A stretch of 64,000 nt of DNA from Microthyrium microscopicum (GCA_010405405.1 MU004245.1:437256-501255); one strand, 5' to 3'; shown: positions 1 through 64,000, counted from the first letter of the stretch. A program made the numbers and translations. Notes: generated by a model not told the origin, from the letters alone.

Positions 1-305
1 TAAATCAAAAGCTGGCAGTATATATATCAATTATGCATCGCAAGAAGCTCGACAGCTTGTATTATAAAAAAAAGTGTAGCCTCGGATCCTCGGATGGATG
101 ACGCGCGCATAAATTGCAAACATTGAAATGAGGCTCTGCGGCACACGGCATGCCGATCCTGCCATCTCGGTCCGTGGCTATTTTTACTACACCCGTCGAT
201 TCCAGAATCCTCTTCTTCCAAGCTTTATCCCGTCCTTCTATTCCTTCTGCTGAACGACTATAGACTGAGCCTCGCAAGCAAGCGAATCTATCCACCTTCG
301 AAGAA

Positions 306-1094
306 ATGCTCCCAACCCCATCAACTTCGCATGTGTCGTTTGACAATGTATACGAGCCTTCAGAGGATTCATTCTTACTCCTTGATACCTTGTCAAGCGC
401 GTCTGAAGTCGAGTTCTTGAAGACGCGTTTTCCCAAGAATGAAGCTGTACCTGTTATCGCAGAGGTAGGAGTTGGCTCTGGTGTCGTGCTGGCCTTCGCA
501 AACGCGCACGCTACTGAAATATTTGGCAAACCTCATGTGCTTACTCTGGCCATCGACATCAATCGCCACGCTTGCGAAGCGACTCGCCAGACAGTAGAGA
601 AAGCCAGCACTGACCTTGCTGGGTCACAAGTATCAGTGGGAACATTTCTGGGCTCGATACAAGCAGATCTTGGTTCTGCTATGCGAAGCGGCGTAGTCGA
701 CGTGCTCATCTTCAATCCACCATACGTGCCTTCTGAGGAGTCTCTCGCTGACTTGCGTGATGTTGCACTATCAGAGCCTCAATTCAAAGCCTCGTCAAGT
801 GCCAAATTTGAGCGTGATTCAAAACTCTTGGCTCTATCATACGCTGGCGGCGCAGATGGCATGGAAACGACAAACATACTACTCTCAGACCTCCCACGGA
901 TTTTGAATGAACGCCGTGGGGTCGCTTATATTCTACTCTGTGCACAAAACAAGCCTGCTGCTGTCATGGAATATATCAAGAGCTGGCATGCCAACTGGAA
1001 CGTCGAAGTAGTAGGCCACAGTGGTAAGACAGCAGGCTGGGAAGTACTTCAGGTTCTTCGAGTATGGCCAGACAATCTTCCTCACTCAAAATAG
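306..1094 (+). CDS. MTQ2: eRF1 glutamine N5-methyltransferase catalytic subunit (HemK2/N6AMT1/Mtq2)
   Basis: Single-exon 262-aa ORF with the N-terminal MLPTP..VYEPSEDSFLLLDTL signature, SAM-binding EVGVGSGVV, catalytic FNPPYVP and the AGGADGME motif. Confidence 0.95.
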   Translation: MLPTPSTSHVSFDNVYEPSEDSFLLLDTLSSASEVEFLKTRFPKNEAVPVIAEVGVGSGVVLAFANAHATEIFGKPHVLTLAIDINRHACEATRQTVEKASTDLAGSQVSVGTFLGSIQADLGSAMRSGVVDVLIFNPPYVPSEESLADLRDVALSEPQFKASSSAKFERDSKLLALSYAGGADGMETTNILLSDLPRILNERRGVAYILLCAQNKPAAVMEYIKSWHANWNVEVVGHSGKTAGWEVLQVLRVWPDNLPHSK

Positions 1095-2863
1095 CATGTG
1101 GGAATTGGGCTTTAGAGTCCTAGAAGTTGGAGATACTGTTGCCGTTGTGTCGGGATGAATATGCCACTTGTTCTCAGACCAGCTGGGCCTTCAAAGTGCA
1201 AAGCCGCGGGGAATTGTTATGCGCATGAACTGCTCGACGAGCCCGAACAGGGTCCTGCCGCGATGGGTTCAAAGACGATCTCATTGAATATGAGCAGTAA
1301 CGCTGAAATGAATTGTGCAACGGAAGTAGCACAAGAATCTTGAGCTACCAATCATACGCTTGTCAACGAGTCGGCAAAATATATGACGCGCTCCCTTCAG
1401 CCTCGTTGACTCCCAGACGCTACGCTCTCCATCAGTATCGATCCGAGCCATCAGACGACAAAAACTGCAATCCAGTATGAAACGTAGTACCTCATCTTTA
1501 CTGCTCTTTCCGTCCGGAACTGTTCGTCTTCAGTTACGAGTAACCTTGATGAACCCTAAATCCAACTGGCAAACCGCTACCTTGTTGTTGATAGTATAGT
1601 ACCAATGAGCCGTTGCTGACGATGACTACAAGCAATCAGTGGCACGTTCTCTCCTACCCGTATATCCAGTATCATCCATACAGCTTTGCTCCTATGGCCA
1701 TGGGCAATGATCGCCGAATCGAGCGTCTCTACAGACTGTTATATGCTAGTCAGTTTGAGAGCTTCCAAATTGAACGATGCCATCCATACCAACTATTTCG
1801 CACAGTCCATCGGGAAGATACATTCGATTGTCTGGTGGACAGTTGCAGCAGTTATCATCGCAGAAATGGTATGCGTCACAACTACCATCTGCTAGTCGAG
1901 GGCAGCAATCATCTTCGTCTCCAATCTGGCCCACGACCACGTTTAGTAGAAGGCCGAAAATGGATAATAGAGGTTGAAGGTGCATGATATCGAATATAAA
2001 CAATTGAGCAGGCTTTAGCGATTTTCATCAAATAAAATCGCTCCTCCATGGTAGCTACCTATATATCTCGGCCGCAACTTGCTCCTGCCTAGTATTGAAG
2101 TTCGAATTTGCGAGTCCTGTTTCACATGCCTCAATACTAGAGTGGTACCGCATGAAGTTTCTGAGCACATCGATGTCATTATGGTATCTGTACGACAAGC
2201 GAAGCTGTCCATTGCTCTGCGGAATAAAGCGTAACCAGCTGGTACTCTTCGAAAGCTGTGACTTACAATTATGTAAAAATGAGATAGAATAGAGTCTCAA
2301 TTCCGACACTGCAAATAGATTCATTCAGTCCGTAAGCAAAGGCTTATTGACAAACAATAATGTAACGATACCAATAAGGGACCTTCTCTGACCTCGTTGT
2401 ACATTTTGTGCATTCGTCCTACTTTATATTCGGACAATTAAGTGCACTGTGTGACTGCATACTGGTGACTAGTAGACGATTTGACACTTACTGAAGAAGT
2501 GTTCAACCACTAGTCAAAGAAAAGAAAACGAACAAAATCGGCACATCCGTGCAAGAGAAGTTGCAGCACAATTAAGCACAGCATAGAAGATCGATTTTCG
2601 AAGCTTTTGGTCAATCAGCGATGCTCAAAGTTGTACTCATGGAATATGAAATAATTCTTCTGAGATACCGAAAACTTATGATATAGCTTTGTGAGTGAGC
2701 ACGATTTCTTTGTTCATATTGAATAGGCCATCTTGGAAACACTTGAGATTGAAACTCTTTATTACCAGACCCAGGTCAACTCCTAAAATCCGTCATATTA
2801 TCATAAGAACATGTAAGACACAACAGTAGAACTCCAAGCTGAACCATACAAAACATAATAGCA

Positions 2864-3598
2864 TTACCACCGGCCACCAGGTGACCCACCTCCATACTCG
2901 ATCATTCGCTGTCGAGGTGCATGGCTACCACGTCGGCTGTCTCTTCCATCCCGTCCATCCCGTCCCTCAATGCGCAGATGTTTCTGTGGTCCAGTGTACC
3001 GACCTTTGTGGTCCTGATGCCCTTGCGCTACACTGCTATTGATAGCAGCTTTGGTGCTCTTCTCTACTGCCCGCGCACTTCGTGTACTTGCATGCGCACT
3101 CTTGCGACTTGCTTCAGCCGCATCATGACTGGCTCGTGCAGACACAGTGGCTGGCACAAGAGCTGCAACGGTCGCGAGAGTGGCGACAGTGGTCCAAAGA
3201 GTCTTCTTCTTGAACCAAGGCTTCTCAGCATCGTCGACAGCCTCATCGACCATTCGTCGGAGTGAGGCGGGTGAGTAAGAGCGCTCGTTGGAAGGAGAGC
3301 GGGAGTGCCGGGGACGACTTGAACGACGGCGACGCTCAGGTGGGCCGCTAGATGGTGTCCTGGAGCGAGAAGGAGATCTGACTGGGGATTGAGGTGGTGA
3401 TGGTCCTCGACGGGATTGTGGCGGTGGTGGTGGACGAGCTGGCCGACCACGAGGCTTTTCTTCTTCCAGTGGTGATGGGGATGGAGATGGAGGAGGAGCA
3501 AAGCGTGCTCGACGCTCGTATTGCGGCATCTCGAAGTGGACTGGGCTTGGTTGACGCCGGGTTGGCGGTGGGCCGTTGAAGTTTCCTCGAGGGGCCAT
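2864..3598 (-). CDS. Hypothetical Pro/Arg/Ser-rich protein with one predicted transmembrane helix
   Basis: Open frame from ATG 3598 (MAPRGNF...) to stop 2864. Low-complexity PPPSPSP/RRRSSR N-half, then a hydrophobic segment KKKTLWTTVATLATVAALVPATV. No family recognised. Confidence 0.7.
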   Translation of the reverse strand: MAPRGNFNGPPPTRRQPSPVHFEMPQYERRARFAPPPSPSPSPLEEEKPRGRPARPPPPPQSRRGPSPPQSPVRSPSRSRTPSSGPPERRRRSSRPRHSRSPSNERSYSPASLRRMVDEAVDDAEKPWFKKKTLWTTVATLATVAALVPATVSARASHDAAEASRKSAHASTRSARAVEKSTKAAINSSVAQGHQDHKGRYTGPQKHLRIEGRDGRDGRDSRRGSHAPRQRMIEYGGGSPGGRW

Positions 3599-4535
3599 TT
3601 TGGTCGACTGGGACATGAGTTGACTCTGAAGTGTTGATTTGAGAGCAATGAAAGAAAAAGAACTAAGATATCTCCAGATGCTATTGAATAGGGAGCTCTG
3701 TGCCCACAAAGAAGAGGGAGTGTGGATGTTCTTCTCGAATCATGAGGGGAGTGAATCTTCCAAGTGTGATGATTGGAAGAAGGGTACAAGTCAGGCTCCA
3801 ACGCTGATTTATGAAACTTATCTATATACTACAGCATCCGACCAATCTCGTAAAAACCTCAACTGCGTCATCATACATCGCATAGTTTAGCTGCTATCGT
3901 GAAGGCGAAGCGCTTCTAGTCTGAGGGCTAGAGTGAAAGGTTTTGCTGCCAGAAGCAAGCAAGACCCTGAAAAGTGGAGCTTTCGACTTGAACAATGCTC
4001 CGAATGTGCTTTAAAGCATGGGAAGTGCTAGTAAGTCCGGTCGATCGTTACAGGCCGCGTGATATTAACTTGTTGGGCTGGACTGATCGAGTAGGCTGGA
4101 TTGAGGAGACGGGTCTGACAGGCTCCTCACCGCCGTAAAATTCATGCCAAAGTGGCATCATTTGGAAGAGATCGGCAAGAAAAGTTCAGGATGTTGTCCC
4201 GTGGTCTTTGTTGGCGTTGGGTTCAAAGCTGGGATAGCCTTGGTGGAGAGTTGGGCTTCAGCCCTGTATATTTCTCTGGCCCTTGATATCTCTACCGATT
4301 GCATATTGGAAGATTTGGAAAGTTTGAAATTCAGTATAACAGTGGCAGGAAGTATTATGACTTGACATATTATTCCTACGTTCCCTTCATAATCTTGTTG
4401 TTGGAAAGATGGGTTTTGCTTTTGTGCAGCTCAAGCTCTTTCGCCCAACATTGTGACCCTACTCCAGAGTCTAGATAGATCGAATCTGCAAAGATCAAGA
4501 GAAAGACGGCTATCTTCGTAGCTAGAATTGTTTCT

Positions 4536-6355
4536 CTAACGGCTCAGTGGTTTTTCCTTTATCCACCACGCTGCAATTGCCGCACCTAGAACTAGGAGTA
4601 CCTGAAGTTCGAAAGCTGCACTGGTGCTCTTTGCATAGCAATCCCTGACAATGGCCTGGACAGCCTCCGGTAAGTCTTTCAAGGATGCCAGATTCCGCCT
4701 AACTTCGTCTGCAATCTTATCCGCTTCAGCCCCACTGCCCAGCTCGTCATGTAATGACGACCTAAGAATCGAGTTTACCACGGTAGCCGAGATGGAAACG
4801 CCAAACACACTGCCCATGCTTCGGAACAGATATGAGCAGGCAGTAACCATCGCTTGATCCTTTTGACCCGTGTTCGCTATTAGTGCAATGAGAGCACTCG
4901 TCACACCAATGCCATTGGAGAACCCATTGATGCACATTCCGATTACAATGCCCGGCACTGAGCTAACCACTACTCCAGAAGTAGCCACTAGTACAAGCAT
5001 ACCGGCAGTGAGGCAAGAGTAACAGCTAATTGTAAGCCAGTAATATCGGCCAGTGCGTTGCATGTACATGCCAGCAAACAGTGACCCGGAGACTCCGCAG
5101 ATGATGTTGGGGATAAGGAGCACGCTGGCTTGTGTGGCGGAATATCCGTAGACTGCTTGATAGTAAAGCGGGACGTAGAAAATGGCAGCCAACCATCCAC
5201 TAAAGGAAAAGAAGTTGCAGAGATAGGCGGCCACAAGCGATCTTTCAAGCATGATGTGGCCCGGTGCGAATGGCTCGCTCGCAACGTAGATCTCAACTAG
5301 GATGAAAACCACAAATAGGGGAATGGCAATCGAGATACAAATGATCGTCGTGGTGTTGGTCCAAGACACGTTACTTCCTCTGTCTAGACCAACGAGTAGA
5401 GCTGTTACTGCGGCAAGAAGAATTGCGGCTCCAAGAAAATCGACTCTCTTAATCTTTTCTTTCCAATGGCTCTCATCAGTTCTTGGAAGCCGCAAGAGCC
5501 ACCAAACGCTGAGTAGAGCAATCAAACACATTGGTGCTTGAATCAGAAATGCCCAGCGCCAACTTATGGTGTCAACGATAATTCCTGTTCTGGTCAGTTT
5601 GGTTCGTACTTTCTTAGTGGTCTTTTCTCTTACCTCCTAATGGCGCACCCAGGCCAGCACCAGTGGCATAGACAATATTGATATAACCTTGCCATGTACC
5701 CCGTTCTCTCAAGGGAATAACATCGCTTATGAGAATACTAACAACCGTGGTCATAGCACCACCACCAATACCTGCAAATGCTCTGCTAACAATAAGCTGG
5801 TTGATATTTTGCGAAATGCCGCAAAATAATGAGCCCAGGCCAAATATGATGTATGCAAACATGAGGCATTCTTTCCTTCCGAAAATGTCTAGTGTAATTT
5901 AGTCACAGGTCTTCGCCAGTCTAAAAGATCAGAGTATCCCAATTATGAAGGAAAGGCGTACCCGATAGCTTGCCGGAAAGTGGCTGAAAGGCGGTCAAAG
6001 TCAGGAAATATGCATTTGCAATCCATGAGGTTTTGTTGAGGGCGCCTAGTTCTGATCCAATCTTTCCGTAAGTAGAGACAATGATAGTTTGATCCGCTGC
6101 TGCGAGAAGCACACCAATAGCGACGGCGGGAAAGATATATTTCATGCGCCCACGAACTTCGGCCAGTCCATCAAATTCGCCAGTATGCTCAGCGGCGGCG
6201 TCGCGTTCTGTATCAACAGACCCATTTGCTTGAGATGACCCATCATAAGAATCTGCTCCTTGAGGTACAAGTCCAGCGCTAGGATCGATAGGATGTTGGT
6301 TGGATTGAGCCTTGGGAAGGAGAGGTGATCTCTCGGAAGGTTCTTCTTCAGGCAT
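4536..6355 (-). CDS. MFS transporter, 14-TM drug:H+ antiporter (DHA2/Vba-like), 3 exons
   Basis: LAAADQTIIV, WIANAYFLTLTAFQPLSGKLSD|IFGRK, SRAFAGIGGG, ISDVIPLRERG and RVDFLGA motifs. Intron 5961-5889 (GTACGC..CTAG) and a second short intron at about 5630-5586. Confidence 0.93.
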
Positions 6356-7183
6356 AGTGCTGGGTTATGTTGAGTCGTTGACAAGGTTGCTTGTACGTAT
6401 TTTGAGGATAATGCTGCTGGTAAATTGGCCTATGGTCCTATGGTCCTCAGTTTAATTTTGCCGAAGCTGAAGCTTGAGGCGCAGCCAATTGGTCGTGTCG
6501 TCCACCGAAATCCTCGTCCAACACAACAAGCACAGTGATTACAGGTTAGATTCTTAACCTGTCCATCGTCAAGGTACACTTCCTCGACTTCACTTATAAG
6601 TAATGCTGAAGGTTCTGATTGGCGCGGTACCGGTCCTACCGGACAATTACCTTCTGCGGTATCCAAAAGAGGTAAGGGGTCAATGCCAGGGATGGGACAC
6701 ATGGAAGGAGGGCCGTGCTTTTAGCCTCATCTTCAGCCTTGTCTTCAGCCTTCTTCATCTAAAGGTACAATGCTGGTCAGCCAAAGACACTTTTCACGAG
6801 TATTTATTGCGCCTAGAGATGAGGGAAATGCTCTGTGATAAAAACGGTGAGGTAGGATATTTCAATCTCACAAGCTCTGCCGGGAAATTATCTGATAGGA
6901 CGTGATGGATTGCATTGGTGCACACTGCAATGATATACTTCAGCCTCCGAAAAAAAGATATTGCAAGTGGAAAGTCTTTGATTGCCCTATTTGATACAGT
7001 AGATTCCAGTAGATGCATAGAAAAGCAAAATTGTCTGTAGATTCAGCATGGGAATGCTGCATTGATATTTCTGAGAGAATCGACTCGGCAGGCTTCACTC
7101 ATTGCTTTGATCTCAATCAGCGCAATACGATTCGAATCCATGCTGTGGTCGGCCGATTTACGGTTAAGCTTAAGGACCATCCC

Positions 7184-8229
7184 TCAATAGCCTTGTTTCT
7201 TCAGCTCATCCTCGGTCCATTGCCATAAGCTCTCGGCCATTTTTTGATCTCTAGCAAAAGCGCTCCCATCATTCTTCTGTCCCACAGGGTTATAGTAGCC
7301 TCCATTTACCAACTTATCTTTTGGCACTGTTGCTGCCCACAGAGAATTCTTCGCGCCTTCTTCTACAGTTTTATAAACCAAAAAGCCAAAAGTGGAGCTC
7401 AACATGCCCAGTGCACGATTGCTCATCATTACTGGGGTGAAGAGATCTGTCTTTATAACACCTGGATGCAGTGACACACTGGTAATCTGTGGGTATCGTG
7501 TGGCCAATTGCTTCGCAAATAAGACATTTGCTAGCTTGGAGCGACTGTACCGGGCCAGCGGCGATGCATTTTCCATGTCCATATCTTTTGGATCGAAGCC
7601 TGGCGCTGCAGCACGCAGATGAGCGCCCGAGCTCAAGTTTAGGATTCGGACATCACCACCTTTCTCTTCCGACGTCTTCAGCATCGTGGGCAGCAGTAGC
7701 TTGGTGAGTAGCGCATGACCTAGATGATTCGTGCCCAGCTGTATTTCGTACCCCTCTGCCGTCTTGCCTGCTGGCACACCCATGATACCAGCATTATTTA
7801 TGAGGATGTCAAGTCTGTCTGCCTGTCCATTGAAGGAAGCTGCAGCCGCAGCGACAGACTTGAGTGAGGCAAGGTCAAGCTGAAGGATTTTGACTTGCGC
7901 AGTTGGTACCGCACTACGCATGTCGCCGGCAGCTGCTTCACCGCGTGCGAGGTCTCGAGAGCAGAGGTAGATGGAGGCAGGGTTGTGCTTGGCGAGACGG
8001 AGGATGGTTTCTTTACCGATGCCGTTGTTGCCTGTGAGAAGGTATGGTTAGTCAATTGGCACAGTAGGAGATGATATCTGCAGGGAAATTGAAGAGGTTG
8101 AAGCCTACCACCAGTGACAACAATCACTTTTCCATCCAGAGATGGAATGTCCTTGTCAGGACTGAACGAGTTTGCGGAGCCAAATAACATGTCAAGTCCA
8201 ATGTCAACCGTGAGTCGAGATATGTCCAT
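7184..8229 (-). CDS. Short-chain dehydrogenase/reductase (retinol dehydrogenase/WWOX-like), 2 exons
   Basis: FSPDKDIPSLDGKVIVVTG|GNNGIG across an intron at about 8108-8032, LINNAGIM, GTNHLGHALLT, catalytic YSRSK and SLHPGVIKTDL. The start could be 8229 or 8190. Confidence 0.92.
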
Positions 8230-8792
8230 TATCCATCTTCAGCATGAGAAGAGACCTCAAAGTTCTGGGAGTGTTGGAGAGTGTCCCGAAACAATGATCG
8301 TGAATCGCATTGGGGTCTGGGCAAGCTCTTATCTGATCGACCAGCAAACAGATCAGATCAAAATGGAACTAGCCGACCTGTCTGTGCCACCCTTGCCAGT
8401 CCCTAACTTCAACTCATCCTTCAACTTCAACAACAAGAACTTGAACACTATTCACGAAACTGCCGAAGCAAAGCAAACTCGGCTCAATTTTCCAGCGGAT
8501 GGATAGCGTTACTCTACTACAACTCTTCATGGCCGCGTCCAGCATTATGGCATCTAGCACATCGTCTCTCTTTGCAAGGACACAACTCGATTATCAAACA
8601 GTTTGTATTCTATGACATGTTACTGCTTTCATGGCATGATCGTCACCAAGAGTAAGTGATGCTGCTAGCCAGAGGTCGCAGTCCGGTAGAGCTGCCAAAC
8701 ATTTTTATCGTGAATCCCCCGCCTTGTGTTGTACTTTAACCTTCGCTCTTCTCAAGCGCCAAATCCATCGCAATGCCCAAGTCCACAGGAGA

Positions 8793-11284
8793 TTATTCCT
8801 CACCCGGCTTGAACGACGCCGCAATGCTGAACCAACCTTCTGGCACACCTGCCAATGGGTTCCCATCTGAATCTATCGCCTTGTACGACAAGTTCCAACC
8901 GTTGACTTCGAAAACAACCCAAAATTCAACCGCGTAGTATCGCCGACCTGCATTGCCTTCAATAGGCACCAATGTTTCTTCCAACAGTGACAGATCGAGA
9001 TTCATCGTTGCAATACACTCGGAGTTTTCTGACGAAAGTTAGATTCCAGACCAGCATTGATGCGGATTCTCTTACCATTTTCGGCATGGTCGACAGGATA
9101 TGAATCCTCTTGAGTTGTGTACGACACGAAAATCTCCTCGTTCCAACACCATTGTTTCTTGTATTCTTCCGGATCGATATCGCAGTGAATGATTCGCTCC
9201 ATGTGCATTGTATATTCGCGAGTTTCGGTTGTAATCTCTTGGCCCTAGTGGATTGTGGTCATGTTAGTAGCTGCAACGTAATGTGGTGTTGAAAGTGGTG
9301 CGCTATCTTACCTTTTTGTAAATCCAGCAGATGAGATTTTCGACGTACTCCTTGCCAGTCAACTCGCACTCTTCTACCTTTTCGGTATCGCGCGCATCCA
9401 CATGGGTTTGTTTTGACCCGTCAAATTCCTCACTGATCTTCAAGCCATAACTGCACTGCATTTTCCGGGCCGGGGCCTTCTCCCAATTCAAGAAGGCCAG
9501 AATTGCTCCTCGAGATGCTGCAACTCCCGGCGAATCACTGCAAGTCATTAGCTCACTTCTCCAGCATGATAGCTATGCGCGACATACCTTATAGAGGGAA
9601 CTAGTACTGGAATTGACGGCCAGTTATGGGAAGCCACCTTTTTCGCTAGCTCTCCTTCGATGAAAGCTTTGATGACAGTCGATCGCCCAGCACCACCGGC
9701 AAGCACCAATTTCTTAGTCTAGGTTAGTCCAAGCCCGCAAACAGAACGTTCAACTTACCGTGACAGTTGGCTTTCCGTTCTTATTAGCTGTTTTTCGCAG
9801 CATTGTCTCTGCAAGCTCCCAAGTACCTTCACAAGTATGGCGATGGATGTCTTGAAACTCGTTCCTGTTTGTTGTCAGTGAAGCTCGTATACATGAAGGA
9901 GGACATTACAGCGTGAAAAACATTTTCGAGGGTCCGAAATTGTGTTTCTTGTTCTCCCTCAGGCTCGCTGCAACCAAACTTTCGAGCGTCGTGTCCGGCG
10001 GACGATCGTCGTCCATTGTGAATTTGACTGTACGCTTTGTGTAACTCTCAAATTGGCTCATGAGTTCGGCTTCAATCACAAGATGAACTAAGCTAGCCTG
10101 AACCGCATTGCCATAGAACTTCGCGTGTTGCAATCGTTGTCGACAAAGTTCTCGGAAATGATTATTGACGTACGCGGAGCCACATAATCTACCTATGTTT
10201 CGCATTAGCAATTGGATGGTAGAAAGGCTGGGGTCTTGTAATTTTACCTTCGCCAGTGATTGTTTCCTGCTGCAATTTCATTTTGCCTTGCGCGTTCTGG
10301 ACGACGAATACAATCGCATCAACTGTTCCACTGCCAACATCTAGCAGAAGCATCCGGTCGCGATCCTGCACTGCTTTAGTAATGGACCATCAAAACCCAT
10401 GATACACCTACCCTAACAAAACCAACATTGTTCTCGTCTTCAAGTATGGAGAAAGCGTGAGCTTCTGGCTCAGAAGCGAAGAACAACCCATGGACTTGCG
10501 AAGAGAATCCATCTTCCCGTTGCTGAACGTTGGGAGAGTCAATGTTGTACAATGCCCGAGCGAAAGCATCATGCATTTTCTGAAGCGCTCTATGTTCCCA
10601 CACAGGTGGAACAGCGATATCAAAGTACACTTTATCTCCCTTGGTGTAGCCAGTTTGAGCTTGAGTCTTTTCAAGTTCTGCCAGGCAGTGTTCGATCCAT
10701 GCAGTTAGAAAATGCTCAATGGCTTGCGGTTGTTGACTGGTATCTTTGAAAACCTCCCTCAATTGGCGCTCGATGTTATCGCGGAAGTCTTTTGTGTGTT
10801 CGGTGTTATCGAGGAGAAGTTTGAAGTTCCGAATGATTCCTTTTTCAACCTCCGCTTGAGACCATAATGATGTTGAGTTTTTCACCTTCTTCAACTCGTT
10901 TTGCACTTCGTACCCCCAAAACACTTTCGGTACAACTCGGTTTCCTTCTCGCAAATATACAAAGAGTATCTCTGTTGGCACTTCATTCACTCTTCCGCCT
11001 TGAAGGTCTGCTTGCTGGTTCTCTGGATAGTTCTGTATCGGCTTGATTCGGGTTGGGTTTATTTTGGTAATATCTTCTCCTTCATCGAGAACAAGATAGC
11101 ATGCGCTAGAGTAGCCTGTTCCAAAGTCCAGGCCAATATGAATGATCTTTTTTGTTGCAGGTATCGTACTGATCGGACCTCTGCGACCTGAATTGGCTTT
11201 CGCAATGCGGTTGCGACCCTTGCCTGAAACTCGAGACGCTTTTGATTTTCCTGCCTTACCGCGCTGATAATTTCGCGGTGCCAT
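8793..11284 (-). CDS. Divergent Hsp70-like (HSPA12-type) actin-fold ATPase, multi-exon (about 7 introns)
   Basis: Ordered Hsp70 NBD motifs across exons: IGLDFGTGYS, IAVPPVW, FASEPEAHA, LLLDVGSGTVD, GRLCGSAYVN, KLVLAGGAGRS and GVAASRGAIL. Short GT-AG introns with CTAAC/CTGAC branch sites separate the ORF fragments. No canonical substrate-binding domain or EEVD tail. Confidence 0.85.
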
Positions 11285-11927
11285 GGTCTCAACCTCCCCA
11301 AAGCACGCGGGTGGTGGCAAAGAAAATGCTGAGGACGAAAATCGAGAATGGCGTTTAGAGAATGACAACTACTGAGTTGCTGAAAGCGGCGAAAGAGAAC
11401 AGAGAGAGGGATGGGCAATTCAGAAATGAGGAGAAATTGAAGAACGAAGGATGAAGGTGGTGGGAGAATGAAATTTGAAATAAAAATTCAAGTGGGTGGT
11501 GATTTGTTGCTGGTGACTGCCAGTTCATAGCGACTGGCAACTGCCTAGACAATCCATGCTGAGGTGGTAGAAGGAAAGGCACGAGGACAGCAGACCGTTT
11601 CCTGCTTCATTTAGTATGGAAGGTGTAATGTAGAATGTGGAAAGCGCCAACTGCCCCCTAAGCCGATACAGTAGGCGCAAGACTAAAAGGAATGGGAAGT
11701 CGCGACTCGCGAGGTTGCAAGTTACAACATTGAAGTTGCATTAGGTCATTAGCCTCAAACTGTTGCCTTGGACATTTTACTTCACCTCAAATGTTCCATT
11801 GAAAACATTAGGTATCGAACAATAAGAGCTGATTGAATAAGACCCCTTCAATAGCTGCTCTACATGTGTACATTCAGAAATCAGGTTTAAAGCTCAAACA
11901 CAAGTACAAATTCGAAATCAAGTACAG

Positions 11928-12023
11928 ACAATAAGGCTACGCACAATCGAAGCACAAACAATAAGACCACGCACAATCAAAAAACAAACAATAAGACCAC
12001 GCACAATCAAAACACAAACAATC
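11928..12023. repeat. 30-bp tandem repeat, 3 copies plus a partial copy
   Basis: ACAATAAGGCTACGCACAATCGAAGCACAA / ACAATAAGACCACGCACAATCAAAAAACAA / ACAATAAGACCACGCACAATCAAAACACAA start at 11928, 11958 and 11988. Confidence 0.95.
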
Positions 12024-12150
12024 AGATTCCAGGCCTCGCCAGTCTCGCATCATTTCAACTTCCCCCTTTACCATTACAATCAGCAAGATCTACCTCTTTG
12101 CTACCATCGACGTTCCATTACCAACTACAGCACAGCTATCATCCGTCAAA

Positions 12151-14408
12151 ATGGCGACTCGACGCAACGCGGACCGAACTGAAAAAGCACCCAGTAATCT
12201 CAAAGCATCTGCGCCAAACGTCAGCGTTCGACACGACTGGACTCCCGCAGAGACGGCCTGCCTGCTTCTTTGGTCTGAAGCGTGTGAAGACAGGGATGAG
12301 GACTTCCTTGACACTGTGCTTGGCCATTTGCAAGAAAATTTCCCAGAACAAACCTTCAATCAAAAGACAATCATTCGCAGACTGGTAACTGTTTGGAAAG
12401 GCGCCGGACGGTCCAGAACAACTGCGGATGACACAAAGTCAGAAGGAATCAATTGGCTAGATTGGACGAAGTTTCGTGCCAAGTATCCAGCGGTGCATGC
12501 GGAGCTTGAGGCTAGACGAGAGGCATATGCTCGATCTCAAGCTCAAGCCTCCTCAGAACAATCATCAGATTCGGGTTTGGAAGGAGACTCGCCAGAAGAA
12601 GCTACAGAAAGCGGCCCATCGGGTCAGATGTCCAAGTCTTCCAAGCGCAAAAGCCATGTCTTCGAAACTGAGCACGAATCACTCAACGTGAGTGGACAGA
12701 TTGCCACAGTCTTTGGAAAAAGAATTGTACTAACTTCACGTACTAGGAACCGGCACCAAAACGCCTACGAACTCGCAGTGAACCGGCTGAAGCCCGGAGT
12801 CAAATTCTTGGTACCAAACCCTCGCAATCTGCTTCACACGAAACGCCTGCGAGCCCCAAGACCGTGGCTCCCAAACGTACCATTCAAGATGTCGACACGG
12901 ACAGTCAACTTTCTGAAGTAAGCACGCCTCCGATTCAACAAAGTTTGCACGAATTGGCTGACAAGATCTAGGAACCCGGCCCGAAACGCGTACGATCTGC
13001 GGATTCCACACCCAAGCCTGCTCCTCAGATCATGGCCTATAAGCCACAGAATCAGAATACTTCGGACTCTACAGCGGTAGGTGGCCCAAGCCAGCATGTT
13101 CCTACTGCAGCGAGTTCCTCCTTTCAACGAAAAACTGCTCAAACGTCCAAGATTGGACTATCTGACCTCGAAAAACAGCTAAAGGTTGAAAATCGCCGCC
13201 TGAAGACATCCCTAGCGAGCGCAAACATACGCGTGTTCGAATTGGAGAAGAAGCTGCAGAGATACGAAAGATACGAACGGTTTGAGCACGATACTGAAAG
13301 ATTTGCGAAAAACTACACGCCGAGCTCAGCCGGAGCAGCCGACGACCTACAAAAGTCTTATCAGGAACAGAATTCTCTTTTGGACCAGCGGAGAGAACAC
13401 CGACAGGTCTGTCCTCTGCAAAATTCAAGATTCACTCAATACTTGGATTTTGCGACATATCGTGCCGATTTTTTTGGAATTCAGCAACACCAAGAGTCTG
13501 CTTTTGAGAGAGAATTCACGGTGGAGACTCCGCAAACTCCTTTGACTTTGACTAGTTTCTACGATATTGACCTGTTCCTCAAGGACTATGGTCTCGTTAC
13601 GGGTCAAAGTGATTGGAGTCGTGTTTTGCGAATGATTAAAGAGATAAAGCCAAGTGCCCTTCTCCGTGCCATCATGAGCCAAATTTTGCGCGAAGAGATC
13701 TTTGAAACTTCTTTCCCGAATGCTGAGTCGACGAGATCAAAAGAGTCAGTGTTCTTGTATGAGATGTTGTTTTCGCAAGAGCGTAAGTCAGCCTCGCCAC
13801 TTCACATGGTCAAAGTACTTACAATTGTCGTAGATGGTTTTGCGTCGGTGTACAATCACGACTCCCTTCTTCAAGCGCACTTAGTCAAGAGCAAGTCTTT
13901 CAACTCTGACATTCTTCCCTCTCGAGCACAAGAGGTAATGGCCACCTTTCTTGAGAAGTTGCAAGAACTTTTCCCAGATACCAACGTGGATGCTTTCTCC
14001 GAAATCAACTTGAGGCTGTGCCAGTCGGTCACAGAGGAGTGTCTGAAGCTCAAAAGTGAGCTCAATCTTACACGACGACAATTTGAGCTACGCTCCTATC
14101 CAATGGATACGGCCTTTGATGCAAGCTGTATGCGAGCACAGACTGCCGAAGGAATTCCTCTAGGTATGCAACAAGCTGAGGACCTTAAAGGTGCCAAGGT
14201 CAAGCTTTGTTTGTTCCCAGCAATCTACGTCTATCCCCCAGATCTTTCGGTAAAGGCAGCAATGTCATCGGAGGACAAAGACTATGGTAATCATGATCTA
14301 CCAATGCACAGAGCAATGGTTCCACTCCAGTGTTTCGCCCAGTCACTCACTGCGGAGGAGAAGAAAAAAGGAATCTTGATGGAAAAAGGGATGGTAGTAT
14401 TGCAGTAG
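12151..14408 (+). CDS. Uncharacterised protein: Myb/SANT-like N-terminus, coiled coil, C-terminal GrpE/MIEAP-like domain (inferred); 3 exons
   Basis: Exon 1 is 12151-12687. Intron 12688-12746 (GTGAGT..CTAAC..TAG) joins in frame to the 13032 ORF, and intron 13783-13833 (GTAAGT..TAG) follows. Heptad segment LSDLEKQLKVENRRLKTSLASANIRVFELEKKL. Clear paralog at 62657-64000. Confidence 0.8.
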
Positions 14409-15080
14409 TTTCGAGGGTACTATATTGTTCAGAGGCCGTTTCGGAAGGTATATATTATATTTTAACAGTGCAAACTGTTGTCTCCTACGGAGGCTGAAAA
14501 ATGGGGTCGTCGGCCGATTATTGGGCAGTGGGATTTTGTCGTTTCTTATGAAAAGGTTTACATCAGTTGATTCTTCCGCATTTATATACAGTCAGTTTTC
14601 ATAATCGTATATCAATCAATAATTCCTTTCGGGTAAAAGATGCTGCTGCGTACATGAAACTGCTTCATTGTATATGTTTACCACTGTCTCGAGGCAACCA
14701 ACTTCTTTAGCAGATATTTTCGAATCAAATCTGAACATCGGCGCTGGGAGGCATTACACAATCATCTAATTCTGTTCCTTGCACCAGCTAGCCCCCTGAC
14801 TGAGAAACCACTCTAGAGAACAACGGACGCTTCCGAGACATATAACCTATGCTGGCGGCATGGTAGCCTACATTCTCTGTAGCCAGTGTTTGCTTCAAAC
14901 GCTCTATTTAGGGTGTGAGAGCTAGTGGTCAACAAGACTTGTTATATGGCAAAGGATAGAGTTAGATCATGATATCGAGCATTATATGGTATTGAATTGA
15001 ACCCCAAGAGAGAATGAGTAGCCACCACAAGCCAAAGTTGAACGATGGGGCAGGAGACTAAAGCGTTGATTATGATGCCT

Positions 15081-16194
15081 TCACAAGCTCATTTCGCGGT
15101 CCTCTAGCAACGTCTCCAGCAGATTATCGTATGCAGCCACGAGATTTTCTGTCATGATATTGTGATCATAAAAGCCTTTGACTTTGCATGGCATGCCCTA
15201 CGACTCAAACTCAAGCACTCCTGGAGTGCCAAAGCAAGATGCTCAGCATCCCGCTTCTCAACGACTCGTCCACAGGTTCCCTCAATGAGCGTCGGAACGA
15301 CGCCAGTTCTGAAGGCAGCGACGGGGGTTGCGCCAACCAGTGCCTCAACCACAATAAAACCGAAGGTCTCGTCTGCATGAGAAGATATAATCAGCACGCT
15401 AGCCTTGACGTACCACGTGGACAGCTGGCGAGAATCCAGATGACCGAGGTCAACGACGTCGGGTCCAAGTAAATGTTCTATCTCTGCTTGCCAGTAGATC
15501 GGATTCTGTCTTTGTCCAGCGAAGTACAGCGGAATCTTAGCAGAGCGCTTTTAATCGCGTCGTGAAGGCCTTTTGGTGGGACAATGCGTCCAGCCCAAAA
15601 TGCGAACTTTACACCGCTACGGATTTTGTGTTTGTACACGAAGCTCTCAAGGTCGATAATACTGAGAACTACACCAGCTCCACGAAGAACGCCGCTCCAT
15701 AGGTCAACCGCAGCGTAAGACACACCGATGAATCTAATTTGTTTCACGATGGCAGTGTCTCGAACCGCTGCAGTATAAGCATTCAGCTGTGGCCGGAGAG
15801 GCATACAGTGCAAGACTGATACTGTTGGGACCCCATTTTCAGCACAACGACGGAGCGGAATCGCTTGTACCGAATTGCTGTGGATGATGACAAACTTGCC
15901 GTCTTGGATCAGCTCCATGACTTTCTCATACATGGCATCTCGATGTGCACGAGCGGCAGTATTCTGCTCCGTGGTGCCCATTACGCAAGTAGCAACACCC
16001 CCTGGCATGTACCTTAATGGGGCAGTAACTTCGACAACATTAAAAGAGGTGTCAGAGCTCGCTGCCGCGTACAGGACCACATCATGGCCGAGACTTTGAA
16101 ATGTTTTGACCAGTAGATGCGTATTCATCTCCACACCTCCAGGGTATGGTTGGCGAATTGGGAAGGTCAGCTGGGTGATGACAGCGACCCTCAT
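15081..16194 (-). pseudogene. Intronless bacterial-type GT4 (GT-B fold) glycosyltransferase with two frameshifts
   Basis: MRVAVI..PYPGGVE..GHDVVLYA, then FWAGRIVPPKGLHDAI. A frame switch at about 15541 gives AKIPLYFAG..YWQAEIEHLLGPDVVDLGHLD..DETFGFIVVEALVGATPVAAF (E-x7-E intact). A second switch at about 15170 gives YDHNIMTENLVAAYDNLL..* (stop 15081). No intron signals at either switch. Confidence 0.85.
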
Positions 16195-17209
16195 CGTAAG
16201 AGTGTTGCGATGTTTGGGGATATGAAAACGAGATTTCTCAAGCGATAAGTGTTTTTGCGTTAGGCTGGTTTCGAAATTGATATGCGATCGATGTTGGTTA
16301 GGTTTTGAAAGATGTAGATCTGATGTGGCAATTTGGAAAAGACCGTTGCTTCATTTGGTGGTTAGGTATGTATAGCTTGCTCCCAAAGTCGGTTACAAGG
16401 CCGTTGTACCTGGTGACTGAACGTAAACTTCACGGTCATGTATGACTTGTCCAAGAATAACTTGCCGTTTGGATTGTTGAGGCTACAAAAATTTACAAAC
16501 AGGGGGTGTTTGCACTATACCTAAACAAATCTATCGGAATGTCAGGTATTGAGAAGAGAAACGAAGGACTATAGTGCTATGCAATGATGCTTATGATAAC
16601 ATCATATCCATGATTCACCAAAGCCATAAGATACTTGCTAAGCAATCTATTAAGTATACTTTGTGCACTTATATAATTTATTGAGCTTTAACTTGTTTTG
16701 CCCAATTAAGCTTGGAACACTGGCATACTAATAGCGCCCGTTGTGATATCTAACAAATGTCAAGTTCTAGCGGAGCCAATCAATCCGTTTAGCAAAAGCG
16801 TTTGGAATGCCAACAGAGCTTTACTTCTCATCCGTACACGGTTGTAAGCAAAAATCTTACTGTCAGTAAATGGGTTAGGAACCAATACAGCATTTCTAAG
16901 TATATCATTTCATGATGTTTTGGGTTTAACCGCTGTTTGGAAGAACAACTTCGCCCAAATCCTTACCAACCGTTGACATGGTTAAGACTGCTCGCTAGCA
17001 AGCTTAACGTACCATAATATCATCTCTTCACACGCTACTGTACAGAGCTAGCATATAGTGAGATCTGGCTTCTAATTTTCCACAACTAAGCAGCAACATA
17101 CAATCTCCTTCCCGCTCATGACCCAGATATACGGCCCAGTCACCTCTCAAAGTCCAACAGATTGGCTGTGTCAAAACCGCATTTGACTTGTTCCCTTCCA
17201 ACCTACAAA

Positions 17210-17845
17210 ATGGACCGCAATCCTTTCCTTCGAGTACCCACTGAAGTCCGACTAATGATCTTCAACCACCTTCCCCTCGCCCCCGACTACTTCAGCATGA
17301 TTTGCGCCAGTAAAGAAACTTGTGCAGAAGCTATCGAAGCCTTCTATTCATCCAGCACATTCCGTATCTCCCTCGGGGAGTCCATAACCATATCAACCAG
17401 AGGCTCAGACTCAGGCTCAGAGTCAAGAGTCAAATACACAAAGCCATATTCCGACTTACAACAGACTCCGTATCTCAAACTAATCCGCCATCTCGATGTT
17501 GAAATCGACTGCATTATGAGGGTGGACTCAGATGCCAGCACATTTTTTCCAGACCGATATATACTTGTTGAAGAAGTGGCCGAGCGTATCCGGAACATGT
17601 CTCTGTTGAAAACCCTGCGAGTTTTCCCAAACTCTTCGTGCGCTTCATCAGAGATAATGAGTATGGCACACGAGGGCGATGGAGATATATTTCGTACGGC
17701 AGTGCGTCTTTGTGAACCGCTAGTGGATCTTTTACCGCCAAAATGTAGAGTTATGTCTCTACTAGCGTATCTTAGATATTTGGAAAAAAACGAGAGGGAA
17801 TTGAAAATTCAGAGAGTGGTTCGAAATATGCCTCCTGTTGGCTAG
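17210..17845 (+). CDS. Fungal hypothetical protein with N-terminal F-box-like motif
   Basis: MDRNPFLRVPTEVRLMIFNHL followed by ICASKETCAEAIEAFYSSSTFRI, the common fungal LPxEIRxxIY..L(L)xxCR..EA..FY pattern. Confidence 0.7.
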   Translation: MDRNPFLRVPTEVRLMIFNHLPLAPDYFSMICASKETCAEAIEAFYSSSTFRISLGESITISTRGSDSGSESRVKYTKPYSDLQQTPYLKLIRHLDVEIDCIMRVDSDASTFFPDRYILVEEVAERIRNMSLLKTLRVFPNSSCASSEIMSMAHEGDGDIFRTAVRLCEPLVDLLPPKCRVMSLLAYLRYLEKNERELKIQRVVRNMPPVG

Positions 17846-17943
17846 AGAGCCTCAGTCCTGATCTAGCCATTAATGCACACCGAGACAGCGGTTGCCAAAG
17901 ATATCGTCGTCAGTCTCCTGTCATCGCCATTTCCACCATTCCA

Positions 17944-18306
17944 TCAACTCAAAGCAGCAACCATCCCAATAGCCGCTAACATTCCCCACTGCGGTGCCAT
18001 CGGCCTTCCATCTCTCTTCGCCACTATCGTCCCTGGTACGACTACACAAATCATCGCCGCACACGAAAGCAGCCGCCAACGAGGCAACAGGAACCCAACA
18101 CCCAGCATCACGCGCATCGCCGCACCGCCAAAGCCCGCAGACTTTGGGCTAATTCGGCCACCTGTTAGATCGGAGAGCCAGATGTTCTTTTGTGCATAGT
18201 AGCTTGCGGCCCGCTGGGACGGAAACGGGATGGACAGCAGCGGGAGCGCGGAGAGAATGCAGAAGCCGCCGAAGACGTGCGCTGGGATGGATCTAAGAGG
18301 TGTCAT
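17944..18306 (-). CDS. Small multi-pass membrane protein, hypothetical
   Basis: 120-aa ATG-initiated ORF with 3-4 hydrophobic segments, preceded on its own strand by a pyrimidine/CA-rich leader. Confidence 0.6.
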   Translation of the reverse strand: MTPLRSIPAHVFGGFCILSALPLLSIPFPSQRAASYYAQKNIWLSDLTGGRISPKSAGFGGAAMRVMLGVGFLLPRWRLLSCAAMICVVVPGTIVAKRDGRPMAPQWGMLAAIGMVAALS

Positions 18307-18773
18307 TTGGATATTAGTATGCTGAAAAATTGATGGTGTTTGTTGATGAGTGGTGTTGATGGGATGAAGTTACGGTACAGTGGTGGATCGACAGATCGAA
18401 GACGCAAGGGTACAGGGAAGATTATGCGACTTTGGCAGATATGGATTTTTCTGACGCGTTAAAAGATTAAGTTGACTTCAAAATTTATACAGAGATGCAT
18501 CATGTTTATTGGTCCTTATTCTAGTATTAAGGATCTTATAACTGCGAAATCAACTTTGGATCATGTTTCAAGAGGAATGGAGTTGTAGGTCGGGTACTCT
18601 ATCGTTAGCCAAGCATATGCAGAGATGATAGCTGGGTATTCATTTAGTAGCACAATATTATACAGTCTAAACTTTTCAATCCAGTGCCATGGTGCTTCCA
18701 ACAAATGCGTCCAGACAATGCATGATATTAACATAATATGCAAAACAGCCAACGATTGGCCATGATCGACCCT

Positions 18774-19352
18774 CTAGTACAATCGACATATAGCTGTGCC
18801 ACCCAGTTGTCTCTGCAGCGCCTGTCTCGACTCCAATATGCCAGCTGTCGTACTGAGAAACAGCAACTCTCCAGGTCTTTCCAATCCCTCCACCTGAGCA
18901 GTCTTCCGCCCCTTAACAATCCATCTCAGCTGCTCTAACGACAATTCCACATTATGCTTGCTAGGCTTGCTAATCATCTTGATTTTCCGTATCACGGGCT
19001 CGTTGTAAAAGTATTTGAGGCCAACCCATATCCGTCTGTCAGCCGGATTTCTTGGTGGTTCTTGGTATGTTCTGTCCGGAGTTGTGCGGTCTGTTGGATC
19101 TGGGTATGCATCCCAAGGGCTATCTATGAGACGGTTCGCGAGCTCGACTCGATCTTTGGGATCGATTTCCTCGAATGGGTTGGGTGGTTTCTTGCCTCCG
19201 ATTTCGACGCTTTCTAGTATCCCTTGGTGTTGTAGGGCGAGTGCGAACTTGAGATGTGGTTTCGTGTATGGCATGGACGTCATGCCGAGCCGGACTCTCG
19301 AGCAATTGACTAGATTTGAGCACACGTGTGCCCAGTTGTGTAGTGATGGCAT
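18774..19352 (-). CDS. MRPS8: Mitochondrial ribosomal protein uS8m
   Basis: AHVCSNLVNCSRVRLGMTSMPYTKPHLKFALALQHQG, RRIWVGLKYFYNEPVI..ISKPS and GELLFLSTTAGILESRQALQRQLGG are fungal uS8m signatures. Confidence 0.95.
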   Translation of the reverse strand: MPSLHNWAHVCSNLVNCSRVRLGMTSMPYTKPHLKFALALQHQGILESVEIGGKKPPNPFEEIDPKDRVELANRLIDSPWDAYPDPTDRTTPDRTYQEPPRNPADRRIWVGLKYFYNEPVIRKIKMISKPSKHNVELSLEQLRWIVKGRKTAQVEGLERPGELLFLSTTAGILESRQALQRQLGGTAICRLY

Positions 19353-19907
19353 TGTGAAGGAGTGTAGGGATGAGATGCGGCAAAGCAGTGTATTGCGCCG
19401 CAGCGCGCGATACTTGAACTGGGGGCCAATGCGAAGGTCGGTTCAATGCGCGGGGAAATGTGTCTCGAGATTGTGGCGGGATGGCAATGGTGATTCAGAA
19501 GAGTCTGATATGTCGAGAATTGTTGGTGATAGACATGGTGTAGGAGTAAAAAAAAGCTAAGGCGACCTTTTCGGGCCTGGGGCTGCAGGGCGAGAACCAT
19601 GCGAGTGGGCTGTGCGACCTCCGATTGGCTGGGCTGCCGCTGGGCTTTGGGAGCTCTGCTGCTTTGCAGCAAAAGGGAGACGCGGTCTGCTATTTCGGGT
19701 CTCTTCTCTTATGCTTGACTCTGCTTCTTTCTTATTTCTCTTCTTGCTCTGATCTTCTCGCTATCTGTCTCTTTTTGGTTCTTGTATAACTTTGATTTGC
19801 GCCCGCGCGTTGGTTATAGCCAAAAGGGACTGCTCTACACTCCAGGAACATCACCACCACGAGGGGCATTGCTTACGGAAATCGGAGAAAGCCCATCTTT
19901 TCTCGCA

Positions 19908-21616
19908 ATGCCTTTGCTCCAAGGAGAAGTGCTACTTCTGACACTGTAAGTTGCTACAAGATGAAACAAATCATTGTTGCTGACAGAAATCTAGATATGC
20001 GGATTGTCACTTCTACTTCTCTGCGCCAAACACCAAACCTCTACACGATCGATTTGACAGGAGATCCTATGTCTACTTGTACCATGACGCGTTGAACCGG
20101 AGAGGTCGGCTGGAAGTTGCTAATCATGCCGGGACTCCGGATCAAGATGCCTTCAATGGCTGTATGTCAAGGCTCGACGACTACTTGAGCGCATTGCTGA
20201 CACCACCCAGATCTCGACTCGGCTGACATTGAGTACTCCTACAAACACCCTACTCTGTTTACCATTACGGTTCATGGGCGCATTCTGTCAAATACAACTC
20301 CAGTACCAAGCCCTCAGCAGGATGTCTCTCAATGGCATCTTCCATCCCTCGATATCCGAAACGAGAACAAGTACCTGCACAAGATCCATACTACAGACCT
20401 GTACTTTTGGACGGTCGAAGACTCGGGTCTATTCTTGGACTCACTTAAGCGTGTACTTGCTCCAGGGCAACTTCGAATTCTAGATGCAAACTCTACCCAC
20501 CCAGAGCATCGGGACAGCATGAGTCCAGTGGTACAACAACTAGAAAAAGTTGCGATTGGTACGCCCACCTTTGCTCAACCTCCTCGCAGTAATAGTATTA
20601 GTACTACCCATACTAACAACTCTACTGTTCCTGCAAATGGCCAAACTCCAGTCTCGCCGCCTTCCTCTCCTCCGGTCGAACAACAAGTACCTGGTTTTGC
20701 CCCAGCAGCTTACAATCCAGCAGCACCAGCAGCACCAGAGCCAATTGCGCATCGAGAAAAGACCCCACCTCCGCCAGATGCCGAGACGGGTACTGGCTTG
20801 GGCGCAGCCGCAATGCATGACCATCCAGCGGCAATGCATCAGCAACAACAGTACATGAACAATCCTCTTCAGCAGTCGTTTGCCCCTCAACCGACAGGTG
20901 GCATGTACAATCCAGGGGGACTCTCAATCTCGCCTCAGCCAGGAATGCACGGTGGCCACTCCATTTCTCCGCAACCTGGCATTCAACGAGCAAACACGAT
21001 GGGCCAGCATCCCCCACAACCCATTGGAATTCCTGGTCCACCATCTGCAGTTGGCATGCCGCCGCAATCACCATATGCTCCATCGTTCGGTCCACCACCA
21101 ACCGCAGCAACACCATCATTCGGCCCACCTCCAACAGTAGCTACCGGAACTCCGCAAAATGACCCCAACTCGCAGTTTATGCCTCAACAGCAGCACACGC
21201 CAGTCCAGCACGCAACACCAAATCAAGGACTGCAACGCACAAACACGCTTCCCTTCCAGGGAACTGGATATCCAGCCCAACAACCACAATATGCCGCCGC
21301 GCCTAGCACACCCAGCTTCGGTCCCGGCGCAATGCCATCGCCCGGAATCTTCCCTGGTGCACCACAAGCAGCCCAGCCATTCAACCCAACAGCTGGTCAG
21401 CAGCAGGTGAACAACTACGGTTATGGCGTACCCGGTCAAGGGGTCCAACATGGCATGCATCAACAAGTGTACATCCCCGAAGGCATGGGCGAGAACGCGA
21501 AGCCAGCCCAGGCGGGTGGTGGACAACCTGCTGCGACTGGTGGGTTCGAGCAGCGCATGGGTAAGGTGGAGAAGGGAGTTGGCAGATTCTTGAAGAAGTT
21601 GGATAAAAAGTTCTAG
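19908..21616 (+). CDS. Conserved fungal hypothetical protein with a globular N-terminal domain and Pro/Gln-rich C-terminus; 3 exons
   Basis: ATG 19908 MPLLQGEVLLLTL, intron, YADCHFYFSAPNTKPLHDRFDRRSYVYLY..LEVANHAGTPDQDAF, intron, then the long 20435 ORF with AYNPAAPAAPEPIAHREKTPPPPD and C-terminal KVEKGVGRFLKKLDKKF. Confidence 0.8.
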
Positions 21617-21940
21617 CTGACGGCTTGTAATGGCGGTGATATGTTGATGATGTGATGAAATGGTCGACGTGGTTGTAATGGTTTCTAGTACGCTCGCTTT
21701 GTATATTGTAATTTGTCGATATAGTGGTTGATGTGTAGCGCCTTTTGTAGCGTGGCGTTGGGTTGATATATGAGAGATTTGTTTGGCTGTTCAATGCTCG
21801 TGTCTCGAAATGGTGTATATTCATACTTGCTTCCATTGAGTTGCCGTCCATTGAGCTTTTCGTGGTACTTGATAAACCGTAGTCATAGTGACAATCGAAG
21901 CTTGTAGCGATCATCGATGCATGCATTTGTGGTCGAGAAC

Positions 21941-22915
21941 TCATCCGTCCTTCTTTTTACTGCCAGAATTTCGCTTCTTGGACTTGGGCGATGTAGATGG
22001 GCTCATCTTCGGACCCTTCGCCGTCTTCTTTCTCTCGGCATCCGCTGATCTCTGGTTCTCCACTCCGTCTCCATCGCTATTCTTAGTACCCATCACGTCC
22101 CTCCAAGTCAACCGCGTCAACGTCCCCTCCTTGACACTAATCTCCTCCACCCGCCGCCGAACGAGCGGCCATATATGCGGATACCGCGAATTGCCCACAA
22201 CACGCGTTGGGGGCACGCGATACTGCGCCGACTCATATTGAAACCGGAGAGAGTCTACGTACGTGTTCAGGCCCTTAAACTTATCCTTATTGAAGAAGCG
22301 CTTTCCTGCCTTCTCCGCCTTCCTTTGATGCGCGCTCAACCCCTGCGCTGTCCGCCAGAGGTCCGGCCTTACAGCACGCAAGTCTGCCAGTTTCACAGTC
22401 TCCATCTTCTGGCTTCCAAGTAAACCACCAATGCCTGTGAACATGAGCTCCGCATCACGAGGGAGAGTCGTCGCGTAACGTTTCAGACTCTCTGCGCTCA
22501 GACGCGCAGTGCGCGGAAGCACTAGATGAGCATGGGCGACGTGCGAAGCGGTGTAGAAGTTGTTAAAGTACGCGTAGGCGGCGGCGGGTAGTATGGCCAT
22601 TAAAGCGGGCAGATAGTGGTCATTGAATATACTGGCGATACAATATATAGGGCCAAAGTAGTTGGAAAGTCTTTGCAGACCGACGCGGGCATTTGAAGAG
22701 GGGGGTTGTTCGTAGATGAGGAGGAGGCGTGGGTATTCTGAGAGTCTGTTAGACGATCTGTCTGTTTAGGTATGTATGGGGGATGGAGGGTGAGCTGTAC
22801 TGTAGAGGAAGCTGTTAGGGTCGTGTGCATCTCTGGGATCGATGCGGCGACGGCCGTAGCTTTTGATGGGATGGCGAATAATTTGGCGTATTCGAGACCA
22901 GGTTGACGGGGGCAT
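21941..22915 (-). CDS. Hypothetical membrane protein, possibly mitochondrial; 2 exons
   Basis: Exon 1 (Arg-rich MPPSTWSRIRQIIRHPIKSYGRRR..FLY) splices through a GTACAG..CTAAC..CAG intron at about 22800-22738 to KYPRLLLIYEQPP.., in frame with the MAILPAAAY ORF. Confidence 0.6.
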
Positions 22916-23825
22916 TGCCGGAGAAAATGAGTGTGGTTAGGCCATTGGCGATGATTCGTTCTGGTGGTGATGTGAAGTTGAGAAAAATATGTGCCAGGGT
23001 CTCGCTGCATGGTTGAGAGGTCGAAGATCCAAGCTTCTGATCAAATGGTGTGCAGCAATTAGCTTGATCGGATGAACGATCGTCTATATTTACTAGTAGT
23101 AGAGTAATCTCGGATTCCGAATCATGAATTGAAAAGTTTTCATAGTGACAGTATGTAACATACATGTAAAAACCTTGGAAGCTTCAAGCTTCTAATGATG
23201 ATGCTAACTGACCTCGAAAACATACACTCAAAGCAGGGCAGCAGCGTGCGCTACTCCTCGCTCTTTGTCTTTCGATAGAAGGGTAAAAACTCAGATAATG
23301 TTACAAACATGTCGACTTTGACTGACGACTTGTCTTCACCAAACAGGTAGGCTGCTACATAAATCGGATGCTGAACGAAATAGTCAATAAGGCTAAGCCA
23401 GATTCGGCGCCGAGCACAGGCTAAAAGTGCTGATGTGCTCAGCAAAAGGCGGATATTGGTGACGCAAAACGTACCCTACATCCGGCTGAGCATCATTATC
23501 ATGGCTTTCCGCCCCAAGACTCATACAGACAGCCGCACTCAATGAAAACCGTGACGTCGAAATTTCGAATGCCCTTTGGCTTTTGACTTCTTGCTTACTA
23601 TGCTGATGTTCTCACTTTCTTCAACGGATTGGATTGTTTTGCGCCAGGCAACATTTTGGCAATGGTATATAAATGCTGGCTTGGTCTGGAGGATGGGAAA
23701 TCTTTTTCATAACCAAATATACAAACTATTGACATATTGCGTTGTTATAACTCCTTGATATCTAGAATACCTCTTGAAGCACTAACCAGTTGAATACTAC
23801 CTCTCCACCAAATTGTTCTTTTACA

Positions 23826-24922
23826 ATGGCAGCAGCCTTTGGAAAACTTTTCTATCGCCAGTAAGTCTACTATATCTGCTACTGACTCTGCATCAAATAC
23901 TGACCCTTCCAGACTCACAGTAAAAGCCCCCGACTCATTCCCACAAGTCCCAGGCAAAACCTACATCATCACAGGCGCAAACTCCGGCCTAGGTCTGGAA
24001 GCCGCCCGTACACTCTCCCGCCTCAACGCAGCCAAACTCATCCTCGGCGTGCGAACCATCTCCAAAGGCGAAGAAGCCAAACAATCAATCCTAGCCTCCA
24101 CGAAGCGCGATGCCTCCACCATCGAAGTCTGGCCACTCGACCTCAACAGCTACAGCAGTGTCATCGAATTCGCCCAACGCTGCGAAACTCTTGACCGTAT
24201 TGACGGCGTCCTCGAGAACGCCGGCGTAGATCTCAAGAAATTTGAAAAGTCCGCAGACAGTGGCGATGAACTCACTATCAAAACCAACGTCCTAAGCACA
24301 GTACTCCTAGGAATCCTCCTCCTCCCCAAGCTCCGCGATGTCAGTCTACGCTATGGCATAGTACCGATTCTGAGTATGGTGAGCAGCCAAGTACACGCCA
24401 TGGTCAAGTTTCCCGAAGCCAAGGATCCAAATATCTTCGACACGCTCAACGACGAGAAGAAGACTAAGATGAGCGAGCGCTACTTTCTCAGTAAACTAGT
24501 ACTCATGTTTGCGTTCCGCGAAATGAGCGATAAGATGACGGCGTCTGGCAAGAAGGGCAAGGTGATCTTCAACAATGTGGCGCCAGGGCTTTGTTACTCG
24601 GGTTTACATCGCAACAATCCGGATATAGAGGCTGGACCACAGGCGTTGATGATGAAGACTATTGCGAGGAGTACGGTGGATGGGTCGGCTTTTGTGTTGC
24701 CGGCTTTGTTTGTGGGTGAGGATGGGCATGGGAAGTATATCAATGATGGGAAGGCTGAAGAGTAAGTTGTTGTCTACACGGGTCAGAGATCAAGTGCTAA
24801 TACTGGACAGACCATCGTCTTATGTGAGGAGTAAGTGTGGGCAGGAAGCGCAGAAGAAGGTTTGGAAGGAGATCATGCAGAAGCTGGAGGCTGTGAGTCC
24901 TGGAGTTGAGAGATTGATTTGA
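23826..24922 (+). CDS. Short-chain dehydrogenase/reductase, 3 exons
   Basis: ATG 23826 MAAAFGKLFYRQ, intron 23861-23912, then IITGANSGLG, VLENAGV, catalytic YFLSK and NNVAPGLCYS. Final exon PSSYVRSKCGQEAQKKVWKEI. Confidence 0.92.
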
Positions 24923-25819
24923 TTTTTCGATATGGAGGGACTTGTTTTCACGAGTCTGTTTGCAACAGCGACGTATGATCAGTTGGGCATCAGGGGATAG
25001 GTAGATGGCGTCGATGGTTTCTTCAATGAGAGTAGTAATGTAATATCGGTTGCCTCGAGTACTGCCAGCGCTTCTCTTTACAAAACAGGATTGAGGAGGA
25101 AGTTGTTGAAATTAAGAGAGGGAGTAGAAATTGAGGACGGGAGCTAGACTTGATTGGGTGGCTGCTGCCCTGTGCAACCAAAGATTGAAGATCATCGCAA
25201 GGCTGGGCTGATCCTTGGCTTCCACGAGGCGTTGTTTCCTGCCTTTTTCCTCGTGAAGTTCCAGCCCCGCCAATATCAAGTCCAAGTTTAAAGTGCATTT
25301 TGCCATGTTTATTGTTATTGACAACGGGAACTTGCATTGATCTTCCATTAAATCCAAGGGTTCTTACATCTGCATATAGTTCGCCAGCTTCCGTAGCCTG
25401 CTATTCTATGCTTGACCAACGTGCTCGTACCCTGCAGCTTTTCGTGCAGCTTGCAGAACCAACTTTTTGACCGGCGTGAAACCCACATCCCCACGTTCTC
25501 TAGCGAAAGCCAGCCTGGGCAAGCCCAACGCTACAATCAACCTGTTGATCCAGCGACCCAGCCTCTCCTCCAAACGTCATCTATCACTCCAATCCATCCA
25601 GCCCAATTGCTCTTCTTCCACTCCATCCCATCTCCCTCTCTCAACCTCCTCACTCTCCCTCCTCCCTGCTCCCGTACTTCAGTCTTCCTCCTTCAACCTG
25701 GTATCTCCTAACCACCAGCTCTCTCTCGCTCAACATCCCCGCTCTCTAAAGAACAAGAACAATCTCAATCCCTCTCCAAGACCAACCACCATCATCAAGA
25801 TCACATCGCAACCGCAACC

Positions 25820-26514
25820 ATGCTTCCCGGCATATTCTTCACCACCTGGCGTCTCTTCGAAATCGTCACCTTAATCCCTATCCTGGGCATGCTCTCCTGG
25901 TTCGTCCACGGCTACACAGTCAGCAACCAGCTCACACCAACCACAATCCTCGTCCTCTTCATCGTTTCCGTCCTCGCAGCCTTCTGGGCCATCGCCACCC
26001 TTATCGCCTACGGAGCCACAAAGTACAACGCCCACTTCTGCGCATTCGTCGACCTGCTCTTCGTCGGCGCATTGATCGCCGGTGTCTACTACCTACGAGG
26101 AATCGCACATGAAAACTGTTCGAATTGGTCAAAGACTGGAAATGATCAGTTTGCACTAGGTCTAGGCATTTTTGGCGATGTCACTGTGTCAGGAGTGAAT
26201 ACCTACTCGTTGAATCTGAATAAGAATTGCGCGATGCTGAAGGCTAGTTTCGCGTTGGGGATCATGAACATCATTTTCTTTTTCGTGACTTTTGTAAGTT
26301 CTACTACCCCATTGAGTACTCGGCAATTTGCTAACTATGATTTTTTAAGCTACTTTTGCTATGGGTTCATCGCGAACATGGCTCCATGGTATACTCTTCT
26401 TCGCGCAGTAGAACGACTTCTCGCCGTCGATCTCATAGTCCTCGACACCATGGGTCTAGCCCTCGTCGTTCGCATCACAGCCAGACGTATTCTTCGCGCA
26501 GAACATATGTGTAG
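25820..26514 (+). CDS. MARVEL-like (membrane-associating domain) four-TM protein, 2 exons
   Basis: FTTWRLFEIVTLIPILGMLSWFV, VDLLFVGALIAGV and NKNCAMLKASFALGIMN. Intron from GTAAGT at 26294 to about 26349, then a Ser/Arg/His-rich tail ending at TAG 26514. Confidence 0.8.
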
Positions 26515-27093
26515 ACGAGCTGCGATAACCATAGGAAAAGATGGGAATGGAAAAGGGTTATATATTGGGAATGATTTTGCACGTGTTAAGGTGTGTCTGA
26601 AGCGGAGCGTTGCTGTTTATTGGGAATGGTCTGAAGCGCAACTAAGCTGTGGTTAACGACTGGATACCTTTGGATTTCTTGTTCATTTGCTCTATATTCT
26701 ATTGTTTATTAGCTTAACTGTTGGCCTCTAATGCCACAATGCTATGAAGTCACGAAACTCTGGTTTGACGTCAAGATTCGATGTCATATACATTGTTTAG
26801 TTGTATTCGCTAAGATACTTTGGCTCATGATGTCTCGCTATAAGCGGTGACTCTCCCACAAAATAATTCAGGCTTGTAATCTCGTGCCCCATATCACTGT
26901 AAAACAGACTAAATATGCTCCTTTTGGCGAGGTCGCTCCTCTCTTGCCCATGAATGAAAACTAACTATGAGTACAAGCCCTGCAGGGTAAAAGTCGCGAT
27001 TGGTAAATATGCTATCGGCGACAAGCGAGGTGGTAGTGGCCGAATGATGTGAATATAAAGACCACTGTGAGACTATATTTTCCCATACCTTTC

Positions 27094-27722
27094 TCACTCT
27101 TCGCGGGGCGGCAGACCATACGTGCCATTGATCTTGAACGTATTTTCATCCGCATTCCAGTGGACATTGACGTGCTCTCCAGTAGCCACTAGGCTACCAT
27201 AACGGATCTGATATGATGTTAGTAAGACTCATGCAAGACGGTGCCACACTTACGCTTGCAGAGAGCTCTCCAACTGTACCCTCGAAATCCTCAATTGAAA
27301 CCTTCTTGGTCTTCCAAGCCTTAGCTCCTTTGTCGATCTGAATCATTCGATAGAACACTTCTTCATTGGCTACCGAGCCACTGAAGCTGAAGCGGGCCTT
27401 TCCGGTTCGGCAACTATTGGTCCATTTCATTTGTTTGCAAATCTCTCGGTTGATCGTGCCACGCAAGCTGCGTGCCTTGGTCACGACTTCATCTTGGCTC
27501 ATGGGGCGCCGTGCTGGAGGTAGAGCAGCCATCTGCTTCTCCAGAGCTAATGCGTGCTCAGCGAGCTCATCGTGGGTCATGGTTTTCAGTTTAGCAAGAC
27601 TATCCTCTGCAGTCTTGGCTTTTTTGCTCGATGAACTGCCTTGAGGGGCCGTAGGGTCAGACTTGCCTGCGATGTATTAGTGACGTTAAGAAGTGATGAT
27701 TGTATGCATTACGTTTTGTCAT
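27094..27722 (-). CDS. Hypothetical protein, 3 exons
   Basis: MTK|RKSDPTAPQGSSSSKKAK.. joins the MTHDELAEHAL ORF. A second GTAAGT..CTAAC..CAG intron joins ASIRYGSLVATGEHVNVHWN..GTYGLPPREE*. Confidence 0.75.
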
Positions 27723-28870
27723 GGTTGCGTTTCGGAACAGCGTGAGATCTGGACGGGTTGAGATCTCAAGAAAAGCTCAGTTAGGGACCGAGCGAACGAC
27801 AGAAAACTGGACGAGACTGATGGAGGATAGTGAGAGTAGCAGTTGAGAAAGAAGAGGAGAGAGAAGAGATGAAGTTGGGAGATAGCTGAGGATGCAATCA
27901 GTCGATCGGTCGTACCTTCCTTCAAAACGCTGAAGACCACATTCGGAAGGTACGAACCATCCAACCCAGCAGAGACAGTAGAGGCATTACTACACTTGCT
28001 AACTTTCGCCCAAGAAACATTTTGATAGCAGCATCTCTTAACTGTCATTCCGGGTGAAAAGAAAGAGCCTGGTATGTCAAAAGAATCTCAACTTCAGGTA
28101 GCCATCAGGCTGACAAGCGAACTGATTGGTTGGCTATTTTGCCCGCCAAGAATAGACAAGCTTTTGTCGGCGGACTTGGCAGACAGGAACGACAGGGAGA
28201 ACATCTGACATTTCTCAACACCATGATCCTGCTATCACGATGCATTTGTCCTCTCTGACAAAGAAGATTCCTTTTGATTAAGGGACTTTGTTCCAAGCCC
28301 AATCGGATAGCAAACGCATAAATATCACGCTCCTCAAACTTGGAGACAGCCAGGCTCAACCTGTTACCACTCAGATGACTGACCAATGATGTAAGACCAG
28401 AGACACTCCAGCATCGGAAGACAGGGTTCAAACCTCGTCCCTATGACGCCAATGCAGCTCCCCACTTCACTGCCCCGTCTCAATTGCGTTATCTTGTAAC
28501 AAATGGACGCGTTCAAGCTCCATAAAGTCCAGACAAAACGTAGCTCATCATGCTTATCTATACCTCATTCATCTTAGGCCTTCGCGTTTCTCCTTGACCA
28601 TAGCCCGATCAGGTAAGATGCGGGTATGTCCACACCAACTAGTAAGGCTTGACAAGGCACGACGACGAAACAAATTACCGCCAGGGTCTGATTATGCCCC
28701 CATCCGATCAAGGTCCTTGCGGCATTTAGGCATACTGCTTTTAACAGCTTGTGATTCTGGATAAATACCCCTCCTTCTGCCCCTCTTTTCCAATTGTCAA
28801 ATTCTCTTCCTCTCAACCATCAAACCACTTACACTTACCACTATACCAAAGTTCTATCAATCTCGCAATC

Positions 28871-29441
28871 ATGTTCGGCTGGGGTAAGCTAACACTCCCT
28901 TCTCCACGTGTACCTCGCGTTCTCCAGCTTCACGTGGCTTGAGTTCGTACCTAACCGCCTTCCAGACGAATCCAAAGATAGCTATGACCAAGTCAACAAC
29001 AGCGATCAAGACACTGCCAGCTTCGGCCATGAAGCTCTCGCCGGTGCTGCTGGCTTCGGAGCCATGAAGGTCTTCGAAGACCAGCAACGCAAGAAGGGTA
29101 TGCTTCTTACCCCTTTGGAAACTCCAAATCTATACTGACAATGACTGCTAGGTGAGCCCGTCAAGCACCAGTTCGCCAAGGAGCTCCTCGCTGGCTTCGC
29201 TACCGCTGAGGTTGACAAGCTTGCTGAGACCAAGGGCGAGGACTGGTACCGCGAGCATGGCGAGAAGACCAAAGAGAGAGCTACTGAACAGGCCAACCAT
29301 CTTTATGACCAGCACTACGGCAATGGCAACGACTATGACCCGTGAGTACAAGAATCGTTGCTTCTAGAAAAGACACTAACAGCTTTCAGCAATTCTCAGG
29401 GCCCACCACAGCACTTCAACGGCTATGACAACAACTACTAA
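28871..29441 (+). CDS. cipC: CipC-like protein (concanamycin-induced protein C family), 4 exons
   Basis: MFGW|DESKDSYDQV..SFGHEALAGAAGFGAMKVFEDQQRKKG|EPVKHQFAKELLAGFATAEVDKLAETKG..LYDQHYG..YDP, with three short GT-AG introns. Confidence 0.9.
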
Positions 29442-29682
29442 AGTTGTTCGTCACCTGCCCCTTTGCCGCTCAAGTAGCTTGAATTGAAAGTGTGCGAGGG
29501 AAAGAATGTCGTCGGTCCACAAAAGCGTGTAGCTAGAGCAGTTATGCAGTCATCGAATGTATATTGATGTCTCTGTTCACCCATTGAACTAGAATGCTTT
29601 ATCATAAGATAATCTTGTGAAAGTTTTTCGGCATCATACTCTGTTGCTACAATCGTGACGCCCGGGCTCTCGAGGGATAGAA

Positions 29683-29861
29683 AAAGTGAGCCGTTTGGAT
29701 GAAGTCCCCATCGGTTACGATGGCTGCCATAATACTTCCTAAACAGTGACTGCTTTAATTACCAACATATTCGATAATTTGATATAAGTGTTACGACGCT
29801 GATGGGAAGTAAACCAATCACAATTGTAATCGATGGGATGGTCGTCGGAACGGCTCACTTT
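29683..29861 (+). other. Long imperfect inverted repeat / fold-back hairpin (candidate ncRNA precursor or MITE relic)
   Basis: 29683-29721 pairs ungapped with 29823-29861: 30 Watson-Crick pairs, 4 G-U pairs and 5 mismatches over 39 positions. An inner TACTTCC/GGAAGTA stem is also present. Confidence 0.8.
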
Positions 29862-30458
29862 CTTAGTCAGGCTTCAATATTCTGGATCTGAAATGATGCC
29901 ATAGACCGGTCATCTCATGGCAGTGCCAATGGATTCCCCTTGTCTACAGTCCGTGTACCAGCCAGAACCTTCACGACGATTCCCTTTCCATTGACGGCCC
30001 ACCGTAGTATCACTATCCAATTGTTTCATCCTCAGCTTAACCGCTGTTTTGACAAGGAGTTTCACCAATCTGTTTCCACACGTCATCTGTAGCTCGATCG
30101 TTGGGGGCACAGCAGCCTCTGATTGGGTAGAAGCTATGGCTGCGCCACGCAGGCTGAACAGGGGATGTGTTTCAGCCTTGTCGCGTGTAAACACAGCCTT
30201 GCTGAACCGCCGGCCAAGAATTGAGGCAGATGGGAAAAGGAGAAGCCTGATCGATTGAATAGATTGAATAAAGTGTCTGGAATTCCTTGTAAATGGAGAA
30301 GAGGAGTTCAAAAAGTTTTTCGTTTTTAATATTTGCCGCTACGTTGATCGTAGATTTCTCTTCTTGTTCGATTTTCATTCGTTTCCAGACTGTGTGAATA
30401 CCAGAGATAAACCTTACCTCCGTCTAATTTGTCAAACAATACGAATTTCCAGCACAAG

Positions 30459-31060
30459 ATGGAAACGACACCTATCTACCCATGCTTCCACTTCCATTCC
30501 ATCAACACCCCAGCATCATCAGACACTCGTGCCAGCACACCAAGATATCTTCCACGCCTCAAAACATCCCTCCAAAATCTAAATGACCCGCACGCTATAA
30601 ACCTATCTGGAACTACCGCTGCTACGAATTCATCCTTTTGGCCGTCACCCAGCGACCTACCAGCCGGTCCTCTCAAATTCATACACGAACCAACGAGCTT
30701 GCATAGGCCAAGGTACCGACTCCGTTGACGCCAGTGAACCATAAGCCCTCAGGGAGCCTTCTGCATAGACCTCTTTTATTTGGAGAGATCCGAGATCGTC
30801 GACCAGCACAATTGACGCCGCCGCTGAGCGCAAGGACGGCAGCACTGGTGGCTGTAGCGGTGCAGCAGAGTAGTCGGGCAGTGAGTGCTGCGTTGGAGAA
30901 GATTTTGGCACAAAGAGGGCAATTGCCAGCGATCGTGATTGTCAATGCAGGACCAGCGTTGCCGTTTTTGAGGATATGGACGATAGGATTGCTTGGGATA
31001 TTGGTTGTCATTTGTGCTGTTGTTTGCCAGTTTGTTGGAACCGAGTTGTGGTTAAGGTGA
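30459..31060 (+). CDS. Possible hypothetical protein with a C-terminal TM helix, 2 exons
   Basis: METTPIYPCF.. ORF and a downstream ORF ending IWTIGLLGILVVICAVVCQFVG can be joined by a putative GTACCG..TAG intron at about 30713-30768. No family recognised. Confidence 0.4.
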
Positions 31061-32059
31061 TGATATGGAGAGCGGGTTTGTATTTAGCTTGGGTTGATTT
31101 AATGGATTAATATAAAGAGTAATGTTTATGCCAACATAGAAGGAAAAATAATCTGAAATTCTGTTATTGATTGAACTATAATATATACCCAATTTTGTGA
31201 CATCACATACCGCCATTCAAGAGTTCCGGTCAGGCTTAGGCATTGTTCCGTACTCCTCAACTGAGCGCCATTGTCAATATATCCAAATGTGCACACCCAA
31301 CAGGCACATACTGACCTGTCTCCGGCCCTGGAGTCTATACCGCAACGTACGTCGATACGTGTTGCTCAACAGAGGCTTCGACATATTGATTTATAGAGTC
31401 AGCACTCCATATCGAAATTTCAAACAAGCTGATGGCGCTCTGTAGAGCTCATGTCGATTGACGGCGCGTAAGATGGTCCCTTCCCCAGAATGTTAGAACG
31501 ATGTTCGTATTCGGACTAAGACAGGTGAATGTTTCAAGTTCTTGGGAGACCGTGACTATTGCTGTCACTCGCCTCAACCTCGACCTCAATGACATATTAA
31601 CTGCGAAAAGGTTATAGCTTTCTCCTTGCCACCTCTAGAAGCAGCACTGGCGGTGACGGAGGTCTTTCCGTGACAACCTCTGAGCTCGACCTGGCGCCTC
31701 AGTGAAGGTTCCGCTAACGTTCCTTCTTTCGTTCATTCGGAAATCATAAACTATATGTCGACCTTTCGACATTCTCACCTCCGATTCACCAGAACTGCTC
31801 TGTCGCTCAACATAAGATTCGAATGAATATTCACTCAAATAGCGCTAATCACAAGTGACAAGCACAAGGACTGGCGAACATGAACCGTACAAAACCTCAC
31901 AACGTCCTTCTTTGCCTAATTTCATCCTCCTCAGAACATTACGCTGCATCCTTCGGCTTTACTCTTTGTCAAAAAGACCCCATTTCACTTTTCCAAACTT
32001 AAAATCGCTCAACTCGCATTTCTTCACACATCGATACTGAAGCTCTTCCATCACTTGTA

Positions 32060-33241
32060 ATGGCTCAATTCGATTCCAAGAGCTTGAAGCCGGCTCTTCA
32101 ACACTGTCAATCCTCTCCAGGCAATCATGAGCCTCACAATAACACGAAAGCTAGCGTGCCCTCAACAAAGCCATACCTGCAAAGCATTATTCCAGCTGAA
32201 ATTCGAGCAATCATCTTCAGATATCTCCTCGTCTCATCACTCAACCTTCCTCATTCTTTGCTTTGGGTAGGTTGCGACCGCGAAAACATCACATTTTCTG
32301 CGGAGCAAGGGTTTCGCTTGAAAGTATCGGCCAAGAAAAAGACATCCTCTTCGAAAACCAATGAGCGTCGAAAGCTGTATCCGGATATCCTGGCTACCTG
32401 CTCGTTATTCTACAATGAGGGTAGCCCGATATTATATAGCCAGAACGCATTCGTAATGAGAGAGGATATAGCCCGCAGTTGGCGATTTCAATCAGCTATA
32501 ACTTTAGCAGATATCACGCACCTGGTCTTCAAACAATCATTGTATGCCTGCCTGTTCCTCGAAGCAGAAACCTTGAGCATGGGAAAACAATTTCCTGCTC
32601 TGAAGACCGTAACCTTTATGGCGGATTCGAGCATAGTGTATCCACCACCAAGTCCCACCTTGGGACAAACACGACATCAGATAGCGCGGGTGGTCTCGAG
32701 TGGCGGATGTGAGCGACGAGCAAGCGAAAAATGGCGGTATGCCTTCCAGCAGTTTCGAGAGCGACAGCCACCGCTAAAGAGACTGGAGTTCCGGTTGGAG
32801 CGCTTTCAAGATGTGCTACCTTTGATGGACGAGGAGGATGATGCGGAGGAGCCTCAGGTTGAAATGGAGTACTTGTTTCCTCACCTCAACGTCTCGTCTG
32901 CCCAGTCGATGACCGAAGACGACCCTGACGTGGAATCTGTCGCTGCGACCATCGCAAAACTCGAAATTGCAAAGAAAGTACCCACGTACACTTCTCACCC
33001 GTTAGCCCGGTATCGTATTCCTCTTCAGTTCGACGAACACCGCAAGATAAAGGCGTTGGCACACATCTGGCTTGGCGAACCCCATACTGATGGCATAGAA
33101 TGGCGATTTGAGACACATACATCCTGGGCTGGGCACCCTCGATTGCGTGTGCATATGATAGCTTCGGCAAAACCTTCGGCAACGATACTTTGCGAGGTGA
33201 CTGGCGCATGGGGACACATGTCCCGGGTTGAAGAGTTGTAG
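32060..33241 (+). CDS. F-box-like fungal hypothetical protein (tandem paralog 1)
   Basis: Intronless 393-aa ORF with YLQSIIPAEIRAIIFRYLLVS and LYPDILATCSLFYNEG..LYSQNAF, ending TILCEVTGAWGHMSRVEEL. Confidence 0.85.
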   Translation: MAQFDSKSLKPALQHCQSSPGNHEPHNNTKASVPSTKPYLQSIIPAEIRAIIFRYLLVSSLNLPHSLLWVGCDRENITFSAEQGFRLKVSAKKKTSSSKTNERRKLYPDILATCSLFYNEGSPILYSQNAFVMREDIARSWRFQSAITLADITHLVFKQSLYACLFLEAETLSMGKQFPALKTVTFMADSSIVYPPPSPTLGQTRHQIARVVSSGGCERRASEKWRYAFQQFRERQPPLKRLEFRLERFQDVLPLMDEEDDAEEPQVEMEYLFPHLNVSSAQSMTEDDPDVESVAATIAKLEIAKKVPTYTSHPLARYRIPLQFDEHRKIKALAHIWLGEPHTDGIEWRFETHTSWAGHPRLRVHMIASAKPSATILCEVTGAWGHMSRVEEL

Positions 33242-33877
33242 CTTGTTGGTAGCTACGACTGCTTGACAAAAGGTCACGTTGGAAGCTGAGCGAAAAGCCT
33301 GTCATGATGGCATGAAGATAAAGCATAGGTAAGTAAGGTAGCTAATATACATAAATCGGTAGTTACCAAGCTGAATGGACAGTCTGACAATTATGCTTCG
33401 AGATCAAAATCAACTTTTCTTCAGGAGTCTTTGAATCGGTTGCGATACCTGTCGATAGCTTTCATAGCCCAAAGGATGTTAGTGATATACAGGAGGTAAT
33501 GGTCCTTTATAAGCTCTAGCTTTTCTCATGATAGGCGAGTTGGCGTAATGCTACCTCTAAGCTCGAGTTCTTAAATTTCACCAATGGCATTCTCACCTCA
33601 ACAGGCTGACCATTTCGCAATATTTACTTCGCCGCCTTATCAAATATTAGCTGTCAGTGACAACTACCTCTTGAAACTTTCATCGTCTATTTCATGTCTT
33701 CTCGCGCCCTCCCCTCACTTGACTTTCTTAACTGCAAAGTCCAACAAACCTCCTCGATTCTAGCCCACAGCCACCGGCTCAACGGGTACTCTACATTTCT
33801 ACAACACTGCTCTACTCCCTGCCACCAAACGTGGGAAACGCGCTGATTCTTTCACTACGATATAGCAGAACGTTCGT

Positions 33878-34990
33878 TTGCCCGCGATGATTCCAAGCAG
33901 CGCTAAACGAGCCAAACCGTCCATACAGGCCAACAATACATCGGAAAAAGCGGAGATGACCATGAGCAGCTCTGTCAACCGCGTTACCATGAGCAGCGCA
34001 AAACTCGAACTGGCAACAAAGCGATCATATCTACGGCACATAATCCCAGCAGAGATCCGCCAAATGATTTTCAGTTACCTTCTTGTCTCCTCCCCCGATC
34101 ACCCACAATGCCTAATACTCGATACAACGGAATACGAGCCTTCTCGTAAACCTTCTTTTCGACTAGAGTCAAATGCCCAGAGCGAGTTTGATCTCAAAGG
34201 GAATGGGCAGCTGTACCCAGAAATACTAGCCACGTGCTCCTTGTTCTATAAGGAAGGCATCTCCATGCTGTATTGCCAGAACGCCTTCATGGCAAAGGCA
34301 CCTGCAGACTTTGATGATTACCCCATCAGTCCACAGCAGACTAAATTTCTATGCGATATCACGCATATTGTCTTTGACTGCCCGACGGTGGCGGAGCATT
34401 TCGCTCGCAAGCCACAATGTATAGAGCTAAATAATGCCTTGCCTGCTCTTCAAACCGTGATCTGCATAGCGGAAGCGTTCGACACACTAGAGCGGCCGGA
34501 TGGGATTACCGATTCTGAAACGTGGCGAGAATCTTTTGACGCATTTCGCAAACGACAGCCATTACTCAAAAGACTGGAGCTTCGACTCCAGCAACCGCAA
34601 GATGAGTTTCAAGACCACAACTCAGAGTACTACTTCCACCCGCACTACGAAAATTGGCTTGGTCAGTCGCAGCTCGAACCACCACATAAGGATCCTTCCC
34701 TGAGTACAAATTCCAACAGGGCAGGTGACCACGGTAGATATGCATATCATCCTGAATCCAAGCACCGTCTTCCTTTAAATTTCGACGAACACCGCCGACG
34801 GATGGCTTTGGCATGCACGTGGCTTCGCAACGATATCGCTGACTTAGAGTGGCGTTTTCAAACATTCGCATCCAAGAAAGCGCTGCCTCGAGTGTTCGTG
34901 CACGCAATAGTGAAGCAAAAGCCTTCGACAACAATATTGTGCGAAGTTGTTGGCCAGTGGGGCCACATGTCACGAGTGGAAGAGCTTTAG
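33878..34990 (+). CDS. F-box-like fungal hypothetical protein (tandem paralog 2)
   Basis: Intronless ORF with YLRHIIPAEIRQMIFSYLLVS and LYPEILATCSLFYKEG..LYCQNAF, ending TILCEVVGQWGHMSRVEEL. The true ATG is uncertain; several candidates lie between 33887 and 33990. Confidence 0.85.
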   Translation: MPAMIPSSAKRAKPSIQANNTSEKAEMTMSSSVNRVTMSSAKLELATKRSYLRHIIPAEIRQMIFSYLLVSSPDHPQCLILDTTEYEPSRKPSFRLESNAQSEFDLKGNGQLYPEILATCSLFYKEGISMLYCQNAFMAKAPADFDDYPISPQQTKFLCDITHIVFDCPTVAEHFARKPQCIELNNALPALQTVICIAEAFDTLERPDGITDSETWRESFDAFRKRQPLLKRLELRLQQPQDEFQDHNSEYYFHPHYENWLGQSQLEPPHKDPSLSTNSNRAGDHGRYAYHPESKHRLPLNFDEHRRRMALACTWLRNDIADLEWRFQTFASKKALPRVFVHAIVKQKPSTTILCEVVGQWGHMSRVEEL

Positions 34991-35901
34991 CTGGCTGTAG
35001 GTAGACTTGGAATGATGACAGGATGGGACGGTCTTACTGGAACAAGCTCTGAGACATGGAGAAAAGTAAAAAACGAGCAGCAGTGGATACGATGTTAAGA
35101 GTGAATGTTTCAACGAAGCTGAAGAAAGGCGCTGGGTAGATGCTCACGGCGCCTTCTTTGTAGCGATAACATGCCTGTTGAATTCCAATAAACAGATGAT
35201 CAAGTCAGCGTTCTCCAGTCTGCGGTAGCGTAGTGATATATTGACCTAGCGCAATGGAGTTAATTTAAAGAAGAAGTTCAAGGAGGACAGTTTCCCTCGT
35301 CAACTATAAAGATACACGAGCTAGATACATCTAATATAGCGAAGCACAGGGCTATGGTTTATGAATGCTCTGTGCTTGTGCTCTCAGGTACCAAACCGGG
35401 GAAGGGAAGCTAGGTATACCTGTATGTTTATATTACATTTGACCGTATTAGTCTAGATAGCAACACCGAGTTCAATAACAACAACAGGAAAAGTTACGGC
35501 GCGCGCGTTCCTAGGATTATTTTTCCCATCACTGGACTAGTGCAAAATGTGTTTCAGTCTAAAGTTCACGAGGAGCTTGTAACGCTTGACGCTGCACAGA
35601 ATCTTCAAGATTCAACCATAAATACTAGCCTTCATCAACTGGAGCCGAGAATTTGAAGGATTCTAGAATCTAGGTGGTCTCAATCAATATATACAAGTAG
35701 CCCCATCGCTCAACAGCCTAGTACCGTTACGTACCGAGCCTCTTATACCGAAATGAAGGCTTATTATTTGTACGACATCCTAGATGTTCAAAAAGCTCCA
35801 TTAGGTCCTCGAAAAACACAACGCTCTATTTCACCGATTATCCAGTCTTCATTGTATCTGAACATACTTGTCCTTTAGCCATTCGTTTTGTATAACTCAT
35901 A

Positions 35902-36728
35902 ATGTTGTCTTCCACATACACCGCACTTGTAGCCATCGTGCTCCCATTCCTGGCAGCTGCCAGTCCTGCAACTCTGATGCCACCAGGATCAGCTTGCGGA
36001 GCAAACGCGAAGGACAATCCTTCCTGCACCAGCTCACCATTTGGAACCTGCTGCTCGGTCAACGGATACTGTGAGCACCATCTTCTCGGGGTAAAACCAT
36101 CTACTAATGTAAAGAAGGTGGAAGAGGTGTAGCATACTGCGGAGCTGGCAACTGCCAGGCAGGAGGTAAGTTCTGCTGAACATACTACTGAAACTGTTAT
36201 CAACACCTTAGATTGCGTTGCTCCCCTCTCGACTGTTACTACGAATGGTACCTGCGGGCCTCAATACGGCGGTTTGATCTGCGGTGACCGCGAATTCGGC
36301 CCATGTTGCTCTATTTATGGACAATGTATGACTTCAACAACATTCAACCCCATGCGGAATATTGACTGATATAATAGGTGGTCGTGGCGATGAGCATTGC
36401 AGTGCTACACTCTGTGGTAAGCACCAGTTTCAAGACCAGATTTCTGGACAATGACTAAAGCTCTTTGCAGTGAGCGGGCCTTGCCTGAAGGAAGACAAAA
36501 CTGTCGGCGGTCCATCCCTGGATGGTACCTGCGGATCGAACTTCCCTAATAACCGTACCTGCACTGGCAAAGCTGTGGCCCAGTTTGGTGCGTGCTGCAG
36601 CAACTTTGGCTTCTGCGGAAATGCCACTGAGCATTGTAAATAATCTTCTTCTTCGAGGCTTCACTCATACTGACTTTTGTTCAGGCGCAAAGGCGAACTG
36701 CGCCTCTGGTTCATGCCTGACACTTTAG
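35902..36728 (+). CDS. Secreted chitin-binding lectin with three hevein (CBM18) domains, 6 exons
   Basis: Signal peptide MLSSTYTALVAIVLPFLAAA, then CG..C..FGTCCSVNGYCGRGVAYC, GTCGPQYGGLICG..FGPCCSIYGQCGRGDEHC and GTCGSNF..C..FGACCSNFGFCGNATEHC after removing five GT-AG introns. Confidence 0.9.
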
Positions 36729-37471
36729 AGTCGAAGCCTAGGCTTGTATGAATCAACACTTGATTTAGGTAAATTTGGTAATAAAAAGGGCGAGAACAGA
36801 GTAATGTGGAAGCATGGAGCGGAAATAAATTTTAATGAAATATGAGCACTACTTGTGGTGTTGTAGTTATTGTTTTTAATGCTAGTCTGGTGGGATCTTG
36901 TTCTCGTATACATGTAGGTAGTTTTACCTCGTAATCATTCAGATACTTCCGCATTGTGACGAGCCATATTACCAAACAAGTCTGCAATGTCAAATATAAC
37001 TGCAAAACTATAACTTCATTGTCACCAGGTAGGTAATATGACAGAAGTGATAATGAATACTCTACTGTAGAACTACTGCCCTGCTTTCGAACTTCCCTAC
37101 GACATTCCTGGCTCCAGAGTCTTGAGCGGCTAACCATTTATTTCATCCTGCCTCTTCTTAATTATTTAACAAATCGATAATTTCCAATATAAAATCGAAG
37201 TATCAACATCAAATTCATGTCGATCTAAGTCTCACGCTAAAGGAAGCTAATTGACCAATCAGCCAATCAAAGTGAGCACATGGCAGGCTCGCGCCACAGC
37301 CCGCATCCGAAAGGGACGGTGGGCTGGACCTCCTCATTCATCAAGACATCGGATCCACGGACTATGAGCTATCAACTGACTCCTCTTCGGTGTGGTAGCT
37401 GCTCTTCCTGGGCCTCCCGCTGTGCCGCTTTCATCCTCATTGACAATAATCGCCGAAGACACGCCTGATAC

Positions 37472-39476
37472 ATGTCTGCCTCCCACCCGACGCGTCAGCA
37501 AACAAACGAACGTACCTCCTCCAAGACGTCTTCCACCTCCAACGAAGCCGATGACGAGCGCTCCTGGGCCTCTCCTCCAACTATGGGGCCCAACAAACCC
37601 CGCGGTGTGCCGCAGTATGATGGCGAAGATACAAGACAAACAAGCGAGAAGGAGCTGAGAGGATTTTATGCATATGGATGGGCTTCGGAGGTAGGACAGG
37701 ATGCCGAAGTTTCTTAGTTGTTTGTACTGATACGATATAGGTTTTCGTCATATGTGGGATGGGTACCTATTCCTTGAACATCGAGTCTTGAGATTGTTAT
37801 TGACACTTCCCTAGGATCTTTCATACCTATCACTCTCGAACAATTAGCTCGCGAAAGAGGAGTTCTCTCCACCGATCATACTACACCTTGTGTTACCGGC
37901 TTAGAACCCAGTCCTCATGGAAAGAAGCCTATAGAAGCACCGCAATGTATTCTACATATACTGGGGACTGAGATCAATACTGCCAGTTTTGCCATGTATA
38001 CCTTTTCAATAAGCGTTTTACTTCAATCGCTTTTGATCATTTCCATGTCAGGAGCCGCTGATCATGGAACGCATAGAAAGACACTGCTTTTGACATTTGC
38101 GTGGACTGGTGCAATAGCAACCATGTTGTTTCTCCCTTTAAACCCCGATATGCTTCTCGTTGCATCACTCATGGCAATAATAGCCAACACATGCTACGGT
38201 GCTAGCTCGGTATTGCTCAATTCATTTTTACCTGTTCTGGTCAGGAATCACCCACAAGTTCTCGCCGAAAAGGAATTCTTCCATAACGAAGTAACCACAG
38301 AAGATAACACCCCAGAAACGAATACACCAGATGGCACGTCGCTCGTTGAGACTTCATTGGCAGATGCTACAACTCCTCTCTTACCATCTGGCGCATCCAC
38401 ACCTCCTAACGAGCAACAATCAATCGAACTATCTATATCGACAAAGGTCTCATCATATGGCATTGGCATTGGATATATTGCCGCCCTTCTCCTCCAAACA
38501 GGCTCCATCATCGTCATAAAAACCACCGGATCCTCCCTCTTCTCTCTTCGTCTTGTGCTTTTCATCATTGGCCTCTGGTGGGCTGCATTCACATTCCCCA
38601 GTGCTCTTTGGCTACGCCCAAGACCAGGCCCACCCATGCATCTACCGCCTTCCGCAGGCACAGGTCGGACACTATTAGCATACGCTGTATATTCATGGAA
38701 ATCGTTAGCTCGCTCTATCATGCGCGCGCGCAAGCTAAAAGATGTTCTGATTTTCCTAGCCGCATGGCTCCTCCTTTCAGACGCCATAGCTACAGTCAGC
38801 GGAACAGCCGTACTCTTTGCCAAAACCTCACTACAAATGCGACCGGCTGCGCTGGCGCTAATCAACGTCATCGTCACAATATCTGGCATCGTTGGCGCAT
38901 TCACCTGGCGACGACTGTCCCATATCATGGGCTTGAAGCCACATCAAACCGTACTGACATGCATTGTGCTATTCGAAGCAGTGCCGCTTTATGGCCTAAT
39001 GGGCTACCTACCCATTGTCAAGCGCTGGGGAGTAGGCGGACTACAGCAAGGCTGGGAAATGTACCCAGTTGGCGCGGTCTATGGGTTTGTGCTCGGCGGA
39101 CTATCGTCATTTTGCAGAAGCTTATTTGGAGAGTTGGTGCCGCCTGGCTTTGAAGCAGCGTTCTATGCGCTGTATGCCATCACGGACAAAGGAAGCAGCA
39201 TATTTGGCCCCGCGATTGTGGGATTGATTACTGATGCCACTGGCCATATCCGTCCGGTAAGTGCAACCACATACAGTATTTTTATACACCACTGACAGCT
39301 TCCAGGCCTTTTTTTTTCTTGCGGCACTGATCGCAGCACCATTCCCGTTGCTCATGATGGTAGATGTTGAGCGCGGAAAGCGAGACGGCATCGCACTCGC
39401 AAAAGAGCTTGAAAGTGCCCAAGAACCATGGGACGATGATGTTGAAGATGCATCTCGTCCACTTTTAGAGAGCTAG
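37472..39476 (+). CDS. ATG22: Autophagy-related vacuolar amino-acid efflux MFS transporter Atg22, 4 exons
   Basis: [61 protein letters not shown] and [27 protein letters not shown]. Confidence 0.95.
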
Positions 39477-40367
39477 TCGTTATAGGTCTTACAGCAACTT
39501 GCATCGACAGGTGTTCTGTGTGGTCAGAATTTCTAATTGTTCAGAAAATTCAAATGTTTGGCGTTTCTGGAACATGCATCGGGTGTACCTGGATCTGTTC
39601 TTTTCGCTTATTGGCGCTAGTGAGTGTGCATCTGAGATCTTGCGAGATCTGGAGATGAAGAGCTATATTTAGCATTATTTTTCAAAGGATCAATTGGAGC
39701 ATAACCCCCTTTCGAGTCTTTAGTAGGCAGTTATGCATTCTACACACCAAACTTATTGAGACGTATTTGCCCAGTGATATATGGTGTATCGAAATCCTGA
39801 ACCGTTTCTTGGCGCACACAGACTGACATTTGGTAGGGATTGGCCGCGTTTAGAGTAACCATTGAACCCTTTGTTGGTCCACACATCCACGATGCAGCTC
39901 GTGAGCCCCACTGAGGGCTTACAGGGTTTCTAGTGGGACAAGGCATGTGTCCTTTACGTTTGTGCTCTCCGTTATAAAAATGGACTGAAGATTCAAGTTT
40001 GTCAGCACGACTTGATTACTGATGATGGTTTGTGGATTCGGAGGATTTAAACAATCAGGCTAAACACGAATCCTGCTGGGAACTAAAAGGTATCGAACCG
40101 ATCGGAGGTTATTGATAATTGGTACTCTAGACTGACCGGAATATTAATTCTGGTAGATGTGGACAGTTTATTCGTAATTGTCTAGATTGTTGGTGAGGCT
40201 CGAGCTGGGAACCAACGGATTTTATCAGCCTTGTCTGCTTGTACTTGGGACTAATGCCCCTGTGCATAACCGTATGCACGCTTTTAGTCTAACAGTACAT
40301 ACTTGACCAGTGGCCTCAGTAGTGGCCATTATGCAGTCGAGTTTAGGGGAGTGCTGAGCCTCAACTT

Positions 40368-40556
40368 TCAAGGAGTCAAAATAGAATGCGATTCAGGAGC
40401 GGTAAGAGAAAGTACGAACTGCCATCAGCAGCGATGGTCACCATCGTACCTCATAATGATGGCTCAAGGAGTCAAAATAGAATGCTCTTCAGGAGTGGCA
40501 AAAGAAATTACAAACTCCCATCAGCAGCGATTACCACCATCGTACCTCATAATGAT
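40368..40556. repeat. 96-bp tandem duplication, 2 copies
   Basis: TCAAGGAGTCAAAATAGAATGC...CCATCGTACCTCATAATGAT starts at 40368 and 40464, with 11 substitutions over 93 aligned bases and no indels. Confidence 0.95.
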
Positions 40557-41184
40557 AACTGGCTTGACTCCCCATCGTAATCGATAAAATGTGTACTGCT
40601 CTTCGCACTCGGTGGGACAGGGAGCACTCGAGGATAGAAAGGCGTAGATGGCAGCCAAAGAAGTCGATAGGAGCACGGCGTCTATTTTGACCAGCACAGG
40701 CAAGTCCATAACTTGAACTTTCTTAGTGATCCGGCATCAAAAGTTGAGAAGAATGAAGCCGATAGGTTTCATACGGTACATTGATTTGATGTGGTACTCA
40801 AGTTAACATCAGACCCTGAAATCTAGAGGCAAGTACGACCGTGCCCACAACTCCTTCCTCCAAAAAGACTGCACGAACACCACCAACTGGCAGGCGCAGA
40901 TCATTAATCCTTGCAGAATCCCTGCAAATCCCTGCGCCACCTGCTTGTTACCAAGCAGCTATACCCCTTTTGGCGAGGACACCTATTCTTTCCCCATCTT
41001 CTACCATTGCAACCCGTGCCTCCTTTAAGAGTCAAGTCCAGCAACCATTCCGAAAGCTGTCACCTTTCAACAACTTCACCCTTTCAACCAACTTCCATCC
41101 ATCAAATACCCGTTCGACATCTCGCATCCTTCTCGCTCATTAATCCATCTTACATCGCTGGTCCAACAGCTTCGAATACACAAT

Positions 41185-43242
41185 ATGCGGACGGCCGCCC
41201 TATTTTCTCTGGCTTTTGCAGCCCTTGCTGCTGCCAGCGACGTTGCGGACTTGAAAAAGGACACCTTCAACGACCATATCGAGAGCCATGAGCTCGTTCT
41301 CGCAGAATGTAAGTTTTACCATCATCTTATGTGGGAGCCATGGCCTCTTTTATTCAGCAGCAGCGGTGGTAGCCACCGTTGCTGTTGGGAGCGGCCAGAT
41401 ATCTCGCTCGGCCCAGGAGTTGGAAGAAACTCGGCTTTCCACTAGCCTAAACTTGCAACATTTCAGCTTTCTTCACGGCTTGCAATAACTTCGTCGTTCT
41501 ATTACTAATGCGCTGCTCACAGTCTTTGCCCCATGGTGTGGCCACTGTAAAGCTCTAGCCCCAGAATACGAAGAGGCTGCCACAACACTCAAAGAGAAGA
41601 ACATCTCTCTTGTCAAGGTCGACTGCACAGAACAAGCCGATCTTTGCCAAGAACATGGCGTTGAGGGATATCCTACTCTCAAGGTTTTCCGTGGCCTAAA
41701 GAGCGTTCAGGCATATCCTGGTGCACGCAAATCCGCTGCGTAAGTATTTGACATTTCCCAACGCTCCAAAGCTTGTCCGCTGACGTTTCATCTTTCGTAG
41801 CATCATTTCCTACATGACCAAGCAAGCCCTACCCGCCGTATCAGTTCTCGACAAGGACACCCTCAAAGATTTCAAGACCTCTGACTCAGTTGTACTTGTT
41901 GGCTATTTTGGCGCGGACGACAAGGCCTCTAACGAGACCTTCACCGCTGTTGCCGATTCTCTCCGCGACAGCTATCTTTTCGGTGCTATTAGCGACGAGA
42001 GTGTTGCTAAGGCTGAGGGTGTTGAGCAACCATCAATTGTTCTTTACAAGACATTTGATGAGGGCAAGAACACCTTTGACAAGAAGTTTGATGAAGAGGC
42101 TATTAAGAAGTTTGCCAAGGCCGCCGCCACTCCGTTGGTTGGTGAAGTTGGTCCAGATACCTACCAAGGTTACATGAGCGTATGTGTTGATATCTGATGC
42201 TCTACTGATTTGTGAAACTAACGATTGCTAGGCTGGTATTCCTCTCGCCTACATCTTCGCTGAAACCGAGGAGGAGCGCAAGGAACTCGCCAAGGAGCTT
42301 AAATCCGTCGCCGAGACATACAAGGGCAAGATCAACTTTGCCACCATTGATGCCAAAGCCTTCGGCCAACATGCTAGCAACTTGAACCTCGAAGTCGGAA
42401 AGTGGCCAGCCTTCGCTATTCAAGACACCGCCAAGAACCAGAAGTATCCTTTCGACCAAGGAAAGAAGGTCACTGTCAAGGACATCACCGCATTTGTCGA
42501 CGAGTTCAGCTCCGGCAAGGTCAAGCCATCCATCAAGTCCGAGCCTACACCAGAGAACCAAGATGGCCCAGTCACTATCATTGTTGCCAACAACTATGAC
42601 GAGATTGTCATGGACGACAAGAAGGACGTTCTCGTTGAGTTCTATGCTCCATGGTGCGGTCACTGCAAGGCTCTTGCTCCAAAATACGATGAATTGGGAG
42701 AACTCTTCAAGCCATTCGCTGACAAGGTAAGAATTCCCCATGCACAAAACCCATCATGATCGCGCTCGATGAGTCCCACCGCATTCGATGGTTCCCATTG
42801 GATGTGATCAGATTTGGAAGAGAACGTCGGATCTTATGATGTTTTTTGATTTTGCGATCCGACTTTGAAGAAAATCCTGATATATTCGGCTCGGCGAGAT
42901 ATTGCGATCGCATTCAATGGCTCCCAGCGCACTCGATGGCTCTCATGAAGATTGCTAACAAATTGTTTTCAGGTTACCATTGCCAAAGTAGATGCTACCC
43001 TCAACGACGTTCCCGATGACATCCAGGGATTCCCCACTATCAAGCTCTTTTTGGCAGGAAAGAAGTCGGAACCCCTTACCTATTCGGGAGGTCGCACTGT
43101 AGAGGACCTCACTGCCTGGATTAAAGAGAACGGTTCCCACAAGGTCGACGTTTCCGCCGACAAGAAGGAAGCCACAGAAGAGAAGAAGGAAGCCAAGCCT
43201 GCTGTTGTTGACATTGATGATGAGATCCACGACGAGTTGTAG
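41185..43242 (+). CDS. PDI1: Protein disulfide-isomerase, 5 exons
   Basis: Signal peptide, two thioredoxin active sites (FFAPWCGHCKALAPEY and FYAPWCGHCKALAPKY) and C-terminal HDEL. Introns include 41309-41522 and 42727-42972. Confidence 0.98.
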
Positions 43243-44698
43243 TAGCAACTCTCACCCAAAATACCCCTTCATATTCTCCTCTTGCCGACACACCTACTTC
43301 TCCCCCATCATACCCGCTTCTTCCCATCGCCTATGATTGCATTTATAAAGGGCTCTTCTTTCCATAGTATATCCTATCAGGAAACGGCGGTGTTTGGTTC
43401 AAATAAACTTTGATTGAGACTGTTACAAATCGTGCTTGATCTGGTGCTTTTTGATATTCGCGGTGGTGATTCCAGTCTTGACGAACCATTTTTTGCTTGC
43501 AATATGCTCGGCAATCAAGGCAGAAGAAAGGAAAGAGAGCCATGTCAGCTTGGCTGGGGTGTATCATCCTTCGCATTCTTCAAGTCCTGGTTGTCCCGTA
43601 AAGAGCATTCCTAATTGCTTTCTCCCATCAATGTCGATGGCTCCCACTGGCGCTATTAAGGAGAACATGCTATATCTCCCAGTGCATTTGATACAGTATT
43701 AAGAAAAGAGCGCCCTCCATGGTAAATAAAGCACTTGATAATAGAACGTGCAAATGGGAGCCAAAATTCCGTTGGGCGTGCCATCCATCTGTTTGGCTTG
43801 CAGCATTTTGAAAAGATGCATCAAACAGAACATCAGTCTAACTCGGTTAGGACTCGAGCAGGGGTACGTAAGCAATTAGTGCAAGCGGAATGGAAAAGCT
43901 TGGCGGCGGAGCCCAAACAGTCGGAAGGCAGATGCATGGCCCAATCCCGAGCCGGCGCTGCTTCATTTGGCAGCAACGACCCAGCCCAGCCCAGCAAAGC
44001 AAGCAGCCAAGCAGCCAGCGGCAGGTGCTACATACTAACTTCACTCAATCCCGTCACTGCTTCAAACCTCAACACCAACAACCAAACCCATCCTAATATC
44101 CTCATCCCACCACTTTTCCTCCTCTCCCTCCCATACTCTCCTCTCACTGCGCGCTCCATTGTCCTCCACACCCCGATTCGCCGACCATTCATCTATTCTT
44201 CGCATCCACCTCAAACCTTTCGCGACATCTACGCCCAGCCCGAGATGCCCTTGCGCGGATTTGCCAAACTTCACTGATTGAGCATTCCTTGTGCCCTTCA
44301 ACAATCACCTCTGGGCCGGCCCCCTTCACTTCGATCCGCATCATCTCCCTTTCACCCTCCCATAGCCGCCGAACTTCGCTCAGCGCAAAGTCGGCAAACC
44401 CATCAAGTGCATGTGTCAAACCCGGATATTACTTCACTAACCATCCCCATCTCGCCTTACCACGGCTCGAGCCTCAGTGCCAGCCTCTATCTATCATTCC
44501 TCACACTCTACTCTGAATCTCACAAACTATCGATCCGCTCATCGTCGCCTAACCGTCAACGCCACATTCATCACGATTTCACACCGCGCATTCGAGCCTG
44601 CGGACTGCGGCCTTCGGGCTTCTGTTCAGCTGCAGGCGGGACACCTCCCAGAGGTGCGGAGTTGAGGAGGCTTCTCTGACGGACTAGAGTTGGGAGGA

Positions 44699-47600
44699 AT
44701 GCCTGGGCGCATCTTTGTGACAATGTCTTCATCTGGCGCAAACGGTGCAGACCATGGCGTTCATAGCAAAAGCAATGGAAACACTGGATCCCTCGGCGCA
44801 GCGGGCAAATCCACACAACAACAGCAAAATGATAGAGAGCACCAATTTGCGGTACATGGTGGAATAAATGGCGATCACGGTCCCTCATTATCATCCCTCC
44901 AGAATGGCATCTCCAAGTCGGCGCATGTACTGTCCAGCCCTTCCCAAGGATTGACGAATGGGAATCCGGGCATCAATCCCATGGACCCCAATAACTCACT
45001 TTTCAATTTACCCGCAGAGGTGATCGAGTCTATGGAACTCGAGCTGACTCCGTTCAGTGTGTTGGTGGAGCGAGCATCACGACACACCTTCAAGACGTTG
45101 AATGAGAAATTGAGCCTGATGGTTCTGATGTCAGTAAATGAGCCTGGAATCAATGGCTCGTCACATCTCCCCTTCAATGGCGCTTCGCAATCTACGACTG
45201 GTAACAACAATAGTAAGAAGCGGGAGCTTTTGGAGTGGGCCAACACAAATCGAGAAATGTTCATCAAGCTCATGGTACTATCGGGATGGTCACATGCCAA
45301 CGCAGAGGTTATCATTCCACTGTTGAAACTCAAGTGGTGGTCAGATGCGCAGCATGACCATTTGAATCTGGTGCTTCGCGGGATCGCGGATGCAAAGAAT
45401 GGCTTTTTTAGATTTAAGCTCAAGCGCCCCGATATCCAAACATCGCTGGACGTGCTTGCGACAGGAACAGACTCTCGCATGCCTGATGTAAGATTTATTT
45501 CATCACAAATTGCGCTTGATGTTGACTAACAATTATCCTTTAGTTGGGTTATATACCAAAGCCAAAGTGTACTTCAAAGGAGGCCCTCCGGACTATACAG
45601 ACACTCAATACTCTGTTACGGATACGATTGACCGTTCATGAGGACCTTCCTCTCCATTTACGGAACTATACAGTCGTCGATGGCTGTGCGACCTTTTCAT
45701 TCCCGGGCGAATTCGAGTTTTCTGTTACCGTTGGAAGCGACGATCCATCCGAACAAATGTTTTTTGTGAATCTGAAGTTCCTTTTCGAGCCTTCTACGAA
45801 CCTAGGTGAAGGCCAGGCCATGGAATACCTTCGAAACAAGGTGGATGAGACGATATCTCTGAGTGGCCTTCCTGGCTGCTTCGACATGCTTAGAAATTTT
45901 GTTCAAACCCACCAAATTCGGATACTGCGAGAACAAACGACAACACTGTCGCAAGAAGCCTGGAAGTCGGTACTACGGCTTCAAAATCTGCATCGATGGC
46001 TAGTGGTGCACTATTGGACAAATAGCTCATTCCCTAAGAGCTGGCTTGAAATAGGCATTAGCAGCGAAGAGGGAAAGGAACGATTACTTCCTGGAACGAT
46101 CCGAATGCCCCAGATACGGTGCAAGTGGCGAATATTCGGAAAGCTAGTTGAGGACGAGGAGCTTGATCTTCAACTTCGGGACTTGTCCATGGGGAAGATA
46201 TTGAATCGCGCCATTGCTCGTCAAATAACCGAAATGTTCAAAACCGCGCAACAGGCACTTCATGAAAAGGCACCTGCAAGCGAGTTGCTCCACACCGAGC
46301 TGAATGAGTCAAATTCCAGTCCCCATCAATGCAGTTTGCGGGTACAACTGGGCGTGAATTCACGGCAGTCCAGTATCCATGTGGAGCCTTTCACCGGCAA
46401 TATTTGCATTAGACCAGTCTCGGACATATCGCCCATGGCGGAACGCGATTTAAACAGCATGAGTGACCCGATGAAAGAATTGGCCGACAAATTGGAAGTG
46501 TTCTTATGTCGGAATATGATTCAGCAATTCAATCAACAAGCACCGTTGAGCGGATGGGAGATCTCGCGATTATCTTTTGCACCGGAATATTTGGAAAAGA
46601 AACTTAGCAGCAAGAAGTTCATACGGTATGGCTTTTACAAGCCTGCTTGGTGGAAGCGTCGTGACTTCAACTGGTTCATTGCTGTCACCGTAAATCTTGA
46701 AGGGGAAAATTGGATGGCGATTCGAGTGTAAGTTGACCTTTTGCCATTAACGTGTGACCACGCTGACAATTACCAGAAGCTACGAGGGCAGTAGAGCAAA
46801 GATCGAGAGTGTTAATGACATTCGAATGCTGGATGCTGCCAGCAACCGTCAACCAATTGGTTTCCAGTTGTTGCGGAAGATCGAAATGCTTGCAATTCGG
46901 GCTATTACTTTACGTATCACCGCCGATAACCTGCTCTCCAGCGGCTCCAACGTCTCCGTCCAGTGGTTGCCTCAAAAACCCAGCTTGCCAGTCCGAGAGC
47001 AATATGGCCAACGAGTCGAAGAACTACTTTCAATACCGTCTCTTAATTTTAGCTTCACTCAAGTAGTTCCATTGGTCAAGAAGTTCCCATCGATTATATT
47101 TCCGGACAATCTTCAGTTACTATACGGACGGCATGACGCACTGCATTCGAAAGTCTCCGCGATAGTCAAGGGCTTTATACCTTGGATAGCAAACTTGGTT
47201 CCTGTCCTTTCTTCGTTCGATCCGGCCGTTACATTTGGACCAAGAGGTGTCTTTACAATTCGACTTGAGGCAGATTTTGGGGAGTCCCTTGACAAGCTCA
47301 TCAAGCAGCGTGTCACTGCACTTGTATACGCCACCACTATTCTTCTCAACCTCGACAAGGCTGGCATCAAGCCCTCACAGTCCTCTCTTTCGTGTATCAC
47401 GTTCACGTATTCGTCAGACATCAAGGACTCTCCTTCATACTCGCCTACACCACTCTCAATGGCACTAAATTTCTTGGCTAATCCCGATTCTGTAGATGCA
47501 GATGACGCTATCACAGCTTCGATAAAGTTTTTCCCTGAGCCTAACAACCCACACCAGCGTATGCACGACAATTTGGAAGAGATTGCTGCTGCTCGACCGC

Positions 47601-48373
47601 TACACTTGTTAAACACGCTTGAATATACTCTCCCACTGATAAGAGCTGCTCGGAGCGTAGAGCTGCATGGTAATGTAGTCAGAAGCTGGAAAGTCAGCCA
47701 GCTCCGCCTCGTGTACCCAACCATGCCAACTGTCTTTGAGGTTCAATACTCGGGTGTTCAACCAGGCCGTAAAGACAATCAGCCACACTGGCGCGTGTAC
47801 GAGAGCCGGCCTGGTGGTCGTACAAACGCAAACCAGCCAAACCAACGCAGCATGTACCCTCCAGGCTACGACGACGAGATGAAGGCCTTTTTCGGTAGAG
47901 CGCAGCATTCCGCTCGAGGCTTTAGCAACATGCTGATCTGCAAAACATCAGAGCTAGAACAAATCATCCTAGATTTGGATGTGCTGATGCGCCGTAAACT
48001 CGCAGAGCGTGATGCAATTGTCGCTGCCAACCGTAACAATGCCCCTGTTGGTGCTGGTCGTGGCGCTCCTCCTAGTGTTCGGCAACAAGGTCCTCCTCAA
48101 CAGCAACCGCCACAGCAAGTCCAAAACGTCAGTCGTCCGAATCCCAGCATGGGTCGTCCACTATCAGGCACCATGCGTGGCGGCGCACCAATGAACATGG
48201 GACGTGGAGGACCAATGAACCTCAACATGGGCGGCATGGGTCGTGGTGGCCCGCCTCAACAGCAGCAATACCAACAGCAGCAGCCTGGCCGACCAGGGCA
48301 GAATCAGCAGCAGCAAAATCGTGGACGAGGACCTGGGCCTGGATCAAATCGCGATGTTATCACTCTGGATTAA
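44699..48373 (+). CDS. MED14: Mediator of RNA polymerase II transcription subunit 14 (Rgr1), 3 exons
   Basis: FSVLVERASRHTF..KKRELLEWANTNREMFIKLMVLSGWS..PDIQTSLDVLATG, LNTLLRIRLTVHEDLP..VVDGCATFSFPGEFEF and a G/Q-rich tail ending DVITLD. Short introns at about 45488-45543 and about 46728-46778. Confidence 0.92.
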
Positions 48374-49359
48374 GGGACTCGTAGCTCTATGAAAGCATCT
48401 GGACTATGAAGGATTCCAATTCCTTCCGCCCACCCGCTCAAGCTTCTACGAAACTCAACGGCCGGGTCTCCTCATAGGCCAACCGAACTATCGATACTTA
48501 ATGGACAACACTGACGCTCATACCAAACGACATATCTTTCTTCCCAAACCCACATTCCCATCATCCCATTATTAAAACCAGTATTTACGGCCTCTCTGCA
48601 TCTCACGAAGCCAGCCACCAAGACTCCCAGTCTCTCGCAACGGAAGAGCCGTTGCACCCATTTTTGGTTTTGTTTAGCGAAGCTAGATCGATCATATGAA
48701 AAACGAAAGCTTCTTTTGGAAAAACCCTTCAGCCGTCCTGTTATTTTTCTCTCTTTTGCTACCATCGTATGTGTCATGTGATGAAAGAACTTGCATCTTG
48801 TGTTACTTCCTTGTATTTTTTCTTTGCTGCACTGGGGGCTGACTGATTTGTCAAGGTGGGCTCTTGGTCATTTTCTTGGGCGGAGTTTATTTTGCTGCGT
48901 AATACCATACCCTTTTTTGTTGCCACGCCGGTGCCAGGGACGGCTGTTTGGCGATTTTGTTTTGCGGCTTTTCAGATGATGTGTTTTTTGGGCGGGCGGT
49001 GGATTAGAATGCGTGCAGATTGACATCACGCTTTGTATTGTTTGCGGAAGAACGCGAGTCGTCTTTAATCATGGAGGAATTGAGAGACTCATAGGGTGGA
49101 AGAAACAGAAGACAAATGTAGAGTATGTAAGGTAGTGGAAAAGATGCAGGGGCAAAGTTAGGAAGAATGGATGATCCTTTCCCAAGGCTCCAATTATGAT
49201 CTTTACTGTGGACTACTATCTGGGCTAATTGTGGTATCTCATGCTACTGCGAACAAAACAAAAAAAAGTCCTTCATAACAGCAAAGAAATCCAAAAGACA
49301 TTTTTGAATGAGTCTCGCGGTCATGTGCTTATGCTGTGGTATTAATGCTCATAGATTGT

Positions 49360-50480
49360 TCATGCGCCGATATACCAGATTTCGACGCCGAGAACATCGA
49401 ATTTTGTGCCTTCATCGCTTAGAGGCTCGTTGCCAAATGTTACACAGCGGGATGAGACGCCTGTTTCTAGGTTGTCGTCGAGCCATAGACCGTAGTGTCC
49501 ATCGCTGGAGTATGTCAGTAATTGGATATTGAATGGAATTGGGGAGAATGTTACCCTCCACCGACACTGAGAAAGCCGCTCTCGCAGAACATTAGGTAGT
49601 CGTTGATCCCACTGTAGGGAAACGCCTTGAACCGTATCCGATCCGGTGAGTGTGACCCATCGCCATGCTGCCCACTCAACGTCGTCATCCGGCTCATATC
49701 TGTTGTGTCTGCACTAGGCGGTAAGGGGAGTGACGACATGTCTGGTATAGGTGGGAGAATATGTGCACGCCAGAGAAAACATTCGCCTGTGCCGAAGAAA
49801 TGAGGAGCCGGATGTGGTGCCTCTGTCAGGAACGCGCCAAAGATCTATCGCGCTCTGTTAGTTCTTTCGGTCCTCCTCGGTAGTTGAAGTTTGCTTACTC
49901 CACCGCCAGCGTCCTTAACGACTAGCACAAATCCTCCGCGCGTACCCCGGTATTCTTCGCATTTTTTGTATAATGTCGCGAGACTTACACCATCTTGTTC
50001 GAGTGAGAAGACGAGTGACCACTGCTCTACGAGTTGTAGCCGCGGTGGTATTAAGAGCCGTATTTCTTCAGCCAGTGAGCGACTAAGTATCTTGGCTTCG
50101 TCTGTGGTATTGCTTCGATATCCCGTGAGTGTTAGAGGTGTAAGCGGCGGCGGTTGAAACGGAGACGCTGTGCGTGCCGGCGCAGGCGTGTAGCTCGAAT
50201 GTGAAAGACTGTCCTTTTTCCGCTGCGAGTTGTGCGGCCAGTGCATGGAGGAGGAGAGGGATTTGGACATGTTGGATGGTGTAGACTGGCCACTCGCAGA
50301 AGGGGTGTCGCCGGATAGACGGCGGAGTAGACCGTTGACGGAGTAGGTGACGGGAAAGGTGAAGTAGGAGGAGCCGGAGGCGGTCGTTTCTGAGGTTCGG
50401 GAGGTAGAGGAGGAGCGAGAGCTGCGGCGGAGAGAGGGTGGTGAGTGTGAGCGGGTGGGTGAAGAAGATGGAGTTGGCAT
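49360..50480 (-). CDS. OXR1: Oxidation resistance protein 1 (TLDc domain), 3 exons
   Basis: LAEEIRLLIPPRLQL..WSLVFSLEQDGVSLATLY, IFGAFLTEAPHP..FFGTGECFLW, RFKAFPYSGINDY..GFLSVGGG|DGHYGLWLDD..TFGNEPLSDEGTKFDVLGVEIW. Confidence 0.95.
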
Positions 50481-50918
50481 GTTGTCGGTGGTCCTGTGCG
50501 GAATGATTTGCGGGATGGCGGTCGGTGACGTGGGCGTTATTACCGGGTTTTTGGGGTTATATTAACTGCTGGTTGATTTGCTGATTTGGCTTGAGGGCTT
50601 GAAGGAATATGGAGAGTGTTGAAAGATAAATGGCCATGATTTGTGATGGTTATACGGAATAATCTTGTCAAGATGTCAATGCACCAGGCCATATGGAGTT
50701 GGTGTTGTGTGACGTGAGGCTCTTGCCAACATTGAACCTCATCCTTCTCAACCTCCATCCCTCCTATCTTCTTCCATCTCACTCAACCCGCAGGCTTTTA
50801 TTTTGATATCGCAGCCGCTCGTGCAATTGTAGATAGCACAGTTCAAGAGCGACAAGATATTGAATGTTGGAGATTCTTGGGACTCAGCTATATACGGCGC
50901 GCCAAAAGCCAAGTTGTC

Positions 50919-51717
50919 TCAACCGTGTAGCCATTCCTTCATCCATGCAACCTGCGCGTTCTTGCCTCGGATCATGGCCCTCTTCTCTACCCCATCGTCT
51001 GGATTTCCTCTGGTTGCAAATGCGTGCTCCACCCCAGGAAAGTACTGTTAATCATACGGCACGTCTTTCGTTGGAATGACAGCGTTAGCATACGCCTTCA
51101 GCTCTGGAGTAAATGCTGGATCGACCTCTGGTGCCAAAATCTGGACTGGAACGCCAATATTGTCAATCTCCTCCTTTGTCAGCCAGGTTGGATGTGCTGT
51201 AGAGATGCATTCGACCAAGCGTGGCGAATATTCCTTGGAACCCAATCGGAAGTTCGACCATCCACCATAGCAGTATCCGATGATCCCAATGCACTTGTAT
51301 TGGGAGCGCAACGCTTGTACACAAGCTAGGAGTTCTGGCCAACGAACTTCTTTGGAGTTGTCTTTGTGGAATTTGTCGAGGTCTAGTTCGCCAAAGCGAG
51401 AATAGTCGCGGACGATTTCAGTTGGCATAACTACACCGCCAAAGCTTTGGTTGAGGTTAGAAGTGATGTCCTGCTATGAGAAGTCGACATTCCACTTACA
51501 AGTCTGGCATGTAAACCGTTGCGTTCACTTCTTTTGCGTAATAGTCGGAGAGAAGACGCTCATTCACGAATGTCCATCCGAAGAGATCAGGAATGACCAT
51601 GATCGCCACATCTGCATTTGACCCAACAACATAGGCTTTGTTGTTGGCCAAAGTAGATTCCTTGCCAATGGGTGTTCCATCCCATTGGAAGCCTCGTAGA
51701 CAACATTCTGATGCCAT
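50919..51717 (-). pseudogene. Dienelactone hydrolase family gene with a premature stop codon
   Basis: MASECCLRGFQWDGTP..DLFGW..VYMPDF|FGG and nucleophile GYCYGG. An in-frame TAA at 51048-51050 interrupts VPYD*QYFPGVEHAFATRG..WMKEWLHG*, upstream of the catalytic His. Confidence 0.88.
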
Positions 51718-52210
51718 TGCTGCTTTGCCCAAAGTCACAGTTCAAAAATAGGTTGACGAGAAGAGTGTAACAGAGTATACTTGCTGCTATGAGGCGAATA
51801 ACGAGGACTGGAAAAGGTGCCAACTTATATCCGGATCAAAACTTCGGATTGATACTTCGGAATGATACTTCCGATTGATGCTTCGTATTTCCAACGATTT
51901 TGACAGCATCCCATCACCAACATGCTGATCTCTTCCTGCTTGACTAGCAATACTTGCCATAACGCTGCAGCAAGGGCTCAGCTTTTGCACTAAAAGCAGC
52001 CACATGCCGACGCATATGCAGCTACTAACACCCAAATCCAATGTCGCAACTTCATTGTATCGACCGCCCGTCTCCAATACGTCGTATAGCTCATTGCTCA
52101 GCGTGGATTTAGCGGTTTGTAAGCTACTCGACTAGTGTTGCACCCCAGGTATCTAAGTCATGGAAAGCATCTCACACCAGCTGTAACCAACCTTAAAGCC
52201 TCCATAGCAA

Positions 52211-54077
52211 ATGTCGATGGCGGCTGAGGGCGGTAGGCTTCGTATGAACCAAACCAAGGCCGCGCTGGTATGCTTGCTATGCAAGACTAGAAAGAAAAAT
52301 TACGACAAGATTTTGCCAACGTGCAGATATTGTACTGAGCCCGTCAGATCTGCCGATACTCATTGAGCATGAAATCCTTACCATCGATCTAGGAAAAAGT
52401 TGCAGTGTGTTAATGCTCGAGGGTCGGTGAGACCATCGCTTACTGACCCGAAAACCTCGTTTTATGGCTCGGTATTGTCTGCCAAGTTGCCTTTTGAGCT
52501 GCCAACGGCGGAGGCTAACAGGTCCGTTCCGCTTCACAATGGCCAAAGAGACCAATCTATCGATTCCTCCCATCCAATATCCTCGCTCGTTTCAGTGCTC
52601 AAGTTCATAATGAAATAATCGCCTAATCAGATCTCAGACAACGAATATATGTCGAAGTCCAGAGTATCATCCGAGAAACTAAACAGTTCGTCGACGATGT
52701 CACTGCACGATATTTCCAAAACTTTCACCGCCATCTGCCTGTAATTCCGCGTACCAGGTTCTCAAGTAATCTGGACGCCTCAGGAGGATCCCAGCGGCCG
52801 ACATCTCCGTCTTGCTTCTGACCATCTGCCTCGTCACTCATGCTCCTTCTCGGGGGTATATGCGGGATACTGAAGCTACGATGCCTAGGGAGCAGGGATC
52901 AATCTACCTTAAATCACGGGCTCTATTGTCTCAGGTCCAATTGTCTCATGCGAAAGCGATTCTCCTAATACAGGCTGCTCTTCTGCTGGATGTGTATGAG
53001 TACACGCATGGCCGACCGGATGATGCGTTCATTACAATTACTACCGTAGTGCGCATGGTATATGCTGCTGGCATCCCTGTTGGTGTTTACCGTCGAATGG
53101 AGACATCACAGAGCGTCGAGCCCCCTACAAATACTGCATTGCTGCTGGAGGCCGGGGAAGCTTCCAATACATGGTGGGCAATAGTCATTTACGAGCGGTA
53201 CTTTTCTGTAACAGATCTCATATCTACCAAATCTAGAATGGCGCTCATGCCATATCTGACAATAGCATCACATTCAGCGAAGTATCAGTCCCTGATCAAC
53301 CACTACTCACGGTCTTCCCTGATGGTAACGTTCGACTACCCACCGAACAGCAGCTTCTTGACCAGCTGGATGTTTTGACCCAAAATCTCTATCGAATATT
53401 CCTCTGTCCTGTTTGACCTCTTCAAAAATCGGTGGATTCAGCCGCCCAACACAGGCGACTAGCCTCTTAGACCAAGCGCTCAAAAGCTTTATTGTTCAAG
53501 ACATTGATTCCAAACACCTTCTCTTAGACCGTCTAGACACAAGCCTCCAATCTTTCTATCAACAGTCATGCCCCAATGCCAAGGACAAAATGGGACATTC
53601 TGCTCCGCCATAAAAATAATCATCCGGTTGGACCATACTATTTTCCCTCCCTATTTGCGTACAGCCATGACTCGTGACATTTTCACGCACATCTTCTGAC
53701 TTTCAATGAACAGAGCGCTATTCGCACTCCATCAGCACATTCTCGACCAGCAGTCAGAAAGCGTGAGAGCCAAGTTCCAGACAATGGAGGAGTGGCATGA
53801 GAGATCCCGAGAGGCACTTGACACTGTTTCTAGAATCGTCATCGCTATTGCTGGGAATCTTGTTACTGTGTCGCCGGCAAACTCAGGGATGCAGATGATT
53901 GATAATATGCCGCCGATGTATCCTTACATTGCTCGCGTAGCGATCAGGCATATTCGTGATCGAGTAAAGACGGGGTCTGGGAGCTGGTCGGCGAGTGCGC
54001 GTGAGGCGCTGGAGAGGTCTATTAATACGTATTTTGAACGATGGGATGTCAGCCAGGGCTTGAGAAATACCTGGTAG
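52211..54077 (+). pseudogene. Degenerate Zn(II)2Cys6 fungal transcription factor
   Basis: CLLCKTRKKNYDKILPTCRYC..LQC has Tyr (TAC 52301) at the third Cys position. Middle-homology motifs RYFQNFHRHLPVI, LIQAALLLDVYEYTHG and NTWWAIVIYER lie in different frames, with frameshifts at about 52790, 53390 and 53555. Confidence 0.82.
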
Positions 54078-54281
54078 GCAACCAAGATCGGTATGTTACA
54101 TTGTGGTCCTATGATAGGTGCAAATAGCGTGCGTAGTGCTCGTATTCAATATCTCCAACTACATTGTTGTATTTGTAGCGTACACACGCAGGAATTGACT
54201 AGCTATACGGCAAAGCAGTCATGAAGGTCATTGCTATGCCGATCTTAGGCTCCGCTAGCGAGCCATTCAAATCTTTGCGTC

Positions 54282-55314
54282 CTACTCTTCCCCAGTCCGC
54301 ATGTTCCGAGCAGGAACGAGGTCAGGTCGAGCATGCGCCTTGACCTCAGCATTACAACCCCCGCAGTAGAACAATCTGCTAAGCGTTCTCATACGATCAC
54401 TTTCCCCCGTTCGGTCCTCTCGACACTCGACGCAGTACTTTGGCTGAGCATTGACAAACCACTGTTGATCCATCTTCCACCAGACGTTACTGAAGAGTTT
54501 GCCTGCGAAGTTTGTTGTAGATGGTGTCATGAGAAGCTGGTTGAAGGCTGGGCGAGTCATCAAGACCGGAAGAAAGCGCTGGCTAAGCTTGATCAAGGTG
54601 TCGAAGAGGATCTGGTCGACGTCGCCGATGTTGTTGATGGCGTACTCTGTGGCTTCAATGAATTTGTCTATAGACGGAATTGCGTATGGGACTTCGTCCG
54701 AGGGATCTGAGAGGCCCATTCTTTCATAATTTTCGTTTTCTGTGAGGCGTTCGAATTGTTCCAGAGCGCAGGCTTTCATTTTCGGAAGCACAAAGAAATC
54801 AGCCAAGCAATATAGTTCTAGCAGAACAATGAGGCCATTGTCCTGATCGAGGCCGACAATCTGCGTCGATAGAGTTTCGTACTTCGCGCCGTATATCCAG
54901 AGCAGAGCTTCGTTAAGGATGACTGGGTCTTCGTCTCGGATGACTAACTTGGATTCTCCGGCCTCCTAAAAGTATACTTGAGCTTATCGTTCGTATGAAG
55001 CAACTCCCAAGTAACAAACCTTGAAGTTTCCCATAAGTGCTTTGCGAAACCAGATCGAGGCAGAGCACAGAACAACGCGATGCGCTTTCCATGTTCTCTC
55101 TCCGCATTCGATCACGACATCAGAGAAAGTTTCTGTGTCGAGATAACTATGTGCAGTCAGCGCATATTCGCAAGATAGGTCACGCTTTCCGAAGCCTTCA
55201 TCAAGGCTTTCGATGATGCTGGATGTATCACCAAGCCATGAGTTAGAAGGCGAGGGAAGAGCCCCGAAAATCTTACCTCTTCAACATTCCTACATCGTTG
55301 TCCCGTGAATCCAT
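54282..55314 (-). CDS. BTB/POZ domain protein, 3 exons
   Basis: MDSRDNDVGMLK|..YLDTETFSDVVIECGERTWKAHRVVLCSASIWFRKALMGNFK|EAGESKLVIRDEDPVILNEALLWIYG..LYCLADFFVLP, with C-terminal CVEC..CGGC. Confidence 0.88.
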
Positions 55315-56452
55315 GATTGCAAAATGTTAACTGTGGGGATATCAGAATTCGAGAACGAAGTAATTGATGCTGCGCTGAACTGCAGATTTAGTAGTAGTTA
55401 AGGTAAGACGCTGAAAAGAATCGGAGGTGGTGAAATTTCAGACGGTGGTAAAGTGACTTGGCGCACAGAGGAATGAAAAGCTCTGACGAGACTACTCACT
55501 TTTTGAGGTGAGTTTCCAATTGGGAAGTCGTTGACCATGAATTCGGGTCGCAACTTCCTTTAGGGAAGGCTTAGTGGAAGGAGCTGGGCTCACCTCGCAC
55601 CTGCACCGATACCCAGCTCCACCTTGATCCTTACTGATAATATATAGGGCGCAAAAGGGAATTTCCTGTAGTACGTATCAGCGAGTGCCTATCCCCGCGA
55701 ATGGTTGCTCCTCATAAGCGCATAAGCATATACGGATCGGAATCGTCATATGGTACACCGTCCGCATGGGGCTTTTCAAGGTGACTGAAGATAGATTGCA
55801 GATGACTCTCCAAGATATGATCTTATCACATTCTTCCATCCACTAATATATACTTATGCGGTGCTTGCTTTCAGTCATGTTCCCGCGATTTGACTCTTGC
55901 TATTTCTCTCATCAGCAGATAACATGTTTGCCTATATTCATAATGGCCTGTAACAGTAACCCCGGCATGGAGAGAAATTGGCGAGAAGAGAATTTGTCAT
56001 TACATAATCGATACATGTATTCATACGCGGTGAATAATGCCTTCAAGCCTTGTCATTTTGCCTTTCAATGCACGGAGGTTAGGGTCACGTAAACGTTGCG
56101 TTCATTTCTTTCCCAAGAAAAACCTGCTGTTTGAATGTTTCTGATTATAATTGTCTCGCATACAAGGGTTGGCTACCTGACTACGTAGGTGCCCAACTCA
56201 TGAGATGTTATGCTTCCACGATTTGTCTTGACACAACCAAGCCAAAGTTTAGACACACTGTCGAATTCATGCAACAGTGGGGTCACACACAATGCCAACC
56301 TGATCATGACATCAAACAATTGCAGGCACAATCTAGACCCTTGTTATCAACGACTCTCACCCTGCTTTTTCTGTCAATATTGGCGGTCAAGCTTGCCAGA
56401 AAATGGTACAACAGGCCGAATTCCACTGCTCAAGCAAAACAGACAGGACGTA

Positions 56453-57503
56453 TCAACTGGATGACTCGTTCGCGTTGTCGGTTGTGCGTGGGCGATAGCG
56501 TTCTCCGAAAAGTCGAACTCGAGCTGATGATCTACAGCTATCGCAATAGAGCATGCGACTCACGCTGGGAAATTCTGTCTCGAGGTCGGAGTTCTCTTTG
56601 TAGTTGTTGTTTTGTTGACAAGACTGGCATCTATGGGGACCATGATCAAACGGATCCGTATAGCCTACACCGCCGTGCCAGAAGAGATCGCTCAAAATCT
56701 GAGCAGAAAGGCGGCTAGCATGTCCTTGCTTAAGCATGTCGAGGAAGGAAGAATAGCCCATGAGCTCTGCAAGGTTAATTTTGATGTGATAGAGATATTG
56801 ACCTGTCAGATAGTGATCAAAGCCACACACCTGAAGCGAACGTGATGTCGCTTCGATCAATGCTTGAAGTTGGTCGTCATGGCCGTGAAAGATGTAGGAA
56901 TCTCTGAAGTTGTATCCAATGTCATCTTCTATTGGCCCTAGGAGCGCATCCTCCATTTCCGCGACTTGTAGGTATTCAGCGGTAGCAACTAGATCGGCTA
57001 GGATAACACCAAAGTTTCTAGTGCCATAATCTGGAGAGTGTTCTGCAAGTCGTTAGCATAAGATTGCCACTGTAGCCAGACGCAAATAGTAAAAACCGAA
57101 CGTGCCGGATGGCAAACAGAGAATTTGAAAACGCTTAGGAGGCGCATCTTACCGAGACCTCTACCCTCCCGTAGAATGTCTTCAGAGTCGTACATCCATT
57201 TCAGAACTCGGTTGACAGCAGCGGGCTTCAGGTCTTCCATTTCGATGGAGCTTTTGTTCAGATTCTGGAAGAGGGATAAGATTAGCTCAGTAAAGACTTG
57301 GTCGATTGTGCACCTTACTGCTGCAGAGCCGGTAAGTTGCTCACGGAAGTATCCAGAGTGCGCGCATAGAATAACCTTGTGAACCGGCCAAGATCGACTT
57401 CCACATCGCAGCGTGATGTCGCTGAGCTCGCCGCTCTCAAAGAACCTGTTTGTTGTCAGTGTGAGAAGGAGTCCCATGCTCACTTGTAGAGCCTTACTGC
57501 CAT
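56453..57503 (-). CDS. BTB/POZ domain protein, multi-exon
   Basis: MAVRLYK|FFESGELSDITLRCGSRSWPVHKVILCAHSGYFREQL..IEMEDLKPAAVNRVLKWMY..ATAEYLQVAEMEDALL, with C-terminal CQSC..YCDSC. Confidence 0.82.
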
Positions 57504-58596
57504 TTGCCGGTGCTTTTGTCACTAGCAAGCAGTGATACTGCTTCGGCGCTTAGGTAGGTTGACATTGAAGAAAAGAAGCGAAGAAGCTGATGAAGAACTA
57601 AAGTAGCGCACGCGGTGGTGCAGTCGTCGGGCTTTTGAATGTTGTAGGAATAGCCGGTATGTCGATTTCTCGTGGTCTCTTGGTGCTGAAGGAATTTAAG
57701 AAAGCTGAGTATGGCGAAGTCGTAGTCACAGAAGAGGGGCAGGCAGGCAAAAGACGCGGTGACGAATTGGGCGTGTAGGAAGTAGTTGCTGCCCAGATAT
57801 CGCGTCGTTTTGGTTAGGAAGGTAATTGGCTAACCATAATAAGACAACGGTCTGTTCGGGCTACAGATGTTCCCATCTAATGTCTAAAGTTACGATCATT
57901 GGAAGTCAACATCTGACCATCAGAGCATAACCTGCACAAAATTTACAACGTGGCCTAAGGTTCTTGGTCATAGATACTGAAACGGTAACGGCGGGTGAGG
58001 CCTAGCGAGGCATATATTCTTACAAAGTGAGAATTTATGAGGCATCGCAAGTGTCCTAGATTATTTGACGTAGATAGGCAGCAAGCTCGATCCACGAATG
58101 CTCCTCGCAATATTACTAGCGCATTAATAGTTCAATTCATCCAATGCGGTGAACTAACAAGGCAAACATTAAATGATCAGGTCGCCACGACTGACATTTC
58201 TCATCAGCTCACAGTCTCGGCAGGCTGAGACCCTCTATCCTTCTATTGAGCATTTCCGTTATGATCTAGCGCAAAGAACACTGAGAAATTCATCATGCGT
58301 GAGAGGAAGCAAAACACATGCTCTGACCCAATAGACGGCGAGCAGCAGTCTGTTGATCTTGTCCATTGTATTTCGTTGTAGTCTCACAGTCCTAAGAGTT
58401 GCAGACGTGTAGTTAAAAATGTGACAGGGTTCATGGATAAAGGAAGTCGAAGCAAGCTTTCGGCCCGAAAAAGAGCAATTCGGCAAGGTTGCGGACCGAG
58501 GAACAATCCCAAGCTTCAAAATCTCGCGACGGTCAATCTCCATGTTGAGAACATCATATCCATCTGGCAACCAATTGACCTTCCTCAGCGGCCGAA

Positions 58597-60749
58597 ATGC
58601 TGCGTTCCTCCCTGCTCCGAGCCTCTCGCCCCAATTTTCGGGCGATTGAGCTGCGAAACCGACCAGATCTGGTCCAGGGATATATTATAGCTTCTTTCGC
58701 ATCTGGTCGAGTATGATTTCACCCCAGCTCCTCAAATCCAGCGCAACAGCTTGACGAGTATCTGTCAAATCAATTGAAATGAGCTGACCTGTCAACATAG
58801 AGACTCTATTCGGGGAAGAAGCCAGACGAGACTATTCTTCCAGGATCACAATCAGCACAGCAAGCTGCCAAAGTACCTTCTCCTCCAGAGCTTGTCGCCT
58901 CGATAACTCCAAATCAAAAACCTCCGCCTCCTCAAAGTGTTCCAAAAGTCCCTACTTCTCCACAAGAATTAGCGCCGGTGGCATCTGCAGGAACTACACC
59001 CAATCCTGCTTCTCCCACGCCTACTCTGGGAACCGGAACCGCGCAGGTTGCACCACCACCCGTTCCTCCAAAGAAGAAGAGTCGCTTTTTCCGCTACTTG
59101 CTCAATCTTATAATCTTAAGCACCTTAACATACGGAATTGGCGTGTACTACGCACTCACTTCAGACAACTGGCATGATTTCTTCACTGAATATGTGCCAT
59201 TCGGTGAGGAAGCTGTAGCATATTTTGAAGAGCGAGAATTTCGGCGCAGGTTCCTCAATCGCCCGCAGCAAGAGTCTAGACTACATCCTCAAGTTCGCGG
59301 AGAGGCGAAGGTCACAATTCCTGGCCGTGCCGGCGTAGAAGTCAAGAAGGTTGAGGAAGCCGATTTAGCATCCAAGGGCCGTCACACTAGCGCAGTGGAG
59401 CCACACCCTCAAACCGTTGGTGCCCAGCAGAAAGACAGAGAGATCAGCAAGCCGACAGAATCAAGCACGCATCAACTCCTTCCAAAGGATTCCAAGCCTG
59501 CGCCTAAGGAGCAACCCAAGCCAACAGCTTCAAAATCTGCCGCCGAACCTGCCACCACACCTGCAAAAGTTCAACCTGTTGAGCATATTGATAATTTGCA
59601 AATTGCCCAGGCTTCTGAGCCTGTTGTCCAGGACATAGTCAAGATACTCAATGACCTCATCACCGTCGTCAATGCCGACAATGCCGGAAACAAATACGGC
59701 TCTGCCATCGACAAGGCAAAGGGCGGACTCTCCAAAGTTGTTTCTGATCTAGAAATTCTTAAGCAATCGCAAAAGAAGCAAGCCGATGAACAGGTCAAGG
59801 GTCTTCACGAAGAATTTGACAAGGCTGCAAAGGAATTGCTTCGCAGATCAGAAGAACACGTACAAGAAATGGAAATTCGCTGGCGAGAGGAGTACGAAAA
59901 TGAACGGTCCAGCATGGCCAAGCAACTCGAATCCAAGCTAGACGCCGAACTCTCCACTGCCAAACAAGTCTACGATCAAATGCTTGAGAATGAACTCTTG
60001 AAGCAATCAATCGCGTTGCGCAAGAACTTCGCCAAGTCTGTTCAAGATACTGTCGAAGCTGAGCGAGATGGCCGTTTGAGTAAACTTGATGAGCTAAGCT
60101 CTAATGTTTCAGAGCTGCAGCGCTTGACTGGCGAATGGAACTCGGTCGTCGACTCTACCATGCACACTCAACATCTCCTCGTCGCTGTTGAGGCCGTGCG
60201 AGCAAACCTTGAAACAGCAGATCGTCCTCGCCCATTTATCTCCGAACTTGCAGCACTGAAAGAGGTGGCCGCTGAAAATCCACTTGTCAATGCCGCAATC
60301 GCCTCCATTAATCCCACTGCTTACCAAAAAGGCATTCAAGCTCCAGGCCAACTGATTGATAGATTCCGCCGAGTGTCATCAGAAGTCCGCAAGGCTGCTC
60401 TTCTTCCCGACAACGCTGGCGTCACTAGTCACGCGGCATCTTATCTCCTCAGTAAGGTCATGTTCAAGAAGGGTGGACTTCCAGTTGGTGATGACGTAGA
60501 GAGCATTCTCACTCGGGCCGAGGCACTTCTTGAGGAGGGCAATCTCGAACAAGCTGTTCGTGAGGTCAACTCTCTCACTGGATGGGCCAAGACTCTCAGT
60601 CGAGATTGGCTTGGGGAGTGTAGACGAGTTCTAGAGGTACAGCAGGCGCTCGATGTAAGTCTAGTCACATCCATTCGAACTTCACGGTTGCTAATCGGTG
60701 ACAGGTCATTTCAACGGAAGCTCGGCTGCGTAGTTTACTTGTAGAATAA
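58597..60749 (+). CDS. MIC60: MICOS complex subunit Mic60 (mitofilin/Fcj1), 3 exons
   Basis: Presequence MLRSSLLRASRP, TM followed by SDNWHDFFTEYVPFGEE, coiled coil, and mitofilin domain LIDRFRRVSSEVRKAALLP..GDDVESILTRAE..VNSLTGWAKTLSRDWL. Last exon VISTEARLRSLLVE*. Confidence 0.96.
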
Positions 60750-61230
60750 AACGGCTGGCTTCAAAGACGGGAGTTTGGCGATGTCCATTGTAAGCTATAA
60801 TTCAGTCTTGCTTGGTGAGCGCTTAGATACTTGTTTATGTAGATTTTGATATCGACCTCCTACGACTTCGCCCACCTCGCTTGTTTAGCCACATGGCTTC
60901 TATATCATAAATCTTGGAATGCTCAGGTCCGTTGTGCAGGTAGGTGATGTTTAAGGCAAGTGACATTTGAGGCAAGCGCCCTTACCATCTTGGGCAAGCA
61001 CGCTCTTTCACCTGCCTATGTTTCACTGAACAGAGCCATAAAATTGTATCGTTCTTTGCTAGAGGTCCTGCGTAGACGTGTTTCCATCCTCTGCCACCAT
61101 CGCACTCTCTACCATCTTCCCACAAGCGATCAGAAAAAAATAGACAAGCCGTTGCCAACAACTCAAAGCTCTCAGCGCCTCCCGCTGCCTCCCATCAAGA
61201 TACCGGCCAACGCAGCAGCGCAACGAAGAA

Positions 61231-62142
61231 ATGGATAGCACTAACACCACCTGGCGACAAACCTATGCACGACAAGAACGCACACGCCCCTGCTTCAATC
61301 TTGATGACTGCAACTTGGGGACAGCCTGCCCACTCGACGCTGGACAATTTGCCGGCCAGTCGCAGAGCTCGCTTGGCCAGCTCGCTCGGTTCCCACTTGA
61401 AACTCTGACGGAAATTCTCCTTGGCTTAGACATTCCTACCCTGATTGCGTTTCGACAGGTGAATCGATATGCAATGAGCGCCGTTGACTCCCTCCCGCCT
61501 TATCGCAAATTACGACAACAATGCCCGAACATCCTGCGCGCCGCACTTTGCGTACAGGCAAGAGGTTACGACCTGCGGACTCTTGAGGAGACTCTCCAAA
61601 CTTCCAAATGTTCCCAATGTTCTGAATTCGGCGACTATCTGTACATGATAACCTGCCGTCGGATATGCTACCCATGCTTCGACGACTACGCAAATCGCGA
61701 ATACTACACACCCATTCATCAGGCACATGTCTTGCGATGTGGGATCTCCAAAAAAGATCTGAAACATCTTCCAAGTATTCAAAGCCTTCCAGGCTGGTAC
61801 GGCGATTATGAATACAACAACTACACATATTTCCACACTAGACGATATAGGCTATTCGATCGCACCGCTTGCAGCTCAGCACCGAACTGGAGCCATTCAA
61901 AGCACCTCTCCGCAAAGGAAAGCGACAATCTCACCAAAATCAAGAGATATAGTTGCATTATCTCAGCACCATACCTTGGATTAGGAAACAAGGCCGATTG
62001 GGGTGCAAGCTGTGCTGGATGCCGTCAATCGGAAGTACTTTACACCGAAGAGGGACTACATGATCACTTCGAGAAGTTAGGCCCAGTTGGCCGGGGAACT
62101 AACAACTGGCCCTGCCATATCTCGCCCACGGTTCAAGAATGA
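61231..62142 (+). CDS. F-box domain protein with a Cys-rich segment
   Basis: SSLGQLARFPLETLTEILLGLDIPTLIAFRQVNR F-box, followed by CSQCSEFGDYLYMITCRRICYPC. Confidence 0.88.
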   Translation: MDSTNTTWRQTYARQERTRPCFNLDDCNLGTACPLDAGQFAGQSQSSLGQLARFPLETLTEILLGLDIPTLIAFRQVNRYAMSAVDSLPPYRKLRQQCPNILRAALCVQARGYDLRTLEETLQTSKCSQCSEFGDYLYMITCRRICYPCFDDYANREYYTPIHQAHVLRCGISKKDLKHLPSIQSLPGWYGDYEYNNYTYFHTRRYRLFDRTACSSAPNWSHSKHLSAKESDNLTKIKRYSCIISAPYLGLGNKADWGASCAGCRQSEVLYTEEGLHDHFEKLGPVGRGTNNWPCHISPTVQE

Positions 62143-62656
62143 AAAGAACATATGGGGCGAAAGCAAGGCCCACCGTCCGACTCTTGACTAACTAGTCAGG
62201 CAACACTCGCCAGATTATATGCTGTCTATATCCTCCCAGCGATATACCTACTGTTAGTTTCTCGTGTGCGCCTGGACAACTTGTGAATTATCTCGTCATG
62301 GGAACATTTTAGTTTGGCAATGACCCTTTACCGAAAGAGAGCTGCAACATGAAGTCAGTAACAAGAAATGAGAACTTCAACTCTATATGGACCAGACAGA
62401 AAAGTCGGGTTGTGTGGCAACAGGCTGAGATATGCGTGCTTGCATTTTCTTTGGGGGTAGGCTTTTCCATTCATGGTCAGTTTGGGAATCAGAATACATT
62501 TGCTCAAGACTCGACCTCTATGAATCTTTTCCTCATGATGCCAGTGGTAAAATTCTACCGATGCGCCAATTTTACTCTCAATACCATACCGCACAGCGCG
62601 TTGTAAGTACAAACTTCGATGCAACTTCCCTGGGCGATGTTCTGCCATTTTTGCAA

Positions 62657-64000
62657 TCACTGCAATAGCACCATCGCTTTTGCAATCAGAATCCCGTTTT
62701 TCTTCTCTTCTTGGGAGATCGAGGAAGGAAAACTTTGCAGCAAAACCAAGGCTTTCTCCAGTGGCAGACCGTCTGGACGGTCACCTTCCTTCGTCGACAA
62801 CATCGCCTCTTGCAATGACGAATCTGGGCTATAGTAGTACAGAGCTGGGAACAAACATAGACTGACTTTGCCATTCCGAAGCGCCTCGGATTGTAAATCT
62901 TCAAGATGATCTCCCTCAACATTCTGGGCCATCATACAAGTTGCATCGAACGGGGTATCGATCGGGAACAACCGGAGTTCACACTGCCACCGGTTGAGAT
63001 TGAGCTCGCCTTTAAATGACAAACACTTCTTATAAAGTGCTTGACAGTGTTCAAAATCAATTTCGCAAGATTGAAGCATTGCCGAGGTGGAGAATATGCC
63101 GTCGATTAGCTTGATAAAGGAAGCCTCTACCCCTTGCGCTTTGCTTGGTATAACTCTGTCTCTGAAGTCCTGGCTCTTTAGGATATGTTCGTGATAGAAA
63201 GAGTCCGCATGGAAAACCGAAGCAAATCCGTCTATATTAGACAGTTAGTGTCGAACAAAGCTTAAATGAAATGGAGAGGCTCACACTTGTTGGAGAATAA
63301 TGACTGAAAGTGCATCATAGACTCGTTGGATCTTGTTTGGCCAGGGCTTGGAAATGGTGTCTCAAATATCTCCTTTTTCAACACTTGACTCATGATGACG
63401 CACAAAATGTGAGCCGGCTTTGCAATGTCAATCAATTGCATGACTTGACTCCGAGAATTCCGGTCTGTAGCAAGACCAGTTCGAAAGAGAAAGTCAGACA
63501 TGGCGTGGAGCACTCCAATTGACAACTGATTCTGCGAATTCTGAGAAGTACGGCGACTTTTGAATGCTTTGCTTTGTGCGTCTTGAAGACTCTCAAACTC
63601 TTGCTGAATGTCCGTTCTAGTCATAGAAGGGTTGTATGTTCTGTTCAATAAAGGACAAACTCGAGAGTGCTCATTTTGTTGCTCGTCTTTAGCCATCGCT
63701 TGCCGATAATATTCCTTTGCAGCCTTAGCCGGGTCCGAGAGCTGGCTTGCAAAATCTGTGCTTTTCCGAAACAATTTCAGTTCATGTTCGTATCCTTGAT
63801 TCTTTCTTTCCAGTCTGAAGATTTGCATTTGGGCTTCTGCCATGTTTGCCTCCAGACTTTCAATGCGTGCTTGCTGTTCTTTACAGAGATCGACAAGGTT
63901 GCTTACTGAAGACTGGGCCATATGATGTAGGAAGGTTGAGCTAGCTGCGGTTGGTGGATTGATATTCGTGACGGCTGGTCGTGTGGAATTGAACAGAGTC
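62657..64000 (-). CDS. Paralog of the 12151-14408 coiled-coil / GrpE-like protein; 5' end lies beyond the window
   Basis: The frame is open from the window edge (PPTAASSTF vs VPTAASSSF). Shared blocks EHSRVCPL, IMSQVLKKEIFETPFP, GFASV, LKGELNL-type FKGELNLNR, DTPFDATCM, KVSLCLFPALY and KKNGILIAKAMVLLQ*. Intron 63284-63232. Confidence 0.85.

Follow-up and report, generated by a model that had tools for sequence, protein, structure and literature searches.

GrpE, Mge1 and GrpEL1 (PF01025) are the nucleotide-exchange factors of DnaK and mitochondrial Hsp70. In GrpE (1DKG), a long N-terminal helix is followed by a helical hairpin or bundle, and a small beta-domain lies at the very C-terminus. Two further systems come close to the locus described here. 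MIEAP/SPATA18 and the plant GIL1/IRKI proteins are built of a coiled coil and then a conserved C-terminal domain. HSPA12A and HSPA12B are atypical Hsp70s in which an Hsp70-type nucleotide-binding domain is joined to a non-canonical C-terminal part; an excerpt of a 2026 review (PMC13580251) gives the function of HSPA12 as unknown and reports a massive expansion of HSPA12 genes in molluscs. Here, we compare with these systems two divergent genes at 8793..14408 of a 64,000-nt stretch of the Microthyrium microscopicum genome (GCA_010405405.1 MU004245.1:437256-501255), hereafter the window.

An Hsp70-fold ATPase gene and its divergent partner

The HSPA12-like ATPase gene runs on the minus strand from 11284 to 8793 in eight exons (11284-10412, 10365-10248, 10192-9910, 9864-9759, 9718-9588, 9537-9312, 9244-9076 and 9028-8793) and encodes P0002 (713 aa). 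The partner gene, on the plus strand (12151..14408, the stop codon ending at 14408), has four exons (12151-12687, 12747-12917, 12972-13782 and 13834-14408) and encodes P0001 (697 aa). ORFs and exon models confirmed the start codons reported in a first-pass annotation of the window, ATG 11284 and ATG 12151, and with them the head-to-head arrangement. Both gene models correspond to annotated M. microscopicum proteins, and the rebuilt eight-exon model reproduced P0002 letter for letter. The third intron of the partner gene (13783-13833, 51 nt) is in frame, hence the raw ORF reads through it. Contigs of run X1 with 100% identity lie on both genes, and in one contig of that run intron 9245-9311 of the ATPase gene is spliced out, as annotated. 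A second, partial partner-family copy lies at 62660..64000 on the minus strand; it encodes P0024 (736 aa, 38% identity to P0001), of which residues 308-736 fall inside the window, while the 5' part of the gene and its upstream neighbour lie past the window end.

Motifs and profiles mark P0002 as a divergent ATPase of the Hsp70 fold whose nucleotide-binding motifs are intact. The P0002 sequence alone matched neither Pfam (HSP70 included) nor any PDB sequence, so the term "Hsp70-fold" holds only via its relatives, the fungal ones being 26-29% identical to it. A profile built from 19 relatives matched Hsp70 nucleotide-binding domains in the PDB (best E = 2.9e-7), with 102 Hsp70/DnaK chains at E <= 1, and one relative, P0020, scored above the Pfam HSP70 cut-off (25.3 versus 20.6 bits). 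P0002 retains the motifs DFGTxYS, SEPEA, LDxGxGTVD and GGxxxS. Across the family alignment, DFGT(T/G)(Y/F)S is found in all 19 sequences, LDxGxGTVD in 15 of the 15 with letters across the block (two are gapped there and two end after LLDA), and GGxxxS in 18 of the 18 with letters at the site; the phosphate 1, phosphate 2 and adenosine motifs for ATP binding are all conserved.

The nearest Atlas structure cluster to P0002 bears the automatic name "Heat shock 70 kDa protein 12A" (TM 0.69 by query and 0.76 by hit, 576 aligned), and the chordate HSPA12A.1 cluster scored 0.95 by features. These neighbours support, as a lead, the earlier description of the ATPase as HSPA12-like, a label that derives from the names of Atlas clusters. 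P0002 shares with HSPA12A and HSPA12B the two-part layout outlined above but, unlike this comparison set, misses Pfam HSP70. The fungal ATPase profile gave no match at E <= 1e-10 in 401 Pseudomonadota genomes.

Conservation of the gene pair

When the partner family alone served as query, eight metagenome loci were retrieved, four of which (L003, L005, L006 and L007) include the upstream flank. In all four, an Hsp70-like gene lies head to head with the partner homologue, on the opposite strand and a few hundred bases upstream. The Fusarium zealandicum homologues carry the adjacent locus tags FZEAL_6134 and FZEAL_6135, which speak to adjacency and not to orientation. The flanks are not shared: positions 1-24000 of the window had nothing in common with the metagenome loci beyond the gene pair, and the Pfam families of the flanking genes differ (SDR and GT4 in the window; ricin-B lectin and an amino-acid permease in L005). 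The two genes noted in the first-pass annotation form a module of filamentous ascomycetes that is conserved and divergently transcribed. The further claim that it is lineage-specific was not supported, as the family occurs in Dothideomycetes, Sordariomycetes and Leotiomycetes.

Because the pair recurs in other fungi, its adjacency exceeds chance. We consider it very improbable that the arrangement is a coincidence or a functionless relic of ancestral synteny, with the tail motif of the partner a chance resemblance. Such an explanation draws on the small number of independent lineages, namely the window, a single clade of metagenome loci and a single Fusarium: the four flanked loci form two related groups, whose Hsp70-like genes are 78% identical in nucleotide sequence between groups, and represent one broad lineage, therefore the pairing has been observed independently only about three times. 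The marginal GrpE statistics presented below (P about 0.01) also count in its favour. However, the loci were retrieved by the partner alone, yet the ATPase is present in four of the four that could be tested; the window shares with them the pair only, not the flanks; and the adjacent tags come from a different class of fungi.

Architecture of the partner and its resemblance to GrpE

The prediction for P0001 starts with a small helical domain at the N-terminus, from which a disordered linker leads into a long coiled coil; the C-terminal domain that follows is conserved and has no match in Pfam. The helical domain (residues 30-140; 12238..12570, plus strand), delimited by alignment and AF2 and bearing the motif WTxxE...FxxTV..., occurs in all 13 aligned family members with an N-terminal region. 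Its AF2 pLDDT is 82-97 in most blocks, and it weakly resembles a Timeless DNA-binding repeat (6t9q_A; Z 6.5, rmsd 2.3, 60 residues). The linker (residues 142-284) contains basic clusters of the PKRLR and PKRVR type. A long helix had been proposed from the sequence, and AF2 indeed places helices at residues 286-350 and 358-387 (13119..13424, plus strand), whose structural matches (VIA) were exclusively coiled coils.

The C-terminal domain begins with a helical part (residues 395-583; 13446..14063, plus strand), delimited by AF2 models and alignment, the last two long helices of which (~527-583) form a predicted hairpin. Next comes the putative GrpE-like beta-domain (residues 589-697; 14079..14405, plus strand), modelled by AF2 as six strands with a helical/loop insert of ~45 residues. 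The strands agree between two AF2 models, one of which, of 190 residues, has a pLDDT of 86. The C-terminal pattern quoted in the first-pass annotation, ELRSYPMDTAFDASCMRAQ ... KVKLCLFPAIY ... GILMEKGMVVLQ-stop, is present in the translation and is the best-conserved stretch of the partner family (23 sequences), whose signature in this domain reads FDxxxM, V(K/S)LCLFPA(L/I)Y and KAxV(L/V)L. K580, M606, C632, P635 and V694 are invariant in the 23 sequences, and F601 and A636 nearly so.

The resemblance of this modelled tail to GrpE, first proposed from the motif, appears real but weak: structural rows and the hhalign register lend it some weight, whereas HMM searches did not place the partner in the GrpE family. 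The 190-residue model was compared with 48,161 chains, and the best 50 rows were considered. Human GrpEL1 (9bls_B) ranked 4th (Z 5.4, rmsd 7.6, 92 aligned, model 30..190) and E. coli GrpE (1dkg_B) 33rd (Z 4.6, rmsd 5.8, 75 aligned, model 59..190). Among these 50, the last strands of the model were reached by two rows, both GrpE proteins, and both span the hairpin too. The beta-domain overlaid on residues 138-193 of E. coli GrpE (1dkg_A) with Z 3.6 and an rmsd of 2.7 A over 51 residues. Every Z score was below 8, the level that the tool treats as reliable, and other small beta folds may give similar Z scores. Foldseek did not bear the resemblance out: there was no match at E <= 0.001, and its single GrpE row, at rank 28 with E 5.2, came from 9a81_A, an integrative model of GrpE and DnaK.

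At the profile level, hhalign of the partner family against a 31-sequence GrpE alignment gave P 0.011 at a probability of only 4% over 35 columns. The alignment set FELRSYPM-DTAFDASCM against GVEVIAETNVPLDPNVH, the same register as in the structural comparison, with FD and A matched and Met in place of His. The reversed control gave P 0.2, and the observed score was reached in 2 of 150 column shuffles; hhalign in global mode and with a single GrpE sequence found no match to the partner. PF01025 (family cut-off 25.8 bits) matched none of the 23 partner-family members at E <= 10. With an HMM of 31 GrpE sequences, the partners scored no better than their own reversed sequences, HMMER gave no link, and the FD motif was covered by only 2 of the 19 best stretches. 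The top PDB sequence match of the partner-family profile was GrpE 4ani_A (E 0.0023); the match is colinear but falls within the coiled coil, where composition alone yields matches.

The predicted parts follow the order seen in GrpE, with a long, dimer-type helix (286-387), a hairpin (~527-583) and six C-terminal strands (589-696) just before the end of the protein at 697, and the gene is likewise linked to an Hsp70-fold ATPase. The partner is, however, three to four times longer than GrpE, and only the partner has the N-terminal helical domain, a 140-residue disordered linker and a ~190-residue helical insert (395-583), in all ~300 residues absent from GrpE. GrpE also lacks the 45-residue insert within the beta-domain, most GrpEs have His at the site occupied by M606, and the ATPase of GrpE is DnaK-like rather than HSPA12-like.

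A conserved head-to-head pair in distant fungi points to a dedicated two-protein machine. The interpretation that we favour, while holding it to be somewhat short of probable, is that the pair may constitute a dedicated ATPase and its GrpE-like cofactor, the latter also close to MIEAP/GIL1-type domains. The partner would probably dimerize via its long coiled coil and present a C-terminal hairpin and six-stranded beta-domain that seem to share the build of the GrpE portion docking on the nucleotide-binding domain of Hsp70. Most likely, it would bind the neighbouring ATPase and control its nucleotide state, either by exchanging ADP for ATP in the manner of GrpE or by locking the ATPase in one state, and its N-terminal helical domain and basic linker might bring the ATPase to a target. 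Our literature search found no paper describing an Hsp70-like/GrpE-like two-protein machine.

The nearest named Atlas clusters to partner residues 440-697 were GIL1_IRKI_C (features 0.81, TM 0.51) and MIEAP (0.78, TM 0.49), not GrpE. Both feature scores fall under the 0.9 line, and the neighbours support as a lead the MIEAP/GIL1 likeness suggested by the FD/P motif, with which they agree. It is conceivable, if doubtful, that the two proteins cooperate without the partner being an exchange factor. The partner would instead be a MIEAP/GIL1-type client, adaptor or effector, such as a coiled-coil scaffold that the ATPase remodels in its assembly or localization, and the GrpE-like look of its tail would be convergent or too distant to carry weight. 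The conserved pairing is equally compatible with such a role, and neither PF01025 nor the GrpE HMM linked the partner to GrpE. Moreover, a Basidiomycota cluster (TM 0.56) in which a similar domain appears to be joined with an MMR_HSR1 GTPase domain suggests that this domain does not go with Hsp70 only. Weighing on the other side, the Atlas scores are those that the tool treats as a lead only, PF16026 (MIEAP) and PF24994 (GIL1_IRKI_C) matched 0 of 23 partner-family members at E <= 10, and the solved structures that align both hairpin and last strands, among the best 50 rows, are GrpEs only.

The GrpE-like and MIEAP/GIL1 interpretations are not mutually exclusive, since MIEAP/GIL1 domains could themselves be GrpE-like. 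A broader proposal, which we regard as unlikely, is that the C-terminal domains of the fungal partner, animal MIEAP/SPATA18 and plant GIL1/IRKI might be one GrpE-derived module, with HSPA12-type Hsp70s as the cognate ATPases throughout eukaryotes. It would fit with the presence of HSPA12-like Atlas clusters in all three kingdoms, with a MIEAP Atlas cluster that is mostly molluscan, and with the molluscan expansion of HSPA12 in the review excerpt (PMC13580251). If true, an exchange factor or adaptor of their own would exist for the orphan HSPA12 chaperones, and a mechanism for MIEAP and GIL1. Our search of literature listings found no paper linking MIEAP or GIL1/IRKI domains to GrpE or HSPA12.

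The shared intergenic region

The region between the two start codons (11285..12150) measures 866 bp, close to the initial estimate of about 870, and is a putative bidirectional promoter. One could imagine that the two genes share this promoter and a pathway while their proteins make no contact, adjacency being kept since splitting the regulatory region would harm both. Such an arrangement would fit the window and all four flanked loci, where the genes lie head to head with a short intergenic region between them. We nonetheless find it improbable, given that the pairing survives differing flanks and divergence to ~24-32% identity for the partner and 26-29% for the ATPase, and that the predicted partner tail resembles a known Hsp70-binding module.

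The first-pass annotation proposed that the pair is co-regulated from this promoter and may act in stress, nuclear regulation or allorecognition. Positions 11285-12150 contain no heat-shock element of the GAAnnTTC type, against a background of 0.78 per kb in the window. About 125 bp upstream of the partner ATG, Tandem Repeats Finder identified a 30-bp tandem repeat (11924..12026; 3.4 copies, 89% matches, score 157).

Structure and linkage of the divergent pair

The window DNA is fungal and intron-bearing, and the two divergent genes that the first-pass annotation had placed at ATG 11284 and ATG 12151 were confirmed by their ORFs and by annotated proteins threaded onto the DNA. The ATPase gene runs on the minus strand from 11284 to 8793 in eight exons and encodes P0002, an HSPA12-like Hsp70-fold ATPase of 713 aa. 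The partner gene (12151–14408, plus strand) has four exons and encodes P0001, a coiled-coil protein of 697 aa. To obtain gene models, we threaded each protein by script along the DNA, allowing GT..AG introns, and recovered both P0002 and P0001 exactly. Exon 1 of the ATPase gene is 100% identical to annotated Microthyrium microscopicum P0002. The large plus-strand ORF is 96% identical to annotated M. microscopicum P0001, because it reads through the unspliced partner intron 3 (13783–13833, plus strand; 51 nt, in frame and stop-free) and so gains 17 residues. The C-terminal pattern quoted earlier for the partner was also found in the translation. The two start codons lie 866 bp apart. Within the shared intergenic region, ~125 bp 5′ of the partner ATG, is a 30-bp tandem repeat, ACAAACAATAAGACCACGCACAATCAAAAC (11924–12026; 3.4 copies, 89% matches), which could be a regulatory array.

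A search of metagenome contigs that used only the partner family (pattern VKLCLFPA) gave 107 stretches and eight confirmed loci (L001–L008); the flanks of these loci were then searched with the ATPase family. L001, L002, L004, and L008 have no DNA 5′ of the partner gene and stand outside the pairing count. In all four loci with upstream DNA (L003, L005, L006, and L007), an Hsp70-like gene lies on the strand opposite the partner, at a start-to-start distance of a few hundred bases and in the same geometry as in the window. These four are not independent: identity is 95% between L003 and L005, 99–100% between L006 and L007, and, in the ATPase gene, 78% at the nucleotide level between the two groups. 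In Fusarium zealandicum, adjacent tags on one 64,658-base contig belong to the partner family (FZEAL_6134) and the ATPase family (FZEAL_6135). The pair thus occurs in about three independent lineages, and in all of them it is paired. The metagenome partner homologues are 24–32% identical to the window partner, and a tblastx comparison of window positions 1–24000 with the metagenome loci matched nothing beyond the two genes. Neighbors recognized by Pfam are a short-chain dehydrogenase and a GT4 glycosyltransferase in the window, and a ricin-B lectin and an amino-acid permease in L005.

The pairing exceeds chance and is the strongest result of this analysis. The earlier proposal of a cognate pair is therefore well supported by the conserved linkage, and the ATPase and the partner probably function together; a dedicated ATPase–cofactor pair is the best-supported reading. 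Even should the idea of an exchange factor fail, the conserved linkage of the two genes still marks out a new two-component system of filamentous fungi. A search of literature listings returned no description of this fungal ATPase/partner pair. As a separate observation, the homologue in L006 (4685–6872) and L007 (7069–9256) is represented by two database proteins, P0043 (N-terminal 504 aa) and P0027 (C-terminal 217 aa), which lie end to end on the same strand; they are probably one gene, divided at an intron by prokaryote-oriented gene callers.

An HSPA12-like ATPase

HSPA12-type Hsp70s are present in animals, plants, fungi, and bacteria. P0002 by itself gave no Pfam match above noise and no PDB sequence match. 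Its relatives are 22 longer proteins from ascomycetes, many of them labeled ‘Hsp70 protein’ by their sources, and the 18 that we aligned with it are 26–29% identical to P0002. Against the PDB, this 19-protein profile matched 102 chains of Hsp70/DnaK (E ≤ 1); its top match, with E = 2.9e-7, spans the latter half of the nucleotide-binding domain. One relative, P0020, scores above the Pfam HSP70 cut-off, and NCBIfam returned weak DnaK/HscA matches in two relatives only. The phosphate-1 (DFGTxYS), SEPEA, phosphate-2 (LDxGxGTVD), and adenosine (GGxxxS) motifs are kept wherever the sequences have letters; hence P0002 likely has a working nucleotide site. The closest structural cluster in the ESM Atlas bears the automatic name ‘Heat shock 70 kDa protein 12A’ (TM 0.69 by query and 0.76 by hit, 576 aligned residues), and a chordate HSPA12A.1 cluster scores 0.95 in features. 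Given these Atlas neighbors, ‘HSPA12-type’ is a reasonable provisional label. A single weak PADLOC row that named P0002 as Cas8c was taken as chance. The fungal ATPase profile, run without a positive control, had no match at E ≤ 1e-10 in 401 Pseudomonadota genomes.

A 2026 review describes the function of HSPA12 as unknown and HSPA12 genes as massively expanded in bivalves (PMC13580251). For Hsp70s of this type, a conserved neighbor whose tail looks GrpE-like offers a specific cofactor candidate that is open to testing.

The partner and its possible resemblance to GrpE

An exhaustive phmmer search of 1.84 billion representatives found a partner family of only 24 proteins, including P0001, at E ≤ 0.001. 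Its named members belong to Dothideomycetes, Sordariomycetes, and Leotiomycetes, so that the earlier description of the pair as lineage-specific is wrong. A word-indexed homologue search with the partner returned the partner itself as sole match. Pfam gave no family above cut-off in P0001, its exons, or the 23 relatives; PADLOC and NCBIfam gave nothing for the partner, and single-protein sequence searches of the PDB gave no match.

The architecture of P0001 was read from the alignment and an AlphaFold2 model (pLDDT 71). A small helical N-domain (residues 30–140, window 12238–12570, plus strand), with the motif WTxxE...FxxTV..., occurs in 13 of the 13 aligned family members that have an N-terminal region; it shows a weak resemblance to a Timeless repeat of the Myb-like, DNA-binding kind (6t9q_A; 60 residues, Z 6.5, rmsd 2.3). 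It is followed by a predicted disordered basic linker (142–284), long helices (286–387), a helical region (395–583), and six strands (589–696). The linker bears PKRLR- and PKRVR-type basic clusters that resemble nuclear localization signals. The most conserved columns of the family (K580, F601, M606, C632, P635, A636, and V694) all fall in the tail.

The first-pass annotation had proposed that this tail is GrpE-like. A structure search (VIA) with the full 697-residue model returned coiled-coil rows only. We then folded the last exon separately with 23 relatives (window 13836–14405, residues 508–697), and obtained a 190-residue model with a pLDDT of 86 whose six strands are identical to those of the full model. 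In an exhaustive search of 48,161 chains, VIA ranked human GrpEL1 (9bls_B) fourth (Z 5.4, rmsd 7.6, 92 aligned, model 30..190 on chain 117..214) and E. coli GrpE (1dkg_B) 33rd (Z 4.6, rmsd 5.8, 75 aligned, model 59..190 on chain 116..193). Within the best 50 of these chains, GrpEL1 and E. coli GrpE alone extend to the last strands, and the rest are helix alignments. A second look with 1dkg_A superposed model residues 82..190 on GrpE 138..193, the beta-domain of GrpE, with an rmsd of 2.7 Å over 51 residues (Z 3.6). Foldseek against the PDB gave no match at E ≤ 0.001 with either the full or the 190-residue model; with the 190-residue model, its sole GrpE row was the integrative GrpE–DnaK model 9a81_A (rank 28, E 5.2).

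Profile comparisons used a GrpE alignment that combined E. coli grpE with 30 genes from Pseudomonadota, which are 31–62% identical to it. Local hhalign of the partner profile against this alignment matched 35 columns (P 0.011, probability 4%), placing FELRSYPM-DTAFDASCM opposite GVEVIAETNVPLDPNVH, the register of the first-pass annotation and within ~2 residues of the structural one. In controls, the reversed GrpE alignment gave P 0.2, and two of 150 column shuffles reached the observed score. Global hhalign, and hhalign against the single E. coli GrpE, found no match. The best PDB sequence match of the whole-family profile was GrpE 4ani_A (E 0.0023); it is colinear and lies on the coiled coil, where compositional bias is likely. 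The GrpE HMM gave no signal above reversed decoys in the partner sequences, PF01025 (GrpE) matched none of the 23 aligned family members even at E ≤ 10, and GrpE family membership was thus not found by HMM. The predicted architecture of the partner is GrpE-like, and several weak signals, each too low to stand alone, concur. A GrpE-like tail is accordingly plausible but unproven: architecture, VIA rows, the local hhalign match, and the 4ani_A match speak for it; Foldseek, the GrpE HMM, and the global and single-GrpE hhalign runs speak against it.

In the main rival reading, the two proteins still work together, but P0001 would serve as a MIEAP/GIL1-type client, adaptor, or effector. ESM Atlas neighbors of P0001 440–697 lean this way: fungal clusters without a Pfam family come first, the nearest named cluster is GIL1_IRKI_C (features 0.81, TM 0.51), and a mostly molluscan MIEAP cluster follows in score (features 0.78, TM 0.49). 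We treat these scores as leads only; they do agree with the resemblance noted in the first reading. Neither PF16026 (MIEAP/SPATA18 C-domain) nor PF24994 (GIL1/IRKI C-domain) was found in any of the 23 family members, even at E ≤ 10. We consider this rival rather unlikely. MIEAP/GIL1-type proteins comprise a p53-regulated human protein and plant gravitropism and receptor-kinase partners; if the link is true, the logic of the pair would extend to these. The literature listings likewise contained no paper linking MIEAP/GIL1 to GrpE or to HSPA12. The sixth Atlas row comes from Basidiomycota, a cluster labeled ‘G domain-containing proteins’ (TM 0.56 to the partner C-domain), with PF01926 (MMR_HSR1) in 73% of members; the C-domain may also exist fused to a GTPase.

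Proposed mechanism, expression, and a second partner copy

GrpE docks on the nucleotide-binding domain of DnaK and sets its nucleotide state (1DKG complex). In a dedicated ATPase–cofactor pair, the partner would probably dimerize via its coiled coil, and its hairpin and beta-domain would dock on the nucleotide-binding domain of the neighboring HSPA12-like ATPase. The docked partner would then set the nucleotide state of the ATPase in the style of GrpE and DnaK, while its N-domain and basic linker would provide targeting. We put forward this GrpE-like mechanism tentatively, as a possibility that falls somewhat short of being probable. Seen this way, the fungal pair would be a variant of the known systems in which an Hsp70 has an exchange-factor-like cofactor.

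One public sequencing run, which is only guessed to be RNA, covers nine of 30 bins and does not cover the partner introns. Contigs from this run lie on both genes at 100% identity, and one omits a 67-base stretch bounded by GT..AG on the minus strand, exactly the annotated ATPase intron 9245–9311. The ATPase gene is thus at least transcribed and spliced. No heat-shock elements were found between the two genes, and the four intergenic regions examined show single dimers at most, which gives no support to a heat-shock regulon. Scanning 28 flanking ORFs revealed no HET, NACHT, or similar domains, and an allorecognition or immune role was set aside. The roles first suggested for the pair, in stress, allorecognition, or nuclear regulation, gained no support in this analysis.

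A partner paralogue, P0024 (736 aa), shares 38% identity with P0001. It lies on the minus strand from 62660 to beyond 64000, where the window end cuts it. Its gene is 48 kb from that of P0001, and its upstream neighbor, which may be a second Hsp70-like gene, falls beyond the window end; within the 64,000-nt window there is no second Hsp70-like gene. Beside this second copy are a BTB/POZ-domain ORF (56998–57549, minus strand), a mitofilin/Mic60 gene (58801–60741, plus strand; Pfam E 4.6e-139), and an F-box ORF (61144–62139, plus strand), which are without evident link to the ATPase/partner pair. In Zopfia rhizophila, a single 807,800-base contig bears the partner-family paralogues P0025 and P0026, and their GenBank accessions differ by five, which suggests that partner paralogues are clustered there too.
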